Origin: Alphaproteobacteria bacterium
GTDB taxonomy: Bacteria; Pseudomonadota; Alphaproteobacteria; SP197
Reading direction: 5' to 3'
Length of the DNA stretch: 64,000 nt
Assembly (NCBI GenBank): GCA_964291415.2
Contig: OZ219918.1
Span: 480,001-544,000, forward strand
This document shows positions 1 through 64,000 of this stretch, piece after piece (position 1 is the first letter of the stretch; the number at the start of each line of letters is the position of its first letter). The position numbers were made by a program, and so were the translations under genes. The notes under the pieces are model-generated. The model had not been told where the DNA came from, searched no databases, and saw nothing but the letters and a program-made list of their open reading frames with translations.

Positions 1-321
1 AGCGGCGATCCGTTTGTCGAGCCATGGTTTCCATCGTCTCGCAAGCTCCTGCCAGTCCGCGCGGGTCGGAGACCGGCCCGCGGGCAGATCGTCGAGCATC
101 GCGCGCACTTCCTCGAGTGTCAGGCCCACCCGTTGCGCGGCCCGGATGAACGAGACCCGGCGAATCACGTCGCGCGCATAGCGCCTCTGATTGCCCGGCG
201 TGCGCAGCGACTCGATCAAGGCCTTTTCCTCGTAGAAGCGGAGCGCTGACGTAGCGAGCCCCGTGCGCCGGGCAACGTCTCCGATCGAGAGGCTGGTTTT
301 CTGCCATCGCGTGGTCTGCAT
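1..321 (-). CDS. soxR: Redox-sensitive MerR-family transcriptional activator SoxR (3' end runs off the window)
   Basis: Not in the ORF track. Manual translation from ATG at 321 gives MQTTRWQKTSLSIGDVARRTGLATSALRFYEEKALIESLRTPGNQRRYARDVIRRVSFIRAAQRVGLTLEEVR...PTRADWQELARRW, a typical SoxR N-terminus (GNQRRY). A SoxR box lies next to it. Confidence 0.92.
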   Translation of the reverse strand, partial: MQTTRWQKTSLSIGDVARRTGLATSALRFYEEKALIESLRTPGNQRRYARDVIRRVSFIRAAQRVGLTLEEVRAMLDDLPAGRSPTRADWQELARRWKPWLDKRIAA

Positions 322-325
322 GGTC

Positions 326-356
326 TTGACCTCAAGTTTACTTGAAGTTTTAGCAT
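326..356 (+). promoter_or_regulatory. SoxR-dependent promoter with SoxR box
   Basis: -35 TTGACC (326-331), 19-bp spacer, -10 TAGCAT (351-356). The dyad CCTCAAGTTTACTTGAAG (330-347) closely matches the SoxR site CCTCAAGTTAACTTGAGG. A 19-bp spacer is the MerR-family hallmark. Confidence 0.9.
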
Positions 357-388
357 CGCTTCCAGGCGCATCGCAAAGGGAGATCGCC

Positions 389-1857
389 ATGCAGGAGAAG
401 GTGCACGGCCGGTTCCGGACTCGCAGACCGTCAGCTGGCGCGAGGTCGTGCGCGCGAAGGCACTTGCCCCTGTTGCTCGTGATGTGCCTGGCTGATCTGG
501 TTGCATGCGGCCAACACGTTGCTGGCAGCGACGACACTTCCGGAAGCGGTCGGCGACATCGGCGGCCTGCGCCTCATCAGTTGGGCATTCGCCCTTTACC
601 TGATGGGTTCGATCGTCGCCGCCGGCGGCGGTGAGCGCCTTCGTGGCGCGTACCGGACTGCGCCTTGCCATGCTGGTTTCGGCGCTGCTCTACACCTTCG
701 GGTGCATTGCGTGTGCCGCGGCGCCGGCGATGCCCGTCCTGCTTGCGGGCCGCACGGTGCAGGGAGCGGGCGGCGGAGCGCTGGTCGCACTGGTCTTCAT
801 TGCCCAGAACCGTTTCTTCCCGGATCGGCTGGTGCCGAGGATCGTCGCATGCCTTTCATTGACATGGACGGCTTCCGCGCTCAGCGGACCGCTCATCGGT
901 GGTGCGTTCGCGACCGCTGGCCTGTGGCGCTTCGCCTTCTGGTCGTTCGCCTTGCAGGGTGTGGTGCTGGCGGTGTTGCTGTATCCGATGCTTGCCCGCG
1001 CAAGGTCCGATGCGCCCCTGGAGGCAAGGCAACTCCCGGTTGTGCGCCTGATGTTAGTCGCCGGCGCCATCCTCGTGATCTCGTTTGCGGGAGCCGCCAG
1101 TTCGGTCCTCGTCTCGGCCGTGCTCCTGCTGGCGGGGTGCATGTGCGTGTGGCTGTTTGCCGTGCGCGACGCCGCCGCGTCCCGCCGTCTCAGGCTTCTG
1201 CCAAACCATGCGACCAGCCTCGCCCATCCTGTCGGATGCGGCATTGCGATGACCTTCGTGCTCGGTCTTTGCATGATGTCGTTCAGCGTCTACGGCCCCA
1301 TTCTGCTGATCCGGCTGTATGGTCTGACACCTCTTGAGGCCGGCCTTGTGGTGGTGACCGAATCGCTCGGCTGGGGTGCCGGCGCGTTTTTCCTGTCCGG
1401 ACTGGCGCCCACATACGAGGGCCGGCTGATTCGGCTTGGCAGTGTCCTGCTGGCGGCCGGACTCGCCGCACAGGCGTGGTTTGTTCCCCATGGTCCGTTG
1501 TGGTTTGTCGTCGCATCCGCCTTCATCGGCAACGCCGGATTCGGCATGATCTGGGGCTACGTCATCAAGCACGTGGTCGCGAGCACCGGGCGCGATGACC
1601 GGGACCGGGCGAGTTCCATGCTGCCGAGTACACAGCAGACCGCATTCGCGATCGGCGCCGCGCTGACCGGTATCATCGCCAACGCGCTCGGGTTCGAGCG
1701 GATGTCGCAGCCCGGGGAGTTCAGAACCGCCGCACTTTGGCTTTTCGGCGCCTTCGTGCCGCCCGCCGTGATCGGAACCTTGATCGCGTGGCGCTTCAGC
1801 CGCCTTATCGCCCCCGCCCGCTGCCCATCTCCTGCAGATTCCTTGAAACCTGATTGA
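389..1857 (+). pseudogene. MFS efflux transporter with a frameshifted 5' end (pseudogene or sequencing error)
   Basis: RBS AAGGGAG precedes ATG 389. MFS-like sequence is spread over three frames: ...RHLPLLLVMCLA, then IWLHAANTLLAATTLPEAVGDIGG...SWAFALYLMGSIV, then VSAFVARTGLR...LLAGRTVQGAGGG (631-1857, many TM helices). Confidence 0.75.
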
Positions 1858-1951
1858 TGGATGTCACGGCAGCGGCCTGCCTCCGGTCGCCAGGGTGGCG
1901 TCCGTCAGGATCTCGAACACGCGTCGGAGACTCCGGGCGATTCCGCTGGGA

Positions 1952-3124
1952 TCAGGGGCCGATGGCGTCGAGTGAAGCGTCGAGTTCGGCGATGAGGTCG
2001 GTCTCGTCCTCGATGCCCACCGAGAGGCGCACCAGGCTGTCGGTGATTCCCAGTTCCTCGCGCACGCCGGCCGGCACGGAGGCATGGGTCATGATGGCGG
2101 GGTGCTCGATCAGGCTCTCGACACCGCCGAGGCTCTCGGCAAGGGCAAAGAGACGGCACGCCTCGAGGAACCTGCGGGTTCCGGCGAGGTCGGTGTCGAG
2201 AACGGCCGACACCATGCCCCCGAAGGCGTTCATCTGGGTCGAGGCAAGACGGTGCTGCGGGTGAGTGGCCAGTCCGGGATAGTGGACGCGCCTGACCCGT
2301 GGGTGCCTCTCGAGGTGCCGGGCGATGGCGAGCGCATTGGCCGAGTGACGCTCCATCCTGAGGTGCAGGGTCTTCAGCCCCCTCAGGGCGAGGAAGGCGT
2401 CGAAAGGCCCCTGGATGCCGCCGACAGCGTTCTGCAGATAGCCGAGTCGATCAACGAGGCCGCTGTCGTCCGCAGCCACGACGAGTCCTCCGACCATGTC
2501 CGAATGGCCGTTGAGGTACTTGGTCACGGAATGGACGACGAGATCGAAGCCGTGATCGATCGGCCGCTGGATCCACGGCGTGGCGAAGGTGTTGTCGCAG
2601 ACCGCGATGCACCCCGCTTCGCGGGCGACGCGGCTCACCATGGAAAGATTGACCACGGACAGCAGGGGGTTGGTCGGCGTTTCCACCCAGATCATCCGGG
2701 TATCCCGGGTCATGGCGCTGCGCAGCGCCGCCTCGTCGGTCATGTCGACAAAACTGAAGGACAGTCCGGCACTGTCCTGGCGGACACCGGTAAAGAGCCT
2801 GCGGGTGCCGCCGTAAAGGTCATCCCCCGCCACCACATGGCTCCCCGACGCCAGAAGTTCCAGAATTGTCGACGTCGCGGCGAGCCCGGACGCGAAGGCG
2901 AAACCCCGGCTGCCATTCTCGAGATCGGCAACGCAGGCCTCCAGGGCCCCGCGTGTCGGATTCTGGGATCGCGAATACTCATACCCCTTGTGGACACCCG
3001 GGCTCTCCTGGACATAGGTCGACGTGGCATAGATCGGTGTCATGATGGCCCCGGTCGAAGGATCGGCCGACTGGCCCGCATGGATGGCCCGGGAGGCGAA
3101 TCGGGGGCGATTGGGACGTGTCAT
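1952..3124 (-). CDS. Cystathionine gamma-lyase/gamma-synthase (PLP-dependent trans-sulfuration family)
   Basis: Motifs YSRSQNPTR, ETPTNP, DNTFATP, HSVTKYLNGHSD (PLP lysine), LAESLGGVESL, RLSVGIED. Start placed at ATG 3124. Confidence 0.93.
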   Translation of the reverse strand: MTRPNRPRFASRAIHAGQSADPSTGAIMTPIYATSTYVQESPGVHKGYEYSRSQNPTRGALEACVADLENGSRGFAFASGLAATSTILELLASGSHVVAGDDLYGGTRRLFTGVRQDSAGLSFSFVDMTDEAALRSAMTRDTRMIWVETPTNPLLSVVNLSMVSRVAREAGCIAVCDNTFATPWIQRPIDHGFDLVVHSVTKYLNGHSDMVGGLVVAADDSGLVDRLGYLQNAVGGIQGPFDAFLALRGLKTLHLRMERHSANALAIARHLERHPRVRRVHYPGLATHPQHRLASTQMNAFGGMVSAVLDTDLAGTRRFLEACRLFALAESLGGVESLIEHPAIMTHASVPAGVREELGITDSLVRLSVGIEDETDLIAELDASLDAIGP

Positions 3125-3233
3125 GGGGTCGAACTCATCTGTGACGTTCCTTCCTTGCAGTCTTGCCCCGTCCAGCGTCAAGCTGCGGCGCTTCCCCTTT
3201 TCAGGATGGTCCGATCCGGCGGGAGACGGGAGA

Positions 3234-4670
3234 ATGGTGATGAGCGACGACGATCTCAACTACATGTCCGCTTCGCAGGCGGCGCGGTGCTTTAGGGAAC
3301 GCACACTGTCGCCGGTGGACCTGCTGGAGTCCCTGATCGAACGGGCCGAGGCCATATCCGACACCATCAATCCCTTTGGCGACTGTTACTTCGACGAGGC
3401 GCGCCAGCAGGCAAGGGAAGCCGAGAAGGCCTTCATGGGCGGCGGCGCGGACCCCGGACCGCTGGCCGGTGTTCCCCTGGCGGTCAAGGATTCCTCGCGC
3501 ATCTCCGGCAGGCGGTCGGCGCGGGGCTCGATGATCTACCGGGACAACATCGACGAGGTGACCGATCCCGACATCGCGAGGCTTCTGGAGGCCGGCGCCA
3601 TCCTCTTCGCGCGCACGACGATGCCCGAGTTCGGGTGGCTCTATACAACCCACTCGCGCCTGTGGGGTGTCACCCACAATCCCTGGCGCCACGGTATCTC
3701 TCCCGGCGGCTCCTCCGGCGGTTCGGCTGCCGCCCTGGCCGCCGGCGCCACCACCATCGCCACCGGTGGCGACAGCACGGGCTCGATCCGGCAACCGGCA
3801 AGCCAGTGCGGGATCGTCGGCTGGCAGGCGCCTTTCGGACGCATTCCCATGCCCGGAAGGAGCAGCTTTGCCATGTACCTGCATCACGGGCCCATGACCC
3901 GTTCGGTGAGGGATGCGGCGTGGATGGCCAATCTCATGTCGGGCCCCCATCCCCTCGATCACAACAGCCTGGCCGACAGGGTCACGGTGCCGGAAGACCC
4001 CGACAGCATCGCCGGCATGAAGATCGCCTGTTCGATCGATCTGGGTTGCTACGAGGTCATCGCCGACGTGGAACGTCAGACGCGTCTGGCCCTGGCGGCT
4101 CTCGAGGATGCCGGGGCCGTCATCACCGAGGTGCCGGTGGACTGGGCTGAAGAGGCGATTCGCCTCGGTCACGGCGGTCAGGAGTTCCTTGCCGCCGACG
4201 AGTTCGCGAAGATCCTCGAAAATCACGGCGACATCGTCAGCGACTACATGCCCGAGCTCGTGGCCACCACCAGGCGCTTCACGGCTGCCGATTACAGTCG
4301 CTCGCTGGAGGTCGCCGGCGAGGTCTGGAACAACCATCTCGGACCCCTCTTCGAGCGCCATGACATCTTCATCACACCCACGGTGTCCTGTCCGCACCTC
4401 CCGGCGACGGCGTGGCAGCAGGACACCGTCAACGTCAACGGCAAGGATGTCACCGACACCCAGACCGCCATGACCGTGCTGTGGAACATGTTCGGCCATT
4501 CGCCGGTGCTTGCGGTGCCGTCAGGGTTGACCGCAGACGGTCTTCCGACCGGTATCCAGATCGTCGGCCGGCCCTTCGCGGACGGTTCGGTGTTCCGTGT
4601 CGGTCACGCGCTGGAGGAACGCCGTCCCTGGCTCGACTGCCCGGAACGCCGGCCCGTGCTGGCCCTCTGA
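3234..4670 (+). CDS. Amidase signature family protein
   Basis: GPLAGVPLAVKD, PGGSSGGSAAA and GGDSTGSIRQPA (Ser-cisSer-Lys triad), plus GLPTGIQIVG. Confidence 0.9.
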   Translation: MVMSDDDLNYMSASQAARCFRERTLSPVDLLESLIERAEAISDTINPFGDCYFDEARQQAREAEKAFMGGGADPGPLAGVPLAVKDSSRISGRRSARGSMIYRDNIDEVTDPDIARLLEAGAILFARTTMPEFGWLYTTHSRLWGVTHNPWRHGISPGGSSGGSAAALAAGATTIATGGDSTGSIRQPASQCGIVGWQAPFGRIPMPGRSSFAMYLHHGPMTRSVRDAAWMANLMSGPHPLDHNSLADRVTVPEDPDSIAGMKIACSIDLGCYEVIADVERQTRLALAALEDAGAVITEVPVDWAEEAIRLGHGGQEFLAADEFAKILENHGDIVSDYMPELVATTRRFTAADYSRSLEVAGEVWNNHLGPLFERHDIFITPTVSCPHLPATAWQQDTVNVNGKDVTDTQTAMTVLWNMFGHSPVLAVPSGLTADGLPTGIQIVGRPFADGSVFRVGHALEERRPWLDCPERRPVLAL

Positions 4671-4771
4671 ACGGGGAGTACCGGCGCCTGGTCCCAGATC
4701 TGCCTTCCGATGGATTGTGATCCGGCCGGAGGTCGATTGGAATGGCGGCTGTTGCGGTCTAGCATCCCGGC

Positions 4772-6784
4772 ATGACGGTTCGCACGAAGTTTCCGCGAGA
4801 GGTTCGCGAGGAACGCTATCTTCGTATTCCGGTATCGCGGGGGCGGTGCTTGGCCGGGCGCATGTGGCTGCCCGTCGACAGCAGCCATGATCCGGTGCCG
4901 GCCATCGTCGAGGCGATTCCATACAGGCGGCTCGACGGAACCATTATTCAGGACGCCCTGACACATCCCTGGTGGGCGGGTCACGGCTATGCCTCCATCC
5001 GTCTCGACCTCGCCGGCTCCGGCGATTCCGGTGGCGTGCTCCACGATGAGTATCTCGCGTGCGAGCAGGACGATCTCTGCGAGGCGCTGGCATGGATCGC
5101 AGCGCAGCCGTGGTGCAGCGGCGCCACCGGCATGGTGGGGATTTCCTGGGGAGGCTTTGCCGCTCTCCAGGTCGCCGCCCGCCGCCCGCCATCGCTCAAG
5201 GCAATCGTCACCTGCTGTTCCACGGACGACAGGTACCGTGACGATGTCCACTACATGGGCGGCTGCCTGCTCAACGATGGCATCAGCTGGGGGAGCGGCC
5301 TCTTCTCGTGCCTGTCCCGCTGGCCGGATCCTCTCATCGTCGGCGATGCATGGCGGGAGATGTGGCGGGAACGCCTCGAAACCACGGGATGCCCGATGAT
5401 CGACTGGTTCCGCCACCAGCGCCGCGACGCCTTCTGGAAACACGGTTCGATCGGCGAGGACCCGGCCGCCGTCGAGGCCGCGGTCTTCATTGTGGGCGGC
5501 TGGACGGACGGCTACACCAATGCGGCACTGCGCATGATGGAACGGCTCCAGGCGCCGCGGCGCGCCCTCATCGGGCCCTGGACCCACGTCTATCCCCACT
5601 TCGGATTCCCCGGGGAGCCGGTCGGTTTTCTCCAGGAAGCCCTGCGATGGTGGGACCGGTGGCTGAAGGACGTGGAGAACGGTATCGATCATGAGCCGGC
5701 GCTCACCGTGTGGATGCAGGAGGAGGCGACACCCCACCCGATGCACCCCGTGATCGGCGGCCACTGGATGAATGTGGACGGATGGCCGCCGGCGACGTCG
5801 TCCCGGTCCCTCTTTCCCGGCGACGGGACGCTCGACAGCGAACCGGCCCGGGACCTGGCGCACCGCGTCGCGACACCGCTCACCGGCGGCCTGGCCGGGG
5901 GCGAGTGGTGCCCCCGGGATGGCGGTGGCACCGGTCCGGAGTTCGCGTCCGACCAGGCGGTGGACGACATGCTGTCGCTCGTTTTCGACAGCGCGGTTCT
6001 CGCCGAACCGCTCGCCATCCTTGGCGCTCCGGAGGTGACACTCGATCTCGCCAGCGACCGTGCCCAGGCCCAGGTCGCCGTCCGGCTCTGCGAGGTCACG
6101 CCGGAAGGCCGGTCGGTCCGGGTGAGTTTCGGTCTTCTCAATCTGGCACACCGCCATTCCCATGAGTGGCCGGCACCGATGATTCCCGGAGAACGCGAGC
6201 GCGTTGTCGTGAGGCTGAACGACACGGCATGGCGCTTCCATCCGGGCAACAGGATTCGCCTCGCCATCGCGACCGGTTACTGGCCCATGGCCTGGCCGTC
6301 GCCGGAAACGGTCACACTGACACTCAATGTCGCAGGGTCCCTGCTTCAACTGCCGGTGATCCGGGAGACCAGGGTCGCGGCCGCTCCCGCCGGGCCCGAA
6401 TTCGCGGCGGATCACCCGGTGACCGTGCTCGAGAAGGAAGAAGCGCGCCTGACGGTCACGAGAGACCTGGGTCCAGGCGAGGTGCAGTTCCACCGCATCG
6501 ACGACACCGGTCGGGTCCGTCTCGATGACATCGATCTCGTGGTGTCCAAGAGGTCGGAAGAGATTTTCCGCATTCGCGAGGACGACCCCTCGAGCGCGCG
6601 CACCGACATGGTCCGCATCGCCAGGGCGGAACGCGGCGACTGGCGGCCCGGGACGGCGGCGCGGATGACCGTCACGTGCGATTCCGAGACCTTCCATATC
6701 GCCGCCACGCTCGAGGCGTTCGACCATGACAGGCGTTTTCTGGCGCGCCAGTGGAACGAGTCCGTTCCGCGAGATCACATGTGA
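4772..6784 (+). CDS. CocE/NonD family (peptidase S15-like) serine hydrolase
   Basis: IPYRR, GSGDSGG, GISWGG nucleophile elbow, GGWTDGY, IGPWTH, and a C-terminal PepX-like jelly-roll region. Confidence 0.9.
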   Translation: MTVRTKFPREVREERYLRIPVSRGRCLAGRMWLPVDSSHDPVPAIVEAIPYRRLDGTIIQDALTHPWWAGHGYASIRLDLAGSGDSGGVLHDEYLACEQDDLCEALAWIAAQPWCSGATGMVGISWGGFAALQVAARRPPSLKAIVTCCSTDDRYRDDVHYMGGCLLNDGISWGSGLFSCLSRWPDPLIVGDAWREMWRERLETTGCPMIDWFRHQRRDAFWKHGSIGEDPAAVEAAVFIVGGWTDGYTNAALRMMERLQAPRRALIGPWTHVYPHFGFPGEPVGFLQEALRWWDRWLKDVENGIDHEPALTVWMQEEATPHPMHPVIGGHWMNVDGWPPATSSRSLFPGDGTLDSEPARDLAHRVATPLTGGLAGGEWCPRDGGGTGPEFASDQAVDDMLSLVFDSAVLAEPLAILGAPEVTLDLASDRAQAQVAVRLCEVTPEGRSVRVSFGLLNLAHRHSHEWPAPMIPGERERVVVRLNDTAWRFHPGNRIRLAIATGYWPMAWPSPETVTLTLNVAGSLLQLPVIRETRVAAAPAGPEFAADHPVTVLEKEEARLTVTRDLGPGEVQFHRIDDTGRVRLDDIDLVVSKRSEEIFRIREDDPSSARTDMVRIARAERGDWRPGTAARMTVTCDSETFHIAATLEAFDHDRRFLARQWNESVPRDHM

Positions 6785-6871
6785 TGGAAGGCCGCTTCAA
6801 CACGATGACAGGAGCTCGCCGGGTTCTCCGCCCGGCCGCGGAGCCGTCACCCGCCGGTTCGGGAGAGTCGG

Positions 6872-8386
6872 TTGAGACGGCGGGACGCCAAGAGACGGGC
6901 GCGACGCCCTGCGAGCGACCTCGTGCCGCAGACGCCGTGGCGGCGCCTCGTGAATCCCTATCCGCCGCTTGGAATCCTCTCCGCCGACCATCTCGAGTCC
7001 ATTCATGACACGTCGTTGCGCGTTCTCGAGGAGCTCGGAATCGAGTTCCTGCTCGACGAGGCCCGCGAACACCTCAAGGCGGTCGGCGCCGAGGTGACGG
7101 GCCAATGCGTGCGTTTCGACCGGGCGCTGGTCATGGAACTGGTGTCACGGGCTCCGCCGGAGTTCACGCTTCATCCGCGCAACCCCGAGCGCGCCGTCAC
7201 CTTCGGCGGCAACCACATCGCCTTCAATTCGGTGGGCGGTCCGGCGAACGCCAGCGATCTCGACGGCGGCCGCCGGCAGGGAAACTTCGCGGACTTCAAG
7301 AACTACATTCGGCTGATACAGAGTCTCGATGTCCTGCACCTGTGTGGCGGCGTTCCCATAGCGCCGATCGATCTGGATGCCGAGACACGCCATCTCGACT
7401 GCATTCAGGCGATCCTGACGCTCTCCGACAAGGTCTGGCACGCCTCGGGCCTGGGCCGCAAGCGGGTGAGCGATGCCGTCGACATGCTGGCCATCGCGCG
7501 GGGCGTCTCGCGGGAGGAGGTGCGCCGGAAACCCGGGTTCTTCACCACAATCAATGTCAATTCGCCGCGGCGCATCGACGGCCCCATGCTCGAAGGGCTG
7601 ATCGAGGCGGCAACCAACGGCCAGGCGGTCTCGTTGACACCCTTCACGCTTTCCGGCGCCATGAGTCCCGCAACCCTTCCAGGCTCGCTGGTCCAGCAGA
7701 ACGCCGAAGCGCTGGCGGGCATCGCCTTCGCCCAGGTCGTTGCTCCCGGAGCGCCGGTCTTCTATGGCAGTTTCACCAGCAACGTCGACATGAGGACGGG
7801 CGCACCGGCTTTCGGGACACCGGAGTACACCAGGGCCACGCTGGTGAGCGGTCAGCTGGCCCGCCGCTACAATCTCCCCTACCGCTCCAGCAACACGAAC
7901 GCTTCGAATACCGTCGATGCCCAGGCAGCCTATGAATCCCAGATGTCGATCTGGGGCGCCGTGCTGGGCCACGCCAACCTCCTTCACCATGCCGCCGGCT
8001 GGCTCGAGGGGGGGCTGACGGCCAGCTTCGAGAAGGCGGTGCTCGATGCCGAGATGCTGCAGATGATCGGCGAGTTTCTGCAGCCCCTCGTCGTCGATGA
8101 CGAGACTCTCGCCTTCGATGCCATTGCCGAGGTTCAGCCAGGCGGGCACTTCTTTGGCGCGCAACATACCCTTCGCCACTACGACACCGCGTTCTACCAG
8201 CCCATGCTGTCCGACTGGCGCAATTTCGAAACCTGGCACGAGGACGGCGCCAGGAACGCGACCAGCCGGGCCAACCGGATCTGGAAGGACCTGCTGCGGC
8301 GCTTCGAGCCGCCGCCGCTCGATCCTGCACGCGCCGAGGAACTCGAGGCATTCGTGCGTCGACGCAAGGAAGAGGAAGCACCATGA
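6872..8386 (+). CDS. Trimethylamine methyltransferase (MttB) superfamily protein, non-pyrrolysine
   Basis: FTLHPRNPER, TPFTLSGAMSP, QQNAEALAG, GSFTSNVDMRTGAPAFGTPE, HAAGWLEGGL. No in-frame TAG is present. Confidence 0.92.
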   Translation: MRRRDAKRRARRPASDLVPQTPWRRLVNPYPPLGILSADHLESIHDTSLRVLEELGIEFLLDEAREHLKAVGAEVTGQCVRFDRALVMELVSRAPPEFTLHPRNPERAVTFGGNHIAFNSVGGPANASDLDGGRRQGNFADFKNYIRLIQSLDVLHLCGGVPIAPIDLDAETRHLDCIQAILTLSDKVWHASGLGRKRVSDAVDMLAIARGVSREEVRRKPGFFTTINVNSPRRIDGPMLEGLIEAATNGQAVSLTPFTLSGAMSPATLPGSLVQQNAEALAGIAFAQVVAPGAPVFYGSFTSNVDMRTGAPAFGTPEYTRATLVSGQLARRYNLPYRSSNTNASNTVDAQAAYESQMSIWGAVLGHANLLHHAAGWLEGGLTASFEKAVLDAEMLQMIGEFLQPLVVDDETLAFDAIAEVQPGGHFFGAQHTLRHYDTAFYQPMLSDWRNFETWHEDGARNATSRANRIWKDLLRRFEPPPLDPARAEELEAFVRRRKEEEAP

Positions 8387-9519
8387 ACGAGAACCTGTTC
8401 GACCCGCATCGCTACGCGGCCACCAGACGGCCGTTGCTGGAGGCCGAGACACTTCCCGGGGAGTGCTACACCTCCGAGGGCTTCTTCCGCCGCGAGGTGG
8501 AGACGATTTTCATGAAGTGCTGGAACTTCATCGGCCGGGAGGACCGGGTGCCGGAGCCGGGCTGCTATTTTTCCCTCGACTTCGTCGGCATCCCCGTCGT
8601 CATCGTGCGTGGCCGGGATTCAAGGGTCCGCGCCTTCGCCAACACCTGTCGGCACCGCGGCGCCCGGGTGGTGTCGGGCGAGGGCCGGTCTCACACCTTT
8701 TCCTGCCCCTACCACGCCTGGACATACGCCATCGACGACGGACGCCTCATCGGCGCCATGGACATGGAGGAGACGACCGGCTTCGACCGCAAGCATTTCG
8801 GTCTCATCGAACTCAGGCTGGAAATCTGGGCCGGGTTCATGTTCCTGAACTTCGATTCCGAGGCCGAATCGCTGGAGTCCTGGCTCGGCGATCTTCCCCG
8901 GATTCTCGCCCCTTACGATCTTGACGCCATGGTGACGACGAGGCGCGTCAGTTATGACCTCGACTGCAACTGGAAGGTCTATGTCGAAAACGCGATGGAG
9001 AGCTACCATGTTCCCACCGTTCACCAGCAGACCATCCAGAAGCAGAAACGCGATCACAATCCGCCGATTGAGGCCGATGGCCAGTACTGCGGGCTGTTCA
9101 CCCGCCACAAGGGGAGCCGCGCCCTGCTCGAGGGCATGAAGGGCTTCCCCCATATCCCCACCCTCGAGGGGCGCTCGGCCGAGGGCACCTACTACATCCT
9201 TCTCTATCCCTCGACCATGTTCGGCCTGACCTACGACTGCATGTGGTGGCTTGAACTCCATCCGCTCTCGGCCGGGAAGACGCGGCTGATCGTCGGATCC
9301 TGCTTTCCCGATTCGACCGCACAGCGCAGCGATTTCGCCGAGCTGGCGCCCAACTACTACGAGCGCTGGAACCGGTCGATCGTCGAGGACAACGACGTCT
9401 CCAATCTCCAGCAGATCGGCCTTTGCTCGCCCTTTGTCTCGCCAGGCAGGTTCAGCCACCTCGAACCCCTGGTTCACGCCATCGACAACTGGGTCCTCGA
9501 CCGCGTGCTCGATCCATGA
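8383..9519 (+). CDS. Rieske non-heme iron oxygenase alpha subunit (choline/betaine monooxygenase-like)
   Basis: Rieske motif CRHRG...CPYH and mononuclear Fe motif NWKVYVENAMESYHVPTVH...ED. Overlaps the upstream stop (ATGA). Confidence 0.9.
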   Translation: MNENLFDPHRYAATRRPLLEAETLPGECYTSEGFFRREVETIFMKCWNFIGREDRVPEPGCYFSLDFVGIPVVIVRGRDSRVRAFANTCRHRGARVVSGEGRSHTFSCPYHAWTYAIDDGRLIGAMDMEETTGFDRKHFGLIELRLEIWAGFMFLNFDSEAESLESWLGDLPRILAPYDLDAMVTTRRVSYDLDCNWKVYVENAMESYHVPTVHQQTIQKQKRDHNPPIEADGQYCGLFTRHKGSRALLEGMKGFPHIPTLEGRSAEGTYYILLYPSTMFGLTYDCMWWLELHPLSAGKTRLIVGSCFPDSTAQRSDFAELAPNYYERWNRSIVEDNDVSNLQQIGLCSPFVSPGRFSHLEPLVHAIDNWVLDRVLDP

Positions 9520-10505
9520 CACTGAAGGTTCACGTCAGCTTCCTTTCCGCCCAGGCGCGCGTCTTCCACGTGACCGAGGATCTGGTGGCGGAGGCGTCGG
9601 CGCGTCATCCGGACCTCGCGCGCCATGTCCGTTTCGACTGGAGCGTGGACCATGACCGCTTTGCCGAAGGCGTGGCTGACGCCGACATCCTGATCGGCTG
9701 GCGGTTTCCCATGCGCGAACTCAGGTCCATGGCGCCGAGGCTCACGTGGATCACGCTCACCGGAGCCGGAACCGAACACCTGCAGCCCTTCGACTGGACC
9801 TGGCGGGGCCTTGCCATCACCAACAACAGCGGCGTCCATGGCTCGAAAGCTGCCGAGTTTGCCGCGGCGTCGGTGCTCGCCATGGCGCACGGACTGCCGC
9901 ACTTCGCCCATGCCAAGGCCGAGCGGCGGTGGTCGCGGCGGTTCACCACCCGGATCGAGGGCGGGACAGCCGTCGTGATCGGCCTGGGCGGCATGGGCGG
10001 CCCGACGGCGCGCTGGCTGCGTCAGCGCCTCGCCATGAATGTGATCGGCGTCACGCGCCGCGGCCAGCCTTTCCGCTGGGCCGATCGCGTGGTCGCCGTC
10101 GATGCCATCGACACGGTACTGGGCGAGGCCGATACCGTCGTCGTGATGGCGCCGCTCACGCCGGAGACCCGCAACCTTCTGGATCGCCGCCGGCTCTCGC
10201 TGATGAAACCGGGGGCGACGCTCCTCAACATGGGGCGGGCTGCGATCGTCGACGTCGATGCGCTCGGCGACCTTCTCGAAAGCGGTCATCTCGCAGCGGC
10301 CCATCTCGATGTCTTCGACCCCGAACCGCTGCCTCCCGACTCGCGCCTGTGGACGGTCCCCGATCTCTTCATGTCGCCCCACTGCTCGTCAGACGATGTC
10401 AGGACCTACATTCCCGACACGCTGGATCTCTTCTTCGACAACCTTTCCCGCCGGATTCGCGGCGCCCGGCTGCGCAACCGAATCAGCACCGTGCACCGGT
10501 ACTGA
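9516..10505 (+). CDS. D-2-hydroxyacid dehydrogenase family protein
   Basis: GLGGMG Rossmann motif, NMGRA, DVFDPEP, SPH. ATG 9516 is coupled to the upstream stop. Confidence 0.88.
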   Translation: MTLKVHVSFLSAQARVFHVTEDLVAEASARHPDLARHVRFDWSVDHDRFAEGVADADILIGWRFPMRELRSMAPRLTWITLTGAGTEHLQPFDWTWRGLAITNNSGVHGSKAAEFAAASVLAMAHGLPHFAHAKAERRWSRRFTTRIEGGTAVVIGLGGMGGPTARWLRQRLAMNVIGVTRRGQPFRWADRVVAVDAIDTVLGEADTVVVMAPLTPETRNLLDRRRLSLMKPGATLLNMGRAAIVDVDALGDLLESGHLAAAHLDVFDPEPLPPDSRLWTVPDLFMSPHCSSDDVRTYIPDTLDLFFDNLSRRIRGARLRNRISTVHRY

Positions 10506-10507
10506 CG

Positions 10508-10936
10508 ATGGTGGCGCACGAACGCTTCCGGGTCTTCGACACCGACCAGTGGTATCGCGGTCAGCAGAAACTGGGATCGCGCCTCGCCATGGTGGTGCGC
10601 GCCGGGCGCTGGCTGGCGATACGCGGCCAGACCGGGCACGATCTTGACGGCACGTTCCATGGTCGAGGTGACGTCGCCTGCCAGACCGGGCAGGCGATGA
10701 AGAACCTCAGGACTCTGCTCGCGGAAGCGGGTGGCAACCTCGAGGACGTCTGCAAGGTCCGGCTGTGGGTGAGGGACCGCGCCTTCATCGAACCGGCATC
10801 AAGGGTGCTTGGCCAGCACTTCCGCGGCATTCCCATCATCCTCGATACGGCCGTCATCAGCGCCTTTGCCCGCCCCTGGCTCGACATGGAAATCGACGTC
10901 TGGGCCGTGCTGCAAGACCGGGACAGACAGCGTTGA
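10508..10936 (+). CDS. RidA/YjgF-family protein
   Basis: VVRAGRWLAIRGQTG...QTGQAMKNLRTLLAEAGGNLEDVCKV...ARPWLDMEIDVWA is the Rid fold pattern. It is the 3' part of ORF 9746-10936. Confidence 0.8.
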   Translation: MVAHERFRVFDTDQWYRGQQKLGSRLAMVVRAGRWLAIRGQTGHDLDGTFHGRGDVACQTGQAMKNLRTLLAEAGGNLEDVCKVRLWVRDRAFIEPASRVLGQHFRGIPIILDTAVISAFARPWLDMEIDVWAVLQDRDRQR

Positions 10937-11150
10937 AGAGGAAGTTCCCGGTTTGCGACGGTGGATTGGTTCAGGCACATCGGCTCCTGCTGTCTCTTGA
11001 CCGAAGGGCATCATCGCCGTCCTCATCGTGACCGGATCTCGCCTTTGCTGCATGGCGGGGAGATTGTGGTGTTCAACGTCTGCATCACTTGGTCGATACA
11101 CCGCCGCCACGCTGTCAATGCGATCCACCGAATCACAGGGATGAACGAAG

Positions 11151-11621
11151 TCAATCCGGCTCGCCGTGCTCTGCGTGGTAGCGATGTCGGCCCAGCCGTT
11201 CCTGGTAGTCATGCGTGCGCCAGTCCGCACGGAACAGCCATTGCTCTTCCGACTGCCGTTGGGCGAGGACCGGATCAATCTCCACTTCGTCGAATCCGCT
11301 TCGCCGCGCCATGGCGAATTGATCCGCGAGGATGCGGCCTGCCGCACGCAGCCGGCCCCGGTAGCCCAGCAGCCGCAGGTAGCGAGCGAGCGAGAAGCCC
11401 CGACCGTCCATGTGTGACGGGAAGGCAATGCGAATGAGGGCGATGCGCCCGAAGAGGGGTGCGATGTCTTCGGCCGGCGCGGTGTTCTCGACATCCAGCG
11501 CCGCGCAATCAGGCAGAGCGCCGTGGCCGTCATCTCCAGGCCACTGGACAAATTCACCGCGCCAGTCGTCGTCCTGGAACCCTGTATCGCGGACAAGAAT
11601 TCCGGAGTTTCGGCGTTCCAT
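11151..11621 (-). CDS. DUF934 family protein (CysI-associated)
   Basis: IAFPSHMDGRGFSLARYLRLLGYRGRLRAAGRILADQFAMARRSGFD. Lies directly downstream of cysI. Confidence 0.88.
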   Translation of the reverse strand: MERRNSGILVRDTGFQDDDWRGEFVQWPGDDGHGALPDCAALDVENTAPAEDIAPLFGRIALIRIAFPSHMDGRGFSLARYLRLLGYRGRLRAAGRILADQFAMARRSGFDEVEIDPVLAQRQSEEQWLFRADWRTHDYQERLGRHRYHAEHGEPD

Positions 11622-11624
11622 GGG

Positions 11625-13295
11625 CTAGCGTCCCGCGGCCAGGGCGGTGTCGGAATAGAGCGCCGCCTTGAAGGGCTGCATGCCGACGCGCCGGTAGGTG
11701 GCGAGAAAGGCCTCATCATCGTTCGTGCGGAGTTCGAGGTAGGTGTCGATCAGCCGCTCCACGGCAGGAACGACGTCGTCCGCCGCAAACCCGGGACCTG
11801 TGCGTTCGCCGAGCGAGGCCGTTTCCGTTCCGTCGCCACCGAGAGTGATCTGGTAGTTCTCGACGCCGGCGCGATCAAGGCCGAGAATGCCGATGTGTCC
11901 GACATGATGGTGTCCGCAGGCGTTGATGCAGCCCGATATCTTGATCTTGAGATCGCCGATCCGGCGTTCGTCCTCGCGCTCCTTCATTCGAGTGGCAATA
12001 CCCTGGGCGATCGGAATGGAGCGGGCGGTGGCGAGATTGCAGTAGTCCATTCCCGGGCAGGCTATGATGTCCGATGCCAGCCCGACATTGGCGGTGGCAA
12101 GTTCCGCCTTGCGCAACGCCGCGTGCACCGCCGGTACATCGCGCTTGTGCACGTGGGGCAGAATGCAGTTCTGCTCGTGACTGATCCGGATCTCGTCATG
12201 GCCATAGCCCTCCGCCAGGTCGGCGATGACGCGCATCTGCTCTGCCGTGGCATCGCCCGGAGTGGCGCCGTGGGCCTTGAGCGAGATGGTGACGATCGCG
12301 TACCCGGGATTTCGGTGCGCATGGAGATTGGTATCGACGAACGACCGGAAGACCGGATCGCGCGCGAGCGCCGTGTCGAATGCACCGGTTGGCGCCTCGA
12401 TGAAGGCCGGAGCGGCGAACATCGCGTCAATACGCCTGAGGAGAGCACGGTCCGCGCCTGCGAATGCGTCCCGCTGAATCCGGAAGCGTTGCTCGACGCT
12501 CTCGCGAAAGGCCTCGATCCCGTGCTCGCTGACCGTGATCTTGATGCGCGCCTTGTAGATGTTGTCGCGGCGCCCGACGGCGTTGTAGACCTGCAGGATG
12601 GACTCGATGTAGGGCAACAGGTCCGCCTCGGGCAGGAAGTCGCGGATGACCGTACCGATCATCGGGGTGCGCCCGAGGCCACCGCCGACGCAGACCTCGA
12701 AGCCGGACTCGCCTGAACCATTGCGGATCATGCGGAGTCCGATGTCGTGCGCCCGGGTCACGGCGCGGTCGATGGGGGATCCACTCACCGCGATCTTGAA
12801 TTTCCTGGGCAGGAACGCGAATTCCGGGTGATCGGTCGACCACTGCCGCAGCAGTTCGGCGGTCGGGCGCGGATCGGCGATTTCGTCGGCGGCCGCGCCG
12901 GCGAAGTGATCGGCGGTGACGTTGCGAACGCAGTTGCCGGATGTCTGGATCGCATGCATCTCCACGTCCGCGAGAGCGTCGAGGATATCCGGCACGTCCT
13001 TCAGCCTGGGCCAGTTGAACTGGATGTTCTGGCGTGTCGTGAAGTGTCCGTATCCCTTGTCCCAGCGTTCCGCGATGTGGGCCAGCTGCCGCATCTGTCG
13101 GCCGTCGAGCGTTCCGTAGGGGATGGCGACGCGAAGCATGTAGGCGTGCAGCTGCAGGTAGAGTCCGTTCATCAGCCGCAGCGGCTTGAATTCCTCCTCG
13201 GTCAGGGAGCCCTCAATGCGGCGTTCCACCTGCTGGCGGAACTGTGCCACCCGAGCGCGCACGAATTCCCGGTCGAAGCTGTCGTATCTGTACAT
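11625..13295 (-). CDS. cysI: Sulfite reductase hemoprotein (nitrite/sulfite reductase family)
   Basis: RLMNGLYLQLHAYMLRVAIPYG, HFTTRQNIQ, LPRKFKIA, and siroheme/4Fe-4S ligands ACPGMDYCNLA and SGCINACG. Confidence 0.95.
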   Translation of the reverse strand: MYRYDSFDREFVRARVAQFRQQVERRIEGSLTEEEFKPLRLMNGLYLQLHAYMLRVAIPYGTLDGRQMRQLAHIAERWDKGYGHFTTRQNIQFNWPRLKDVPDILDALADVEMHAIQTSGNCVRNVTADHFAGAAADEIADPRPTAELLRQWSTDHPEFAFLPRKFKIAVSGSPIDRAVTRAHDIGLRMIRNGSGESGFEVCVGGGLGRTPMIGTVIRDFLPEADLLPYIESILQVYNAVGRRDNIYKARIKITVSEHGIEAFRESVEQRFRIQRDAFAGADRALLRRIDAMFAAPAFIEAPTGAFDTALARDPVFRSFVDTNLHAHRNPGYAIVTISLKAHGATPGDATAEQMRVIADLAEGYGHDEIRISHEQNCILPHVHKRDVPAVHAALRKAELATANVGLASDIIACPGMDYCNLATARSIPIAQGIATRMKEREDERRIGDLKIKISGCINACGHHHVGHIGILGLDRAGVENYQITLGGDGTETASLGERTGPGFAADDVVPAVERLIDTYLELRTNDDEAFLATYRRVGMQPFKAALYSDTALAAGR

Positions 13296-13298
13296 GCG

Positions 13299-13601
13299 TC
13301 AACTCCCCGCCTGCTTGCCGTGGCAGTAGTTGGAGGGCCCCGTTGCGCGAAGAACCTCCCGGACATGGATAGGTTCCGGCCCCAGACGACGTCCGGGCGC
13401 GGCCACCGCCAGATAGGGACCGACGATGGCATCTTCCTGCGCCTCGGCCGCCGCAAGGCTTCGGTTCGCTTCGTCCTCGTCCTCGAAGAGGCGCGCGTCG
13501 CCTGGGCGGCGCGTCCATGCGCCATCGCGCGCAAGGTAGACGACTTCGCCATCAAGGAGGTCGTTTGCGGTCAGAACGCAGGGCCTGAAAGAGCGGGCCA
13601 T
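13299..13601 (-). CDS. DUF2849 family protein
   Basis: VLTANDLLDGEVVYL...VGPYL...HVREVLRATGPS. Occupies its usual position between cysG and cysI. Confidence 0.88.
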   Translation of the reverse strand: MARSFRPCVLTANDLLDGEVVYLARDGAWTRRPGDARLFEDEDEANRSLAAAEAQEDAIVGPYLAVAAPGRRLGPEPIHVREVLRATGPSNYCHGKQAGS

Positions 13602-15004
13602 CAGACAGCCTCCCGGCGGACGCCGAAGCCGGCTTCAGCCCTCCGCGTGGCGACGCGTGGCAGGATGCCGAGCATCAGCACCACCGGTCCCTCAGGGCGT
13701 GCCTCGTCCAGCGCGTCGGGCAGGCCGAGCAGCGTCGTCGCGACGATCCGCTTGTCCTGACGCGAGGCGTTCTCGACGATCGTGACCGGGGTTGACGGCG
13801 CAGCCCCGCGCATCAGCAGTCGCCCGCGCAGGAAGGCGGCCGCCCGCTTGCCCATGTAGATCGCGGCGACGGACCCGGGCCGGGCAAGGGCAGCCCAGTC
13901 ATGCTCGGCGAACCCGTCAACATCGTGGGCCGTGATGAGGCGAAGTTCCGAATTGCGTCCACGCCGTGTGAGCGAGACCCCCATGTCTGCAGCCGCCCCG
14001 GCGGCGGCCGTGATTCCTGGAACAACCTCCCAGGGGATCTGCGCAGCCTCCAGCGCCTCGATCTCTTCGTCCAGCCTGCCAAGCACCGCCGGATCGCCGG
14101 ACTTGAGGCGGATCACGTGCTGTCCTTTCCGGGCGCGACGTACCAGCAGCGCGTTGATGCGCGCTTGTGACCACGACGGGCCGTATCCCGATTTGCCTGC
14201 GCAGACGCGCTCTGCCTCCCGACGTGCGAGCTCAAGCACCTGCGCGGAGACCAGCCGGTCATGCACCACGATGTCCGCCTCATGCAGAAGGTTGCGCGCC
14301 TTGAGCGTGAGCAGTTCCGGATCTCCCGGTCCGGCGCCAACGAAGGAGACCAGTCCGGGAGGGTGGTCCGCGATTGCCGCCTCGTCGAGCAGCGAACGGA
14401 GCGTTTCGCGGGCACCGTTCCTGCCCTCCCTGGCATAGCTTCGAGGGCCGCGCCGGAAGAAGTACTCGGACCAGAGCGCCCGTCGCATCCGGCCCGTAGG
14501 CACGCTCTCGCACCTGTGCCGGAATGCCTGTCCGATGCGCGCGAGAGGCCCGAGGCAAGTCGGCAGCTGCGCCTCGATTGCCGCCTTGAGGTTTCGGGCC
14601 AGTACGGGAGCCGTCCCTTCGGTTCCAATGGCCACCGTGACCGGATCGCGATCCACGATGGCGGGCGTGATGAAGTCGCTGCCTTCGAGATTGTCGACAA
14701 TGTTGACGGGGATCCCGTGCCGCCGCGCCAGCGCGGCAGCGCGCGCATCCTCCGTGGAATCACGGTTCGCGCAGTAGATGAGTGCCGCACCGGCGAGATC
14801 GCCGGATTCCACGCGACGCGCATTGTGGCGCAACGCGCCTTCACGGTGCCATGCCAGGATTTCAGGATCCGGGTCCGGGCCGAACACGGAGATCCTGGCA
14901 TCGCTCTTCAGAAGCAGGCGCAGCTTGGCCACCGCAACCTGCCCGATGCCGGAGACGACGACGCGCCGGCCCGCGAGGCGAAGGAAGATCGGAAAATGCT
15001 GCAC
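13601..15004 (-). CDS. cysG: Siroheme synthase
   Basis: N-terminal dehydrogenase/ferrochelatase (FPIFL, NIVDN, PAIVDR) fused to SUMT (VGAGPGDPELLTLKA, RLKSGDP, VPGITAA). Confidence 0.95.
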   Translation of the reverse strand: MQHFPIFLRLAGRRVVVSGIGQVAVAKLRLLLKSDARISVFGPDPDPEILAWHREGALRHNARRVESGDLAGAALIYCANRDSTEDARAAALARRHGIPVNIVDNLEGSDFITPAIVDRDPVTVAIGTEGTAPVLARNLKAAIEAQLPTCLGPLARIGQAFRHRCESVPTGRMRRALWSEYFFRRGPRSYAREGRNGARETLRSLLDEAAIADHPPGLVSFVGAGPGDPELLTLKARNLLHEADIVVHDRLVSAQVLELARREAERVCAGKSGYGPSWSQARINALLVRRARKGQHVIRLKSGDPAVLGRLDEEIEALEAAQIPWEVVPGITAAAGAAADMGVSLTRRGRNSELRLITAHDVDGFAEHDWAALARPGSVAAIYMGKRAAAFLRGRLLMRGAAPSTPVTIVENASRQDKRIVATTLLGLPDALDEARPEGPVVLMLGILPRVATRRAEAGFGVRREAV

Positions 15005-15150
15005 GGTGACTGCCCGTTACCGTTTTCGCTTGGTGTCAGCGAAGTGTACAGATTTTCTAAACGATTGACAGACAGTCCGGAAAATATGGACAGAATTCAA
15101 GACTGGTGGTTAGCTACAGAAATAACTCTCCATTTGTGACGGAGGCGGCG

Positions 15151-15627
15151 ATGACTGTCCAGCTCGATGGCGTCGATCGGAACATTCTTGCAGCGATGCA
15201 GGAGGACGCTTCGCGCTCCCTCGACGACATCGCGGAGAGAGCCGGCGCGTCGCGGACGTCGGTATGGCACAGGATACGAAAGCTCCGCGCAGCCGGGATC
15301 ATTCGGCAGAACACGGTTCTCCTCGACCCCGACAAGCTGGGGCTGGAGGCGTGCTTTTTCGTGCTCATCCGAACCTCCGAACATCAAAAGGACTGGCAGG
15401 AGCGGTTTCTGGAGACGCTGAAGGGGCGCCCGGAGGTACTGGAGGCCCACCGCCTGGCGGGTGATGTCGACTACATCCTGAAAGTCCGCGTGAGAAACGC
15501 CCGGGCCTATGACGATTTCTACCAGGCGCTCATTTCCCAGGTGAAGGTCTTCAACATCACGTCCCTTCTGTCCATGGAGGAGATCAAGTCGACGACCGAG
15601 TTGCCTCTCCGTGGGCAGGACGATTGA
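15151..15627 (+). CDS. Lrp/AsnC family transcriptional regulator (DecR-like), divergent from cysG
   Basis: LDGVDRNILAAMQEDA HTH and PEVLEAHRLAGDVDYILKV. RBS GGAGG precedes ATG 15151. Confidence 0.9.
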   Translation: MTVQLDGVDRNILAAMQEDASRSLDDIAERAGASRTSVWHRIRKLRAAGIIRQNTVLLDPDKLGLEACFFVLIRTSEHQKDWQERFLETLKGRPEVLEAHRLAGDVDYILKVRVRNARAYDDFYQALISQVKVFNITSLLSMEEIKSTTELPLRGQDD

Positions 15628-15852
15628 GGACGAACCCCGGTTTGTGCATGGCCGGGCCGCGGATCATCGCCTGCCCTGGCGCCGGTTGTCCCGACGGGTT
15701 CGGCGACGATGTCGAGATGCCGGCGGAGGCTGCCGCGCAGCCCGGCAGGCAAGTGGATCGAAAGGACCCTCTTCGTTCCGGTTGCCCTGATACGGCAATC
15801 CTTCCACCATGGACGGATGGATCGGGACACACCGTCAGCAAAGGCAAGACCC

Positions 15853-17226
15853 ATGATGTACAAGTCCCCGCCGTCGAAGGCACCATCCGCGAACCGTCCT
15901 GGCCTGCCTGACATCGGCCGTCGCTCGTTCCTTGCCGGTCTTGGCGCGACGATGGTCGCGCCTCGCCTTGCATACGCCCAGTTTCCATCCAATCCCGATG
16001 TGATCGTAATCGGAGCGGGAACCGCGGGACTGGCAGCGACCCAGGTGCTCATGGACCATGGCCTCGAGGCCCTGCTCATCGAGGCTTCCGGCAGGATTGG
16101 CGGACGCGCCTACACCGAGACGACGACCTTCGGCGTGCCTTACGACCACGGTGCGCACTGGCTCCATGTTGCTGCAAGCAACCCATTCGTGGCCTACGGT
16201 CGCAAGCATGGCTTCGACGTCTACCCGGCCTCGGACACCTACCGTGTGTTCGACGACGGTCGTGAACTGGACGACCAGGAGCAGGACACGCTCTGGAATG
16301 CCTGGGGCGAGCTCTACCGAGCCATCGGCGCCGAGGGCGAAAGAGGCAACGATATCTCCGCCGCCGAGGCTGCGGCCGGAATCGAGGGTCCCTGGTCGGC
16401 GACGGCGGCTTTCGGCATCGGACCCTGGAGCATGGGCAAGGATCTCGAGGACTTCTCCGTCGTCGACTGGTGGAGCGGCGCCGACGGAGCGGACTGGTTC
16501 TGCCGCGAGGGATTTGGCGCCCTGATAGCCCACTGGGCCGGTAACGTTCCGGTGTCGCTCAACACCAGGGCCACACGCATCGACTGGAGCGCGGATGGGG
16601 TCATCGTCGAGACGGACCAGGGCTTGATTCGCGCCCGCGCCGTCATCGTTACGGTATCGACCGGTGTCCTGGCGTCCGGCGCCATCAATTTTTCTCCGGT
16701 GCTTCCGGCGCCCAAGACGGAGTCCTTCGAGAGGGTCTCCATGGGGCTCTACAACCATATCGCGCTGCAGTTTTCCGAGGATGTCTTCGGCATGGGTCCC
16801 GACGGCTATCTCGTGTTCCGCGTGGACGATGACCGCAGGGGCTTCGGTGTGCTCACGAACGCCGGCGGGCACGGACTTGCCTACTGCGATGTCGGTGGCA
16901 GCTGGGCCCGTGATCTTGAACGGGAATCGCCGCAAGCCCGCATCGACTACGCCATGGGCGAACTGCGCGGCATGCTGGGAACCGGTATCGACAACCACTT
17001 CGTGAAGGGAGCGGTCACATCATGGGGCCGGAACCCGCTGACCCTGGGCTCCTACGCCTCGGCCGAACCAGGGGCTCATGCCCTGAGGTCCGTGTTGCGG
17101 CAACCGGTGGGCGAGCGGATCTTCTTCGCGGGCGAGGCCTGCCACCGGTCCCTGTGGGCGACGGCCGCGGGCGCGCGACTCTCGGGCGAGGAGGTCGCCC
17201 GCGATGTGGCCCGCAACCTCAACTAG
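15853..17226 (+). CDS. Tat-exported flavin monoamine oxidase family protein
   Basis: Twin-arginine signal GRRSFLAGLGA...AYA, then VIGAGTAG, EASGRIGGR, DHGAHW, GSYA, FFAGEA. Confidence 0.85.
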   Translation: MMYKSPPSKAPSANRPGLPDIGRRSFLAGLGATMVAPRLAYAQFPSNPDVIVIGAGTAGLAATQVLMDHGLEALLIEASGRIGGRAYTETTTFGVPYDHGAHWLHVAASNPFVAYGRKHGFDVYPASDTYRVFDDGRELDDQEQDTLWNAWGELYRAIGAEGERGNDISAAEAAAGIEGPWSATAAFGIGPWSMGKDLEDFSVVDWWSGADGADWFCREGFGALIAHWAGNVPVSLNTRATRIDWSADGVIVETDQGLIRARAVIVTVSTGVLASGAINFSPVLPAPKTESFERVSMGLYNHIALQFSEDVFGMGPDGYLVFRVDDDRRGFGVLTNAGGHGLAYCDVGGSWARDLERESPQARIDYAMGELRGMLGTGIDNHFVKGAVTSWGRNPLTLGSYASAEPGAHALRSVLRQPVGERIFFAGEACHRSLWATAAGARLSGEEVARDVARNLN

Positions 17227-17417
17227 ACATCATGGATCGACCTGCTCTCGTTGATGTCGCTCGGCACTCTCGCAATCCTCACCCACGATCCTCGAGGCCG
17301 GGTCGGTCCAGGCTTGCTGCCCGGGATTGCACGGCATTTTCCTGTCCGGCAGGGAAGGTAGCCCTGGTCGCGTTCCGGTGATTGCCTTGCCGGCCCTGGC
17401 ACAGTAATCCTTCCGTC

Positions 17418-17843
17418 ATGGGCGGATGGATCGAGACGCACCGTTCGATGGTGACGGCATGGGACTGTGACCACCAGGGCCACATGAATGCCGTCCAGTA
17501 TTATGCCAAGTTCGACATGGCGGGCTGGCACATGATCCAGCGCTCGGGCGTCACGCGGGAAAGGCTGGAGGCGGACAACCTGGGATTTGTCGATGTCCGC
17601 GTGGAGATCGACTTCGTGGGCGAAATGGTCGTCAACGATCCCCTGGTCATCGAGTCGGGTGTCGAGAAACTGGGCAACTCCTCGCTCACCTTCCGTTCGA
17701 CGATGCGCCATGCCACGACCGGTGCGGTGACGGCGCGCTTGCGGTGCACGACACTGTGCTTCGATCTCGCGGAACGGGTCAAGAAGACCATTCCCGACGA
17801 TATTCGCGCCCATCTCGAACCTCTGGTCATCGGGGATGACTGA
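17418..17843 (+). CDS. Acyl-CoA thioesterase (4HBT/hotdog fold)
   Basis: WDCDHQGHMNAVQY and GNSSLTF motifs. Confidence 0.82.
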   Translation: MGGWIETHRSMVTAWDCDHQGHMNAVQYYAKFDMAGWHMIQRSGVTRERLEADNLGFVDVRVEIDFVGEMVVNDPLVIESGVEKLGNSSLTFRSTMRHATTGAVTARLRCTTLCFDLAERVKKTIPDDIRAHLEPLVIGDD

Positions 17844-19317
17844 TACCAGGCGCCTCGCCACGGTGCTGGCCGCCTGCTGCGCTCTCGTCCTGACGGCGGC
17901 GGGGTGCACGAACAATCCCGCCACCGGTGGATCGATGTTCTCGCTGGTCAGCGAAAACGAGGAACGGGCGATCGGCGCCGAACACCACCCGGAGATCCTC
18001 AACGAGTACGGTCTCTACGAGGAATTTCCCCGGATCAACGCCTATGTGGCCATGGTGTCCGCCCGGATGCTGGCGGCATCGGACATCTCCTCCCAGGTGC
18101 TCACGGTGACGGTTCTCGATTCAGATGTGGTCAACGCCTTCGCCCTGCCGGGTGGCTACATCTACGTGACACGCGGGCTTCTGGCACTCGCCAACAACGA
18201 GGCCGAGCTTGCCGGCGTGATCGGTCACGAGATCGGCCATGTCGCCGCCCGCCATACGGCGCAGCGTCTCACCTGGGCCCGGGTTGCCGGTGTCGCCGTC
18301 ACGGTGGTCGATGCATCGACCTCCCATCTCGGCTACGGCGGGCTGGCCACCGACCTCAGCGGGTTGGCCGCCCGTGGGGTCATCGCCGGTTTCAGCCGCG
18401 AGCAGGAGATTGAATCCGACACTCTCGGGGTCCGCTACCTTGCCCGTGCCGGTTACGATCCATACGCCATGGCAACCTTTCTCGGACATCTGGAGCGGCA
18501 CTCGGAACTGCGAGACGCGCTATCGCCTCTCGATCGCGATCCGTCGTTGCTGACGCGCTGGTTTGCGACCCATCCCCGGACAGCCGACCGTGTTGTCCTT
18601 GCCGCGCGCGAGGCCCGGTCCGAGGCCGACACGCGCAGCCTCGACCGGGACCCCTATCTGCGGATGATCGACGGCATCGCCTACGGCGAGCGGGCGGACG
18701 AGGGACGCATCCTCGAACGCCGCTTCGTGCATCCGACATGGCGATTTGCCTTCGATGTACCGGAAGGTCTGGCGATGTTCCGGGTGAACGGCCAGGTGCG
18801 TGCCTACGACGATGCCGGCGCCCTTGTCGCGTTCGATGGCGTCGAGGAGATCCACCGCGGCGCGACATCCCACCTCCTCGGGTGGGCGGACGAACTTCGC
18901 GTGAGGATCGACGACCCCGTGGCCTTCGAAGTCGCGGGGTTCCAGGCAGCCGGAGGACGTTTCCGCGCTTCCTCCGATGGCACTGTCAGGCACTACCGGA
19001 TCGTGGCGATCGCCCTCAACCCGGGCCGGGTAGCCAGGTTCCTGTTTGCCGTGCCGGCGGGCGGGGCCGGCGACGTTGACGATCTGGCAGAGCAGACGCT
19101 GGCGAGTTTCAGGCGGTTGTCGGCGGATGAGGCTGATGCGACCGGCCCGTTGCGTGTCAGGGTCGTCGAGGTCGCTCCGGGTGACAGCATCGATTCACTG
19201 AGCCGGATGATGGCGTTCGAGGACCACCGCCGGGAACGGTTCATGGCCCTCAACGGATTCGACGAGGACGCCGACCTTGCTCCCGGCATGCTGGTCAAGG
19301 TGGTCCGTCTCGAGTGA
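17836..19317 (+). CDS. M48 family Zn metalloprotease lipoprotein with a C-terminal LysM-like domain
   Basis: Lipobox AAGC, NAFALPGG, HEIGH (HExxH), FATHP, and C-terminal VAPGDSIDSLS...LNG. Confidence 0.88.
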   Translation: MTDTRRLATVLAACCALVLTAAGCTNNPATGGSMFSLVSENEERAIGAEHHPEILNEYGLYEEFPRINAYVAMVSARMLAASDISSQVLTVTVLDSDVVNAFALPGGYIYVTRGLLALANNEAELAGVIGHEIGHVAARHTAQRLTWARVAGVAVTVVDASTSHLGYGGLATDLSGLAARGVIAGFSREQEIESDTLGVRYLARAGYDPYAMATFLGHLERHSELRDALSPLDRDPSLLTRWFATHPRTADRVVLAAREARSEADTRSLDRDPYLRMIDGIAYGERADEGRILERRFVHPTWRFAFDVPEGLAMFRVNGQVRAYDDAGALVAFDGVEEIHRGATSHLLGWADELRVRIDDPVAFEVAGFQAAGGRFRASSDGTVRHYRIVAIALNPGRVARFLFAVPAGGAGDVDDLAEQTLASFRRLSADEADATGPLRVRVVEVAPGDSIDSLSRMMAFEDHRRERFMALNGFDEDADLAPGMLVKVVRLE

Positions 19318-20554
19318 CCGGCCCGGCCCGGTCGAGCATGGCATGGAGCAGGACGTTGCACCCCGCCGCGAGATCACCGGGTGTGGCATGTTCGATCTCA
19401 TTGTGACTGATGCCCCCCTCGCAGGGAACAAAGATCATGGCCGTTGGCGCCACCCGGCTGACGTAGACGGAATCGTGACCGGCGCCCGATACCATGTCCA
19501 TGTGATCGCAGCCTGCCAGCACCGCAGCGCGGCGTACCGCATCGACACACCCTGCATCGAATGCGACGGGAGGTGACGACCAGATCTTCTCCACCTCGAT
19601 CGTGACACCGGTGGCCGATGCCGTGCGTGCCGCGATCTCGCGGAGGGTTCTTGCCATCCGTTCGTAGGCCACCTTGTCGGGATGCCTGAGATCGACGGTC
19701 AGAGCCACCTCTCCGGCGATGGTGTTACGGGTGCCGGACGGCATGCAGCTCTCGATCTTGCACGTGGCGCGGCCGTGAGGCGCTTCGACAAGGGCAAGGC
19801 CATTGATCTCCCCGATCAGTGCGGCCGCCGCAACGACGGCGTCGCGGCGCATCTCCATCGGAGTGGGCCCTGCATGGGCTTCCATGCCGGCAAGGCGAAC
19901 GTCGAACCAGTGCAGTCCCTGGACACCCGTCACGACACCGACGGTCTTGCCCGTTGCCTCGAGGATGGGTCCCTGTTCGATGTGGGCCTCGAAATGGCCC
20001 CCCAGCTGATGACTGCCTGGTTCCTCGTCCCCGAGGTAGCCGATGCGTTCGAGTTCCCCGCCAAGGGTCTTGCCGTCGGCATCGGTTCGCGAATGCCCGT
20101 ATTCGAGGCTGAACTCCCCGGAGAACACGGCCGAACCGATCATCGCAGGAGCAAACCGTGCTCCTTCCTCGTTGGTCCAGCAAATCACCTCGATGGGCGC
20201 CTCCGTCTCGATCTCGGCATCGTTGAGCGTGCGTACGACCTCGAGTCCGGCGAGTACGCCATAGACTCCGTCGAACTTGCCGCCGGTGGGCTGGGTATCG
20301 AGATGGCTTCCGGTGGAGACGGCAAGGGCCTGCGGGTTCGTGCCCGGGCGTCGGGCAAAGATGTTCCCCATGCGGTCGACGCGGCATGTCATGCCGGCCG
20401 CCTCGCACCAGCGAACAAAGAGATCGCGCCCTTCGCGGTCGTCGTCGGTCAGCGCGAGACGGCAGTTGCCGCCCTTCGGGGTGGCCGCGATCCGGGCCAT
20501 TTCCATGATGGCGTCCCACAGGCGTTCGCCGTCGATTCTCAGATTGCCGGTCAT
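19295..20554 (-). CDS. Zn-dependent N-carbamoyl-amino acid hydrolase / beta-ureidopropionase (M20 family)
   Basis: GSHLDTQPTGGKFDG, WTNEEGARF, EAHIEQGP, AHAGPTPM, SGAGHD, SHNEIE. Confidence 0.92.
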   Translation of the reverse strand: MTGNLRIDGERLWDAIMEMARIAATPKGGNCRLALTDDDREGRDLFVRWCEAAGMTCRVDRMGNIFARRPGTNPQALAVSTGSHLDTQPTGGKFDGVYGVLAGLEVVRTLNDAEIETEAPIEVICWTNEEGARFAPAMIGSAVFSGEFSLEYGHSRTDADGKTLGGELERIGYLGDEEPGSHQLGGHFEAHIEQGPILEATGKTVGVVTGVQGLHWFDVRLAGMEAHAGPTPMEMRRDAVVAAAALIGEINGLALVEAPHGRATCKIESCMPSGTRNTIAGEVALTVDLRHPDKVAYERMARTLREIAARTASATGVTIEVEKIWSSPPVAFDAGCVDAVRRAAVLAGCDHMDMVSGAGHDSVYVSRVAPTAMIFVPCEGGISHNEIEHATPGDLAAGCNVLLHAMLDRAGPVTRDGPP

Positions 20555-20572
20555 GTTCCTTGTCTTTGCCGG

Positions 20573-21400
20573 TTACATGATGATTTGGTCAACGAGGTGC
20601 GCCTTGTGGTCGAAACAGCCGGCCACCAGCCTTCGTTGCCTTCCACCATCGAGCGATGCCCGGTAGGCGCCGATGTCGACGCCACGCTGGTCGGGATCGA
20701 AGCCGCGGACCACGTAACGGATGTTGCCGTAGGGCTTGCTCAAGGCATGAAATCCTCCCGGATTCCACCAGAAGGCATCGGACTGGATCTCGAGAGGCCG
20801 CCCGGGATCGAGTCCGGCGTGCACGAACAACAACGTACGGTCGGCGGTCAGGCAGGCCCGCTTGAGATGACTCATCAGCGCGCTATGCCCAGGACGGCGG
20901 TGCATGGCTTCCCTCAGCCGGGTGGTCCAGGTCATCAGGGCCTGGGTTCCGCGGCCGGCAGCCTGCAACCCCTGGTCGGCCGAGTGCCCGTAGGATTCGA
21001 TGGCGTCCGAAATCCCATGGTCCAGCATCCAGGCCAGCACGCCGGCAGCGTCGACCGCCAGGTGAAGTTGCTGGAGCCTGTGCCACATCTCTTCCTGACT
21101 GCCGCGGAGAAACACGATGTCCCCGGGCGCCATGCCGCGCATGGCGAGAATTGCCCGGCGAAAGGCGATCAGTTCGTCAAGCGTACCGGCGGGATCCTCG
21201 CCATCTCCAAGGTAGTTGCCAAGGTAGACGAGACGATCGCCAAAACGGAACCGATCGACGAGGACGTCATGCAGGGCAATGAGGTTCTTGCGCCGGCCGT
21301 TGATCGACGCGACGGCCCAGATACGCCGCCAGCTTCCGAAGACGGCGAACCGGTCGGGGTCAAGTGCAGATGTCGCCTCTCTCTCCCGTGGCGTGATCAT
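20573..21400 (-). CDS. Metallophosphoesterase-fold (Ser/Thr phosphatase-like) protein with degenerate metal ligands
   Basis: The layout follows the PPP/PrpA family (ASING, YLGNYLG, FLRGSQEEM, FVHAG, VVRG), but the key Asp/His residues are replaced. Confidence 0.7.
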   Translation of the reverse strand: MITPREREATSALDPDRFAVFGSWRRIWAVASINGRRKNLIALHDVLVDRFRFGDRLVYLGNYLGDGEDPAGTLDELIAFRRAILAMRGMAPGDIVFLRGSQEEMWHRLQQLHLAVDAAGVLAWMLDHGISDAIESYGHSADQGLQAAGRGTQALMTWTTRLREAMHRRPGHSALMSHLKRACLTADRTLLFVHAGLDPGRPLEIQSDAFWWNPGGFHALSKPYGNIRYVVRGFDPDQRGVDIGAYRASLDGGRQRRLVAGCFDHKAHLVDQIIM

Positions 21401-21445
21401 GAGATCCTCCGATGAGGACCGAAAGCACACAAGGAGTAGTAGTAG

Positions 21446-21946
21446 TCAGGCGGCCCGCAGGGATTTCTCGATCTTGCCTTCCGCCTGATCCTGCTTGACA
21501 CCCTCGACAGCCGCCAACTCGCGCGACAGTCGATCAAGCGCGGCTTCGTAGAGTTGCCGTTCGCTGTAGGATTGCTCGGGCTCGCCAACCCTGACGTGAA
21601 GGTCGCGTACGACCTCGGCGATGGAGACAGGGTCACCGGAGTTGATCTTGGCCTCGTACTCCTGGGCACGTCTGCTCCACATGGATCGCTGTTTGCGGGC
21701 CCGCCCTTTCAGGGTGGTGAGCGCGCTCTTCATGATATCCTTTGACGAGAGCTTGCGCATGCCGGAAGAGGAGAGCTTGGCCAAGGGAACGTGCAGGATC
21801 ATCTTGTCCTGTTCGAAGTTGACGACCACCATTTCGAGGCAGGCCCCGCCGATCGTCTGGGTTTCCACCTTTTCGACCTTGCCAAGACCATGTGTCGGAT
21901 ACACAACGTGATCACCGGGTTTGAGATTGAGCTGTTCACTTGTCAT
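21446..21946 (-). CDS. carD: CarD/CdnL family RNA polymerase-binding regulator
   Basis: GDHVVYPTHGLG, MWSRRAQEYEAKINSGD, EQSYSERQLYE. Confidence 0.95.
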   Translation of the reverse strand: MTSEQLNLKPGDHVVYPTHGLGKVEKVETQTIGGACLEMVVVNFEQDKMILHVPLAKLSSSGMRKLSSKDIMKSALTTLKGRARKQRSMWSRRAQEYEAKINSGDPVSIAEVVRDLHVRVGEPEQSYSERQLYEAALDRLSRELAAVEGVKQDQAEGKIEKSLRAA

Positions 21947-22290
21947 TGTCGGATAACCTGCTGACCCTTTCTTCTTCCTTGATCATTGCCCCGGGCACCG
22001 CGCACGACATCACGGCGCCGACACCGCACTCTGTCATCAGTGATCCCGACTGCCGGGACGACACCAAGGCCTTGCCACCGGTCCCGGGGTGAGGGAGCCG
22101 CGAATCTAGCAGAAAGACAGCCTGAAGGGAAGTCCCCGCTTGCGATATGGCTCCCATGCCGCCGGACTCGAAGGGGCGCCCGCGTGGTCTGAGGACCACC
22201 TGTCGGACCACGGGAAAAGTCGTGCTCGGGTGCCGGCGCCCATCGGGCGTGCCGGGCTGGCGGCAGGAGTGAGCAGGTGACGACGGATGC

Positions 22291-22623
22291 TCAACCGTCA
22301 CCCGGATTGGGGCTGAAATACTTCTTCTTGTCCTTCACGTCGCGCCATTCGTCGGAATCGGCAGGGTGATCCTTCTGGCGGGTGATGTTGGGCCAGACTT
22401 CCGCATACTCCCTGTTGACCTCCAGCCACTCCTCGAGGCCGGGGTCGGTGTCGGGCTTGATCGCATCCACCGGGCATTCGGGCTCGCACACCCCGCAATC
22501 GATGCATTCGTCCGGGTGGATCACCAGCATGTTCTCACCTTCGTAGAAGCAGTCCACGGGGCAGACCTCGACGCAGTCGGTCAGCTTGCACCGTATGCAG
22601 GACTCAACAACGATGTAGGTCAT
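22291..22623 (-). CDS. fdxA: 7Fe ferredoxin FdxA
   Basis: [51 protein letters not shown]. Lies upstream of carD, as is typical. Confidence 0.95.
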
Positions 22624-22700
22624 GAAGATCTCCACGCCCTGGACTGACAAGAAGGTGATGGTCGGGTCGTCAAGGTTATCTGGGACTTCCACGTCGACCG

Positions 22701-23180
22701 TCAAGTGGGAGGAGTAGACTCCAATCGTGCCAGGCATGCCTGGGCGCGACGCCGTGCCAGCGCCCGGTCGCCGTCATCGATGTGCAGCAGGCCGGCGATT
22801 CTGCGCACCAGCGAATCCTCGTAGGCATGGAGTTCACCGTCGGCGAGAACCACCTGCCACAGCCGCTGCATCATGCTCAACCGCTCCGCGGCATCGAACT
22901 CTGCCTTGAGAACCCTCGTGAACCGGTGCCAGCACACCGCATCGCCAGCGATCCGTGTGGCCTCGTCGACAAGGACCTGCACTTCACCGGTGTCGAGATC
23001 GAAGTGATCTTCGAGCACGTCGTGAATGTGCTGCATCTCGCGGTCATCGACGTGGCCGTCGACCAATGCCGCCTCGACGAGGATGCAGGCCGATGCCATG
23101 CGCAACTCGTCCTCGGGTGACGGCGTCGGGGACGTGTCGGACGCACCCATGTCAAGGAGTTTTCTGATCCGGGCGAACAT
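22701..23180 (-). CDS. TerB-family (tellurite resistance-like) protein
   Basis: [15 protein letters not shown]...[26 protein letters not shown]. Confidence 0.85.
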
Positions 23181-23217
23181 CTTAAGGATGCGTCATGGCA
23201 GAAAGACTCCGCCGCGG

Positions 23218-23495
23218 TCAAGTTGGACAATCGGGCGGCGTCAGGTCCTCGTAGAGTTCCGCTGCCTCCCGGGCGGGCCCCCGCCGGGTCGAGATGGCGA
23301 TCACCCGGATGACACGCACGCGGCGATTCTGCGGGAAAGTGAGGATGTCACCCGGATGAAGTGTGCCGTGGGACTTGGTGACCCGCCGCCGGTTGAGCCG
23401 CAAGCGGCCGCTCGCCACGAGTTGTGTCGCCATGGACCTGGTCTTGAAGAACCGGGCATGCCACAGCCACCTGTCGATGCGCATGGCGACGGTGT

Positions 23496-23499
<4 letters not shown>
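23218..23499 (-). CDS. hslR: S4 RNA-binding protein (Hsp15/HslR)
   Basis: RIDRWLWHARFFKTRS...RRGPAREAAELY. Confidence 0.9.
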
Positions 23500-25967
<2,468 letters not shown>

Positions 25968-26224
25968 GGCGGCACCTTCACCGTGAAGCGGATCAGTTGC
26001 AAGGAGTCTCTCGGCCCTTGCCGCACCATGCGCCCGCGTCTATGTCAACGGTGCTGCGTCTCTGCAGGGGAATGGGCCATGAATCTCCGTACCGACTTCA
26101 CAGGCAGGGGCCAGCTGGCGGCACCGGATGGCGCCATGACCCGCCATCAGGAAGCGGGTGCTGCCCACGGATGCACCGGGCCCGGTCGGGTGCTATCGTG
26201 AGGCGGGCAGGCAAAGGGATGTGC

Positions 26225-26983
26225 ATGGTTGCGGCAAGGGGGATTCTGGCTCTCGTCATCATGGCGACTCTGGCTGCCTGCGGCACGGATGACCCGGACA
26301 CCTACGTGGAGAGACCGGTCGAGGAGATCTACAACAATGCGGTCAACCTGCTCGAGGCGGGAGAACGCGGCCTCGCGGTGGCCGAATTCGAGGAAGTCGA
26401 GCGCCAGCATCCCTATTCGCAATGGGCGAAGCATGCCCAGGTCATGTCCGCGTATGCCAGTTATCTGCAAGGCGATTTCGACGCGGCAGTTGCCTCCGCT
26501 TCTCGATTCATCGAATCCCATCCGGGCAACGAGAACGCGGTCTACGCCTATTATCTCATTGCCCAGAGCTACTACGAACGCATTTCGGACGTGGAACGCG
26601 ACCAGCGCATGGCCGAAAAGTCGCGGGATGCCTTTCTCGAACTGCTGCGGCTCTTCCCGGATTCGCCATACAGCCGCGATGCCACTCTCAAGCTGGAATT
26701 GACCCTCGACCACCTCGCCGGCAAGGAGATGGACATCGGCCGCTGGTACCAGCGTCGCGGCGCCTACATCGCGTCTGTCAATCGGTTCAGCACGGTCATC
26801 GATAACTACCAGACGACATCCCATGTCCCCGAGGCGCTGTTCCGCCTCGTGGAGACATACCTGGCGCTCGGACTCGTTCTCCAGGCGCGTGAATCAGCGG
26901 CGGTTCTTGCTCACAACTATCCCGGCAGCATCTGGTACGAGGATGCCTGGTCATTGCTGGCCCAGCACCAGTTGCTTCCCTGA
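26225..26983 (+). CDS. bamD: Outer membrane protein assembly factor BamD (lipoprotein)
   Basis: Lipobox LAAC, FEEVERQHPYSQWA, RDQ, DHLAGKEMDIGRWY, TTSHVPEAL. Lies upstream of recN. Confidence 0.93.
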   Translation: MVAARGILALVIMATLAACGTDDPDTYVERPVEEIYNNAVNLLEAGERGLAVAEFEEVERQHPYSQWAKHAQVMSAYASYLQGDFDAAVASASRFIESHPGNENAVYAYYLIAQSYYERISDVERDQRMAEKSRDAFLELLRLFPDSPYSRDATLKLELTLDHLAGKEMDIGRWYQRRGAYIASVNRFSTVIDNYQTTSHVPEALFRLVETYLALGLVLQARESAAVLAHNYPGSIWYEDAWSLLAQHQLLP

Positions 26984-27034
26984 GGCGGTGATGCCCGGCC
27001 CCGCACAGATGCATGAGGTGATCCGGCCATCGTC

Positions 27035-28687
27035 ATGCTGACTTCGCTCAGTGTCCGCAATCTGGCGGTCATCGAACGCATCGATCTCGAGTTCGGCAAT
27101 GGGCTGACGGTTCTCACCGGTGAAACCGGAGCCGGCAAGTCCATTCTTCTCGATGCACTGGGGCTGGTCATCGGCCGCCGTGCAGACATCTCCATGATCC
27201 GGCCCGGTGCCGAGAAGGCGTCGGTGACGGCCACCTTCCGCATCGGCCGGGAGAGCGCCGTCATCGGCATGCTCGAAGAGCGCGGCATCGAATGCGACGA
27301 GGAACTCGTCGTCCGTCGGCAGGTCAGGGCGGATGGCCGCAGTCTTGCCCATGCCAATGACGAGGTCATCGGCGTGACGCTCCTGAGGGAGATTGGCGAT
27401 CACATCGTCGAGTGCCATGGTCAGCAGGACCAGCGCGGATTGTTGAGGCCTGCGACCCACCGGATGCTGCTCGATGCCTTCGCCGACAACCGGGAGACCG
27501 TCGACGGGGTCGGCCAGGCCTTTGCAGCATGGCAGGAGGCGAAGCAGAAGCTGGAGAGCCTCGAATCCGACCAGGCCGGACGACAGGAGACAGCGGACGC
27601 CCTTGCCGGCGATCTCCGTGACCTCGAGATGCTTGATCCCGGCGAGGACGAGGAGGACATCCTCGCAGCCACGCGAACCAGGCTCGCCAACAGCCGCAAT
27701 GTGGCCGAGGCAATGGACATCGCGGCAGCGGCGCTCTCCGGAGATCATGGTGTCGATGACGGACTCGCCACCGCCAGCGCTGCGCTGGTGCGGATCAGGG
27801 ACGTCGCCGGCGGTCTTGTCGATGATGCCCTTGACGCCGTCGACCGCGCCCTGGTCGAGACCGCGGAGGCCTCGTCCGCCCTGGCGCGTGCGGCTGCGGG
27901 ACTCGAGGACGAAGCCGACCGGCTCGACGAGATCGAAGAGCGCCTGTTCGCCCTGAAGAGCGCCGCACGGCGCCACCGGACAACGGTGGCCGGCCTCCTT
28001 GAGGTGCGCGAGCGCCTTGCTCGCGATCTTGCGGCGGTGGAGGGTCTTGAGGCGGAGATGATCGCCGCCAGGGAGGATGAGGCCCGGCTGCGGGACGTGT
28101 TCCGGGGTGCCTGCGATGTTCTCGGACAACGTCGCCGCAAGGCGGCGCTTTCCCTCGATGCCGCAGTGACGGCGGAACTGGCGCCGCTGAGGATGGACCA
28201 TGCCGTGTTCACCACCCGCCTCGAGACGCGGGAGGCCGCCGGATGGGGCGCCGACGGCGCCGAGACCGTGCAGTTCACGGTGGTGACGACACCCGGGGCC
28301 GCTCCCGGCCCGCTCGGCAGGATCGCCTCGGGAGGCGAGCTGTCACGATTCATGCTCGCCCTCAGAGTCGCCGGACAGGGCGACGAGCCGGCCGGCACCC
28401 TCATCTTCGACGAGATTGACAGCGGTGTGGGTGGCGCGGTCTCGGACGCAATCGGCGAACGGCTGCGCCGGCTCGGTCAGCGCACCCAGGTTCTCGTCGT
28501 GACCCATGCTCCCCAGGTGGCGGCGCATGCCGACCACCACGTACTGCTTTCCAGGGACGATGCGGCCGTTGCCGAGGCGCGGACGCTTTCAGGCAACGAT
28601 CGCCGGGAGGAACTGGCCCGCATGCTTGCCGGGGCCCACATTACCGAGGAATCCCGCGCCGCCGCCGCAAGCCTCCTCAAGCCATGA
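27035..28687 (+). CDS. recN: DNA repair protein RecN
   Basis: TGETGAGKS, ASGGELSRFML, FDEIDSGVGG, VTHAPQVAA. Confidence 0.96.
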   Translation: MLTSLSVRNLAVIERIDLEFGNGLTVLTGETGAGKSILLDALGLVIGRRADISMIRPGAEKASVTATFRIGRESAVIGMLEERGIECDEELVVRRQVRADGRSLAHANDEVIGVTLLREIGDHIVECHGQQDQRGLLRPATHRMLLDAFADNRETVDGVGQAFAAWQEAKQKLESLESDQAGRQETADALAGDLRDLEMLDPGEDEEDILAATRTRLANSRNVAEAMDIAAAALSGDHGVDDGLATASAALVRIRDVAGGLVDDALDAVDRALVETAEASSALARAAAGLEDEADRLDEIEERLFALKSAARRHRTTVAGLLEVRERLARDLAAVEGLEAEMIAAREDEARLRDVFRGACDVLGQRRRKAALSLDAAVTAELAPLRMDHAVFTTRLETREAAGWGADGAETVQFTVVTTPGAAPGPLGRIASGGELSRFMLALRVAGQGDEPAGTLIFDEIDSGVGGAVSDAIGERLRRLGQRTQVLVVTHAPQVAAHADHHVLLSRDDAAVAEARTLSGNDRREELARMLAGAHITEESRAAAASLLKP

Positions 28688-28858
28688 GACAACAAGGTGG
28701 TAGGATCTGAAGCTCTCGACAGCGGGAAGCAGGGGACCACACAACAGGTGTTTCGGGGAACTCCAGCGGGTGATTCGGCGGGTTTGAAAGGCAGCCGATG
28801 TGGACGACTATGCGGAAGACCTGCACAGCAGCGCCTTCGGGAAGGGATCGTGTTGTGA

Positions 28859-31003
<2,145 letters not shown>

Positions 31004-31007
31004 CGCG

Positions 31008-31775
31008 TCAGTCGAACTGCGAGAAATCGGGAGGGCGTTTCTCGAGGAAGGCGTTGAAGGCCTCGCGCGCCTCCGGCGACCGGACCGCACCCGCGAACAG
31101 CGGGGTTTCCTCGGCAACAACGGCGCCGAGATCACCGTAGCCGGCCTTCACGCGCGCCTTGGTCAGGCGCAGTGATGCGGCGGGCTTTGCGGCGAGGCGG
31201 CGGGTGATGCGAAGGCTTTCGGCTTCGAGGATGTCTGCTTCGAAAACACCGTTGACCATGCCGATGTCACGGGCGGTCGCGGCATCGAAGGCGTCAGCGA
31301 GCAGCATCAGTTCCATGGCGCGCTGGTGGCCGGCAAGGCGCGGCAGCAGGACCGTGGAGGCTGCTTCCGGGAAGACGCCAAGATCGACGAAGGGAAAGCG
31401 GAACGTGGCGCCGGCCGCGGCGTGAACGAGGTCGCAGTGAAGCAGCATCGTTGCACCCACACCCACCGCCAGTCCGTTGACGGCGGCGACAAGCGGCACC
31501 TCGAGTGCAGCCAGGGCGTGAAGGAAGCCGCCGGCGCCGGGGAGGCGGTCTCCCGACTGCTCCTCGAGAAAGGAACCGACGTCGTTGCCGCTTGAGAAGG
31601 AATCACCGCTCCCGGTGATCCAGATGGCCTTGACCCTGCGGTCGTCGTTGGCGCCGTTGAATGCCGCCTCGAGCATCCCGTACATCTCGCGGGTCAGCGC
31701 GTTCTTCTTGTGTGGCCGGCTGAGACGGATCTGCAGGATGCCGTCAGCCGTCGCCGTCACGATGTCCTGGCTCAT
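31008..31775 (-). CDS. Enoyl-CoA hydratase/isomerase family protein
   Basis: RPHKKNALT, FSSGND, AAVNGLAVGVG, PFVDLGVFPE. Start MSQDIV overlaps the upstream stop. Confidence 0.9.
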   Translation of the reverse strand: MSQDIVTATADGILQIRLSRPHKKNALTREMYGMLEAAFNGANDDRRVKAIWITGSGDSFSSGNDVGSFLEEQSGDRLPGAGGFLHALAALEVPLVAAVNGLAVGVGATMLLHCDLVHAAAGATFRFPFVDLGVFPEAASTVLLPRLAGHQRAMELMLLADAFDAATARDIGMVNGVFEADILEAESLRITRRLAAKPAASLRLTKARVKAGYGDLGAVVAEETPLFAGAVRSPEAREAFNAFLEKRPPDFSQFD

Positions 31776-32668
31776 GATTCCTGTTTTCCTTCGAGGGTCG
31801 GCTTGCCGGTGGCCGCCGGATGGCCGGGCTGTTGCAGGTGAATGAAGGTTACCGAGGCCATGACGAGCAGACCACCGGCAATGATCCAGGGCGAGAGGGC
31901 TTCGCCGAGAAAGAAGACGCCGCCGGCAATGCTCGTCACCGGAACCAGCAGCAGGAACGGCACGATCTGGTTCATCCGGTAACGGCCGATCAGGCGGAAC
32001 CACAGGGCGTAGCCCGTCGCCGTCATGAAGATGGCAAGGTAGACGACGGCCAGCCAGCCGGACCACGATGCCTGGCGTACGGCCTGCCACTGGCCGCTCT
32101 CCACCACAAGGGACGCCACCAGCATTTGCGGACCGGCGAAGGCGGCAAACCAGGCGACCAGCCGCAATCCGCCGACCGGTCCCAGGGTTTTCACCATGGT
32201 CTGGCCGGCGGCCCAGGCAACGCCCCCGGCCACCACCATGAGGAAGGCCAGGGGTTCGGTGTGCACCCGGGGTTCGCCGGCGATCAGCGCCACGCCGGCA
32301 AAGGCCAGCACCATGGCGCACCACTGCTGGCGTGACAGGTGATCGTGAAAGAAGACGCTCGCCATGATGGCGGCGAAGACGACCTCTACCTGTACCACGA
32401 GGACGGCGGTGGAGGCATCGAGATCAACGAGGCCCGTGAACTGCAGTCCGTAGGCGAGGGTGCCGCCGAAGAAGGTGACCAGCGCCAGGCGTCCGGCCAT
32501 GTTCCACAGCGGCCTGACGAACCACACGAGGATCAGGGCCGCCAGGGTGAAGCGCATGCCCATGAGCAGGATTGGCGGAAATTCGTCGAGCGATCCCTTG
32601 GCCACGGCGAAGCCTGCACCCCACAGGACCGGCACGGTGACCGCGATGACGAGATCAACAGGTTTCAT
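31772..32668 (-). CDS. EamA/DMT family transporter
   Basis: About 10 hydrophobic helices, with LWGAGF, PPILLMGMRF and LLVPV motifs. Confidence 0.88.
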   Translation of the reverse strand: MKPVDLVIAVTVPVLWGAGFAVAKGSLDEFPPILLMGMRFTLAALILVWFVRPLWNMAGRLALVTFFGGTLAYGLQFTGLVDLDASTAVLVVQVEVVFAAIMASVFFHDHLSRQQWCAMVLAFAGVALIAGEPRVHTEPLAFLMVVAGGVAWAAGQTMVKTLGPVGGLRLVAWFAAFAGPQMLVASLVVESGQWQAVRQASWSGWLAVVYLAIFMTATGYALWFRLIGRYRMNQIVPFLLLVPVTSIAGGVFFLGEALSPWIIAGGLLVMASVTFIHLQQPGHPAATGKPTLEGKQES

Positions 32669-32769
32669 CGATGAAGGGAGGCGCCGGGTTGACGGACATT
32701 CGTCGCCGGTCTTCGATCCCGATGCAAGCTATAGTGACGATGGCTGAACATGCACCGGGGGAACCTGGC

Positions 32770-33216
32770 ATGCTGAAACTGACTGGGATCGTGGGCATGG
32801 CGTCCGATGCCGCTCTCGGCGGGCGACTGCATGACCTTGCCCACGAAGACCTGGTCGAGACCATCGTCCTCGACCGCCGCGACATGCTGCGCAAGAGACT
32901 GCGCACCGTCACCGACAAGGGCACCGACTGCGCCATCGCACTGCCGCGCACCACCGCCCTTGACGACGGCGCCGTGCTGTTGCTCGAGGCGAAACGCGCG
33001 ATCGTCGTCAGGGCCAGCGTCGAGACGTGGCTGCACGTGAAGCCTGCCGATGCGGCGGCGGCCCTCGAACTGGGCTACCATGCAGGCAATCTCCACTGGC
33101 GCGTCGCCTTCCGCGGTCCACTCCTTGCCATCGCCCTGGAGGGCCCGCGCAAGGACTATCTCGCCCGCCTCGATGCCTTTCTTGCCGACGGCCGGATTGC
33201 CTTGGTGGATGACTGA
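32770..33216 (+). CDS. ureE: Urease accessory protein UreE (no His-rich tail)
   Basis: RKRLRTVTDKG...LDDGAVL...LELGYHAGNLHW. First gene of the ureEFGD run. Confidence 0.82.
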   Translation: MLKLTGIVGMASDAALGGRLHDLAHEDLVETIVLDRRDMLRKRLRTVTDKGTDCAIALPRTTALDDGAVLLLEAKRAIVVRASVETWLHVKPADAAAALELGYHAGNLHWRVAFRGPLLAIALEGPRKDYLARLDAFLADGRIALVDD

Positions 33217-33880
33217 CGTCCGCACCCTTCTTGCCGCCCTCCGGATGGGCGACAGCGCCTTCCCCTCGGGTGGATTCGCCTTCTCGTGGGGCCTGGAGAC
33301 CCTGGTGGAGGATGGCAAGGTGAGAGACGGCGCCGGGGTCCTGGTTTTCGCCAGGGGCCAGCTCCGGAACCGCTGGGCGACCTCCGACCGGGTCATGGCA
33401 AGGCGGGCGGCACAAACCCGTTGCGACGAGGAGTGGAGTGATCTCGACCGTCTGCAGGACGCCATGACCCTTGCCGGCGAACTGCGCGCCGGGTCATGCC
33501 AGGCGGGTCGCGCCCTGTTGCGTGCCCATGCGGGCCTCGGCAACCCGGTCGCCCTGCGATGGCGCCGCCTCGTCGCCGAGGACCGCGCCCGCGGCCATCT
33601 TCCGGTGGTCCAGGGCGCGGTGTGGGCCGGGTCGGGCATGTCGGTCGAGGTTCTCGAAACCCTGTCGGCCTGGACACTGGCGTCCGGCATTGCCCAGGCT
33701 GCCATCCGGCTCTCCCTGACGGGACCGCTGGAGGCCCAGTCAATTCTGGTCGAGGTGGCGGACGACATCGCCTGCATCCTTTCCGACCCGCCTCCCGACG
33801 AACCCCATGCCTTTACTCCCCTGGCCGACATCGCCGTGATGCGCCACGAAAGGGGGGACGTGCGGCTTTTCGCCAACTGA
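33209..33880 (+). CDS. ureF: Urease accessory protein UreF
   Basis: [21 protein letters not shown]...GPLEAQ, and the C-terminal HE...RLFAN. Confidence 0.92.
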
Positions 33881-33896
33881 AGGAAAGGACGACAAG

Positions 33897-34517
33897 GTGA
33901 CGGAACCACTCTCTGCGGCACGCGTCGGGATCGGCGGGCCGGTGGGTTCGGGAAAGACAGCGCTGCTCGAACGCCTGATTCCCGCCTTCGCCGGCCGCGG
34001 CACCAGCCTTGCCGTCATCACCAACGATCTCGTGACGCGGGAAGATGCCGAACGGCTGCAGCGCAGTGGTCTGATCGAGCCCCACCGAGTCGTTGCCGTC
34101 GAGGCGGGCGCCTGCCCGCACACGGTCATCCGCGAGGATCCGACGCTCAATCTCGATGCAGCGGAACGACTCGAATTGCGCTTTCACCCCCTCGACCTCG
34201 TGCTGCTCGAATCGGGAGGCGACAACCTGGCATCGACCTTTTCTCCTGAACTCGTCGACTACTGGATCTTCGTCATCGACGTCTCGGGTGGCGGCGACAT
34301 CCCGCGCAAGCGGGGTCCAGGCGTCCTCCAGGCGGACCTCCTCGTGATCAACAAGGCGGATCTGGCGCCCCATGTCGGCGTCGATCTCGCCGCGATGACG
34401 AAGGAGGCGTGCGACGTGCGCCGCGGCAGGCCCGTCATCGTCACCAATTGCCGGACGGGCGAAGCGGTCGATGATGTCGTCGACCACATTGTCCGGAACG
34501 TGCTGTTCGACGGCTGA
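33897..34517 (+). CDS. ureG: Urease accessory GTPase UreG
   Basis: [29 protein letters not shown]. Confidence 0.95.
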
Positions 34518-35311
34518 TGAACCGGTCCGCGATGGGACGCGACAGGCAGCTGGTCCTGGATTTCGCGCGGGCGCCTTCAGGCCGGACCTTCCTGAAGAGC
34601 CAGTACGTCGCCTTTCCCTTTCACCTGACCCGTCCGTTTGACGACGGTGACGGGCTGATCGTGATTCTCCAGTCGCTGGGAGCCGGCCTTCTCCAGGGCG
34701 ACCGGTTTGCCGCCGGAATCACGGCTGGCGAGGGGACCACGGTGACGATCCGGACCCAGGGGGCCACCATCGCCCATGCCATGCCGGCCGACGACGCCCT
34801 GCAGCATATCCGTCTCGATGCGCATCCGGGCAGCCGGCTTTTCTGGCAACCGCGCCCGCTGGTGCTGTTCTCCGGCGCCCGGGTCCGTACATCGCTGGAG
34901 GTGGTGGTTCATGACGGCGCGGGCGTCATGTGGTGCGATGCGTTCCTGTCTCACGATGCAGGCGAGACCGGGAAGCCCTTCACGTCCCTTCAGTCGGAGA
35001 CGGTCCTGCGGACCGCTGACGGGAACCTCCTGGTCCTGGACCGCGTGCGAACGTCCGGGAAGGACCTCGCGTGTGCGGGCGTGGCGGTTCACGGCACCAT
35101 CGGCCTGGTTGGCGACAGCGCTGCGACGCCCGGCCTCGCGGATGCCCTCAGCGAGGCGGTAACGCTGTCCGGCGCCTATGCCGGTGTGTCGTCCCTTCCG
35201 GGCGAATGCGGCCTCCTTGTGCGCATTCTGGCGGACGATGGCGCCATGCTGGCGCGCGCGGTGGAGGATGTCGTGGCTGCGGTCGCGCAATGTCCCCGGT
35301 CGGTGCTATAG
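34517..35311 (+). CDS. ureD: Urease accessory protein UreD/UreH
   Basis: FPFHLTRPF, QSLGAGLLQGD, TQGAT, plus its position after ureG. Confidence 0.88.
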   Translation: MNRSAMGRDRQLVLDFARAPSGRTFLKSQYVAFPFHLTRPFDDGDGLIVILQSLGAGLLQGDRFAAGITAGEGTTVTIRTQGATIAHAMPADDALQHIRLDAHPGSRLFWQPRPLVLFSGARVRTSLEVVVHDGAGVMWCDAFLSHDAGETGKPFTSLQSETVLRTADGNLLVLDRVRTSGKDLACAGVAVHGTIGLVGDSAATPGLADALSEAVTLSGAYAGVSSLPGECGLLVRILADDGAMLARAVEDVVAAVAQCPRSVL

Positions 35312-35344
35312 GGAGGCACGCCAGGAGACTTGGGGTAGAGAGGC

Positions 35345-36643
35345 ATGACACGCACGATCAACTCGGTGGCCGTGATCGGCGCCGGAACCATGGGAACCGG
35401 AATCGCCGGCAAGTGCGCGGACGCGGGTTGCAGGGTCCTGCTCCTTGACGTGGACCGCGACACCGTGGATGCGGCGATGCACCGCATCACCGAAGGCCGC
35501 CCGCCGGCCATCGACAATCCCGACAGCACCAAACTGATCGAGACCGGCACCTTCGACGATCTGGCGAAGATCACGGACTACGACTGGATCTGCGAGGCTG
35601 TCATTGAGGATCTCGCAACCAAGCGCGACATGTTCGCGAAGCTCGAGCACTGGCGCAGCGACGGTTCGGTGATCTCCACCAACACATCGGGCATCCCGCT
35701 GCGCTCGATCACAGAAGGCATGCCCGCGAGGTTGCGCCGGGACGTCGTGGTGACACACTTCTTCAATCCCGTGAAGGTGATGAAGCTGCTGGAGATCGTT
35801 CCCGGAGAGGAGACGGCGCCGGATGTGGTCAAGGCGATGGCGGCGTTCTGCTCGACCAGGCTCGACAAGGGTGTCGTTCATGCCAAGGACACCGTGAACT
35901 TCATCGGCAACCGCATCGGCTGTTTCTGGATGCTGTCGGGCCTCCACAAGGCCAGAAAGGCGCGCCGCGAAGGCGGGTTGCAGATGGAGGAGATCGATGC
36001 CCTCATGTCGGCGCCCGTGGGGCTGCCGCCGACGGGACTCTATGGGCTGATCGATCTCATCGGCCTCGACGTGATGGACCTTGTCGGAAAGAACCTGGCG
36101 GCGAATCTCCCCGACGGCGACACGGGCCACCTCTACACGACATTCCCGCAAGAAGAGCAGGCGATGCTTGCGAGGGGCCAGCTCGGACGCAAGACGCGGG
36201 GTGGTTTCTATCGGGTCACCAGGACCGATGACGGTGAACGGCTGCGCGAGACCTTTGATCTCGACGAAGCCCGATGGCGCCCGTCGACAGCGACGGACAT
36301 TGCGGGGACTCCACGTGAACTCATGACCGCCCCGGGTGCCGCGGGTGATTTCGCCAGGGACCTCATGGGTGGTGTTCTCGCCTACGCTGCCGGCCTGGTC
36401 GGCGAGATATCCGACGACATCGTCAACATCGATCGCGCGATGCGCTGGGGGTTCGCCTGGAAGAAGGGGCCCTTCGAACTCATCGACGACATCGGACACG
36501 ACACGCTGGCCGCCATTCTCGAATCGTCGGGAGAGCCGTTGCCGAGAATGCTCCGCGTCGCAAGGGATGCCGGGGCGTCAACCTTCCACGACGGCGAACG
36601 TTTCCTTGGCCTGGATGGTCGCTGGCACGATCTCGTTGACTGA
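35345..36643 (+). CDS. 3-hydroxyacyl-CoA dehydrogenase (FadN-like N-terminal part, no hydratase domain)
   Basis: VIGAGTMG, EAVIE, STNTSGIP, HFFNP, FIGNRIG, MRWGFAWKKGPFE. Confidence 0.9.
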   Translation: MTRTINSVAVIGAGTMGTGIAGKCADAGCRVLLLDVDRDTVDAAMHRITEGRPPAIDNPDSTKLIETGTFDDLAKITDYDWICEAVIEDLATKRDMFAKLEHWRSDGSVISTNTSGIPLRSITEGMPARLRRDVVVTHFFNPVKVMKLLEIVPGEETAPDVVKAMAAFCSTRLDKGVVHAKDTVNFIGNRIGCFWMLSGLHKARKARREGGLQMEEIDALMSAPVGLPPTGLYGLIDLIGLDVMDLVGKNLAANLPDGDTGHLYTTFPQEEQAMLARGQLGRKTRGGFYRVTRTDDGERLRETFDLDEARWRPSTATDIAGTPRELMTAPGAAGDFARDLMGGVLAYAAGLVGEISDDIVNIDRAMRWGFAWKKGPFELIDDIGHDTLAAILESSGEPLPRMLRVARDAGASTFHDGERFLGLDGRWHDLVD

Positions 36644-36843
36644 GATTGCGTCATAGGGTGTTGACTTCGGTCGTTGTCTCAACCGGCCGATACCGGTGGT
36701 TCAGGGTCACCAGCGACGTATCGCAGCAGAGTTTGAGCAGATTCGCGGAGCGTTACATGCCAGACAGCGGACGTTGACCAATCGGGCCTCGTCGGGTTCC
36801 TGGTGGAAGGTCGCGATGCACTGCAGGGCGGGAGCATTCAACG

Positions 36844-37821
36844 ATGGACGATGAACTCTGGCGCGTCATGCAGGAACCCGATATCGACCATCGTCTGGCT
36901 GATGGACTGCGCTCAAATCGGAGTTTCGCGGAATGGTGGGTCGGGAGAATTCTGCCGACATTGAAGTTGGGCGATCTCGTGGAGATCAAGCCCAACTATA
37001 CGCGGGAAGAAGAGTCCTGGTCCTCACAAAGCAAACCGGCCCGGGAAACGGATCTGCACGTTGTTGCCAAGGACGCTCATGGCGATCGCTTCGCCATCCT
37101 GACCGAGAGCAAGGTCGTGGCACCGGCCAGCAAGCATCAACCCGAAGACTACTCCGCTTACGTCCGGTGGGGGGAGTCGCAGGGAATGTGGAGGCGGGGA
37201 GTCACAGTTCTCATGGCTCCAAAGGGCTACCTGGATCGACCGTCGAGCGCAGGAATGTATGACATCAAAATGAGCTATGAAGAGATTCGCGATTCGGCCC
37301 AAGCCAACGGCCTCAAGGATTTGGCATCCTACCTGGATGCCGGCATCGTTCGGCATGGCTATTCCGGATCAGCCAGAAACCCGAGTGAATTGATCGGCGG
37401 GTTTCGCGTGCGTTACTCCGATCTTCTTCGGGAAGAATACAGGCGTCTCTACGACAGTCTTTCGGGGAACACCAAGAAACAGTTCGATGCGAGTCAGCGG
37501 TGGTTCGAGTTTCGTCCACGACAGTGTCGGTTAGGGAGGGTCACTGTTCCGGGCGTTGAGGTTATCCACAAGATCTGTAACAGGGCGAAGAGGGATCAGG
37601 ATCGTTCCGCGCAGCAGTATCTGGCAGTGCATGTTCCGCGGGCCGGGTGCTACGAGAATAGTCCGCCGAACTGGAATGGGCGATATCGATGGCGTGAGAG
37701 CAAGGCGTTCTGGATTCTGGACACTCCACTGGATGCCGACGATTGGCTGTTCTTCGATGACTTCGATGCTGAGGCCGCACGACGCGTCTGGGCGAGAATG
37801 TCCGAACTGATCGAAGACTAG
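36844..37821 (+). CDS. PD-(D/E)XK nuclease superfamily protein
   Basis: ETDLHVV...AILTESKVVAPASKHQPEDY matches the D-x(n)-E-x-K...Q..Y pattern of PD-(D/E)XK nucleases. Codon usage is visibly more AT-rich than in the flanking genes. Confidence 0.7.
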   Translation: MDDELWRVMQEPDIDHRLADGLRSNRSFAEWWVGRILPTLKLGDLVEIKPNYTREEESWSSQSKPARETDLHVVAKDAHGDRFAILTESKVVAPASKHQPEDYSAYVRWGESQGMWRRGVTVLMAPKGYLDRPSSAGMYDIKMSYEEIRDSAQANGLKDLASYLDAGIVRHGYSGSARNPSELIGGFRVRYSDLLREEYRRLYDSLSGNTKKQFDASQRWFEFRPRQCRLGRVTVPGVEVIHKICNRAKRDQDRSAQQYLAVHVPRAGCYENSPPNWNGRYRWRESKAFWILDTPLDADDWLFFDDFDAEAARRVWARMSELIED

Positions 37822-37955
37822 GCGAAGGGAACACTGCGACACAGACCTGGCAGACTGGGTCAAGGGCACACGGATGCCATTGCGGCTCACAAGATGCGAA
37901 CGAAAAGTGCGGCAGGCTTCGATACCGACGATCGGGACTACGGGGTCGTACAGAC

Positions 37956-37984
37956 TTGACGCCACCTCCCAATCGGCCTACATC
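37956..37984 (+). promoter_or_regulatory. Putative sigma70 promoter for the NYN leader
   Basis: TTGACG (37956-37961), 17-bp spacer, TACATC (37979-37984). Confidence 0.55.
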
Positions 37985-37990
37985 TTGAGC

Positions 37991-38050
37991 AGTCACCCCT
38001 GTGGCTTCGACTGCAGGGCGCGGGGCCGCTTAGGCGGCCCCTGCTTTTTT
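37991..38050 (+). ncRNA. Candidate ~60-nt structured leader or small RNA ending in an intrinsic terminator
   Basis: Hairpin 1 is CCCTGTGG-CTTCGA-CTGCAGGG (37997-38018, two G-U pairs). Hairpin 2 is GGGGCCGC-TTAG-GCGGCCCC (38022-38041), followed by TGC and a T6 run (38045-38050). Confidence 0.5.
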
Positions 38051-38061
38051 GGCGGTTTCCA

Positions 38062-38685
38062 ATGCGCACATTCGTTTACGTCGATGGGTTCAATCTCTAC
38101 TACGGGGCGCTCAGGCGAACGCCGTGGAAGTGGCTGGACCTTGTCGCTCTGGCCGGAAGAGTGCTGCAGCCGCATCATCAGATCGTGACGCTTCGGTACT
38201 TTACGGCGAAGGTCTCGGAGACCGTCAGGGATCCGACCAAACCGCATCGCCAGGACAGCTACTTGCGTGCGCTGCGTGCCACGCGGCCGGAGGTCGAAGT
38301 GCATTTCGGCCACTTTCTCACCCATAGAGTGTGGATGCCGCTGGTTCGGCCGACCGGCGATCAGCACATGGTCGAGGTCTTCAAGACCGAAGAAAAGGGC
38401 ACGGATGTCAATCTTGCGGTGCACCTCCTGAACGACGCCGGGCTCGATGCCTATGACTGCGCGGTCGTCGTGAGCAACGACGGTGACCTGGCGGAGGCCA
38501 TGCGCCTTGTACGCCAACGTCACGGGAAACGCATCGGCCTGGTAAAGCCGGGCACCGGGCGGCTGTCTCAGCAGCTCAGGGAGCACGCCGATTTCTTGCG
38601 CCCGATCCGATCCAGCTACCTGCAGAACTCGCAGCTTCCGGATCCGATCCCCGGGACGAACATCAGGAAGCCAGCAGCTTGGTAA
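38062..38685 (+). CDS. NYN domain (LabA/DUF88, PIN-like) ribonuclease
   Basis: YVDGFNLYYG, RYFTA, EEKGTDVNLA, VSNDGDL. The acidic active-site residues are intact. Confidence 0.9.
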   Translation: MRTFVYVDGFNLYYGALRRTPWKWLDLVALAGRVLQPHHQIVTLRYFTAKVSETVRDPTKPHRQDSYLRALRATRPEVEVHFGHFLTHRVWMPLVRPTGDQHMVEVFKTEEKGTDVNLAVHLLNDAGLDAYDCAVVVSNDGDLAEAMRLVRQRHGKRIGLVKPGTGRLSQQLREHADFLRPIRSSYLQNSQLPDPIPGTNIRKPAAW

Positions 38686-39017
38686 GGTCCGCCATACTCG
38701 AGTACCCGACTTCCTCCTGGCGCGGCTGATGCTTGTTGATCATTGATCGCCGTCCCTGACCAGGGCGCAGCCCTCATCGAAGAGAGAGTTTGGCACCTTC
38801 CCGATCGTGTTGGCGTCGTGTCTCGGGAAGGTCAAGGTTTCGCGGGGCGGGATTGTCTGGCTGAGTTCTGACGATCTGGAACACCCGCTCCGTGCCGTCG
38901 ACTTCCGTTCTCAGCGAGTAGCGCCAGGGGGCAGGTGTCTTCATTTCCCTGCATCCGGTTCGGCTGAGGGTCGCAGAGTGCCCGAAGGGTTCCGGATTCT
39001 GCCGGATGGACCGTGAC

Positions 39018-39467
39018 TCACGGCCCGCCGGTCAGGGCGATGGCGACACCCACAGCGCCGTCCGTGGCCGGGCTGATCGTGATCAGGGCTTCCTCGAGGA
39101 CGCAGATCCGCGCTTCGCTGAAACAGGCGCCGAAGGTGACGGCGATGGCGGCCGGCTGGTGAAGGCGGCCGGGATCGAAGGGGAATGTCTCCAGAACCGG
39201 GCCGTTGAAGTAGTCGGCGTCCACCTTCACCACCCGTGGCAGTTCACCCGTCCATGGCCGGTTGTCATCGGCCGGGGCGAAGGCGACACCAAGCGTGCCG
39301 GAGAGCGTCACATCGGGAGGTGGCAGAAGGGCTATGGCGAGAGCCCTTCCCTGGTTCACGTAGGCCTCGATCCTGACGGAGGTGGCGGAAAGGATGCCGG
39401 TGACGCCGCCGGCCAGTGCCGGCGACAGGGAGACGAGAACCGCAAGGACTGCGACGACGCGCTTCAT
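39018..39467 (-). CDS. Secreted hypothetical protein with a C-x6-C pair (DsbD-N-like)
   Basis: Signal peptide MKRVVAVLAVLVSLSPALA and VTFGACFSEARICV near the C-terminus. Confidence 0.6.
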   Translation of the reverse strand: MKRVVAVLAVLVSLSPALAGGVTGILSATSVRIEAYVNQGRALAIALLPPPDVTLSGTLGVAFAPADDNRPWTGELPRVVKVDADYFNGPVLETFPFDPGRLHQPAAIAVTFGACFSEARICVLEEALITISPATDGAVGVAIALTGGP

Positions 39468-39577
39468 GTGCCGAGGATAGGACATCATCCGGAACGATCA
39501 AATGCTCCGTTTCTTGCGACTGGACAAAATGCCCTGATGGCGGCACACATCGGGTCTGATTGCACCATCAGGTCTTC

Positions 39578-41173
39578 ATGATGTCCCACGACCACGAGGT
39601 CGCCAGGCGGCGCACGTTCGCCATCATCTCCCATCCCGATGCCGGCAAGACGACGCTTACCGAAAAGCTGCTGCTGTTCGGCGGCGCCATTCAGCTTGCC
39701 GGGGCGGTCAAGGCGCGGGGCGAACGCCGCCGGGCGCGTTCCGACTGGATGAAGGTGGAACAGGAGCGCGGCATCTCGGTGACCGCATCGGTGATGAACT
39801 TCACCTACCAGGGGTGCGTCTTCAATCTGCTCGACACCCCCGGCCACGAGGACTTCAGCGAGGACACCTACAGGGTGCTGACGGCCGTCGACAGCGCAAT
39901 CATGGTGATCGATGCCGCCCGTGGCATCGAGGCCCAGACCCGAAAGCTGTTCGAGGTGTGCCGGCTCAGGGACATGCCGGTGACGACCTTCATCAACAAG
40001 ATGGATCGCGATGGACGCGATCCCTTCGATCTGATCGACGAGGTCGAACAGACACTGCAGATCGAGATGGCGCCGGCGAGCTGGCCCATCGGCATGGGGC
40101 GCGACTTCCAGGGATGCTGGGACCTGGTGCACGACCGCCTCGTTCTCATGAAGCGTGGCAAGGGAGAGACGATTGCGGACGGCATTGCCTGCGAAGGCAT
40201 CGATTCGCCCGAACTCGACACCCTGCTTCCCGGTCATGCTGTCGCGCAACTGCGCGACGAGGTCGAGATGACCCGGGAACTGATGGCTCCATTCAGTCGG
40301 CAGGACTACCTCGCAGGCAACCTCTCACCGCTCTATTTTGGCAGCGCCCTCAACAACTTCGGCGTGCGGGAACTCATCGGCGGCCTGGTGGGGAACGCTC
40401 CGCCGCCCGGTTCGCGGCCAGCGCTTGAACGCACGGTTGAACCGGCCACGCACGAGGTCACCGGCTTTGTCTTCAAGATCCAGGCCAACACGGACCCGCG
40501 CCATCGTGACCGGATCGCCTTCGTTCGCCTGGTGTCGGGGCATTTCCGGCGAGGCATGAAACTGAAGCACTCGCGGACCGGCAAGCACATCATCATGCAC
40601 AGCCCGCAGGTCTTCCTGGCGCAGGATCGTGAACTGGCCGACGAGGCCTTTGCCGGCGACATCGTCGGTGTCCCCAATCACGGCAATCTCCATATCGGCG
40701 ACACGCTCTCGGAGGAGGGAGATCTCACGTTTACCGGCATTCCGAGTTTCGCGCCTGAACACCTGCGGAACGTGCGCGCTGCGGATCCCCTCAAGTCAAA
40801 GCACCTCGGTCGCGCCCTGCAGCAGCTGGCCCAGGAGGGCGCCGCCCATGTCTTCCGACCCGTGATGGACTCCGATTGGGTGGTGGGGGTCATGGGGCCC
40901 CTGCAGTTCGATGTCCTCGCCGACCGGATTCGCAGCGAGTACGAGGTTCCGGTGCGGTTCGAGTCCTCGGGCATCCATACGGCACGCTGGCTCGACGCGC
41001 CCTCGGAGCGGATGATCCGCACATTCGCCGACCGCAACCGCGGGGCGATGGCCACCGACCACGTCGGCCGGCCGGTGTTCCTGGCGCGCAACGCCTGGCA
41101 TCTCGACCGGGCCATCAGCGATGCGCCGGATCTTGCCTTCCGGGATGTCCAGGAACACGTTCATGGCGCCTGA
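39578..41173 (+). CDS. prfC: Peptide chain release factor 3
   Basis: RRTFAIISHPDAGKTT, DTPGHEDFSEDTYR, NKMD, GSALNNFGV, HRDRIAF. Confidence 0.97.
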   Translation: MMSHDHEVARRRTFAIISHPDAGKTTLTEKLLLFGGAIQLAGAVKARGERRRARSDWMKVEQERGISVTASVMNFTYQGCVFNLLDTPGHEDFSEDTYRVLTAVDSAIMVIDAARGIEAQTRKLFEVCRLRDMPVTTFINKMDRDGRDPFDLIDEVEQTLQIEMAPASWPIGMGRDFQGCWDLVHDRLVLMKRGKGETIADGIACEGIDSPELDTLLPGHAVAQLRDEVEMTRELMAPFSRQDYLAGNLSPLYFGSALNNFGVRELIGGLVGNAPPPGSRPALERTVEPATHEVTGFVFKIQANTDPRHRDRIAFVRLVSGHFRRGMKLKHSRTGKHIIMHSPQVFLAQDRELADEAFAGDIVGVPNHGNLHIGDTLSEEGDLTFTGIPSFAPEHLRNVRAADPLKSKHLGRALQQLAQEGAAHVFRPVMDSDWVVGVMGPLQFDVLADRIRSEYEVPVRFESSGIHTARWLDAPSERMIRTFADRNRGAMATDHVGRPVFLARNAWHLDRAISDAPDLAFRDVQEHVHGA

Positions 41174-41231
41174 CGCGGCACTCTTCGGGCTCAGGGGATT
41201 CAGTCATGGCGCCTCGCGCCTGATCACGGTC

Positions 41232-41444
41232 ATGAGCCCGTCGGGCATTGCGGCAGTGATTGCCCGCCTGACATTCGATCCTGGCGAAATCCGCGCCGAA
41301 CTCTATCCCGGCGTGCTGCCGCAGTACCACGAGAAGGTGCGTGGCGGCGTCGATCGTCTCGTCGAGCGCCATGGCATCGTGGTCCTCGATTTCCCCGACT
41401 GGACCGAGAAGAAGGCCCGGTTCGGGGCCTCCATCTACCGCTGA
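41232..41444 (+). CDS. Small hypothetical protein or gene remnant
   Basis: 70-codon stretch with host-like codon usage (…YHEKVRGGVDRLVERHGIVVLDFPDWTEKKARFGASIYR). The start is uncertain. Confidence 0.4.
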   Translation: MSPSGIAAVIARLTFDPGEIRAELYPGVLPQYHEKVRGGVDRLVERHGIVVLDFPDWTEKKARFGASIYR

Positions 41445-41456
41445 GATCGCGAAGGA

Positions 41457-42683
41457 GTGGCCGACATGACCGACATCCACAGGGCCGAACCGGAGACGGC
41501 AGGTCTTTCGTCCATGAGACTTGAACGCATCGGCGACTGGATGAAGCGCTATGTCGACGAGGGGAAGCTCCCCTGGGCCATGACAGCAATCGTCCGGGAA
41601 GGCGCCCTCGTCTACCGGGAAGCTGCCGGTCTTGCGGACGTGGAGGCCGGACGGGCCATTTTTCCCGATGCCATTTGCCGCGTCTACTCGATGTCCAAGC
41701 CGGTGACCGCGGTGGCCGCCCTCACGCTCTATGAGCAGGGCCTGTTCGGGCTCGAGGATCCGGTCGAAGCCTACATCCCGCAACTGGCCGGCATGTCCGT
41801 GCGGGTGGGCGAGACCCCCTACGGCATGCATCTCGAGCCCGCCAGCCGGCCGATCGCCATACGTGATCTGTTCTGTCACACCTCCGGGTTCACCTACAGT
41901 TTCAACGGCAGCGACGGCCTGGCGAAACTCTATCGGGAAAACCGGGTCGACTTCGGGCCCCGGTCCGGGACGCTCGGTGAGGTCGTCACCCGCCTCGGCG
42001 ATCTGCCGCTCGATCATCACCCGGGAGCACGGTGGACCTACGGCGTCTCAATCGATGTCCTCGGCCATCTCGTGGAGGTCGTCTCGGGCAGGCCGTTTGA
42101 TCGCTACCTTGCCGAGGAAATCTTCGAGCCTCTGGGCATGACCGACACCTTCTTCGAACTGCCGACGGATCGTGTCGACCGCTTCGTGCCATGCTACGAG
42201 CGGACTTCCGACAACCGCTTCCGGCGTGTCGACGGTACGGCGGACAGCCGCTTTGCATCTGCGGTCACCTGCTATTCGGGAGGCGGCGGCCTGCTCTCCA
42301 CCATGAACGACTACCTCAGGTTCGCCGACATGCTCCGGGAGGGAGGGCGCGGCGTGCTGGGGCGGCGCACCGTCGAGTTCATGGCGACGAATCATCTCCC
42401 CGACGACAGCGACCTTGCGGCCATGGGGCAGGAGGTCTTTGCCGAAACGAGCTACGTTGGTGTCGGATTCGGACTGGGTGTGTCGGTGATGCTCGATCCG
42501 GCTGCCGCAGGAGTCATGGCCTCGCCGGGCGAATTCGCCTGGGGAGGCATGGCGTCCACCGCATTCTGGGTTGACCCGCTCGAGGACATGGCCGTGGTGT
42601 TCATGACCCAGCTCATCCCGTCTGGATGCTATCCCGTACGCAAGCAGCTCAGGGTCCTGGTCAATCAGGCGCTGACAGCGTGA
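41457..42683 (+). CDS. Serine hydrolase, beta-lactamase class C/esterase family
   Basis: SMSK (SxxK), HTSG, WTYGVS, SGGGGL, WGG. Confidence 0.92.
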   Translation: MADMTDIHRAEPETAGLSSMRLERIGDWMKRYVDEGKLPWAMTAIVREGALVYREAAGLADVEAGRAIFPDAICRVYSMSKPVTAVAALTLYEQGLFGLEDPVEAYIPQLAGMSVRVGETPYGMHLEPASRPIAIRDLFCHTSGFTYSFNGSDGLAKLYRENRVDFGPRSGTLGEVVTRLGDLPLDHHPGARWTYGVSIDVLGHLVEVVSGRPFDRYLAEEIFEPLGMTDTFFELPTDRVDRFVPCYERTSDNRFRRVDGTADSRFASAVTCYSGGGGLLSTMNDYLRFADMLREGGRGVLGRRTVEFMATNHLPDDSDLAAMGQEVFAETSYVGVGFGLGVSVMLDPAAAGVMASPGEFAWGGMASTAFWVDPLEDMAVVFMTQLIPSGCYPVRKQLRVLVNQALTA

Positions 42684-42726
42684 CAGCCGGGTTGACACGA
42701 TCGCGACGTCATCGGAGAACCGCCTC

Positions 42727-43893
42727 ATGACCGGAAGAGCCTACTTCCCTTCGGCACGGGATTTCAGCCCGCGGGCACTCGAGAGCGTGACCCTCGATTA
42801 TGGAGAGGCAAGGCCGCTTCCGGCCGAGGCCTACGTGTCGCAGTCGTGGTTCGAGAGCGAGAGGGCCCGCCTGTGGTCGCGGACCTGGGCGTGCCTTGTG
42901 GCCGCGTCCTATGTGCCCGAGCCCGGCGATGTCATGCCGCTGGATCTCGTCGGGATTCCGCTCTTCGTGGTGCGCGGCCATGACCGCGAGGTTCGTGTCT
43001 TCCACAACGTCTGCCCGCACCGGGGCATGCGGCTCGTCGGCAAATCCGGCAAGGCGGGCGTGGTGCTCACCTGCCCCTACCACAACTGGACCTTCGGTCT
43101 CGAGGGCAGCCTGCGTCTCACACCCCACATCGGCGGACCGGGTCGGCACGAATGCGAAGGGTTCGACCGGCAGCGATTTCGCCTCAACGAGGTGCGGAGC
43201 GCGGTGTGGTTCGACCAGGTCTTCGTCAACCTCTCCGGCGATGCCGCCGACTTTGCGGACTTCATCCGCCCGCTCGCTGACCGCTGGTCCTGCTTCGACG
43301 AATCGCTTCTCTGTCACGGGGGCGAAGATTCGATCGTGACCTTCGATCTCGAGGCCAACTGGAAACTGGCCATCGAGAATTTCTGCGAGGCCTACCATCT
43401 GCCGATGGTGCACCCCGGACTCAGTTCCTATTCACGCCTCGAGGATCATCTCAACATCGAGGAGGAGACCTTCTCGGGGCAGGTGAGCCTCGTGTACCAG
43501 CCCGACCGCAAAGGTCATCAGTTGTCGCGCTTTCCGGGTCTGCCGGATCCATGGCAGACCCGCGCCGAGTACGTGGCGCTCTATCCCAATGTCATGCTCG
43601 GCATTCACTACGACCACTTCTGGGCGGTCCGCGTCCTGCCCGACGGCCCGGGGCGCTGCCGCGAGGTCTTCGACATCTACTACGTCGGCACGGATGCCGC
43701 CGGCCCCGGTCACGCCGACCTGAGAGCGACGGTGCGCGAGACCTGGCGCGAGGTGTTCCTGGAAGACGTGGGTGCTGTCCAGGGCATGCAGGAAGGGCGC
43801 GCCTCGCCCGGATTTGCAGGCGGTGTCTTCACGCCTGTCCTGGAAGGAGCCTCGCACTGCTTCCACCGCTGGGTCGCACGCTCCATGCTGTAA
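42727..43893 (+). CDS. Rieske oxygenase alpha subunit (choline monooxygenase-like)
   Basis: CPHRG...CPYH and NWKLAIENFCEAYHLPMVH...VFLED. Confidence 0.9.
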   Translation: MTGRAYFPSARDFSPRALESVTLDYGEARPLPAEAYVSQSWFESERARLWSRTWACLVAASYVPEPGDVMPLDLVGIPLFVVRGHDREVRVFHNVCPHRGMRLVGKSGKAGVVLTCPYHNWTFGLEGSLRLTPHIGGPGRHECEGFDRQRFRLNEVRSAVWFDQVFVNLSGDAADFADFIRPLADRWSCFDESLLCHGGEDSIVTFDLEANWKLAIENFCEAYHLPMVHPGLSSYSRLEDHLNIEEETFSGQVSLVYQPDRKGHQLSRFPGLPDPWQTRAEYVALYPNVMLGIHYDHFWAVRVLPDGPGRCREVFDIYYVGTDAAGPGHADLRATVRETWREVFLEDVGAVQGMQEGRASPGFAGGVFTPVLEGASHCFHRWVARSML

Positions 43894-44003
43894 GGAGACC
43901 GCGCCGCTCACCGGTGCGAGGGAAGGGAGCGCGGCGCTCCTTGCCGTTTGATCGAACGCGGCACGGCAAATGACGGCCATGTTTGCTTGCCGACCTTCCG
44001 GAA

Positions 44004-44015
44004 ATTGTATTCAAT
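44004..44015. promoter_or_regulatory. Possible GntR/FadR-type operator upstream of the ABC operon
   Basis: Near-palindrome ATTGTATTCAAT, one mismatch from ATTGTATACAAT, in an otherwise GC-rich region. Confidence 0.45.
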
Positions 44016-44082
44016 CGAATCGTCAGAAGGTTTCGCCATCGACGTCAAGTCGATGGGCCCCTGATTCAAACGAGGAGGAACA

Positions 44083-45597
44083 ATGAGCAAGCATGACAGT
44101 CAAACTGATGTCTCGCAGGATGCGACGACACCAACGACGGATGACGCCGGGTTCGGCATAGGCCGGCGGAGCTTCCTTGCGGGAAGCGCTGCAGCCGTGT
44201 CGGCGGCAACGGTGTTGCCCAACCTCAAGAAAGCGAAGGCGCAGGACGGCAGTCCCGTCAAGATCGGTTTCATCGAGGACGAATCAGGCAACCTGTCCGT
44301 CTATGGCATTCAGAAACTGCACGCCGCGCAACTTGCCGTGAAGGAAATCAACGAAGGCAAGACCCTCAAGGGCGGCGCCAACATCGGTACCGGCGGTTAT
44401 GGACCAATGGCGTCCTATGCAGCCAACGCGCCGACCATCAGCAAGGAGGGCGTGGCGCTCGATCTCGTCGATGCCGGTGGTGCGATGGGCGATGAAGCGA
44501 CAGTCTTCGTCGAGGACGATGATGTCTTCGTCGACTCGGGTGATCAGGGCATTCTCGGCCGCGAGGTTGACCTGGTGTCGGTTGATGGCCAGAGCAACAA
44601 TGCGCTGTGGCAGCAGCTGACCCGCCGGCTGATCCAGGAAGATGAGGTCGATGTCCTCGTTGCCGGTTTCGCCAGCGCCGAGCGCGAGGCGATCAGGCCG
44701 ATCGTCGACCAGTTCAACCAGCTCTACTTCTACACCAACCAGTACGAGGGCGGTGTGGCCGACGCCAACACGTTCTGCACCGGGCCGGTCTGCGAGCAGC
44801 AGGTCATTCCCGTCGTGCAGTACATGGTCGAGAAGTTCGGACCACGCTGTTACACGATCGCGGCGGACTACAACTTCGGCCAGCTCACCGCAGCCTGGAC
44901 CAAGGCCTTCGCTCCGCTTGTTGGTGGCGAGATCATCGGTGAGGAATTCATACCGCTGTCGGTGTCCGAATTCAGCCAGGTGATCGCCCGCATCCAGCAG
45001 GCCAAGCCGGACTGGGTCATGACCCTCCTGGTGGGTCAGAACCATCATAACTACTATCCGCAGGCAGCGGCCGCCGGACTGAGCTATCCGATGGCATCGA
45101 CGGTCAACATGGCGCAGGGCTATGAACACAAGCGGTTCCCTCCGCCATCCCTGAACCAGATGCACAACGCCATCCAGTATCAGCTCGAGGTGCCGACCGC
45201 CCGTAACCGAGCCTTCGTCAAGCGGTGGATGGATATGTTCCCGGAGGACGAGTACATCGGCGAAATGGCGCAGAACACCTACTTCACGGTGCACATGTAC
45301 GCCCAGGCAGCCCGTCTTGCCGGGACCACGGACCAGGAGACGGTCAAGAGGGCGCTGGAACTGGGATGGGCCATTGAGGCGCCGGAAGGTGCGGTCTTCC
45401 TCGAACCGGGGACCCATCACTGTGCCCATTACATCCGCCTGGCGGTGTGTGACGAGAATCACGATGTCTTCTTCGTGCGCGAATGGCCGATGATCCAGGC
45501 ATGGTGGCTCCAGCGCCTTGGCGTGAACCTCGTGCGCAATCCGGAGTACAAGCAGTACGTTCCCGACGAAGATCCCTTCTTCTCGATGTTCGGATGA
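44083..45597 (+). CDS. Urea/short-chain amide ABC transporter substrate-binding protein (UrtA/FmdD/AmiC family), Tat-exported
   Basis: Tat motif GRRSFL, ASAEREAIRP, YTNQYEGG, ADYNFG, EAPEG, and a strong RBS GAGGAGG. Confidence 0.88.
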   Translation: MSKHDSQTDVSQDATTPTTDDAGFGIGRRSFLAGSAAAVSAATVLPNLKKAKAQDGSPVKIGFIEDESGNLSVYGIQKLHAAQLAVKEINEGKTLKGGANIGTGGYGPMASYAANAPTISKEGVALDLVDAGGAMGDEATVFVEDDDVFVDSGDQGILGREVDLVSVDGQSNNALWQQLTRRLIQEDEVDVLVAGFASAEREAIRPIVDQFNQLYFYTNQYEGGVADANTFCTGPVCEQQVIPVVQYMVEKFGPRCYTIAADYNFGQLTAAWTKAFAPLVGGEIIGEEFIPLSVSEFSQVIARIQQAKPDWVMTLLVGQNHHNYYPQAAAAGLSYPMASTVNMAQGYEHKRFPPPSLNQMHNAIQYQLEVPTARNRAFVKRWMDMFPEDEYIGEMAQNTYFTVHMYAQAARLAGTTDQETVKRALELGWAIEAPEGAVFLEPGTHHCAHYIRLAVCDENHDVFFVREWPMIQAWWLQRLGVNLVRNPEYKQYVPDEDPFFSMFG

Positions 45598-45607
45598 TCT
45601 GTTCAGT

Positions 45608-45650
45608 CAGGTTCCGCCAGGCGACCCCCGGGTCCGCCTGGCGGAACCTG
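45608..45650 (+). terminator. Perfect 16-bp hairpin after the binding-protein gene (mRNA stabiliser or attenuator)
   Basis: CAGGTTCCGCCAGGCG-N11-CGCCTGGCGGAACCTG. No clear U-tract follows. Confidence 0.7.
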
Positions 45651-45670
45651 TTCCTGTCTTTGTCACCTGA

Positions 45671-46576
45671 GTGAGCATGGCGGTGGAGGAATTCAGCCTC
45701 GTCATCAGTGTTGCCTATCAGTTCGGGACCAATGCGGCATTCCTGTTGCTGTGCGCGCTCGGACTGATCGTCATTCTGGGCATGATGAACATCATCAACC
45801 TCGCCCATGGCGAGTTGATGATGATGGGTGCCTACACGGCGTCGCTCAGCTACCAGGCGGGCCTTCCGTTTCCGCTGTGCGTCGCCGTGTCCTTTCTGGT
45901 CGTCGGTTTCGTGGGCGCCGTGTTCGAACGCCTGGTCGTGCGGCGATTCTATGGTCGGGAACTCAGCGCCCTGGTTGTGACCTGGGGCATCAGCCTGCTG
46001 TTGAGCCAGGGCACTTTGATGGTGTTCGGCCCCTTTCTTCCCTCCATCCCCATCCCGGGCGGATTCCTCGAAGTCGGCGCCTACTCCCTGTCGGTGTACT
46101 GGCTGATCCTCATCGCGGTATCCATTGCTGTCGTTGTGGCGCTCGCCTGGCTCTACAACCGCACCACCTTCGGCCTTCATGCACGCGCCACCATGCAGGA
46201 TGCCGCCATGGCCAGGGCACTGGGTGTCAACACCGGGCGCATCTACATGCTGACATTCAGTCTTGGCGCCGGACTTGCGGGTTTCAGCGGCGCGTTGCTC
46301 GCTCCCACGGCATCGATCATGCCGTTCATGGGCCAGCAGTTCGTGGCGCCCGCCTTCATCACCGTCGTGGTTGGTGGTGCGGCCAACGTGATTGCCGGCG
46401 CCGTAGGGAGCAGTGTTCTCCTGTCCCTGGTCCGCACTCCGGTCGGATTCTATCTCGGCGCGTTTCTCGGACTCGTCGCCCTTCTGCTGGCGGCGCTCAT
46501 CATCATCCGGCTGATGCCCAACGGGGTGTCCGCTGCCCTGCAACGCTGGTCTGACCGGCGTGCCCAGTCACACTGA
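45671..46576 (+). CDS. ABC permease (UrtB/LivH-like)
   Basis: GMMNIINLAHGELMMMGAY, FGLHARA, AFITVVVGG. Confidence 0.9.
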   Translation: MSMAVEEFSLVISVAYQFGTNAAFLLLCALGLIVILGMMNIINLAHGELMMMGAYTASLSYQAGLPFPLCVAVSFLVVGFVGAVFERLVVRRFYGRELSALVVTWGISLLLSQGTLMVFGPFLPSIPIPGGFLEVGAYSLSVYWLILIAVSIAVVVALAWLYNRTTFGLHARATMQDAAMARALGVNTGRIYMLTFSLGAGLAGFSGALLAPTASIMPFMGQQFVAPAFITVVVGGAANVIAGAVGSSVLLSLVRTPVGFYLGAFLGLVALLLAALIIIRLMPNGVSAALQRWSDRRAQSH

Positions 46577-46588
46577 ACGGTTCCGGCG

Positions 46589-47626
46589 ATGAAGCATCTT
46601 GCCCTGCTGACCGGACCCGAGGACATCGGGCAGTCGCGACTGTTCTGGGCGGTCTTCGTGCTCCTTGTCGTCAACTTTCTTGCCGGTCCGTTGTGGATGA
46701 GCGAATTCGAGGCGTCCAACGTCTCCTACTATCTGCTCAATCTTCCCATGGCGCTGGGTCTGTGCCTGCTGTGGGGATACTGCGGCGTCCTGAGTTTCGG
46801 CCAGGTCGCGTACTTCGGTATCGCCGGCTATCTCTACGGCATTATCGCCGGAAACATGCGAGGCGATCCCTGGGGGCCCCTGCTCGGCGAGGTTGGCGGC
46901 CTGGTGGCCTGTGCCGTGGTCTCGGCCATTTTCGGGTACTTCATGTTCTATGCCCGGGTCCAGCGGTGGATCGTTCCCATTTTGACTCTGGTGCTGGCCC
47001 TTCTTCTCGAGACCTTTCTCGGCCAGACGGCGGGCTATCAATGGCGCGTGGGAAGTGTGCAGCTTGGCGGCTACAACGGCATGACAGGCATTCCCTGGTT
47101 CCAGCTGGGTGACCTGACATTCTTTGGCTACTCCTTCTATTACTACGTCGTGCTGGTGGTGCTTGTGAGCTACCTGGGTTGTCGGGCGCTGGTCAATTCG
47201 CATCACGGCAAGGTCATGCTCGCCATGCGCGAGGACCCGTTGCGAACCGAACTCCTGGGCTACGACATACGGGCGCGCCAACTCGTGGTCTTTGTCATTG
47301 CCGGCGTACTCGCCGGGCTGTCGGGCCTCCTCTATGTCCAGTGGGGAAACTACATCACACCTTCCCAGGTCGGACTGGTGCAGGCGGCGCTGCCGGTGAT
47401 CTGGGTTGCGGTGGGAGGACGAAGCAAACTGCTGGCAGTCGCCATTTCGGCCTATGCCCTCAACTGGATTACGTATTCGCTGTCGTCGGCCGGGAACCAG
47501 TACGCCCTGGTGATCATCGGGGGATTGCTGGTGGCTGTGATGCTCTTTTTCCCTGACGGAATCATTGTCACCCTGGCCCGCAACATGAACCGCCAGGCCC
47601 TCGCCCGCCTTTTCCGGAGGGGCTGA
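46589..47626 (+). CDS. ABC permease (UrtC/LivM-like)
   Basis: WGYCGVLSFGQ, GGYNG, AMREDP, WVAVGGR. Confidence 0.9.
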   Translation: MKHLALLTGPEDIGQSRLFWAVFVLLVVNFLAGPLWMSEFEASNVSYYLLNLPMALGLCLLWGYCGVLSFGQVAYFGIAGYLYGIIAGNMRGDPWGPLLGEVGGLVACAVVSAIFGYFMFYARVQRWIVPILTLVLALLLETFLGQTAGYQWRVGSVQLGGYNGMTGIPWFQLGDLTFFGYSFYYYVVLVVLVSYLGCRALVNSHHGKVMLAMREDPLRTELLGYDIRARQLVVFVIAGVLAGLSGLLYVQWGNYITPSQVGLVQAALPVIWVAVGGRSKLLAVAISAYALNWITYSLSSAGNQYALVIIGGLLVAVMLFFPDGIIVTLARNMNRQALARLFRRG

Positions 47627-47630
47627 AGCC

Positions 47631-48356
47631 GTGACCATGCACTCCATCGTCCGCACCTCGGCCCTCGAAAAGAGGTTTGGCGGCATCGTCGCCACGCAAA
47701 ACGTCGAACTCGACATTCCCGAAGGGGAGTTGCGCTGCATCATCGGACCCAATGGCGCCGGGAAATCGACCCTGTTCGCATTGCTGTGCGGTATTCATGC
47801 TCCGGATTCCGGGCATATCTTCCTGAAGGATCGCGACATCACGGCGCTTCCGAGCTTCCGCCGGGTACGGCTCGGGCTGGGTCTGACCTTCCAGACCAAT
47901 CGCGCCTTCCACGATCTCACGGTAAGGCAGAATCTCGAGGCGCCGTTCAGGCTTCCCCAGGGCGGTCGCTCGTCCACATCCGAGAAACGCTACCAGTATG
48001 CGTTGTCGACCTTCGGCCTTGATACGACAAGCGATGTTCCGGCCCGTGAACTGCCGCACCATCGACTGCAGTGGCTCGAGATCGCGATGGTGCTGGCCGG
48101 CGGACCCGACGTCCTCCTTCTCGATGAGCCTACGGCCGGACTGTCGCCTGAGGAGACACTGCAGACGGCCAGGGTTCTGCGTCATCTCAACGATGATGGG
48201 CTGACAATCATCGTGGTGGAACACGACATCGCATTCGTCAGGGAGGTGGCCGAGCGTGTGACGGTGCTGCACCAGGGCGCCATCTTTGCAGAGGGCACCG
48301 TCGCGGACATCACGGCGCATGATGACGTGCGGCGCATCTATCTCGGACAGGCATGA
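47631..48356 (+). CDS. ABC ATP-binding protein (UrtD/LivG-like)
   Basis: GPNGAGKS, LLLDEPTAG, VEHD. Confidence 0.92.
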   Translation: MTMHSIVRTSALEKRFGGIVATQNVELDIPEGELRCIIGPNGAGKSTLFALLCGIHAPDSGHIFLKDRDITALPSFRRVRLGLGLTFQTNRAFHDLTVRQNLEAPFRLPQGGRSSTSEKRYQYALSTFGLDTTSDVPARELPHHRLQWLEIAMVLAGGPDVLLLDEPTAGLSPEETLQTARVLRHLNDDGLTIIVVEHDIAFVREVAERVTVLHQGAIFAEGTVADITAHDDVRRIYLGQA

Positions 48357-49066
48357 TGGGAACGGAGCTTCTCACGGCAACGGGGCTTCGATCGGGCTAC
48401 TCGATCGGCGATGTGCTCCAGGGATTTGACCTCAGCATCGACCGGGGCGAAGTCGTGAGCGTGCTTGGCCGCAACGGGGTTGGCAAGACAACCCTGATGA
48501 AGACGCTGATCGGTCTGTTGCCAACGCGGGCAGGAAACATCCGCTACCAGGGAGAGGATATCTCGGCACTGCCTGCCGACCGTCGGGCGCGCCGGGGGAT
48601 CGGCTATGTGCCGCAGGGGCGGGGAATATTCCCGCAGATGACAGTGCGCGACAATCTTAGCATGGGCGGCTTCATCAACCGCGACCAGCAAACGCCCGAT
48701 CCTGAAGTGGCGTTCTCGTTCTTTCCGTTCCTTCGCGACCGGCAACGCCAGCGCGGCGGCACGCTGAGCGGCGGGCAGCAGGCCATGCTCGCCATTGCGC
48801 GTGCGCTCATCAACGCGCCCGATCTGTTGCTGCTCGATGAACCCAGTGACGGCGTCCAGCCCAGCATCGTTCAGGACATCGGCGCCTTCGTCCGCGAACT
48901 CAACCAGTCCAGGCAACTGACCGTGCTCATCGTCGAACAGAACATCGACCTGATCCAGACCGTGGCGCAGCGCGCCTATGTTCTGGACAAGGGCAGGGTG
49001 GTGGCTGATCTTGACCGCGAGCGCCTTATGGACACGGAACATGTGGCCACCTACCTCGCGGTCTGA
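48353..49066 (+). CDS. ABC ATP-binding protein (UrtE/LivF-like)
   Basis: GRNGVGKT, LSGGQQ, LLLDEPS, VEQN. Confidence 0.92.
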   Translation: MMGTELLTATGLRSGYSIGDVLQGFDLSIDRGEVVSVLGRNGVGKTTLMKTLIGLLPTRAGNIRYQGEDISALPADRRARRGIGYVPQGRGIFPQMTVRDNLSMGGFINRDQQTPDPEVAFSFFPFLRDRQRQRGGTLSGGQQAMLAIARALINAPDLLLLDEPSDGVQPSIVQDIGAFVRELNQSRQLTVLIVEQNIDLIQTVAQRAYVLDKGRVVADLDRERLMDTEHVATYLAV

Positions 49067-49130
49067 CGGCGACATGTCCCTGGCTTGCCTGACGGAATGG
49101 CCCATGAACTGACAAGGGGGAACGACGGCT

Positions 49131-50147
49131 ATGGAAATGATCATGCGATCCTACCCGAACGACTGGGTAACGGAATCCATCATGTACCGGCGCGGCGTCG
49201 GTTACGGATCAACGGGTGTCACCCACCATCTCACGGAAGAGATCCAGGGTGTCTATCACTACACGATCGGCCCCTATTCCGAACCGGTTCTCCACATCAA
49301 TCCGGGTGACAGGGTCATCGTCGAGACGCGCGATGCCTTCGAAGGCAAGATCAGGAGCGAATCCGATGTTCCCTCGGAGATCCTGGAGATGCCCTGGCTC
49401 AATCCCCAGTGCGGCCCGATCATGGTCGAGGGAGCGGAAAAGGGTGATGTCCTGTGTGTCCATATCGAGAGCATGGCGCCACGGGGACCGAACCCCCGCG
49501 GCACCTGTTGCATGATCAAGGAGTTCGGCGCCCTGACCGGCACGACCCTGACGGCGACGCTCAATGAACCGCTTCCCGAGATCGTCCGCAAGGTCAACCT
49601 CGATGAGGAGAATGTCTATTGGAGCGACAGGGTGACGCTCCCCTACAAGCCCCATATTGGCACGCTCAGCTGCTCGCCCGAGATCGATTCGATCAATTCA
49701 CTGACGCCCGACGCCCATGGCGGCAACATGGATCTCCCCGACATGGGGCCGGGTACGATCACCTACCTGCCGATCCGCACCAAGGGTGGCCGTCTCTTCA
49801 TCGGTGATGCCCATGCCTGCCAGGGTGATGGCGAGGTGTGCGGTGTTGCCGTCGAGTACCCGACCACCACCACCATAACGGTCGACCTGATCAAGAACTG
49901 GCCGATCGAGTGGCCGCGCCTGGAGGCCGACGACTTCATCATGGGAATCGGCAGCACGCGTCCTCTCGAGGACAGCGCACGCATCGCCTACCGTGAACTG
50001 ATCCGGTGGATGGCGGCGGACTACGGGTTCGACCAGTGGGACGCCTACATGATGCTCAGCCAGTGCGGCAAGGTGCGCCTGGGCAACTTCGTGGATCCCA
50101 AGTACACGATCGGCGCCGCCGTTCCCAAGAAGTACATCCTGGACTGA
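49131..50147 (+). CDS. Acetamidase/formamidase (FmdA/AmdA) family protein
   Basis: NPQCGPIMVEGAEKGD, HGGNMD, GDAHACQGDGEVCG. The exact start among several ATGs is uncertain. Confidence 0.9.
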   Translation: MEMIMRSYPNDWVTESIMYRRGVGYGSTGVTHHLTEEIQGVYHYTIGPYSEPVLHINPGDRVIVETRDAFEGKIRSESDVPSEILEMPWLNPQCGPIMVEGAEKGDVLCVHIESMAPRGPNPRGTCCMIKEFGALTGTTLTATLNEPLPEIVRKVNLDEENVYWSDRVTLPYKPHIGTLSCSPEIDSINSLTPDAHGGNMDLPDMGPGTITYLPIRTKGGRLFIGDAHACQGDGEVCGVAVEYPTTTTITVDLIKNWPIEWPRLEADDFIMGIGSTRPLEDSARIAYRELIRWMAADYGFDQWDAYMMLSQCGKVRLGNFVDPKYTIGAAVPKKYILD

Positions 50148-50238
50148 AGCAGCGGGCGCCAACCGGACAGTCCGGGCGCGTTGATTCGGGGCAGGGTGGC
50201 GCATAGGGTTCCCGGCACCGGGACATCGGAGGTTCGTC

Positions 50239-51387
50239 ATGCCTGAAACGCTGCCGGTGGCGGGGATGACCGGGGACCACCGGACCTCGTTCACCCTGCC
50301 TTCGCCGTGGTACTACCGAGCGGATGTACTCGAGCGCGAGAAGGAGGAGATCTTCTTCCGCTCGTGGCGTTTCGTCTGTCACAGGAGCGCGCTCGGCACT
50401 CCCGGCAGCTATGTCACCGTCGACATCCACGGTCAGGGAATTGTCGCCATCAGGGGACGGGACGGTCGTCTGAGAGCCTTCTACAACGTCTGCCAGCACC
50501 GTGCCCACGAACTGCTGCAGGGACGCGGCACCGTCAAGGCCGCCATCACCTGTCCCTACCATGGCTGGGCCTATGGCACCGACGGGTCACTGAGGAGCGC
50601 CCGGCTGTGTGACCGGGTGCCGGACTTCGACAAGGCCGATTTCGGTCTGGTGCCCGTGCGGATCCAGGAATTCGCCGGCTTCATCTTCGTCAACCTTGAT
50701 GACGATGCGCCGCCGATGAACGAGTGGGCGCCGGGCTTCGAGGAGGAGTGCCGGCGCTGGTTTCCCGATCTCGAGACGGTCACGTTCGGCGGCCAGAAGG
50801 ACTTCGACATCGCCTCCAACTGGAAGGTGACCGTCGAGAACGCCATCGAGGGCTACCACTTTCCCAACTCCGGTCCGGCCCACCGCGAACTCACCGACAT
50901 CATCGACATGGAGACAACGAAACTCCATGTGCATGATCGCTGGCTTGCCATCATCGCTCCGCCGGGCAAGAACCGGGCGCAGGTCTATCCCTTCCCAAGC
51001 TCCGGTCCTGGTGGCCAGACGGACCATTTCATCACGCTTTACCTGTGGCCGGACTGGATCATCTATTCCTGGCCTCATGCCGACATGATCTCGACCTTCC
51101 TGATGCGGGCTACGGGCGCGCAGTCATCGGTCGTGGAAAATGCTTACTACCGCGTTCCTGGCCGTGGCGATGACGAAACCACGCGCGCTTCGGAAGTCTG
51201 GTTCAACGAAGCCCTCGGACCTGAAGATGCCGCCCTCAACGAGGGTGTGCAGCGGGGTATCGTGTCGCGGGGCTACTACCAGGGCCGGTTCATTTCCCGG
51301 GACGGTGAACCAGGGGACAGCGAACACTGTGTCCATGCCTTTCAGACCTGGGTGAGAAGTGCATTGGAAGGAGACATGAACTCATGA
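50239..51387 (+). CDS. Rieske oxygenase alpha subunit (CntA/carnitine monooxygenase-like)
   Basis: FYNVCQHRAHELL...CPYHGW and NWKVTVENAIEGYHF...AH...ED, plus SEHCVHAFQ. Confidence 0.88.
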   Translation: MPETLPVAGMTGDHRTSFTLPSPWYYRADVLEREKEEIFFRSWRFVCHRSALGTPGSYVTVDIHGQGIVAIRGRDGRLRAFYNVCQHRAHELLQGRGTVKAAITCPYHGWAYGTDGSLRSARLCDRVPDFDKADFGLVPVRIQEFAGFIFVNLDDDAPPMNEWAPGFEEECRRWFPDLETVTFGGQKDFDIASNWKVTVENAIEGYHFPNSGPAHRELTDIIDMETTKLHVHDRWLAIIAPPGKNRAQVYPFPSSGPGGQTDHFITLYLWPDWIIYSWPHADMISTFLMRATGAQSSVVENAYYRVPGRGDDETTRASEVWFNEALGPEDAALNEGVQRGIVSRGYYQGRFISRDGEPGDSEHCVHAFQTWVRSALEGDMNS

Positions 51388-51770
51388 GCGAAGCGCGCAT
51401 GTTCCGTGGGCATGACCTCGATCTTGCCGTGGCTGGCGGCAGCGGCGGCAACGTGGTGGCCACCATCAACTCGGCGATCAGCACGACGCTGGGAGGCGGC
51501 ATGGGGGTGTTCGAGAACTGCAGCATTCCCTGGACCGTGACCTACGACGAGATCATCTACGGCATCGACGGTGAACTGGAAATCCATACCGACGAGGGAC
51601 GGCATCGTGTCGGTCCCGGCGACATCATGTGGCTTCCTGCCGGAACCCGGCTCACCTACGTGGCGCGTGAACCGGCGAAGTTCTTCTTTGCCGTGGCGCC
51701 GGTGACCGAGTCGAAGGCGGGAAGCAGCACCCACCATCACACACCCGTACCTCCGAATCCCCTGGACTGA
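51384..51770 (+). CDS. EutQ-like cupin
   Basis: SIPWTVTYDEIIYGIDG...GPGDIMWLPAGT. Confidence 0.8.
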   Translation: MSEARMFRGHDLDLAVAGGSGGNVVATINSAISTTLGGGMGVFENCSIPWTVTYDEIIYGIDGELEIHTDEGRHRVGPGDIMWLPAGTRLTYVAREPAKFFFAVAPVTESKAGSSTHHHTPVPPNPLD

Positions 51771-51779
51771 CATCGCGCC

Positions 51780-53084
51780 ATGCGGGTGACCGGCTTCCCG
51801 AAGAACGATCATTCGAACGGCTGGTACAACATCCTGGAGGAACACTCTCCGGCGCGTGTCTGGAAAGGCGAGGGCGCGGCGGACTGGGTGGTGGTCGGTG
51901 GCGGTTTCGCCGGTCTCGCCGCGGCCCGGCGCCTGGGCGAACTGCGGTCCGGTGATCGCGTCGTGCTCCTTGAGGCGGGCCGCATCGGGGAGAATGCCTC
52001 GGGTCGCAATTCGGGCTTCATCATTGACCTTCCCCACGCGCTGTCGCGCGAACAGCCCGAACACGACCGCCGGCAGATCCGCATCAACCGGCAGGCCATC
52101 GCCTGGCTCGCCGATATCGTTGAACGCCACCAGATACGCTGTCAGTGGAGCCGCCGCGGCAAGCTGCACGTGGCGGCCACGTCTCCGGGACGCCGGAATC
52201 TCGATGTCATGCAGTCTCGTCTCGATGACCTTGGCGAGGACTGCGAGCGATGGGATCGCAGGCGCCTCGCTTCCTTCCTGGGCACGAAGAGCTTTGTTGA
52301 TGGCCTCTATACGCCAGGGTGCGTTCTCATGCAGCCGGCGGCGCTGGTGACCGGGCTGGCCCGCACGATGCCTGACAATGTCGAGATCTTCGAGAATTCT
52401 CCTGTGCGGGAGTTTCACGGCGGGGCAACGAAGACCCTTGCGACCCCGGCCGGGCAGTTGACGACGCCTCGGATCATTCTGGCGACCAACGGCTGGGCAT
52501 CCGCCTTTGGGTTTCTCAGGCGGAAACTGCTCACCATCCACACGTTCGCCAGCCTGACCCGGCCGCTTGACGATGCCGAACAGAAGGCTCTGGGAGGCGA
52601 GGGAGACTGGGGAACCATTCCTGCACTCCTGGGCGGGGCAACGATGCGCTACACGCGGGACAAGAGGCTGCTCATCCGGCTGGCCTTGCGTCACCGGCCG
52701 GACTTCACGATCACGGAACGCGATCTGGCGAAGGTTCGGCGTCAGCACGTTCGCTCCCTTTCCAGGCGCTTTCCCATGGTGCCGCGCGTCACCTTCGAAC
52801 ACACCTGGAGCGGCGTGATGTGCATGTCGCGCAACTCCGTGCCGAAGTGCGGCACACTGGCCGACGGCATCTGGGCTGCGGTGTGCCAGAACGGTGTCGG
52901 CGCCGCCAAGGGGACCATTTCCGGACGGGCGGTCGCCGAGATGGCCGTCGGCGAGGACACCGATCTGGTGGCCGACATGGCGGCATTCGAGGAACTAAAG
53001 CGCTTCCCGCCGAGTTTCGTGACGGCGCCCGTCATGCAGGCCCGCATCCTCGGTGCCAGGCTGACAGCAGGCCGAGAGGCCTGA
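51780..53084 (+). CDS. FAD-dependent amine/amino-acid oxidoreductase (DadA/PuuB family)
   Basis: VVGGGFAG, ASGRNSG, LATNG, CQNGVG. Confidence 0.87.
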   Translation: MRVTGFPKNDHSNGWYNILEEHSPARVWKGEGAADWVVVGGGFAGLAAARRLGELRSGDRVVLLEAGRIGENASGRNSGFIIDLPHALSREQPEHDRRQIRINRQAIAWLADIVERHQIRCQWSRRGKLHVAATSPGRRNLDVMQSRLDDLGEDCERWDRRRLASFLGTKSFVDGLYTPGCVLMQPAALVTGLARTMPDNVEIFENSPVREFHGGATKTLATPAGQLTTPRIILATNGWASAFGFLRRKLLTIHTFASLTRPLDDAEQKALGGEGDWGTIPALLGGATMRYTRDKRLLIRLALRHRPDFTITERDLAKVRRQHVRSLSRRFPMVPRVTFEHTWSGVMCMSRNSVPKCGTLADGIWAAVCQNGVGAAKGTISGRAVAEMAVGEDTDLVADMAAFEELKRFPPSFVTAPVMQARILGARLTAGREA

Positions 53085-53130
53085 TTTATGCTCGCCGTCG
53101 CCCCGCTCGGACAGGATCTCATGGGCGAGG

Positions 53131-53850
53131 ATGGATCGCGAGAACGTGTTGTGTGCCCTCGATCAGGCGCAGCTTGGCCGACTGGTCGACTGGATCGGGG
53201 CTGCCGGCGAGGATGACGCGGTTTCGGTCCTGGTTCTCACGGGCACCGGCCGGGCCTTCAACGCCGGGGCGGACATCGGCGAGGCCGAAACACAGGACGA
53301 AGGGGGCTTTGCGGCCAACACGGCGCTCTATCAGGAACTGGCCCGCCGGATCAGCGGTCTCGGAAAGCCCGTGATCGCTGCTGTCAACGGCTACTGTCCG
53401 GGCGGCGGGGTCCAACTTGCCGCCATGTGTGATCTGAGAATCGCCGCGAGATCAGCCCGCTTCGGCCTGCCGGATGCAGCGCTTGGATTCAGTGTCTCGG
53501 GCGGGTTGTCGTGGTTCCTGCCGCGCCACATCGGTCTCGGGAGAACGATGGACCTCTATCTGACCCAACGACTGGTGGATGCCGACGAGGCGCAGCGGAT
53601 CGGCCTCGTGGCAGACGTTGTCGATGACGATGACCTTCCCGCCCGCGCGAACGACCTTGCGGCCACCTTCGCCGGGCTTCCCGGCTGTGGCGTGGTTCAC
53701 ATGAAGGCCCTCCTCGGAGCCTCCCACGAGTCGCTCGAGGCGGTGCTTGCCGATGAGGACGCGCGCGACCGTGCCTGCTTTGCCGATCCGGCGACGAGGA
53801 AACGGCTGCGGACCTTTCTCGAGGCGCGCCGGACCGAAAGGGTGAGGTGA
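53131..53850 (+). CDS. Enoyl-CoA hydratase/isomerase family protein
   Basis: RAFNAGADI, AAVNGYCPGGG, CDLRIA. The start may lie slightly upstream. Confidence 0.82.
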   Translation: MDRENVLCALDQAQLGRLVDWIGAAGEDDAVSVLVLTGTGRAFNAGADIGEAETQDEGGFAANTALYQELARRISGLGKPVIAAVNGYCPGGGVQLAAMCDLRIAARSARFGLPDAALGFSVSGGLSWFLPRHIGLGRTMDLYLTQRLVDADEAQRIGLVADVVDDDDLPARANDLAATFAGLPGCGVVHMKALLGASHESLEAVLADEDARDRACFADPATRKRLRTFLEARRTERVR

Positions 53851-54087
53851 ACGGCAGACTCGGTTCTGCGGGAGCCGCGGGCGCTGCCGTCCCCAGCTTC
53901 ACTCGCTGTGGAACTGGCTCGACCGATTTCACGATCCCGGGGCCTGCGTCCCTCTCGGTCAAACCCGACGATGACTCGCCTGTCAGGGCTATCGATCAGC
54001 GTTTGACTTTCCGCCACGTACATCTTCGAATGCGACGGAGAAGTCCGTTCGGTTTGATCTTGCGACAAGAACAAGAGGAGGAACTTC

Positions 54088-55257
54088 ATGAGATCCCGTT
54101 TCCTAGCAGTACTGGCATCGGTTGGCGCGCTGGCTCTGGCCGGCGGGGGCAATGCCCTGGGCGACACGATCACCTTTGGTGCACCCCTGTGTCTGACCGG
54201 AGACCAGGCTCCCCTCGACACGCCCGGCTACCGGGGTGCGCAGGTCGCCATCAAGGCGCTCAATGACCAGGGCGGTTTGCTCGGCCAGCAGGTTGAGATG
54301 ATCGCCATCGATGGCAAGACCGATCCGGTCACGGTCGGCAACGCGGCTGTGGAACTCATCGACGGCGGCGCCGACTTCATTCTGGCGCCCTGCGACTTCG
54401 ATTTCGGTGGACCGGCGAGCCGCGCGGCACAGGAGTCGGGACTGGTTGGCCTGTCGCTGTGCGCGTCGGACCCGCTCTACAGTTCCTGGTCTCTCGGAGA
54501 CAAGCAGTTCACCCTGTCGATGTGGAACACGACCATGGGGGCGACAGCCGCCGAGTATGCCTACAACGAGCGCGGCTGGAGGAACGCCTATGTCGTGACC
54601 GACCAGTTCATCGCCTACACCGTGTCGCTCTCCAAGTACTTCGTCGAACACTTCAAGGCTCTGGGTGGCAACATCCTGGCGGAGGACACGTACAACAACG
54701 GAGACAACGACTTTTCGGCCCAGCTTGCGCGCCTGCAGGCGCTCGACGAGAAGCCGGATGTCATCTTCATCTCGTCCTACGGACAGGATATCGGCTTCAT
54801 CATCCGGTCATTGCGCGAAGTCGGCTATGACGCACCGGTGCTCGGCGGGGATTCCTACGACGATCCGGCGATGATCGAGTCGCTTGGCCCGCTCGGCAAC
54901 GACATCTACTTCGTGACACATACCTTCATGAGTTCCGATGCCCATCCGGAAATGGAGCAGTTCATCGGACTCTTCGAGGACATGTTCAACGAGCCGCCGG
55001 ACACGTCATTCGTGGCAACCGGCTGGGACGCGGTGATGCTTCTTGCCCAGGCTGCGGAGATTGCAGGCACGACGGATGGCGCGGCGGTCGCACAGGCGCT
55101 TGAGGAGAACGTGTTCCATCTTCTCACCGGCGATCTGACATACCGCAACGCGGCTGAAGGACATGCCCCGGACAAGGCGGCGGTGCTCGTCGAAGTCAAG
55201 GACGCGTCAACGCATTTCCTTGGCTGGCGGACGCCGTCCAACGTACCGGCGCCATAG
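54088..55257 (+). CDS. Liv-type ABC substrate-binding protein
   Basis: Signal peptide, GGLLG, DGKTD, DFSAQL. RBS GAGGAGG. Confidence 0.88.
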   Translation: MRSRFLAVLASVGALALAGGGNALGDTITFGAPLCLTGDQAPLDTPGYRGAQVAIKALNDQGGLLGQQVEMIAIDGKTDPVTVGNAAVELIDGGADFILAPCDFDFGGPASRAAQESGLVGLSLCASDPLYSSWSLGDKQFTLSMWNTTMGATAAEYAYNERGWRNAYVVTDQFIAYTVSLSKYFVEHFKALGGNILAEDTYNNGDNDFSAQLARLQALDEKPDVIFISSYGQDIGFIIRSLREVGYDAPVLGGDSYDDPAMIESLGPLGNDIYFVTHTFMSSDAHPEMEQFIGLFEDMFNEPPDTSFVATGWDAVMLLAQAAEIAGTTDGAAVAQALEENVFHLLTGDLTYRNAAEGHAPDKAAVLVEVKDASTHFLGWRTPSNVPAP

Positions 55258-55272
55258 AATCGCCTGAACCAC

Positions 55273-55304
55273 CCTGCCGGCGCGGACGTGTCCGCGCCGG
55301 CAGG
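55273..55304 (+). terminator. Perfect 15-bp hairpin after the second binding-protein gene
   Basis: CCTGCCGGCGCGGAC-GT-GTCCGCGCCGGCAGG. Confidence 0.7.
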
Positions 55305-55326
55305 AATCACGGTACTCCGGAGCGCC

Positions 55327-56055
55327 ATGGCCCCACTTGAAGCGGCGTCCGTCACGGTCGAGTTCGCCGGTCTGCGCGCACTCGATGACGTCTCGCTCAC
55401 CCTTGGACCCGGGGAGATACTCGGGCTCATCGGGCCGAATGGATCCGGAAAGACAACGCTGGTCAACGCCATGACCGGGCAGGTTCCCGTGGCTGGCGGC
55501 ACGATCTCCCTGGGGGATGCCGTCCTGACCGGACGAACGCCCCGTGAGATCGCCCATGCGGGCGTTTCCCGGACGTTCCAGATCGGCAGGCATTTCGACA
55601 ACCTGACCATTCTCGAGAATGTCGCGACGGCCGCCCTCGGAAAGGGTGCCCCGGTGCGCGTGGCCCTGGAGCGCGCCACCGCGCTGATCGAGGAGTTCGG
55701 GCTCGGCCGACGCCTTGACGATCTGGCCGAGGTGCTCAGCTACGGTGAGAAGCGCCGCGTGGAAATCGCCCGGGCGCTGGCCGGCGAACCACAGTACCTG
55801 CTGCTCGACGAGCCCGCCGCGGGCATGAACGAGGAAGAGACCGAGTCGCTGATCGACATCCTCGCCATGCTGCCGAAGGACCGCGGGCTCGGCCTGCTCA
55901 TCATCGACCACGACATGGGCCTGATCATGCGCCTGTGCGAGCGTCTGCACGTGCTGGCGTCCGGACGCACCATTGCCGAGGGGGACCGTCGGACGGTCCG
56001 TGACGATCCGGCGGTCATCGAGGCCTATCTCGGCAGCGGCACCGGGCATGCTTGA
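55327..56055 (+). CDS. ABC ATP-binding protein (LivG-like)
   Basis: GPNGSGKT, LSYGEKR, DEPAAG, DHDM. The start is uncertain. Confidence 0.9.
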   Translation: MAPLEAASVTVEFAGLRALDDVSLTLGPGEILGLIGPNGSGKTTLVNAMTGQVPVAGGTISLGDAVLTGRTPREIAHAGVSRTFQIGRHFDNLTILENVATAALGKGAPVRVALERATALIEEFGLGRRLDDLAEVLSYGEKRRVEIARALAGEPQYLLLDEPAAGMNEEETESLIDILAMLPKDRGLGLLIIDHDMGLIMRLCERLHVLASGRTIAEGDRRTVRDDPAVIEAYLGSGTGHA

Positions 56056-56761
56056 CATCGAATCCCTGGAGGTCAGCTATGGTGCCGTCCGTGCGGTGCG
56101 CGGCGTGTCGCTCCGGGTCGACAAGGGCGAACTGGTAACCCTTCTCGGAGCCAATGGCGCGGGAAAATCGTCCACACTCATGGCGATCGCCGGAGCGGTC
56201 CGAGCCACCGCCGGCCGGGTCCGGCTGGACGGCGCGGACGTGAGCGGGGCCACGCCGGAAGACATGGTCCGGCGTGGCGTGGCGGCTGTGCCGGAGACGC
56301 GCGACGTGTTTCCGGACCTGACGGTGGCGCAGAACCTGCAGCTCGGCGCGTTCACGCGCCGCCGCGATCAGGCCGGCGTGCTCCACGATCGCGACGCGCA
56401 CTTCGCCCGTTTCCCCATTCTTGCCGAACGACAACACCTGCCGGCGGGAAACCTGTCGGGAGGCGAACAGCAGATGCTGGTCATCGCGCGGGCGCTCATG
56501 TCACGTCCGAACGTCCTTCTCCTGGATGAGCCGTCGCTCGGCCTGGCGCCGATCGTGGTCGACCAGATCTTCGACATGATCCGCAACCTGAAGGAATCGG
56601 GCCTGACGATCATGCTCGTCGAGCAGAACGCGGCGAAGGCCCTGGCGGTCAGCGATCGCGCCTACGTCATGCGGCTCGGACGCATCGAGGCGGATGGTCC
56701 GGCATCCGAGATCGCTGCCGCGACGGAACTGAAGTCCCTCTACCTGGGCGCAGAACCATGA
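56048..56761 (+). CDS. ABC ATP-binding protein (LivF-like)
   Basis: GANGAGKS, LSGGEQQM, DEPSLGLAP. Confidence 0.92.
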   Translation: MLDIESLEVSYGAVRAVRGVSLRVDKGELVTLLGANGAGKSSTLMAIAGAVRATAGRVRLDGADVSGATPEDMVRRGVAAVPETRDVFPDLTVAQNLQLGAFTRRRDQAGVLHDRDAHFARFPILAERQHLPAGNLSGGEQQMLVIARALMSRPNVLLLDEPSLGLAPIVVDQIFDMIRNLKESGLTIMLVEQNAAKALAVSDRAYVMRLGRIEADGPASEIAAATELKSLYLGAEP

Positions 56762-57645
56762 ACCCGGTGCAATTCGTGCTGGATGTGCTGAGCCTCGGCG
56801 GGGCCTATGCCCTGATGGCCCTCGGCCTCGTCATCGTCTACGGGATTCTCCGCCTCGTGAACTTCGCGTATGGCGAGCTGATCATGGTCAGTGGCTACAC
56901 CATGTTCCTGGTCAGCGGCTCCGGACTCCCCTGGCTCGCGATGGCGGGATGCGGCGTGATCATGGCGATCGCCGCGGGGATCGCGACGGACTATCTTGCG
57001 TTCCGCCCCGTGCGCGCCAAGTCCGTCACCGCCGTTCTGATCACGTCCTTTGCCTTCTCGACCCTGCTGCAGAACGCTGCGCTCCTCTTCATTTCGCCAA
57101 GGCCCCGCGCGGTGCCGCTGCCGGAGCTGTTCTCCCGTACCGTCGAATTCGCCGGCGTCATCACGCCTGTCCGCAATCTCATCACGATCGCCGTCGCGGT
57201 CATCATGCTCGGGATCTTCTCCTGGCTCATGCGGTCGACGGCACTGGGCATCGCCATGCGGGCTGCGGCCACGAATTTCCGGATGGCGCGCATGATGGGC
57301 ATTCCGGCCAATCTCATCATCTCGGCGGCCTTTGCGATTTCCGGTCTGCTGGCGGGTGCCGTGGCCATTCTCTGGATTGGCAGGATCGGCACCGTCGTGC
57401 CCGGGATCGGCCTTCAGCCCCTCCTGATTGCCTTCATCGCGACGGTCATCGGCGGCATGCGCAGCCTGCCGGGTGCGGTGGTCGGCGGGTTTCTGCTGGC
57501 GCTCATCGACACGGCGCTGAACTACACGCTTCCCCAGGATCTTCTCAAGTTCCGCGATGCATTCACCTTCTCTCTGGTCATCCTGATCCTGCTGTGGCGT
57601 CCGGAGGGAATTGTACGCGGCCCGGCATCGGGTCAACGAACATGA
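56758..57645 (+). CDS. ABC permease (LivH-like)
   Basis: YALMALGL...VNFAYGE, GIAMRA, IGG. Confidence 0.9.
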   Translation: MNPVQFVLDVLSLGGAYALMALGLVIVYGILRLVNFAYGELIMVSGYTMFLVSGSGLPWLAMAGCGVIMAIAAGIATDYLAFRPVRAKSVTAVLITSFAFSTLLQNAALLFISPRPRAVPLPELFSRTVEFAGVITPVRNLITIAVAVIMLGIFSWLMRSTALGIAMRAAATNFRMARMMGIPANLIISAAFAISGLLAGAVAILWIGRIGTVVPGIGLQPLLIAFIATVIGGMRSLPGAVVGGFLLALIDTALNYTLPQDLLKFRDAFTFSLVILILLWRPEGIVRGPASGQRT

Positions 57646-58667
57646 TGACACGACGAAACTGGCTGACCTTCCTTCTCCTTGGCGGGGTGATTGTCCTCGT
57701 TGCCGTGGCGGCGGATCTCGTGGGCGACCGGCTTCTCCTGCGCATCACGACCAACCTGTGCATCTCGATGGTGCTCGTGGTCGGCCTGCAGATCTTCATG
57801 GGGAACTCCGGCATTCTCTCCTTTGCCCATGTGGGGTTCATGGGGGTCGGCGCCTATACGTCGGCGGTCCTCACCATCCCGGTTCAGATGAAGGGGATGG
57901 CGCTGCCGAACCTCTACCCGTTCCTCGCCGACGTGCAGATGCTGCCTGTCGTCGGCATGGCCCTCGGGGGGCTGGCCGCGGCCCTCGTTGCGGCCCTGGC
58001 CGTCTACCCGCTCATGCGTCTGTCCGACGCCGCAGCCGTCATCACGTCCTTCGCGCTCTTCGTCGTGCTGCACACGATCATGTACCACTGGAGCGATGTG
58101 ACCAACGGTCCGCGCACCCTTTTCGGATTGCCGAAAGGAACGACGCTGCCGCTCGCCGCAGGCGTCGCGATCGCCGCCGTGCTTGTTGCGCTGCTCTTCA
58201 AGGAGTCGCGGGTGGGCCGGCTTCTTCGTGCGAGCCGGGACGATGAAATCGCCGCGGCCTCGCTGGGAGCGCACATTCCGAGGCTGCGCTGGCAGGCCTT
58301 CATCGTCTCGGCGCTTCTTGCCGGCATCGGTGGCGCCCTCTGGGGCCATTTCATCACCTCCTTCTCGCCCAAGCAGCTGTGGCTGAAGGAGACCTTCGTG
58401 ATTCTCGCCATGCTGGTCATCGGTGGACCGAGAACGGTGACCGGGGCCGTGGTCGGCGTGCTGCTCGTCACCGCGAGCTTCGAGAGCCTGCGATCGCTCG
58501 AGGGCGCCATCAACCGCGCCGACATCCTCTCGGAACCCCTTGTGGGAATGACCGAGCTGACGCTTGCCGTGGCGATGATCGCGGTGCTTGCCCTGCGTCC
58601 GGGCGGAATATGTCCCTCCCGCGAGGTCGGCTACTATCTGTTCCGCCGCCGCTCGCGCGGTCCCTGA
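57642..58667 (+). CDS. ABC permease (LivM-like)
   Basis: GNSGILSFAHVGFMGVGAY, TNGP, LRASRDDE. Confidence 0.9.
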   Translation: MMTRRNWLTFLLLGGVIVLVAVAADLVGDRLLLRITTNLCISMVLVVGLQIFMGNSGILSFAHVGFMGVGAYTSAVLTIPVQMKGMALPNLYPFLADVQMLPVVGMALGGLAAALVAALAVYPLMRLSDAAAVITSFALFVVLHTIMYHWSDVTNGPRTLFGLPKGTTLPLAAGVAIAAVLVALLFKESRVGRLLRASRDDEIAAASLGAHIPRLRWQAFIVSALLAGIGGALWGHFITSFSPKQLWLKETFVILAMLVIGGPRTVTGAVVGVLLVTASFESLRSLEGAINRADILSEPLVGMTELTLAVAMIAVLALRPGGICPSREVGYYLFRRRSRGP

Positions 58668-58915
58668 GCTCCCTGATCCGGCACGCTCGGTCGCCCCCTT
58701 GTCTTCACGGCGCGGTACAACGAACCGATCCGCATCGAGTATCTCCCATGACGTCGGCATCGTGGCCAGATCCGACGATTGCTCGCCGGCCGGGGCACTA
58801 CCCATCGGCTGGCAACGTGTCTAGTATGGTCGACGGACGTGAGGGAGACCGCCGCTTTCCCCGCCTCTGTCACATCGTGTGCGGCGAAGGTACGGCTGAG
58901 GAGAGGTGCTGGGGT

Positions 58916-59395
58916 ATGCAGAAATCGCTTCTGATTGATCCTGACAAGTGCACGAGCTGCCTGCAATGCGAAATGGCCTGTTCGTTCGAGCATGAAGGCT
59001 CGTTCAATCCGGCCCGCTCCAGGATCAAGATCTTTGAATTCGAACACGGCAAGCGCGCCGTTCCCTATACCTGCACACAGTGCGCGGAGGCATGGTGCGT
59101 GCATGCCTGTCCGGTGGAAGCGCTGGTCCGCAACCCGGCGACGGGAGCGGTCGAGGTCAAGGATGATGTCTGTGTGGGGTGCAAGGTGTGCACGATTGCC
59201 TGCCCCTTCGGGACGGTGAACTACAATCCCGACACGGGCAAGGTCATCAAGTGCGACCTGTGCCACGGCGATCCCAAGTGCGCCGAGGCATGTCCCACCG
59301 ACGCCATCGTCTACGTGGATTCGTCGTGGACCGGTCTTGATCGCATGCGGCGATGGGCCGGGCACGTGGACACCAACCAGTCGGCCAAGGCCTGA
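58916..59395 (+). CDS. aorA: 4x[4Fe-4S] electron-transfer subunit of aldehyde oxidoreductase
   Basis: CTSCLQCEMAC, CTQC...CVHACP, CVGCKVCTIACP, CDLC...CAEACP. Confidence 0.88.
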   Translation: MQKSLLIDPDKCTSCLQCEMACSFEHEGSFNPARSRIKIFEFEHGKRAVPYTCTQCAEAWCVHACPVEALVRNPATGAVEVKDDVCVGCKVCTIACPFGTVNYNPDTGKVIKCDLCHGDPKCAEACPTDAIVYVDSSWTGLDRMRRWAGHVDTNQSAKA

Positions 59396-59419
59396 CGACA
59401 GCTCCGGGGAGAAACGACG

Positions 59420-61240
59420 ATGTCCTGGCAAGGCCAGATCCTGCGTGTCAATCTCACCAAGGGAACCGCTGAAGCCGAACCATTGAACATGGAATGGGCC
59501 AACGCCTATATCGGCGAGCGCGGACTTGGAACGAAGTACCTCTACGAAAATGTGGATCCCAAATGCGATCCGATGGGGCCGGACAACGTCCTCATCTTCG
59601 CCACCGGACCGCTCAACGGAACCATGGCCTCGACCAGCGGCCGCTATGCCGTGCTCTGCAAGAGTCCGCTCACCGGCGCCATCGGCGATTCCAACTCCGG
59701 CGGCAAGTTCGGCGCCTTTCTGAAGTATGCCGGCTACGATCTCCTGCTCGTCGAGGGCAAGGCGGACAAACCGGTCTATCTCCATATCGATGACGACAAC
59801 GTCGAGATCCTGCCGGCGGACGAGATCTGGGGGACCGGCGTCTGGCATACCGAGGAGTGGATCAAGTCCCGTCACCAGAATCCCCAGCTCAAGATCGCCT
59901 CGATCGGCGAGGCCGGGGAGAACGGCGTTCTCTACGCCTGCGTCGTGAATGACCTTCACCGTGCCGCCGGACGCTGCGGCGTCGGCGCCGTCATGGGATC
60001 GAAGAATCTCAAGGCGGTGGCGGCCTATGGCACCAGGGGTGTCACGGTGGACGATCCGGCGAAGTTCATGGAGGTGGTGAAGGACACCCACGCCAAGCTC
60101 GCTGCCAGCGATGGCCGCGAGGAGCTCACCGAGGGCGGCACCCATCCCATGATCGACATGATGCAGGAGTGGGGTGGACTGCCCACCAGGAACTTCCGCG
60201 AGGTCCAGTTCGAAGGCATCGACAAGGTCAATCCCGCGGCAACGACCGCGGCCAACGCCAACGGCCACACCAACCTCATCACCAACAAGGCCTGTTTCGG
60301 GTGCACCATCGCCTGCGGCCGGATCGCCCATATCGATCCGGAGCACTTCACCATCGTCAACCGGCCGGAGTACCGGCATGCTTCGGGTGGCCTGGAGTAC
60401 GAGACGGCCTATGCCTTCGGCCCGGTTGTCGGTGTCGACGATCTCGATTCCCTGACGTTCGCCAACTACATGATGAACGAGCACGGCATGGACCCGATCT
60501 CGTTCGGCGTGACCCTGGCGGCGGCGATGGAGCTCTTCGAGATGGGAGTCCTGACCAAGGACGACACCGACGGCATCGACCTCGGCTTCGGCAGTTCCGA
60601 AGGACTGGCTGTCATGGCGGAGAAGACCGGCAAGGGCGAAGGTTTCGGCAAGGAACTGGCCCTGGGCTCCAAGCGGCTGTGCGAGAAGTATGGTCACCCG
60701 GAACTCTTCATGGGCGTGAAGGGCCAGGAGTTCGCCGGCTACGACAGCAGGGCCCTGCAGGGCATGGGACTGGGCTACGCGACCTCCAATCGCGGTGCCT
60801 GCCATCTCAAGCACGATGTCTTCGGCCCCGACATGGAGGACATTTCCGGCAACGGCAAGGCGGCCCCGGTCAAGGAGAGCCAGGACATGGTCTCGATGAT
60901 CGATTCCACCGGCCTCTGCCTGTTCACCACCGCCGGCTGGGGACCGGAAGATTTCGTCGCCCAGCTTGACGCGGCACTCCCCGGGGACTGGACCCTGGAG
61001 CGGTGCATCGAATCGGGTGAAAGGACATGGACTCTCGAGCGAATGTTCAACATGGCAGCCGGGTTGACGGCTGCCGATGACACCCTGCCGCCGCGCATGC
61101 TGAACGAGCCGGTGCCGTCGGGAAGCGCCAAGGGCAAGGTCAGCGAACTCTCGAAGATGCTGCCGGAGTACTACAGCCTGCGCGGCTGGACGGAGGCGGG
61201 TCAGCCGACCAACGAGACCCTGGCGCGCCTTGGTCTTTGA
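59420..61240 (+). CDS. aorB: Tungsten-dependent aldehyde oxidoreductase, catalytic subunit (AOR family)
   Basis: KSPLTG, SNSGG, GVGAVMGSKNLKA, CFGCTIAC, EYET, RGACH, DSTGLCLF, ERMFN, YYSLRGW. Confidence 0.93.
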   Translation: MSWQGQILRVNLTKGTAEAEPLNMEWANAYIGERGLGTKYLYENVDPKCDPMGPDNVLIFATGPLNGTMASTSGRYAVLCKSPLTGAIGDSNSGGKFGAFLKYAGYDLLLVEGKADKPVYLHIDDDNVEILPADEIWGTGVWHTEEWIKSRHQNPQLKIASIGEAGENGVLYACVVNDLHRAAGRCGVGAVMGSKNLKAVAAYGTRGVTVDDPAKFMEVVKDTHAKLAASDGREELTEGGTHPMIDMMQEWGGLPTRNFREVQFEGIDKVNPAATTAANANGHTNLITNKACFGCTIACGRIAHIDPEHFTIVNRPEYRHASGGLEYETAYAFGPVVGVDDLDSLTFANYMMNEHGMDPISFGVTLAAAMELFEMGVLTKDDTDGIDLGFGSSEGLAVMAEKTGKGEGFGKELALGSKRLCEKYGHPELFMGVKGQEFAGYDSRALQGMGLGYATSNRGACHLKHDVFGPDMEDISGNGKAAPVKESQDMVSMIDSTGLCLFTTAGWGPEDFVAQLDAALPGDWTLERCIESGERTWTLERMFNMAAGLTAADDTLPPRMLNEPVPSGSAKGKVSELSKMLPEYYSLRGWTEAGQPTNETLARLGL

Positions 61241-61284
61241 CCCGGTCGACGTCACGGGACGGTGACCGCCGGATGTGTGTATCA

Positions 61285-61312
61285 GGGATTCCGGCCGCAG
61301 GGCCGGAATCCC
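61285..61312 (+). terminator. 12-bp hairpin between aorB and aorC
   Basis: GGGATTCCGGCC-GCAG-GGCCGGAATCCC. Confidence 0.6.
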
Positions 61313-61334
61313 GTCCTTCCTGGAGGGGACAACC

Positions 61335-62594
61335 ATGAACCATGTCATTGTTGGCGCCGGCCCCGCCGGCGTGATCGCGTCGGAAACCCTGGCCCGCATG
61401 GGGCACGGCGGCCGTATCACGGTGTTGTCGGACGAACTGGAGCCGCCCTACTCCAGGATGGCCATTCCCTACCTCCTGGCTGAGGACATCGACGAGGAAG
61501 GGACGTGCCTGCGTCACGCGGCAGGCCACTACGACGGTCTCGGCGTTGCTGTGAAACACGACACCGTGACGGCCATCGATGCGGCGGCGAAATCCCTCTC
61601 CCTCGCCAGCGGCGACAGTCTTGCCTTTGACAGGCTGCTTCTTGCCACCGGAGCGAGCCCCATCCGGCCGCCCATTCCAGGCATGGACCTGGACAAGGTG
61701 ATGTCCTGCTGGACCCTCGCAGACGCCCGCCGGATCATGGAGCACACGAAACCCGGCGACAATGTCGTGCTGATGGGTGCGGGTTTTATCGGATGCATCA
61801 TTCTCGAGGCCCTGGTCGCCCGTCAGGTCAATCTCACCGTGATCGAAATGGCCGATCGCATGGTTGCCCGCATGATGGACAGGACGGGCGGTGACATGAT
61901 TGCCGCATGGTGCCGCGAGAAGGGTGTCGACGTTCACGTGTCGACCCGGGTGAACGGTGTCTCGCGGAACAGCGACGGCTCGCTCACCCTCGATCTCGAG
62001 GGCAAGGCGCCGCTCAACGCGGATCTCGTCGTGTGCGCGACGGGCGTCGCGTCGAACACCGGTTTCCTGGAAGGCAGCGGAATCGAGACCGACATCGGTG
62101 TCGTGGTCGACGAACACCTGGAAACCAGTGTCCCCGGCATCTACGCCGCCGGAGATGTTGCGGCGGGTTTCGATTTCATGACCGGCGGCCATGACGTCCA
62201 TGCCATCCAGCCCACGGCCAGCGAGCACGGGCGCGTCGCGGCGATGAACATGGCGGGCAAACGAACGGCCTACCGTGGCAGCCTGGTCATGAACACGCTC
62301 AACACGCTTGGCCTCATCTCCACGTCCTACGGTCTGTGGGACGGTGTCGAGGGTGGCGATGTCGCCACCGCCGTCGATGCCAGGGCCTACAGGTACCTGA
62401 GGCTGAATTTCCGTGATGACGTTCTTGTGGGTTGCCTGGCGCTGGGCCTCACGCAACACGTCGGTGTGCTGCGTGGCCTCATCCAGACGAAGACGCCGCT
62501 TGGAAAGTGGAAGGATGTCCTGATGGCCGATCCCCACCAGATCATGTCCGCCTACCTTGCCACGGCCCAGGACGCGTCACGCCGCGCTGCATGA
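61335..62594 (+). CDS. aorC: FAD/NAD oxidoreductase subunit (AorC-like)
   Basis: VGAGPAG, PPYSR, LATG, GAGFIG, YAAGD. RBS GGAGG precedes ATG 61335. Confidence 0.85.
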   Translation: MNHVIVGAGPAGVIASETLARMGHGGRITVLSDELEPPYSRMAIPYLLAEDIDEEGTCLRHAAGHYDGLGVAVKHDTVTAIDAAAKSLSLASGDSLAFDRLLLATGASPIRPPIPGMDLDKVMSCWTLADARRIMEHTKPGDNVVLMGAGFIGCIILEALVARQVNLTVIEMADRMVARMMDRTGGDMIAAWCREKGVDVHVSTRVNGVSRNSDGSLTLDLEGKAPLNADLVVCATGVASNTGFLEGSGIETDIGVVVDEHLETSVPGIYAAGDVAAGFDFMTGGHDVHAIQPTASEHGRVAAMNMAGKRTAYRGSLVMNTLNTLGLISTSYGLWDGVEGGDVATAVDARAYRYLRLNFRDDVLVGCLALGLTQHVGVLRGLIQTKTPLGKWKDVLMADPHQIMSAYLATAQDASRRAA

Positions 62595-62839
62595 AGATTC
62601 TCGTGAGAACCGCGGGCCTGCTCGGCAAGTACCTGCCGCCCGGGCCCGCGAAGAATCGTGCCGAGATCGATGTGCCGCGGGGTTCCACCATCACCGATGT
62701 GATGAAGCGCCTGGGATTTCCCGAAGGCAGCTACCTGGTGACGCTGAACGGCATGGCGGTCCCGACGGCCGAGCGTGCCACACGGGAACTTGAAAACGGC
62801 GACAATCTGGCGCTCATGCCGCCGCTCAAGGGTGGCTGA
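62591..62839 (+). CDS. MoaD/ThiS-family ubiquitin-like protein
   Basis: 82 aa ending in MPPLKGG. Coupled to aorC (ATGA). Confidence 0.88.
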   Translation: MKILVRTAGLLGKYLPPGPAKNRAEIDVPRGSTITDVMKRLGFPEGSYLVTLNGMAVPTAERATRELENGDNLALMPPLKGG

Positions 62840-62845
62840 TACCGG

Positions 62846-63103
62846 TCAGTGAACCTTGTGGCCGAGGTCGATCTTTCGCGGAGTGTGTGCGTCGGTGTCG
62901 ATGTCATAGGCCCGGCGGATCCGGACATTGCGCAGGATCGTCTCGAGGAGGCGCACGGCCTGGGCCTCGTTGTGTGACGGATCCTCGCAGGACCGCCGCA
63001 GCCAGTCGACCATGTCCCGCTCGTTCGCGGCGAGTTCGTCGGCGACATCCTCCACTTCATCGAGCAACCGCTGCACTTCCAGGTACTGCACAAGATCCGT
63101 CAA
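62846..63103 (-). CDS. Small hypothetical helical protein
   Basis: TTG start behind GGAGG. Sequence (L)TDLVQYLEVQRLLDEVEDVADEL...LLETILRNVRIRR, with host-like codon usage. Confidence 0.6.
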   Translation of the reverse strand: MTDLVQYLEVQRLLDEVEDVADELAANERDMVDWLRRSCEDPSHNEAQAVRLLETILRNVRIRRAYDIDTDAHTPRKIDLGHKVH

Positions 63104-63577
63104 GGGATTGCCTCCCGGCCCGGCAGTTCCAAGACTGGCCCTTCCATCCCCGCCTGTCCAGATCCAGACCATGCGGTTTCCTTCGCCAAGGTGATCAATC
63201 ACAATGCATCGACGGTGTCTTTCGCAGCTGCCGTCGCCAGCCCCGTCCGTTCGCCATACGGACTGCAGACCGGTGGTACGCAGGCTCTGAAGGAGCTTGG
63301 CGAATTGACATCGTGCCGGGAGTGGTGCCAGCGGTCTGTGGCTCTGCAGAAGCGACAGGAACGGCAGCGACCTCGCGGTCGTCATCGACAATCCACACAG
63401 CGGCTGCCATCGGGCCTGGCCCGGCGTTGACAACGGCGGGGGCACTCTTGTTTGGTGCCGATACAGGTTGCCATTCGCGAGCAGGAAGACGCTGACGAGA
63501 GCGCGTCCAGCCTGTAGCGTCGCGAGGCTGTGTGTACAAGCCAGGGTCGTGCGGACCTGTCACGGCGTGAGGATCCG

Positions 63578-64000
63578 ATGAACGATACGATTGGCGCCCG
63601 CCCCTTCCGCTTCTTCGACAACCGCGAGAAGTACCTGCTCTTTGTCACCACATGCGGCGAAAAATGGGCAATCGGCGAGCGCATAGGCGCGGAGCTTTCC
63701 AGGCTTGCTCCTGAACCTCCTGCATTGCGGGTGTTCGACGCCGGAACCGGCGACGGCACTGTGATGGCCGGTGTCCTCCGACGGCTTCACGGGCACTTTC
63801 CTACCGTGCCGTTTCTCGTTGTCGGGAAGGAGATCAGCCTTGAGGATGTAAGGCTCACCTTGGACAAGCTTCCCGATCGATTCTCCGAGCATCCGCAGAC
63901 CGTCGTGGCGCTCACCAACATGCACTATCGCGAAGCCCCATGGTTGTTGCCGAAGAGGAGCGAAGCGCAACACAACCTCAATTGGCGCGAGGTCGCCCTC
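63578..64000 (+). CDS. Class I SAM-methyltransferase-like conserved protein (partial, runs off the window)
   Basis: Not in the ORF track. Manual translation MNDTIGARPFRFFDNREKYLLFVTTCGEKW...RVFDAGTGDG...VGKEISLED contains a DxGxGxG motif I. Confidence 0.75.
   Translation, partial: MNDTIGARPFRFFDNREKYLLFVTTCGEKWAIGERIGAELSRLAPEPPALRVFDAGTGDGTVMAGVLRRLHGHFPTVPFLVVGKEISLEDVRLTLDKLPDRFSEHPQTVVALTNMHYREAPWLLPKRSEAQHNLNWREVAL

Follow-up and report, generated by a model that had tools for sequence, protein, structure and literature searches.

A conserved two-hairpin RNA gene beside HEC-09-type NYN nucleases: a candidate type III-like RNA-antitoxin family

In the 64,000-nucleotide stretch of alphaproteobacterial DNA analysed here (the window), a putative small-RNA promoter (37956-37984), a small RNA gene (37987-38050), a short spacer (38051-38061) and the gene of an NYN-domain ribonuclease (38062-38685) follow one another on the forward strand. 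The RNA gene is delimited by a match to R1, a covariance model built from relatives of the locus, and consists of about 60 nt with two hairpins and an intrinsic terminator at its end. R1 scores the window RNA at 75.6 bits (E=1.5e-22) and has no other strong match in the 4.44-Mb genome, where the site is the sole strong one and present in single copy; the feature therefore exceeds chance. The transcript is predicted to begin at about 37990-37992 and to end inside the U-run, for a length of about 60 nt. Hairpin 1 (37997-38018), an 8-bp stem with a 6-nt loop, can be read directly in the sequence, as the original prediction had done, with its arms CCCTGTGG (37997-38004) and CTGCAGGG (38011-38018) on either side of CTTCGA (38005-38010; CUUCGA in the RNA), and it is probably a protein-recognition element. 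Hairpin 2 (38020-38050), which is the intrinsic terminator, has ten pairs: its core, GGGGCCGC / TTAG / GCGGCCCC (38022-38041), carries a UUAG loop and is extended by two outer pairs (38020-38021 with 38043-38044) that leave U38042 bulged, the T6 run (U6 in the RNA) following at 38045-38050. A terminator scan picks it up as an 8-bp all-GC stem and a T-run, in agreement with the strong terminator first proposed, and its end does lie 11 nt before the NYN start codon, as the intervening spacer shows by direct reading. The window RNA is thus a single two-hairpin unit, in which no short tandem direct repeats are found.

The promoter, assigned by sequence and by its position in the family, has a -35 box TTGACG (37956-37961), a 17-nt spacer and a -10 box TACATC (37979-37984). 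A generic sigma-70 scan of positions 36500-39600 returned no site at all and did not call it, because TACATC fits TATAAT at only three of its six positions. Its credibility comes from its place relative to hairpin 1, which is shared with relatives: the -10 box ends 12 nt before the hairpin, the modal distance among relatives with strong boxes. At least 9 of the 12 positions in the two promoter hexamers are matched in 42 of 100 upstream regions as against 2 of 98 control regions, and the distance from the end of the -10 box to hairpin 1 is 11-14 nt in 30 of those 42. Six loci have boxes of the type TAnnTTTG 24-27 nt before hairpin 1 (the titles of five name Bacteroidota, Ignavibacteria/Ignavibacterium or Planctomycetales), and three others have them at a greater distance upstream. 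The sigma70-like promoter of the original prediction is in this way upheld by its fit to the family and left uncalled by the generic scan. The 11-nt spacer ahead of the start codon holds a weak ribosome-binding stretch, GGCGG, at -11 to -7 and nothing else of the kind, so that the earlier remark that a clear Shine-Dalgarno is missing was fair. It has no room for a promoter, and across 79 loci the corresponding gap measures 5-37 nt, with a median of 13; since so short a spacer could not house a promoter, NYN in this upstream-RNA layout would be transcribed solely by read-through of the terminator.

The nuclease gene encodes 207 aa from an ATG at 38062 and belongs to PADLOC HEC-09 and PHROG 7929. 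The protein matches the Pfam NYN family (PF01936) at E=3.1e-10 and 41.2 bits, against a gathering cut-off of 24.2, the HEC-09 profile at E=9.5e-45 (residues 2-207 on profile positions 3-202 of 203) and phrog_7929 at E=1.3e-55; Pfam finds in it NYN only, and PADLOC finds HEC-09 and NYN. NCBIfam has no family for it, nor one for the upstream open reading frame, and a sequence search of the PDB gave nothing at E<=1. Among 53 NYN homologs, residues D8, N11, D115 and N139 never vary and D140 and D142 hardly do, which bears out the view that the catalytic acidic residues (D8, D115, D140, D142) are intact. In the AlphaFold2 model (mean pLDDT 95.1) the closest solved folds are the LabA-like VPA0982 (2qip) and the MARF1 NYN domains (5yaa, 6fdl), whose six chains Foldseek retrieves at E=3e-8 to 6.8e-5 with probability 1.00 and a sequence identity of just 13-20%. 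Compared with these, the window NYN has in addition a long beta-hairpin (model residues 84-112) and a conserved C-terminal tail. We know of no partner RNA for 2qip or for the MARF1 NYN domains. By Pfam, PADLOC and fold comparison alike, the protein does not belong with ToxN, CptN or TenpN. A protein search collects 5891 homologs at E<=0.001; 455 plasmid records, among them plasmids of 3.4-4.6 kb, carry one, and prophages do so too.

The RNA accompanies this protein family with great constancy. In genome contigs from about ten phylum-level groups it lies directly upstream of NYN in 80 of 80 homolog loci, 5-37 nt away, so that the leader is indeed conserved among NYN homologs; in viral contigs it is found at 36 of 74 NYN loci (E<=0.05), which cover nearly all NYNs of at least 40% identity, and weak RNA matches occupy the same spot at 6 of 10 of the more distant ones. 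Among the NYNs examined, all intact ones with some 40% identity or higher are accompanied by the RNA, more distant homologs being partly resolved, and the linkage within 5-37 nt holds through 50% protein divergence, many phyla and unrelated neighbours. The covarying two-hairpin motif that had been anticipated exists: in an alignment of 55 relatives 95.9% of cells are paired, compensatory changes occur at 15 of 18 pairs (six of eight in hairpin 1, nine of ten in hairpin 2), none of 500 shuffles reaches the observed value, and RNAalifold independently recovers both helices. Among 974 paired cells, G-U and U-G pairs number 82 versus seven A-C and C-A, an excess that places the RNA fold on the sense (+) strand. 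The T-run columns are kept in 51-55 of the 55 sequences. Conservation extends to unpaired parts, namely the hairpin 1 loop, which is YUUCGA at 60 of the 80 loci, and a 5' AAC..CCC tail, the single-stranded stretches being only about 5-6 nt long. At the RNA, a search against Rfam 15 finds nothing at E<=10 in this part of the window and nothing at E<=0.1 in ten related loci; away from the RNA, those ten loci match RNAI, tRNA and, weakly and below gathering thresholds, miRNA and sRNA families. Two side observations belong here: a Granulicella plasmid locus scores just 8.4 bits with R1 and has, by eye, a different hairpin and terminator upstream, and a second hairpin type, with GUG-type loops, occurs at L007, L008, L014, L016, L111 and L113.

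The geometry of the two genes varies. In two actinobacterial lineages the RNA is convergent, lying downstream of the NYN gene and on the opposite strand (48.3 bits in a Mycobacterium abscessus prophage, 44.7 bits in a Paenarthrobacter plasmid); in one viral contig (L146) it is divergent from NYN and has a promoter of its own, TTGACA-17-TATCGT. These arrangements, together with a promoter predicted at a fixed distance, mark the RNA as a separate gene. Some relatives carry two to four tandem RNA units, in which the hairpin 1 type is the repeated unit. Thus, 4.6-kb Escherichia coli plasmids present, in order, promoter, hairpin repeats, terminator, Shine-Dalgarno and NYN, the protein matching HEC-09 at E=2.6e-34; in one of them (L111) the array has a period of 33 nt, with 2.6 near-identical copies and diverged further units, while L072 and L135 have two units each, the first without a U-run. 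The reservation once held against a type III assignment, that RNAs of such systems are usually tandem repeats, is answered by these relatives, including the type III layout on the E. coli plasmids.

A conserved protein partner is not found among 116 flanking open reading frames of 58 loci (the nearest on both sides), in keeping with the earlier statement that no protein antitoxin is adjacent. Integrases, a relaxase, transposases and methylases stand beside some loci. The gene upstream in the window, of 325 aa and PD-(D/E)XK-like, has its stop codon 200 nt before the RNA; it adjoins NYN in 3 of 61 related genomes (G000, G006, G019), with a 33-codon remnant in G004, and was for this reason rejected as a component of the system.

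The two genes are not lost alike. A metagenome sample collected from the RNA, by a pattern favouring well-conserved RNAs, yielded 66 true motifs: 32 with a full NYN, 10 with a broken one, 17 with none and 7 too short to judge, so that intact NYN is kept at 32 of 59 judgeable loci. At the syntenic locus of G004, promoter and RNA are kept (63 bits), while just 11 codons remain of NYN and 33 of the upstream gene. Orphan RNAs score at the top of the model (84.5, 84.0 and 80.8 bits). The RNA thus survives without NYN, the reverse not being seen at about 40% identity or more. Target size (about 60 nt versus 620 nt) and recent deletions would lead one to expect part of this asymmetry, and the 17 NYN-less copies could instead reflect a function of the RNA's own.

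It is useful to set this locus beside known systems. Type III toxin-antitoxin loci (ToxIN, CptIN, TenpIN) make an abundant terminated RNA, usually a tandem repeat, and read through rarely into an RNase toxin. Here, too, a predicted non-coding RNA adjoins the putative toxin gene; it has a promoter to itself, and an intrinsic terminator stands between the two. The NYN fold and the intact catalytic residues make the protein a candidate endoribonuclease. In VapBC type II systems, a PIN-like metal-dependent RNase toxin is carried on mobile DNA with an adjacent protein antitoxin; our locus likewise has a PIN-like RNase on mobile DNA but, unlike VapBC, no conserved protein neighbour among the 116 flanking frames of 58 loci. 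As far as the description in Blower et al. (2012, PMC3401426) goes, the order of promoter, non-coding RNA, intrinsic terminator and ribonuclease frame is shared with ToxIN, CptIN and TenpIN, as are the lack of a protein antitoxin and the presence on both plasmids and prophages. The differences are that the nuclease here has an NYN (PIN-like) fold and not that of ToxN, CptN or TenpN, that the tandem repeats occur in relatives (33-nt units, two to four copies) and not in the window, and that the RNA may also be convergent or divergent. AbiF(Cd)-RCd22 of Clostridioides difficile, in the portion of Saunier et al. (2025, PMC12373285) that we draw upon, pairs a structured non-coding RNA having conserved motifs with an adjoining toxic RNA-targeting protein. 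The arrangement resembles ours, for which a mechanism can only be proposed, whereas its protein belongs with Abi_2/AbiD/F and not with NYN, and the RNAs are unrelated, there being no Rfam match here. HEC-09 itself, which by full-length HMM match is the same protein family as the window NYN, was described by Payne et al. (bioRxiv 10.1101/2024.01.29.577857) as a putative RNase, NYN/MARF1-like and situated inside Hma defence loci; with the native promoter region in the clone, it gave no protection against the phages that they tested. It figures there as a single protein, and the terms 'non-coding' and 'ncRNA' are absent from the main text. A search of openly readable articles and of preprint main texts found no report of an RNA partner of NYN or HEC-09. 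The original prediction of an undescribed RNA-antitoxin system is thus sustained for the RNA partner, which matches no family of Rfam 15, and has to be tempered for the protein, whose family was already a PADLOC candidate.

Comparison across loci shows a conserved structured gene with a promoter of its own, its transcription being predicted, and ties it genetically to this group of NYN nucleases in many phyla, on plasmids as well as in prophages, and in three gene geometries. On balance, we are inclined to read the RNA (37987-38050) and NYN as a single autonomous module of two parts, serving toxin-antitoxin or defence purposes in a type III-like manner, and, with the same modest confidence, to regard RNA and NYN together as a new and widespread type III-like family of RNA antitoxins and NYN toxins. 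It would work as follows. The promoter would yield the 60-nt RNA in excess, since most transcripts would stop at the terminator, and NYN mRNA would come from rare read-through. The RNA would bind the NYN protein, mainly through the YUUCGA loop of hairpin 1 and the 5' AAC..CCC tail, and keep it inactive, an idea for which the trans geometries and the uneven loss of the two genes speak indirectly. Should the supply of RNA fail, because a phage shuts off transcription or because the plasmid or island is lost, the RNA would decay faster than the protein, and the freed NYN would cleave cellular or phage RNA and stop growth. Where relatives carry two to four units, the precursor would be divided into these by NYN itself or by an RNase of the host. 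A bolder and decidedly improbable refinement is that hairpin 1, whose YUUCGA loop presumably resembles a T-loop and sits on an 8-9-bp stem preceded by a short 5' leader, serves as a decoy for some tRNA-like nuclease substrate.

Other explanations have to be weighed against this one. Instead of inhibiting NYN, the RNA might serve it as an obligate cofactor, a scaffold or a favoured substrate, either in a working ribonucleoprotein where it activates, targets or stabilizes the nuclease, or as an RNA that NYN matures. This is rather unlikely in our judgement, and yet tight linkage, trans geometries and covariation fit it equally well, the conserved unpaired bases (the loop at 60 of 80 loci, the tail) indicate specific recognition of unspecified sign, and the lack of a phage-defence phenotype in HEC-09 cloned with its native upstream region, as reported by Payne et al., goes in the same direction. 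It fares less well with the top-scoring orphan RNAs and the 17 NYN-less copies out of 59, which are hard to explain if the RNA is useless alone, and with the combination of terminator and multi-unit arrays, which would push RNA far above protein, as is typical of an antidote and not of a one-to-one cofactor. A guide RNA in particular was rejected, because all unpaired parts are conserved and no variable single-stranded segment is left. One may also suppose that the element is an expression-control leader and nothing else, a promoter and a leaky terminator (attenuator) limiting NYN, which would perhaps bind or cut its own leader, with no role for free RNA. The dominant layout, where NYN seems to be transcribed only through the terminator with a median gap of 13 nt, speaks for this, and the original prediction itself had named it as an alternative; however, in three lineages the convergent or divergent RNA lies outside the NYN transcript, no alternative antiterminator pairing with downstream sequence is seen (duplex z averages 0.04, with 1 of 81 loci below -2), the conservation of hairpin 1 with its loop goes far past what a terminator would require, and promoter and RNA persist where NYN has been deleted. 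We consider such a leader quite unlikely.

Small regulatory RNAs of the Hfq type have a 5' hairpin followed by a terminator with a U-tail. The RNA has this form, many of its copies lack NYN, and the convergent layout would make it antisense to any NYN read-through transcript, all of which would suit an independent base-pairing sRNA, or a type I-like antisense RNA on NYN mRNA or other targets, linked to NYN through shared mobile DNA. Against it, complementarity to the 5' region of NYN shows no excess over shuffles at 81 loci, by the same mean z, the single-stranded parts measure only about 5-6 nt, and a linkage within 5-37 nt across phyla is far tighter than hitch-hiking predicts; this explanation is very improbable, even if in the rare convergent layout the RNA could act by antisense pairing with the 3' end of read-through NYN transcripts. 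There remains the idea of a chance hairpin, or simply of the terminator of the PD-(D/E)XK-like gene, to which virtually no probability attaches. Lying 200 nt past the stop codon, hairpin 2 would also end transcripts of that gene; but upstream genes differ from locus to locus, this one being absent from NYN loci other than the three and the G004 remnant, so that the hairpin is more than its terminator, and covariation, the presence of the RNA at all 80 NYN loci and the E-value of the model refute both variants.

We can now return to the type III-like reading and to what it would entail. If it holds, type III systems gain a different nuclease fold, in a family that, with its 5891 proteins and 455 plasmid records, would be far larger than most, and HEC-09, a catalogued but unvalidated defence candidate, is supplied with its second component. 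A new and strongly covarying RNA family would be added to those of Rfam 15, and NYN proteins cloned, tested or annotated without the 60-nt RNA may mislead. The same architecture on E. coli plasmids of 3.4-4.6 kb would provide a tractable model. A wider proposition, which we regard as evenly poised, is that HEC-09-type NYNs and hairpin RNAs make up a large unrecognized superfamily of type III toxin-antitoxin or abortive-infection systems. Both its toxin fold and its RNA antitoxins would be new, the latter running from a single two-hairpin unit up to four-unit arrays, and it would extend over some ten phylum-level groups or more, being found in prophages as well as on small plasmids of the ColE1 type in E. 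coli and Klebsiella; orphan RNAs would confer anti-addiction immunity when NYN elements come in.

The 240-nt gap between an ORF of 325 aa (36844-37821, plus strand) and one of 207 aa (38062-38685, plus strand) holds, in the order that the original prediction had read there, a putative promoter, a stem-loop and a terminator ahead of an NYN ribonuclease gene. Hairpin 1 (37997-38018) has 8 bp and the loop CUUCGA, and one linker base separates it from the GC-rich hairpin 2 (38020-38044; GC pairs 8/8), which is called by a terminator scan and directly followed by a U6 run (38045-38050), 11 nt before the NYN ATG, all on the plus strand. Both hairpins are present in the minimum-free-energy fold of the whole spacer. 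Of the sigma70-like promoter that had been proposed, the boxes can be read (TTGACG, 17 nt, TACATC; 37956-37984, plus strand); a generic promoter scan of the region makes no call, because the -10 box is weak. The module DNA is single-copy in this genome, where R1, our covariance model of the RNA, finds this site alone (75.6 bits, E=1.5e-22), and Rfam 15 has no match at the window RNA. The 325-aa ORF has no Pfam, NCBIfam, PHROG or PADLOC match and falls, in the ESM Atlas, among PD-(D/E)XK (PDDEXK_4) clusters (score 0.96). It adjoins NYN in G000, G006 and G019 among the 61 related genomes, is a 33-codon remnant in G004, and has weaker matches (26-31% identity) in G007, G049 and G050, outside the adjacency count; ORF and module may form a small two-gene island.

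The 207-aa ORF matches Pfam NYN (E=3.1e-10), and its AlphaFold2 model, made from 53 sequences, is confident (mean pLDDT 95.1, pTM 0.89), with the LabA-like protein 2qip and MARF1 NYN domains as Foldseek neighbours; a PDB sequence search with it returned nothing. The catalytic acidic residues are intact, as had been predicted: D8, N11, E111, D115 and N139 are invariant in the 53 sequences, and D140, S141, D142 and a C-terminal tail nearly so. This protein family is already catalogued, as it matches over its full length the PADLOC profile of the candidate defence family HEC-09 (E=9.5e-45), and also PHROG 7929, of unknown function there. HEC-09 was presented as an NYN/MARF1-like putative RNase embedded in Hma loci, and a clone that included the native promoter region failed to protect against the phages tested; the accessible part of that preprint mentions no RNA (bioRxiv 10.1101/2024.01.29.577857), and later papers, in their accessible parts, give HEC-09 no more than the status of an unvalidated candidate. 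A second, distant NYN-like stretch in the window's genome (L018, G000:C4:362770-363126; 32% identity over residues 65-183, E=1.3e-4) has no RNA detectable by R1.

NYN is matched in 12 of the 61 related genomes, and the upstream 100 nt of 11 such loci (protein identity 41-95%, several being fragments) have the same layout, with differing upstream genes. Of 6556 candidates from a family search, 5891 proteins pass E<=0.001, most being exactly 207 aa long, and a contig scan with one genome per species gave 595 relatives, of which the best 80 loci were kept. By record titles, these 80 include Alpha-, Beta- and Gammaproteobacteria (Legionella and Polynucleobacter among them), Binatia, Acidobacteriota, Longimicrobiales, Bacteroidota, Ignavibacteria, Desulfobacterota, Nitrospinota, Planctomycetales, Omnitrophota and Atribacterota. 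R1 finds the motif in all 80, 5-37 nt (median 13) 5' of the NYN start, and in a model-based alignment the loop is YUUCGA in 60 of them. The fold was examined on A2, an alignment of 55 non-identical motif sequences, namely the window copy (first row) and 54 from loci; these 54 were chosen, six of 61 listed being left out, by a regular expression in which part of the loop is fixed, so that loop invariance within A2 is circular. The two-helix structure pairs in 95.9% of 974 cells, both sides change in 15 of 18 pairs, none of 500 shuffles reaches any of five measures, and pairing falls to 42-60% when partners are slid along the alignment. RNAalifold recovers both helices independently, with compensatory changes in 14 of 15 predicted pairs; paired cells hold 82 G-U plus U-G against 7 A-C plus C-A, which assigns the fold to the RNA with the same sense as NYN. 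The R1 motif itself is carried by a Leptospira plasmid (38 bits), and six of ten more distant viral homologs have weak matches (12-21 bits) at the equivalent position. To judge from these sequences, conservation of the RNA follows the NYN gene and not the surrounding genes.

Among 100 non-identical upstream regions, 42 have a best -35/-10 pair that agrees with the consensus at 9 or more of 12 positions; of 98 control regions, taken 200 nt further upstream, 2 do. From the end of the -10 box to hairpin 1 the distance is 11-14 nt in 30 of the 42, and 12 nt in the window. A TAnnTTTG box stands 24-27 nt 5' of hairpin 1 in six loci, of which five bear the titles Bacteroidota, Ignavibacteria/Ignavibacterium or Planctomycetales, and at a greater distance upstream in three more; we take this box to be the promoter type of those groups. 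Variation in geometry weighs more than these promoters for the RNA being its own gene. The Mycobacterium abscessus prophage prophiGD43A-1 encodes the motif (48.3 bits) on the strand opposite to NYN, immediately past that gene's stop codon and with promoter-like boxes of its own upstream; three IMG/VR copies of the prophage share this convergent arrangement. The RNA is also convergent (44.7 bits) on a plasmid of Paenarthrobacter that encodes an NYN with 51% identity to the prophage protein, and in the viral contig L146 it diverges from NYN, with TTGACA-17-TATCGT ahead of it. The RNA is thus placed, most probably, as a gene of its own.

The unit is multiplied in some relatives. Two full RNA units, the first without a proper U-run, follow one another in L072 (a Desulfonema limicola MAG) and in L135, and L059 has three repeats of promoter, RNA and NYN N-terminal fragment, a triple tandem duplication (L059:2376-2989, period ~273 nt) of which only the last copy runs into a full NYN gene. 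A tRNA gene (L072:2633-2703) directly 5' of the two-unit array suggests that the module was inserted at an island linked to a tRNA. The 4.6-kb ColE1-type plasmids of E. coli, with an NYN at 34% identity to the prophage protein, have the canonical layout of type III systems: a promoter-like stretch, repeat units, a strong terminator, GGAG and the start codon. Their 33-nt repeat (an 18-nt hairpin plus linker) comes in 2.6 near-identical copies, then diverged units, and the locus is present in 10 of 5426 complete E. coli genomes, plasmid-borne every time. A Phaeobacter plasmid has the same hairpin type, then a terminator; plasmids of Klebsiella, Xanthomonas, Aeromonas and Photobacterium have other structured stretches, with a strong terminator just 5' of NYN. 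A second type of hairpin, longer in the stem and with loops of GUG type (L007, L008, L014, L016, L110, L111, L113), goes with a different NYN clade (identity 34-60%). RNA type seems to follow protein clade, a pattern confounded by relatedness. On small ColE1-type plasmids (L106 of E. coli/Serratia, 3461-bp; L111, L112, L115) the module and the replication-control gene RNAI are at most a few hundred bases apart, and the 3.4-kb plasmid has two annotated genes only, NYN and a VbhA-family antitoxin.

Every intact NYN examined at about 40% identity or more has the RNA (80/80 genome loci, plus the viral loci). Sampling by RNA, one pattern scan of metagenome contigs gave more than 120 stretches, of which 80 were taken: 66 true motifs (at least 43 bits) and 14 chance pattern matches inside genes. 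The NYN profile, run over six frames of the 66 motif loci, found a full NYN downstream in 32, a broken or fragmentary one in 10 and none anywhere in the locus in 17, with too little downstream DNA to judge in 7, so that an intact nuclease accompanies only 32 of the 59 RNAs that can be assessed. The syntenic locus of G004 retains promoter and RNA intact (63 bits), with only the first 11 codons left of NYN and 33 codons of the upstream gene; G010 has a 60-bit RNA, then NYN scraps, and further NYN-locus remnants are found in L006, L008, L009, L014, L016 and L035. A costly nuclease with the RNA as its antidote would be expected to leave such RNAs outliving their NYN, a reading weakened by the RNA's tenfold smaller mutational target and by the conservation bias of the search pattern. 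Orphan copies also lie downstream of an intact module (L053:5515-5578, L054:2184-2246), each ~150 nt 5' of a conserved small ORF (beginning MSQVAENDELIAR...) with its own promoter-like sequence, and in metagenome contigs L234 and L212 directly 5' of a small ORF with a good ribosome-binding site (69 aa, by eye ParD-type antitoxin-like, and 56 aa, respectively). The RNA-plus-terminator cassette may at times sit before other genes.

The predicted lack of a protein antitoxin holds across the family: the 116 proteins encoded closest to the module on either side, at 58 loci, share no family and include arginase, topoisomerase, amidase, integrases (4 loci), TrwC relaxase, transposases, DNA methylases, Mrr, a Schlafen-like ATPase and FitA antitoxins. 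What is established, then, is that the RNA has its fold and its promoter and terminator signals, is coupled to NYN in three geometries and comes in multiplied units in relatives, and that loss is asymmetric, with neither a protein partner nor antisense pairing found. As to the latter, complementarity of the RNA to the spacer and first ~100 nt of NYN mRNA shows no excess over shuffles (mean z 0.04; z below -2 in 1 of 81 loci), and an independent base-pairing sRNA is very improbable. That the RNA serves NYN as cofactor or substrate is unlikely, if less so than that it is a pure expression leader, which we doubt: a cis-acting leader cannot explain the convergent and divergent RNAs of three lineages, which a trans-acting partner can. 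We give practically no credence to chance, or to a hairpin that is only the upstream gene's terminator, since the upstream genes differ and the RNA stays.

No description of the RNA, or of an RNA partner of NYN/HEC-09, was found in the full-text literature, subscription-only papers and supplements aside, and Rfam scans of the window and related loci return no family for it; the RNA, the two-part module and its type III-like reading appear new. The closest worked examples are ToxIN, CptIN and TenpIN (PMC3401426), and AbiF-RCd22, whose RNA works in trans as well as in cis via direct protein contact (PMC12373285). By this type III-like mechanism, the whole of which we rate slightly better than even, the RNA would be made in excess and NYN by read-through, the RNA would bind the nuclease and silence it, and decay of the RNA, after transcription shut-off or loss of the element, would set the nuclease free.
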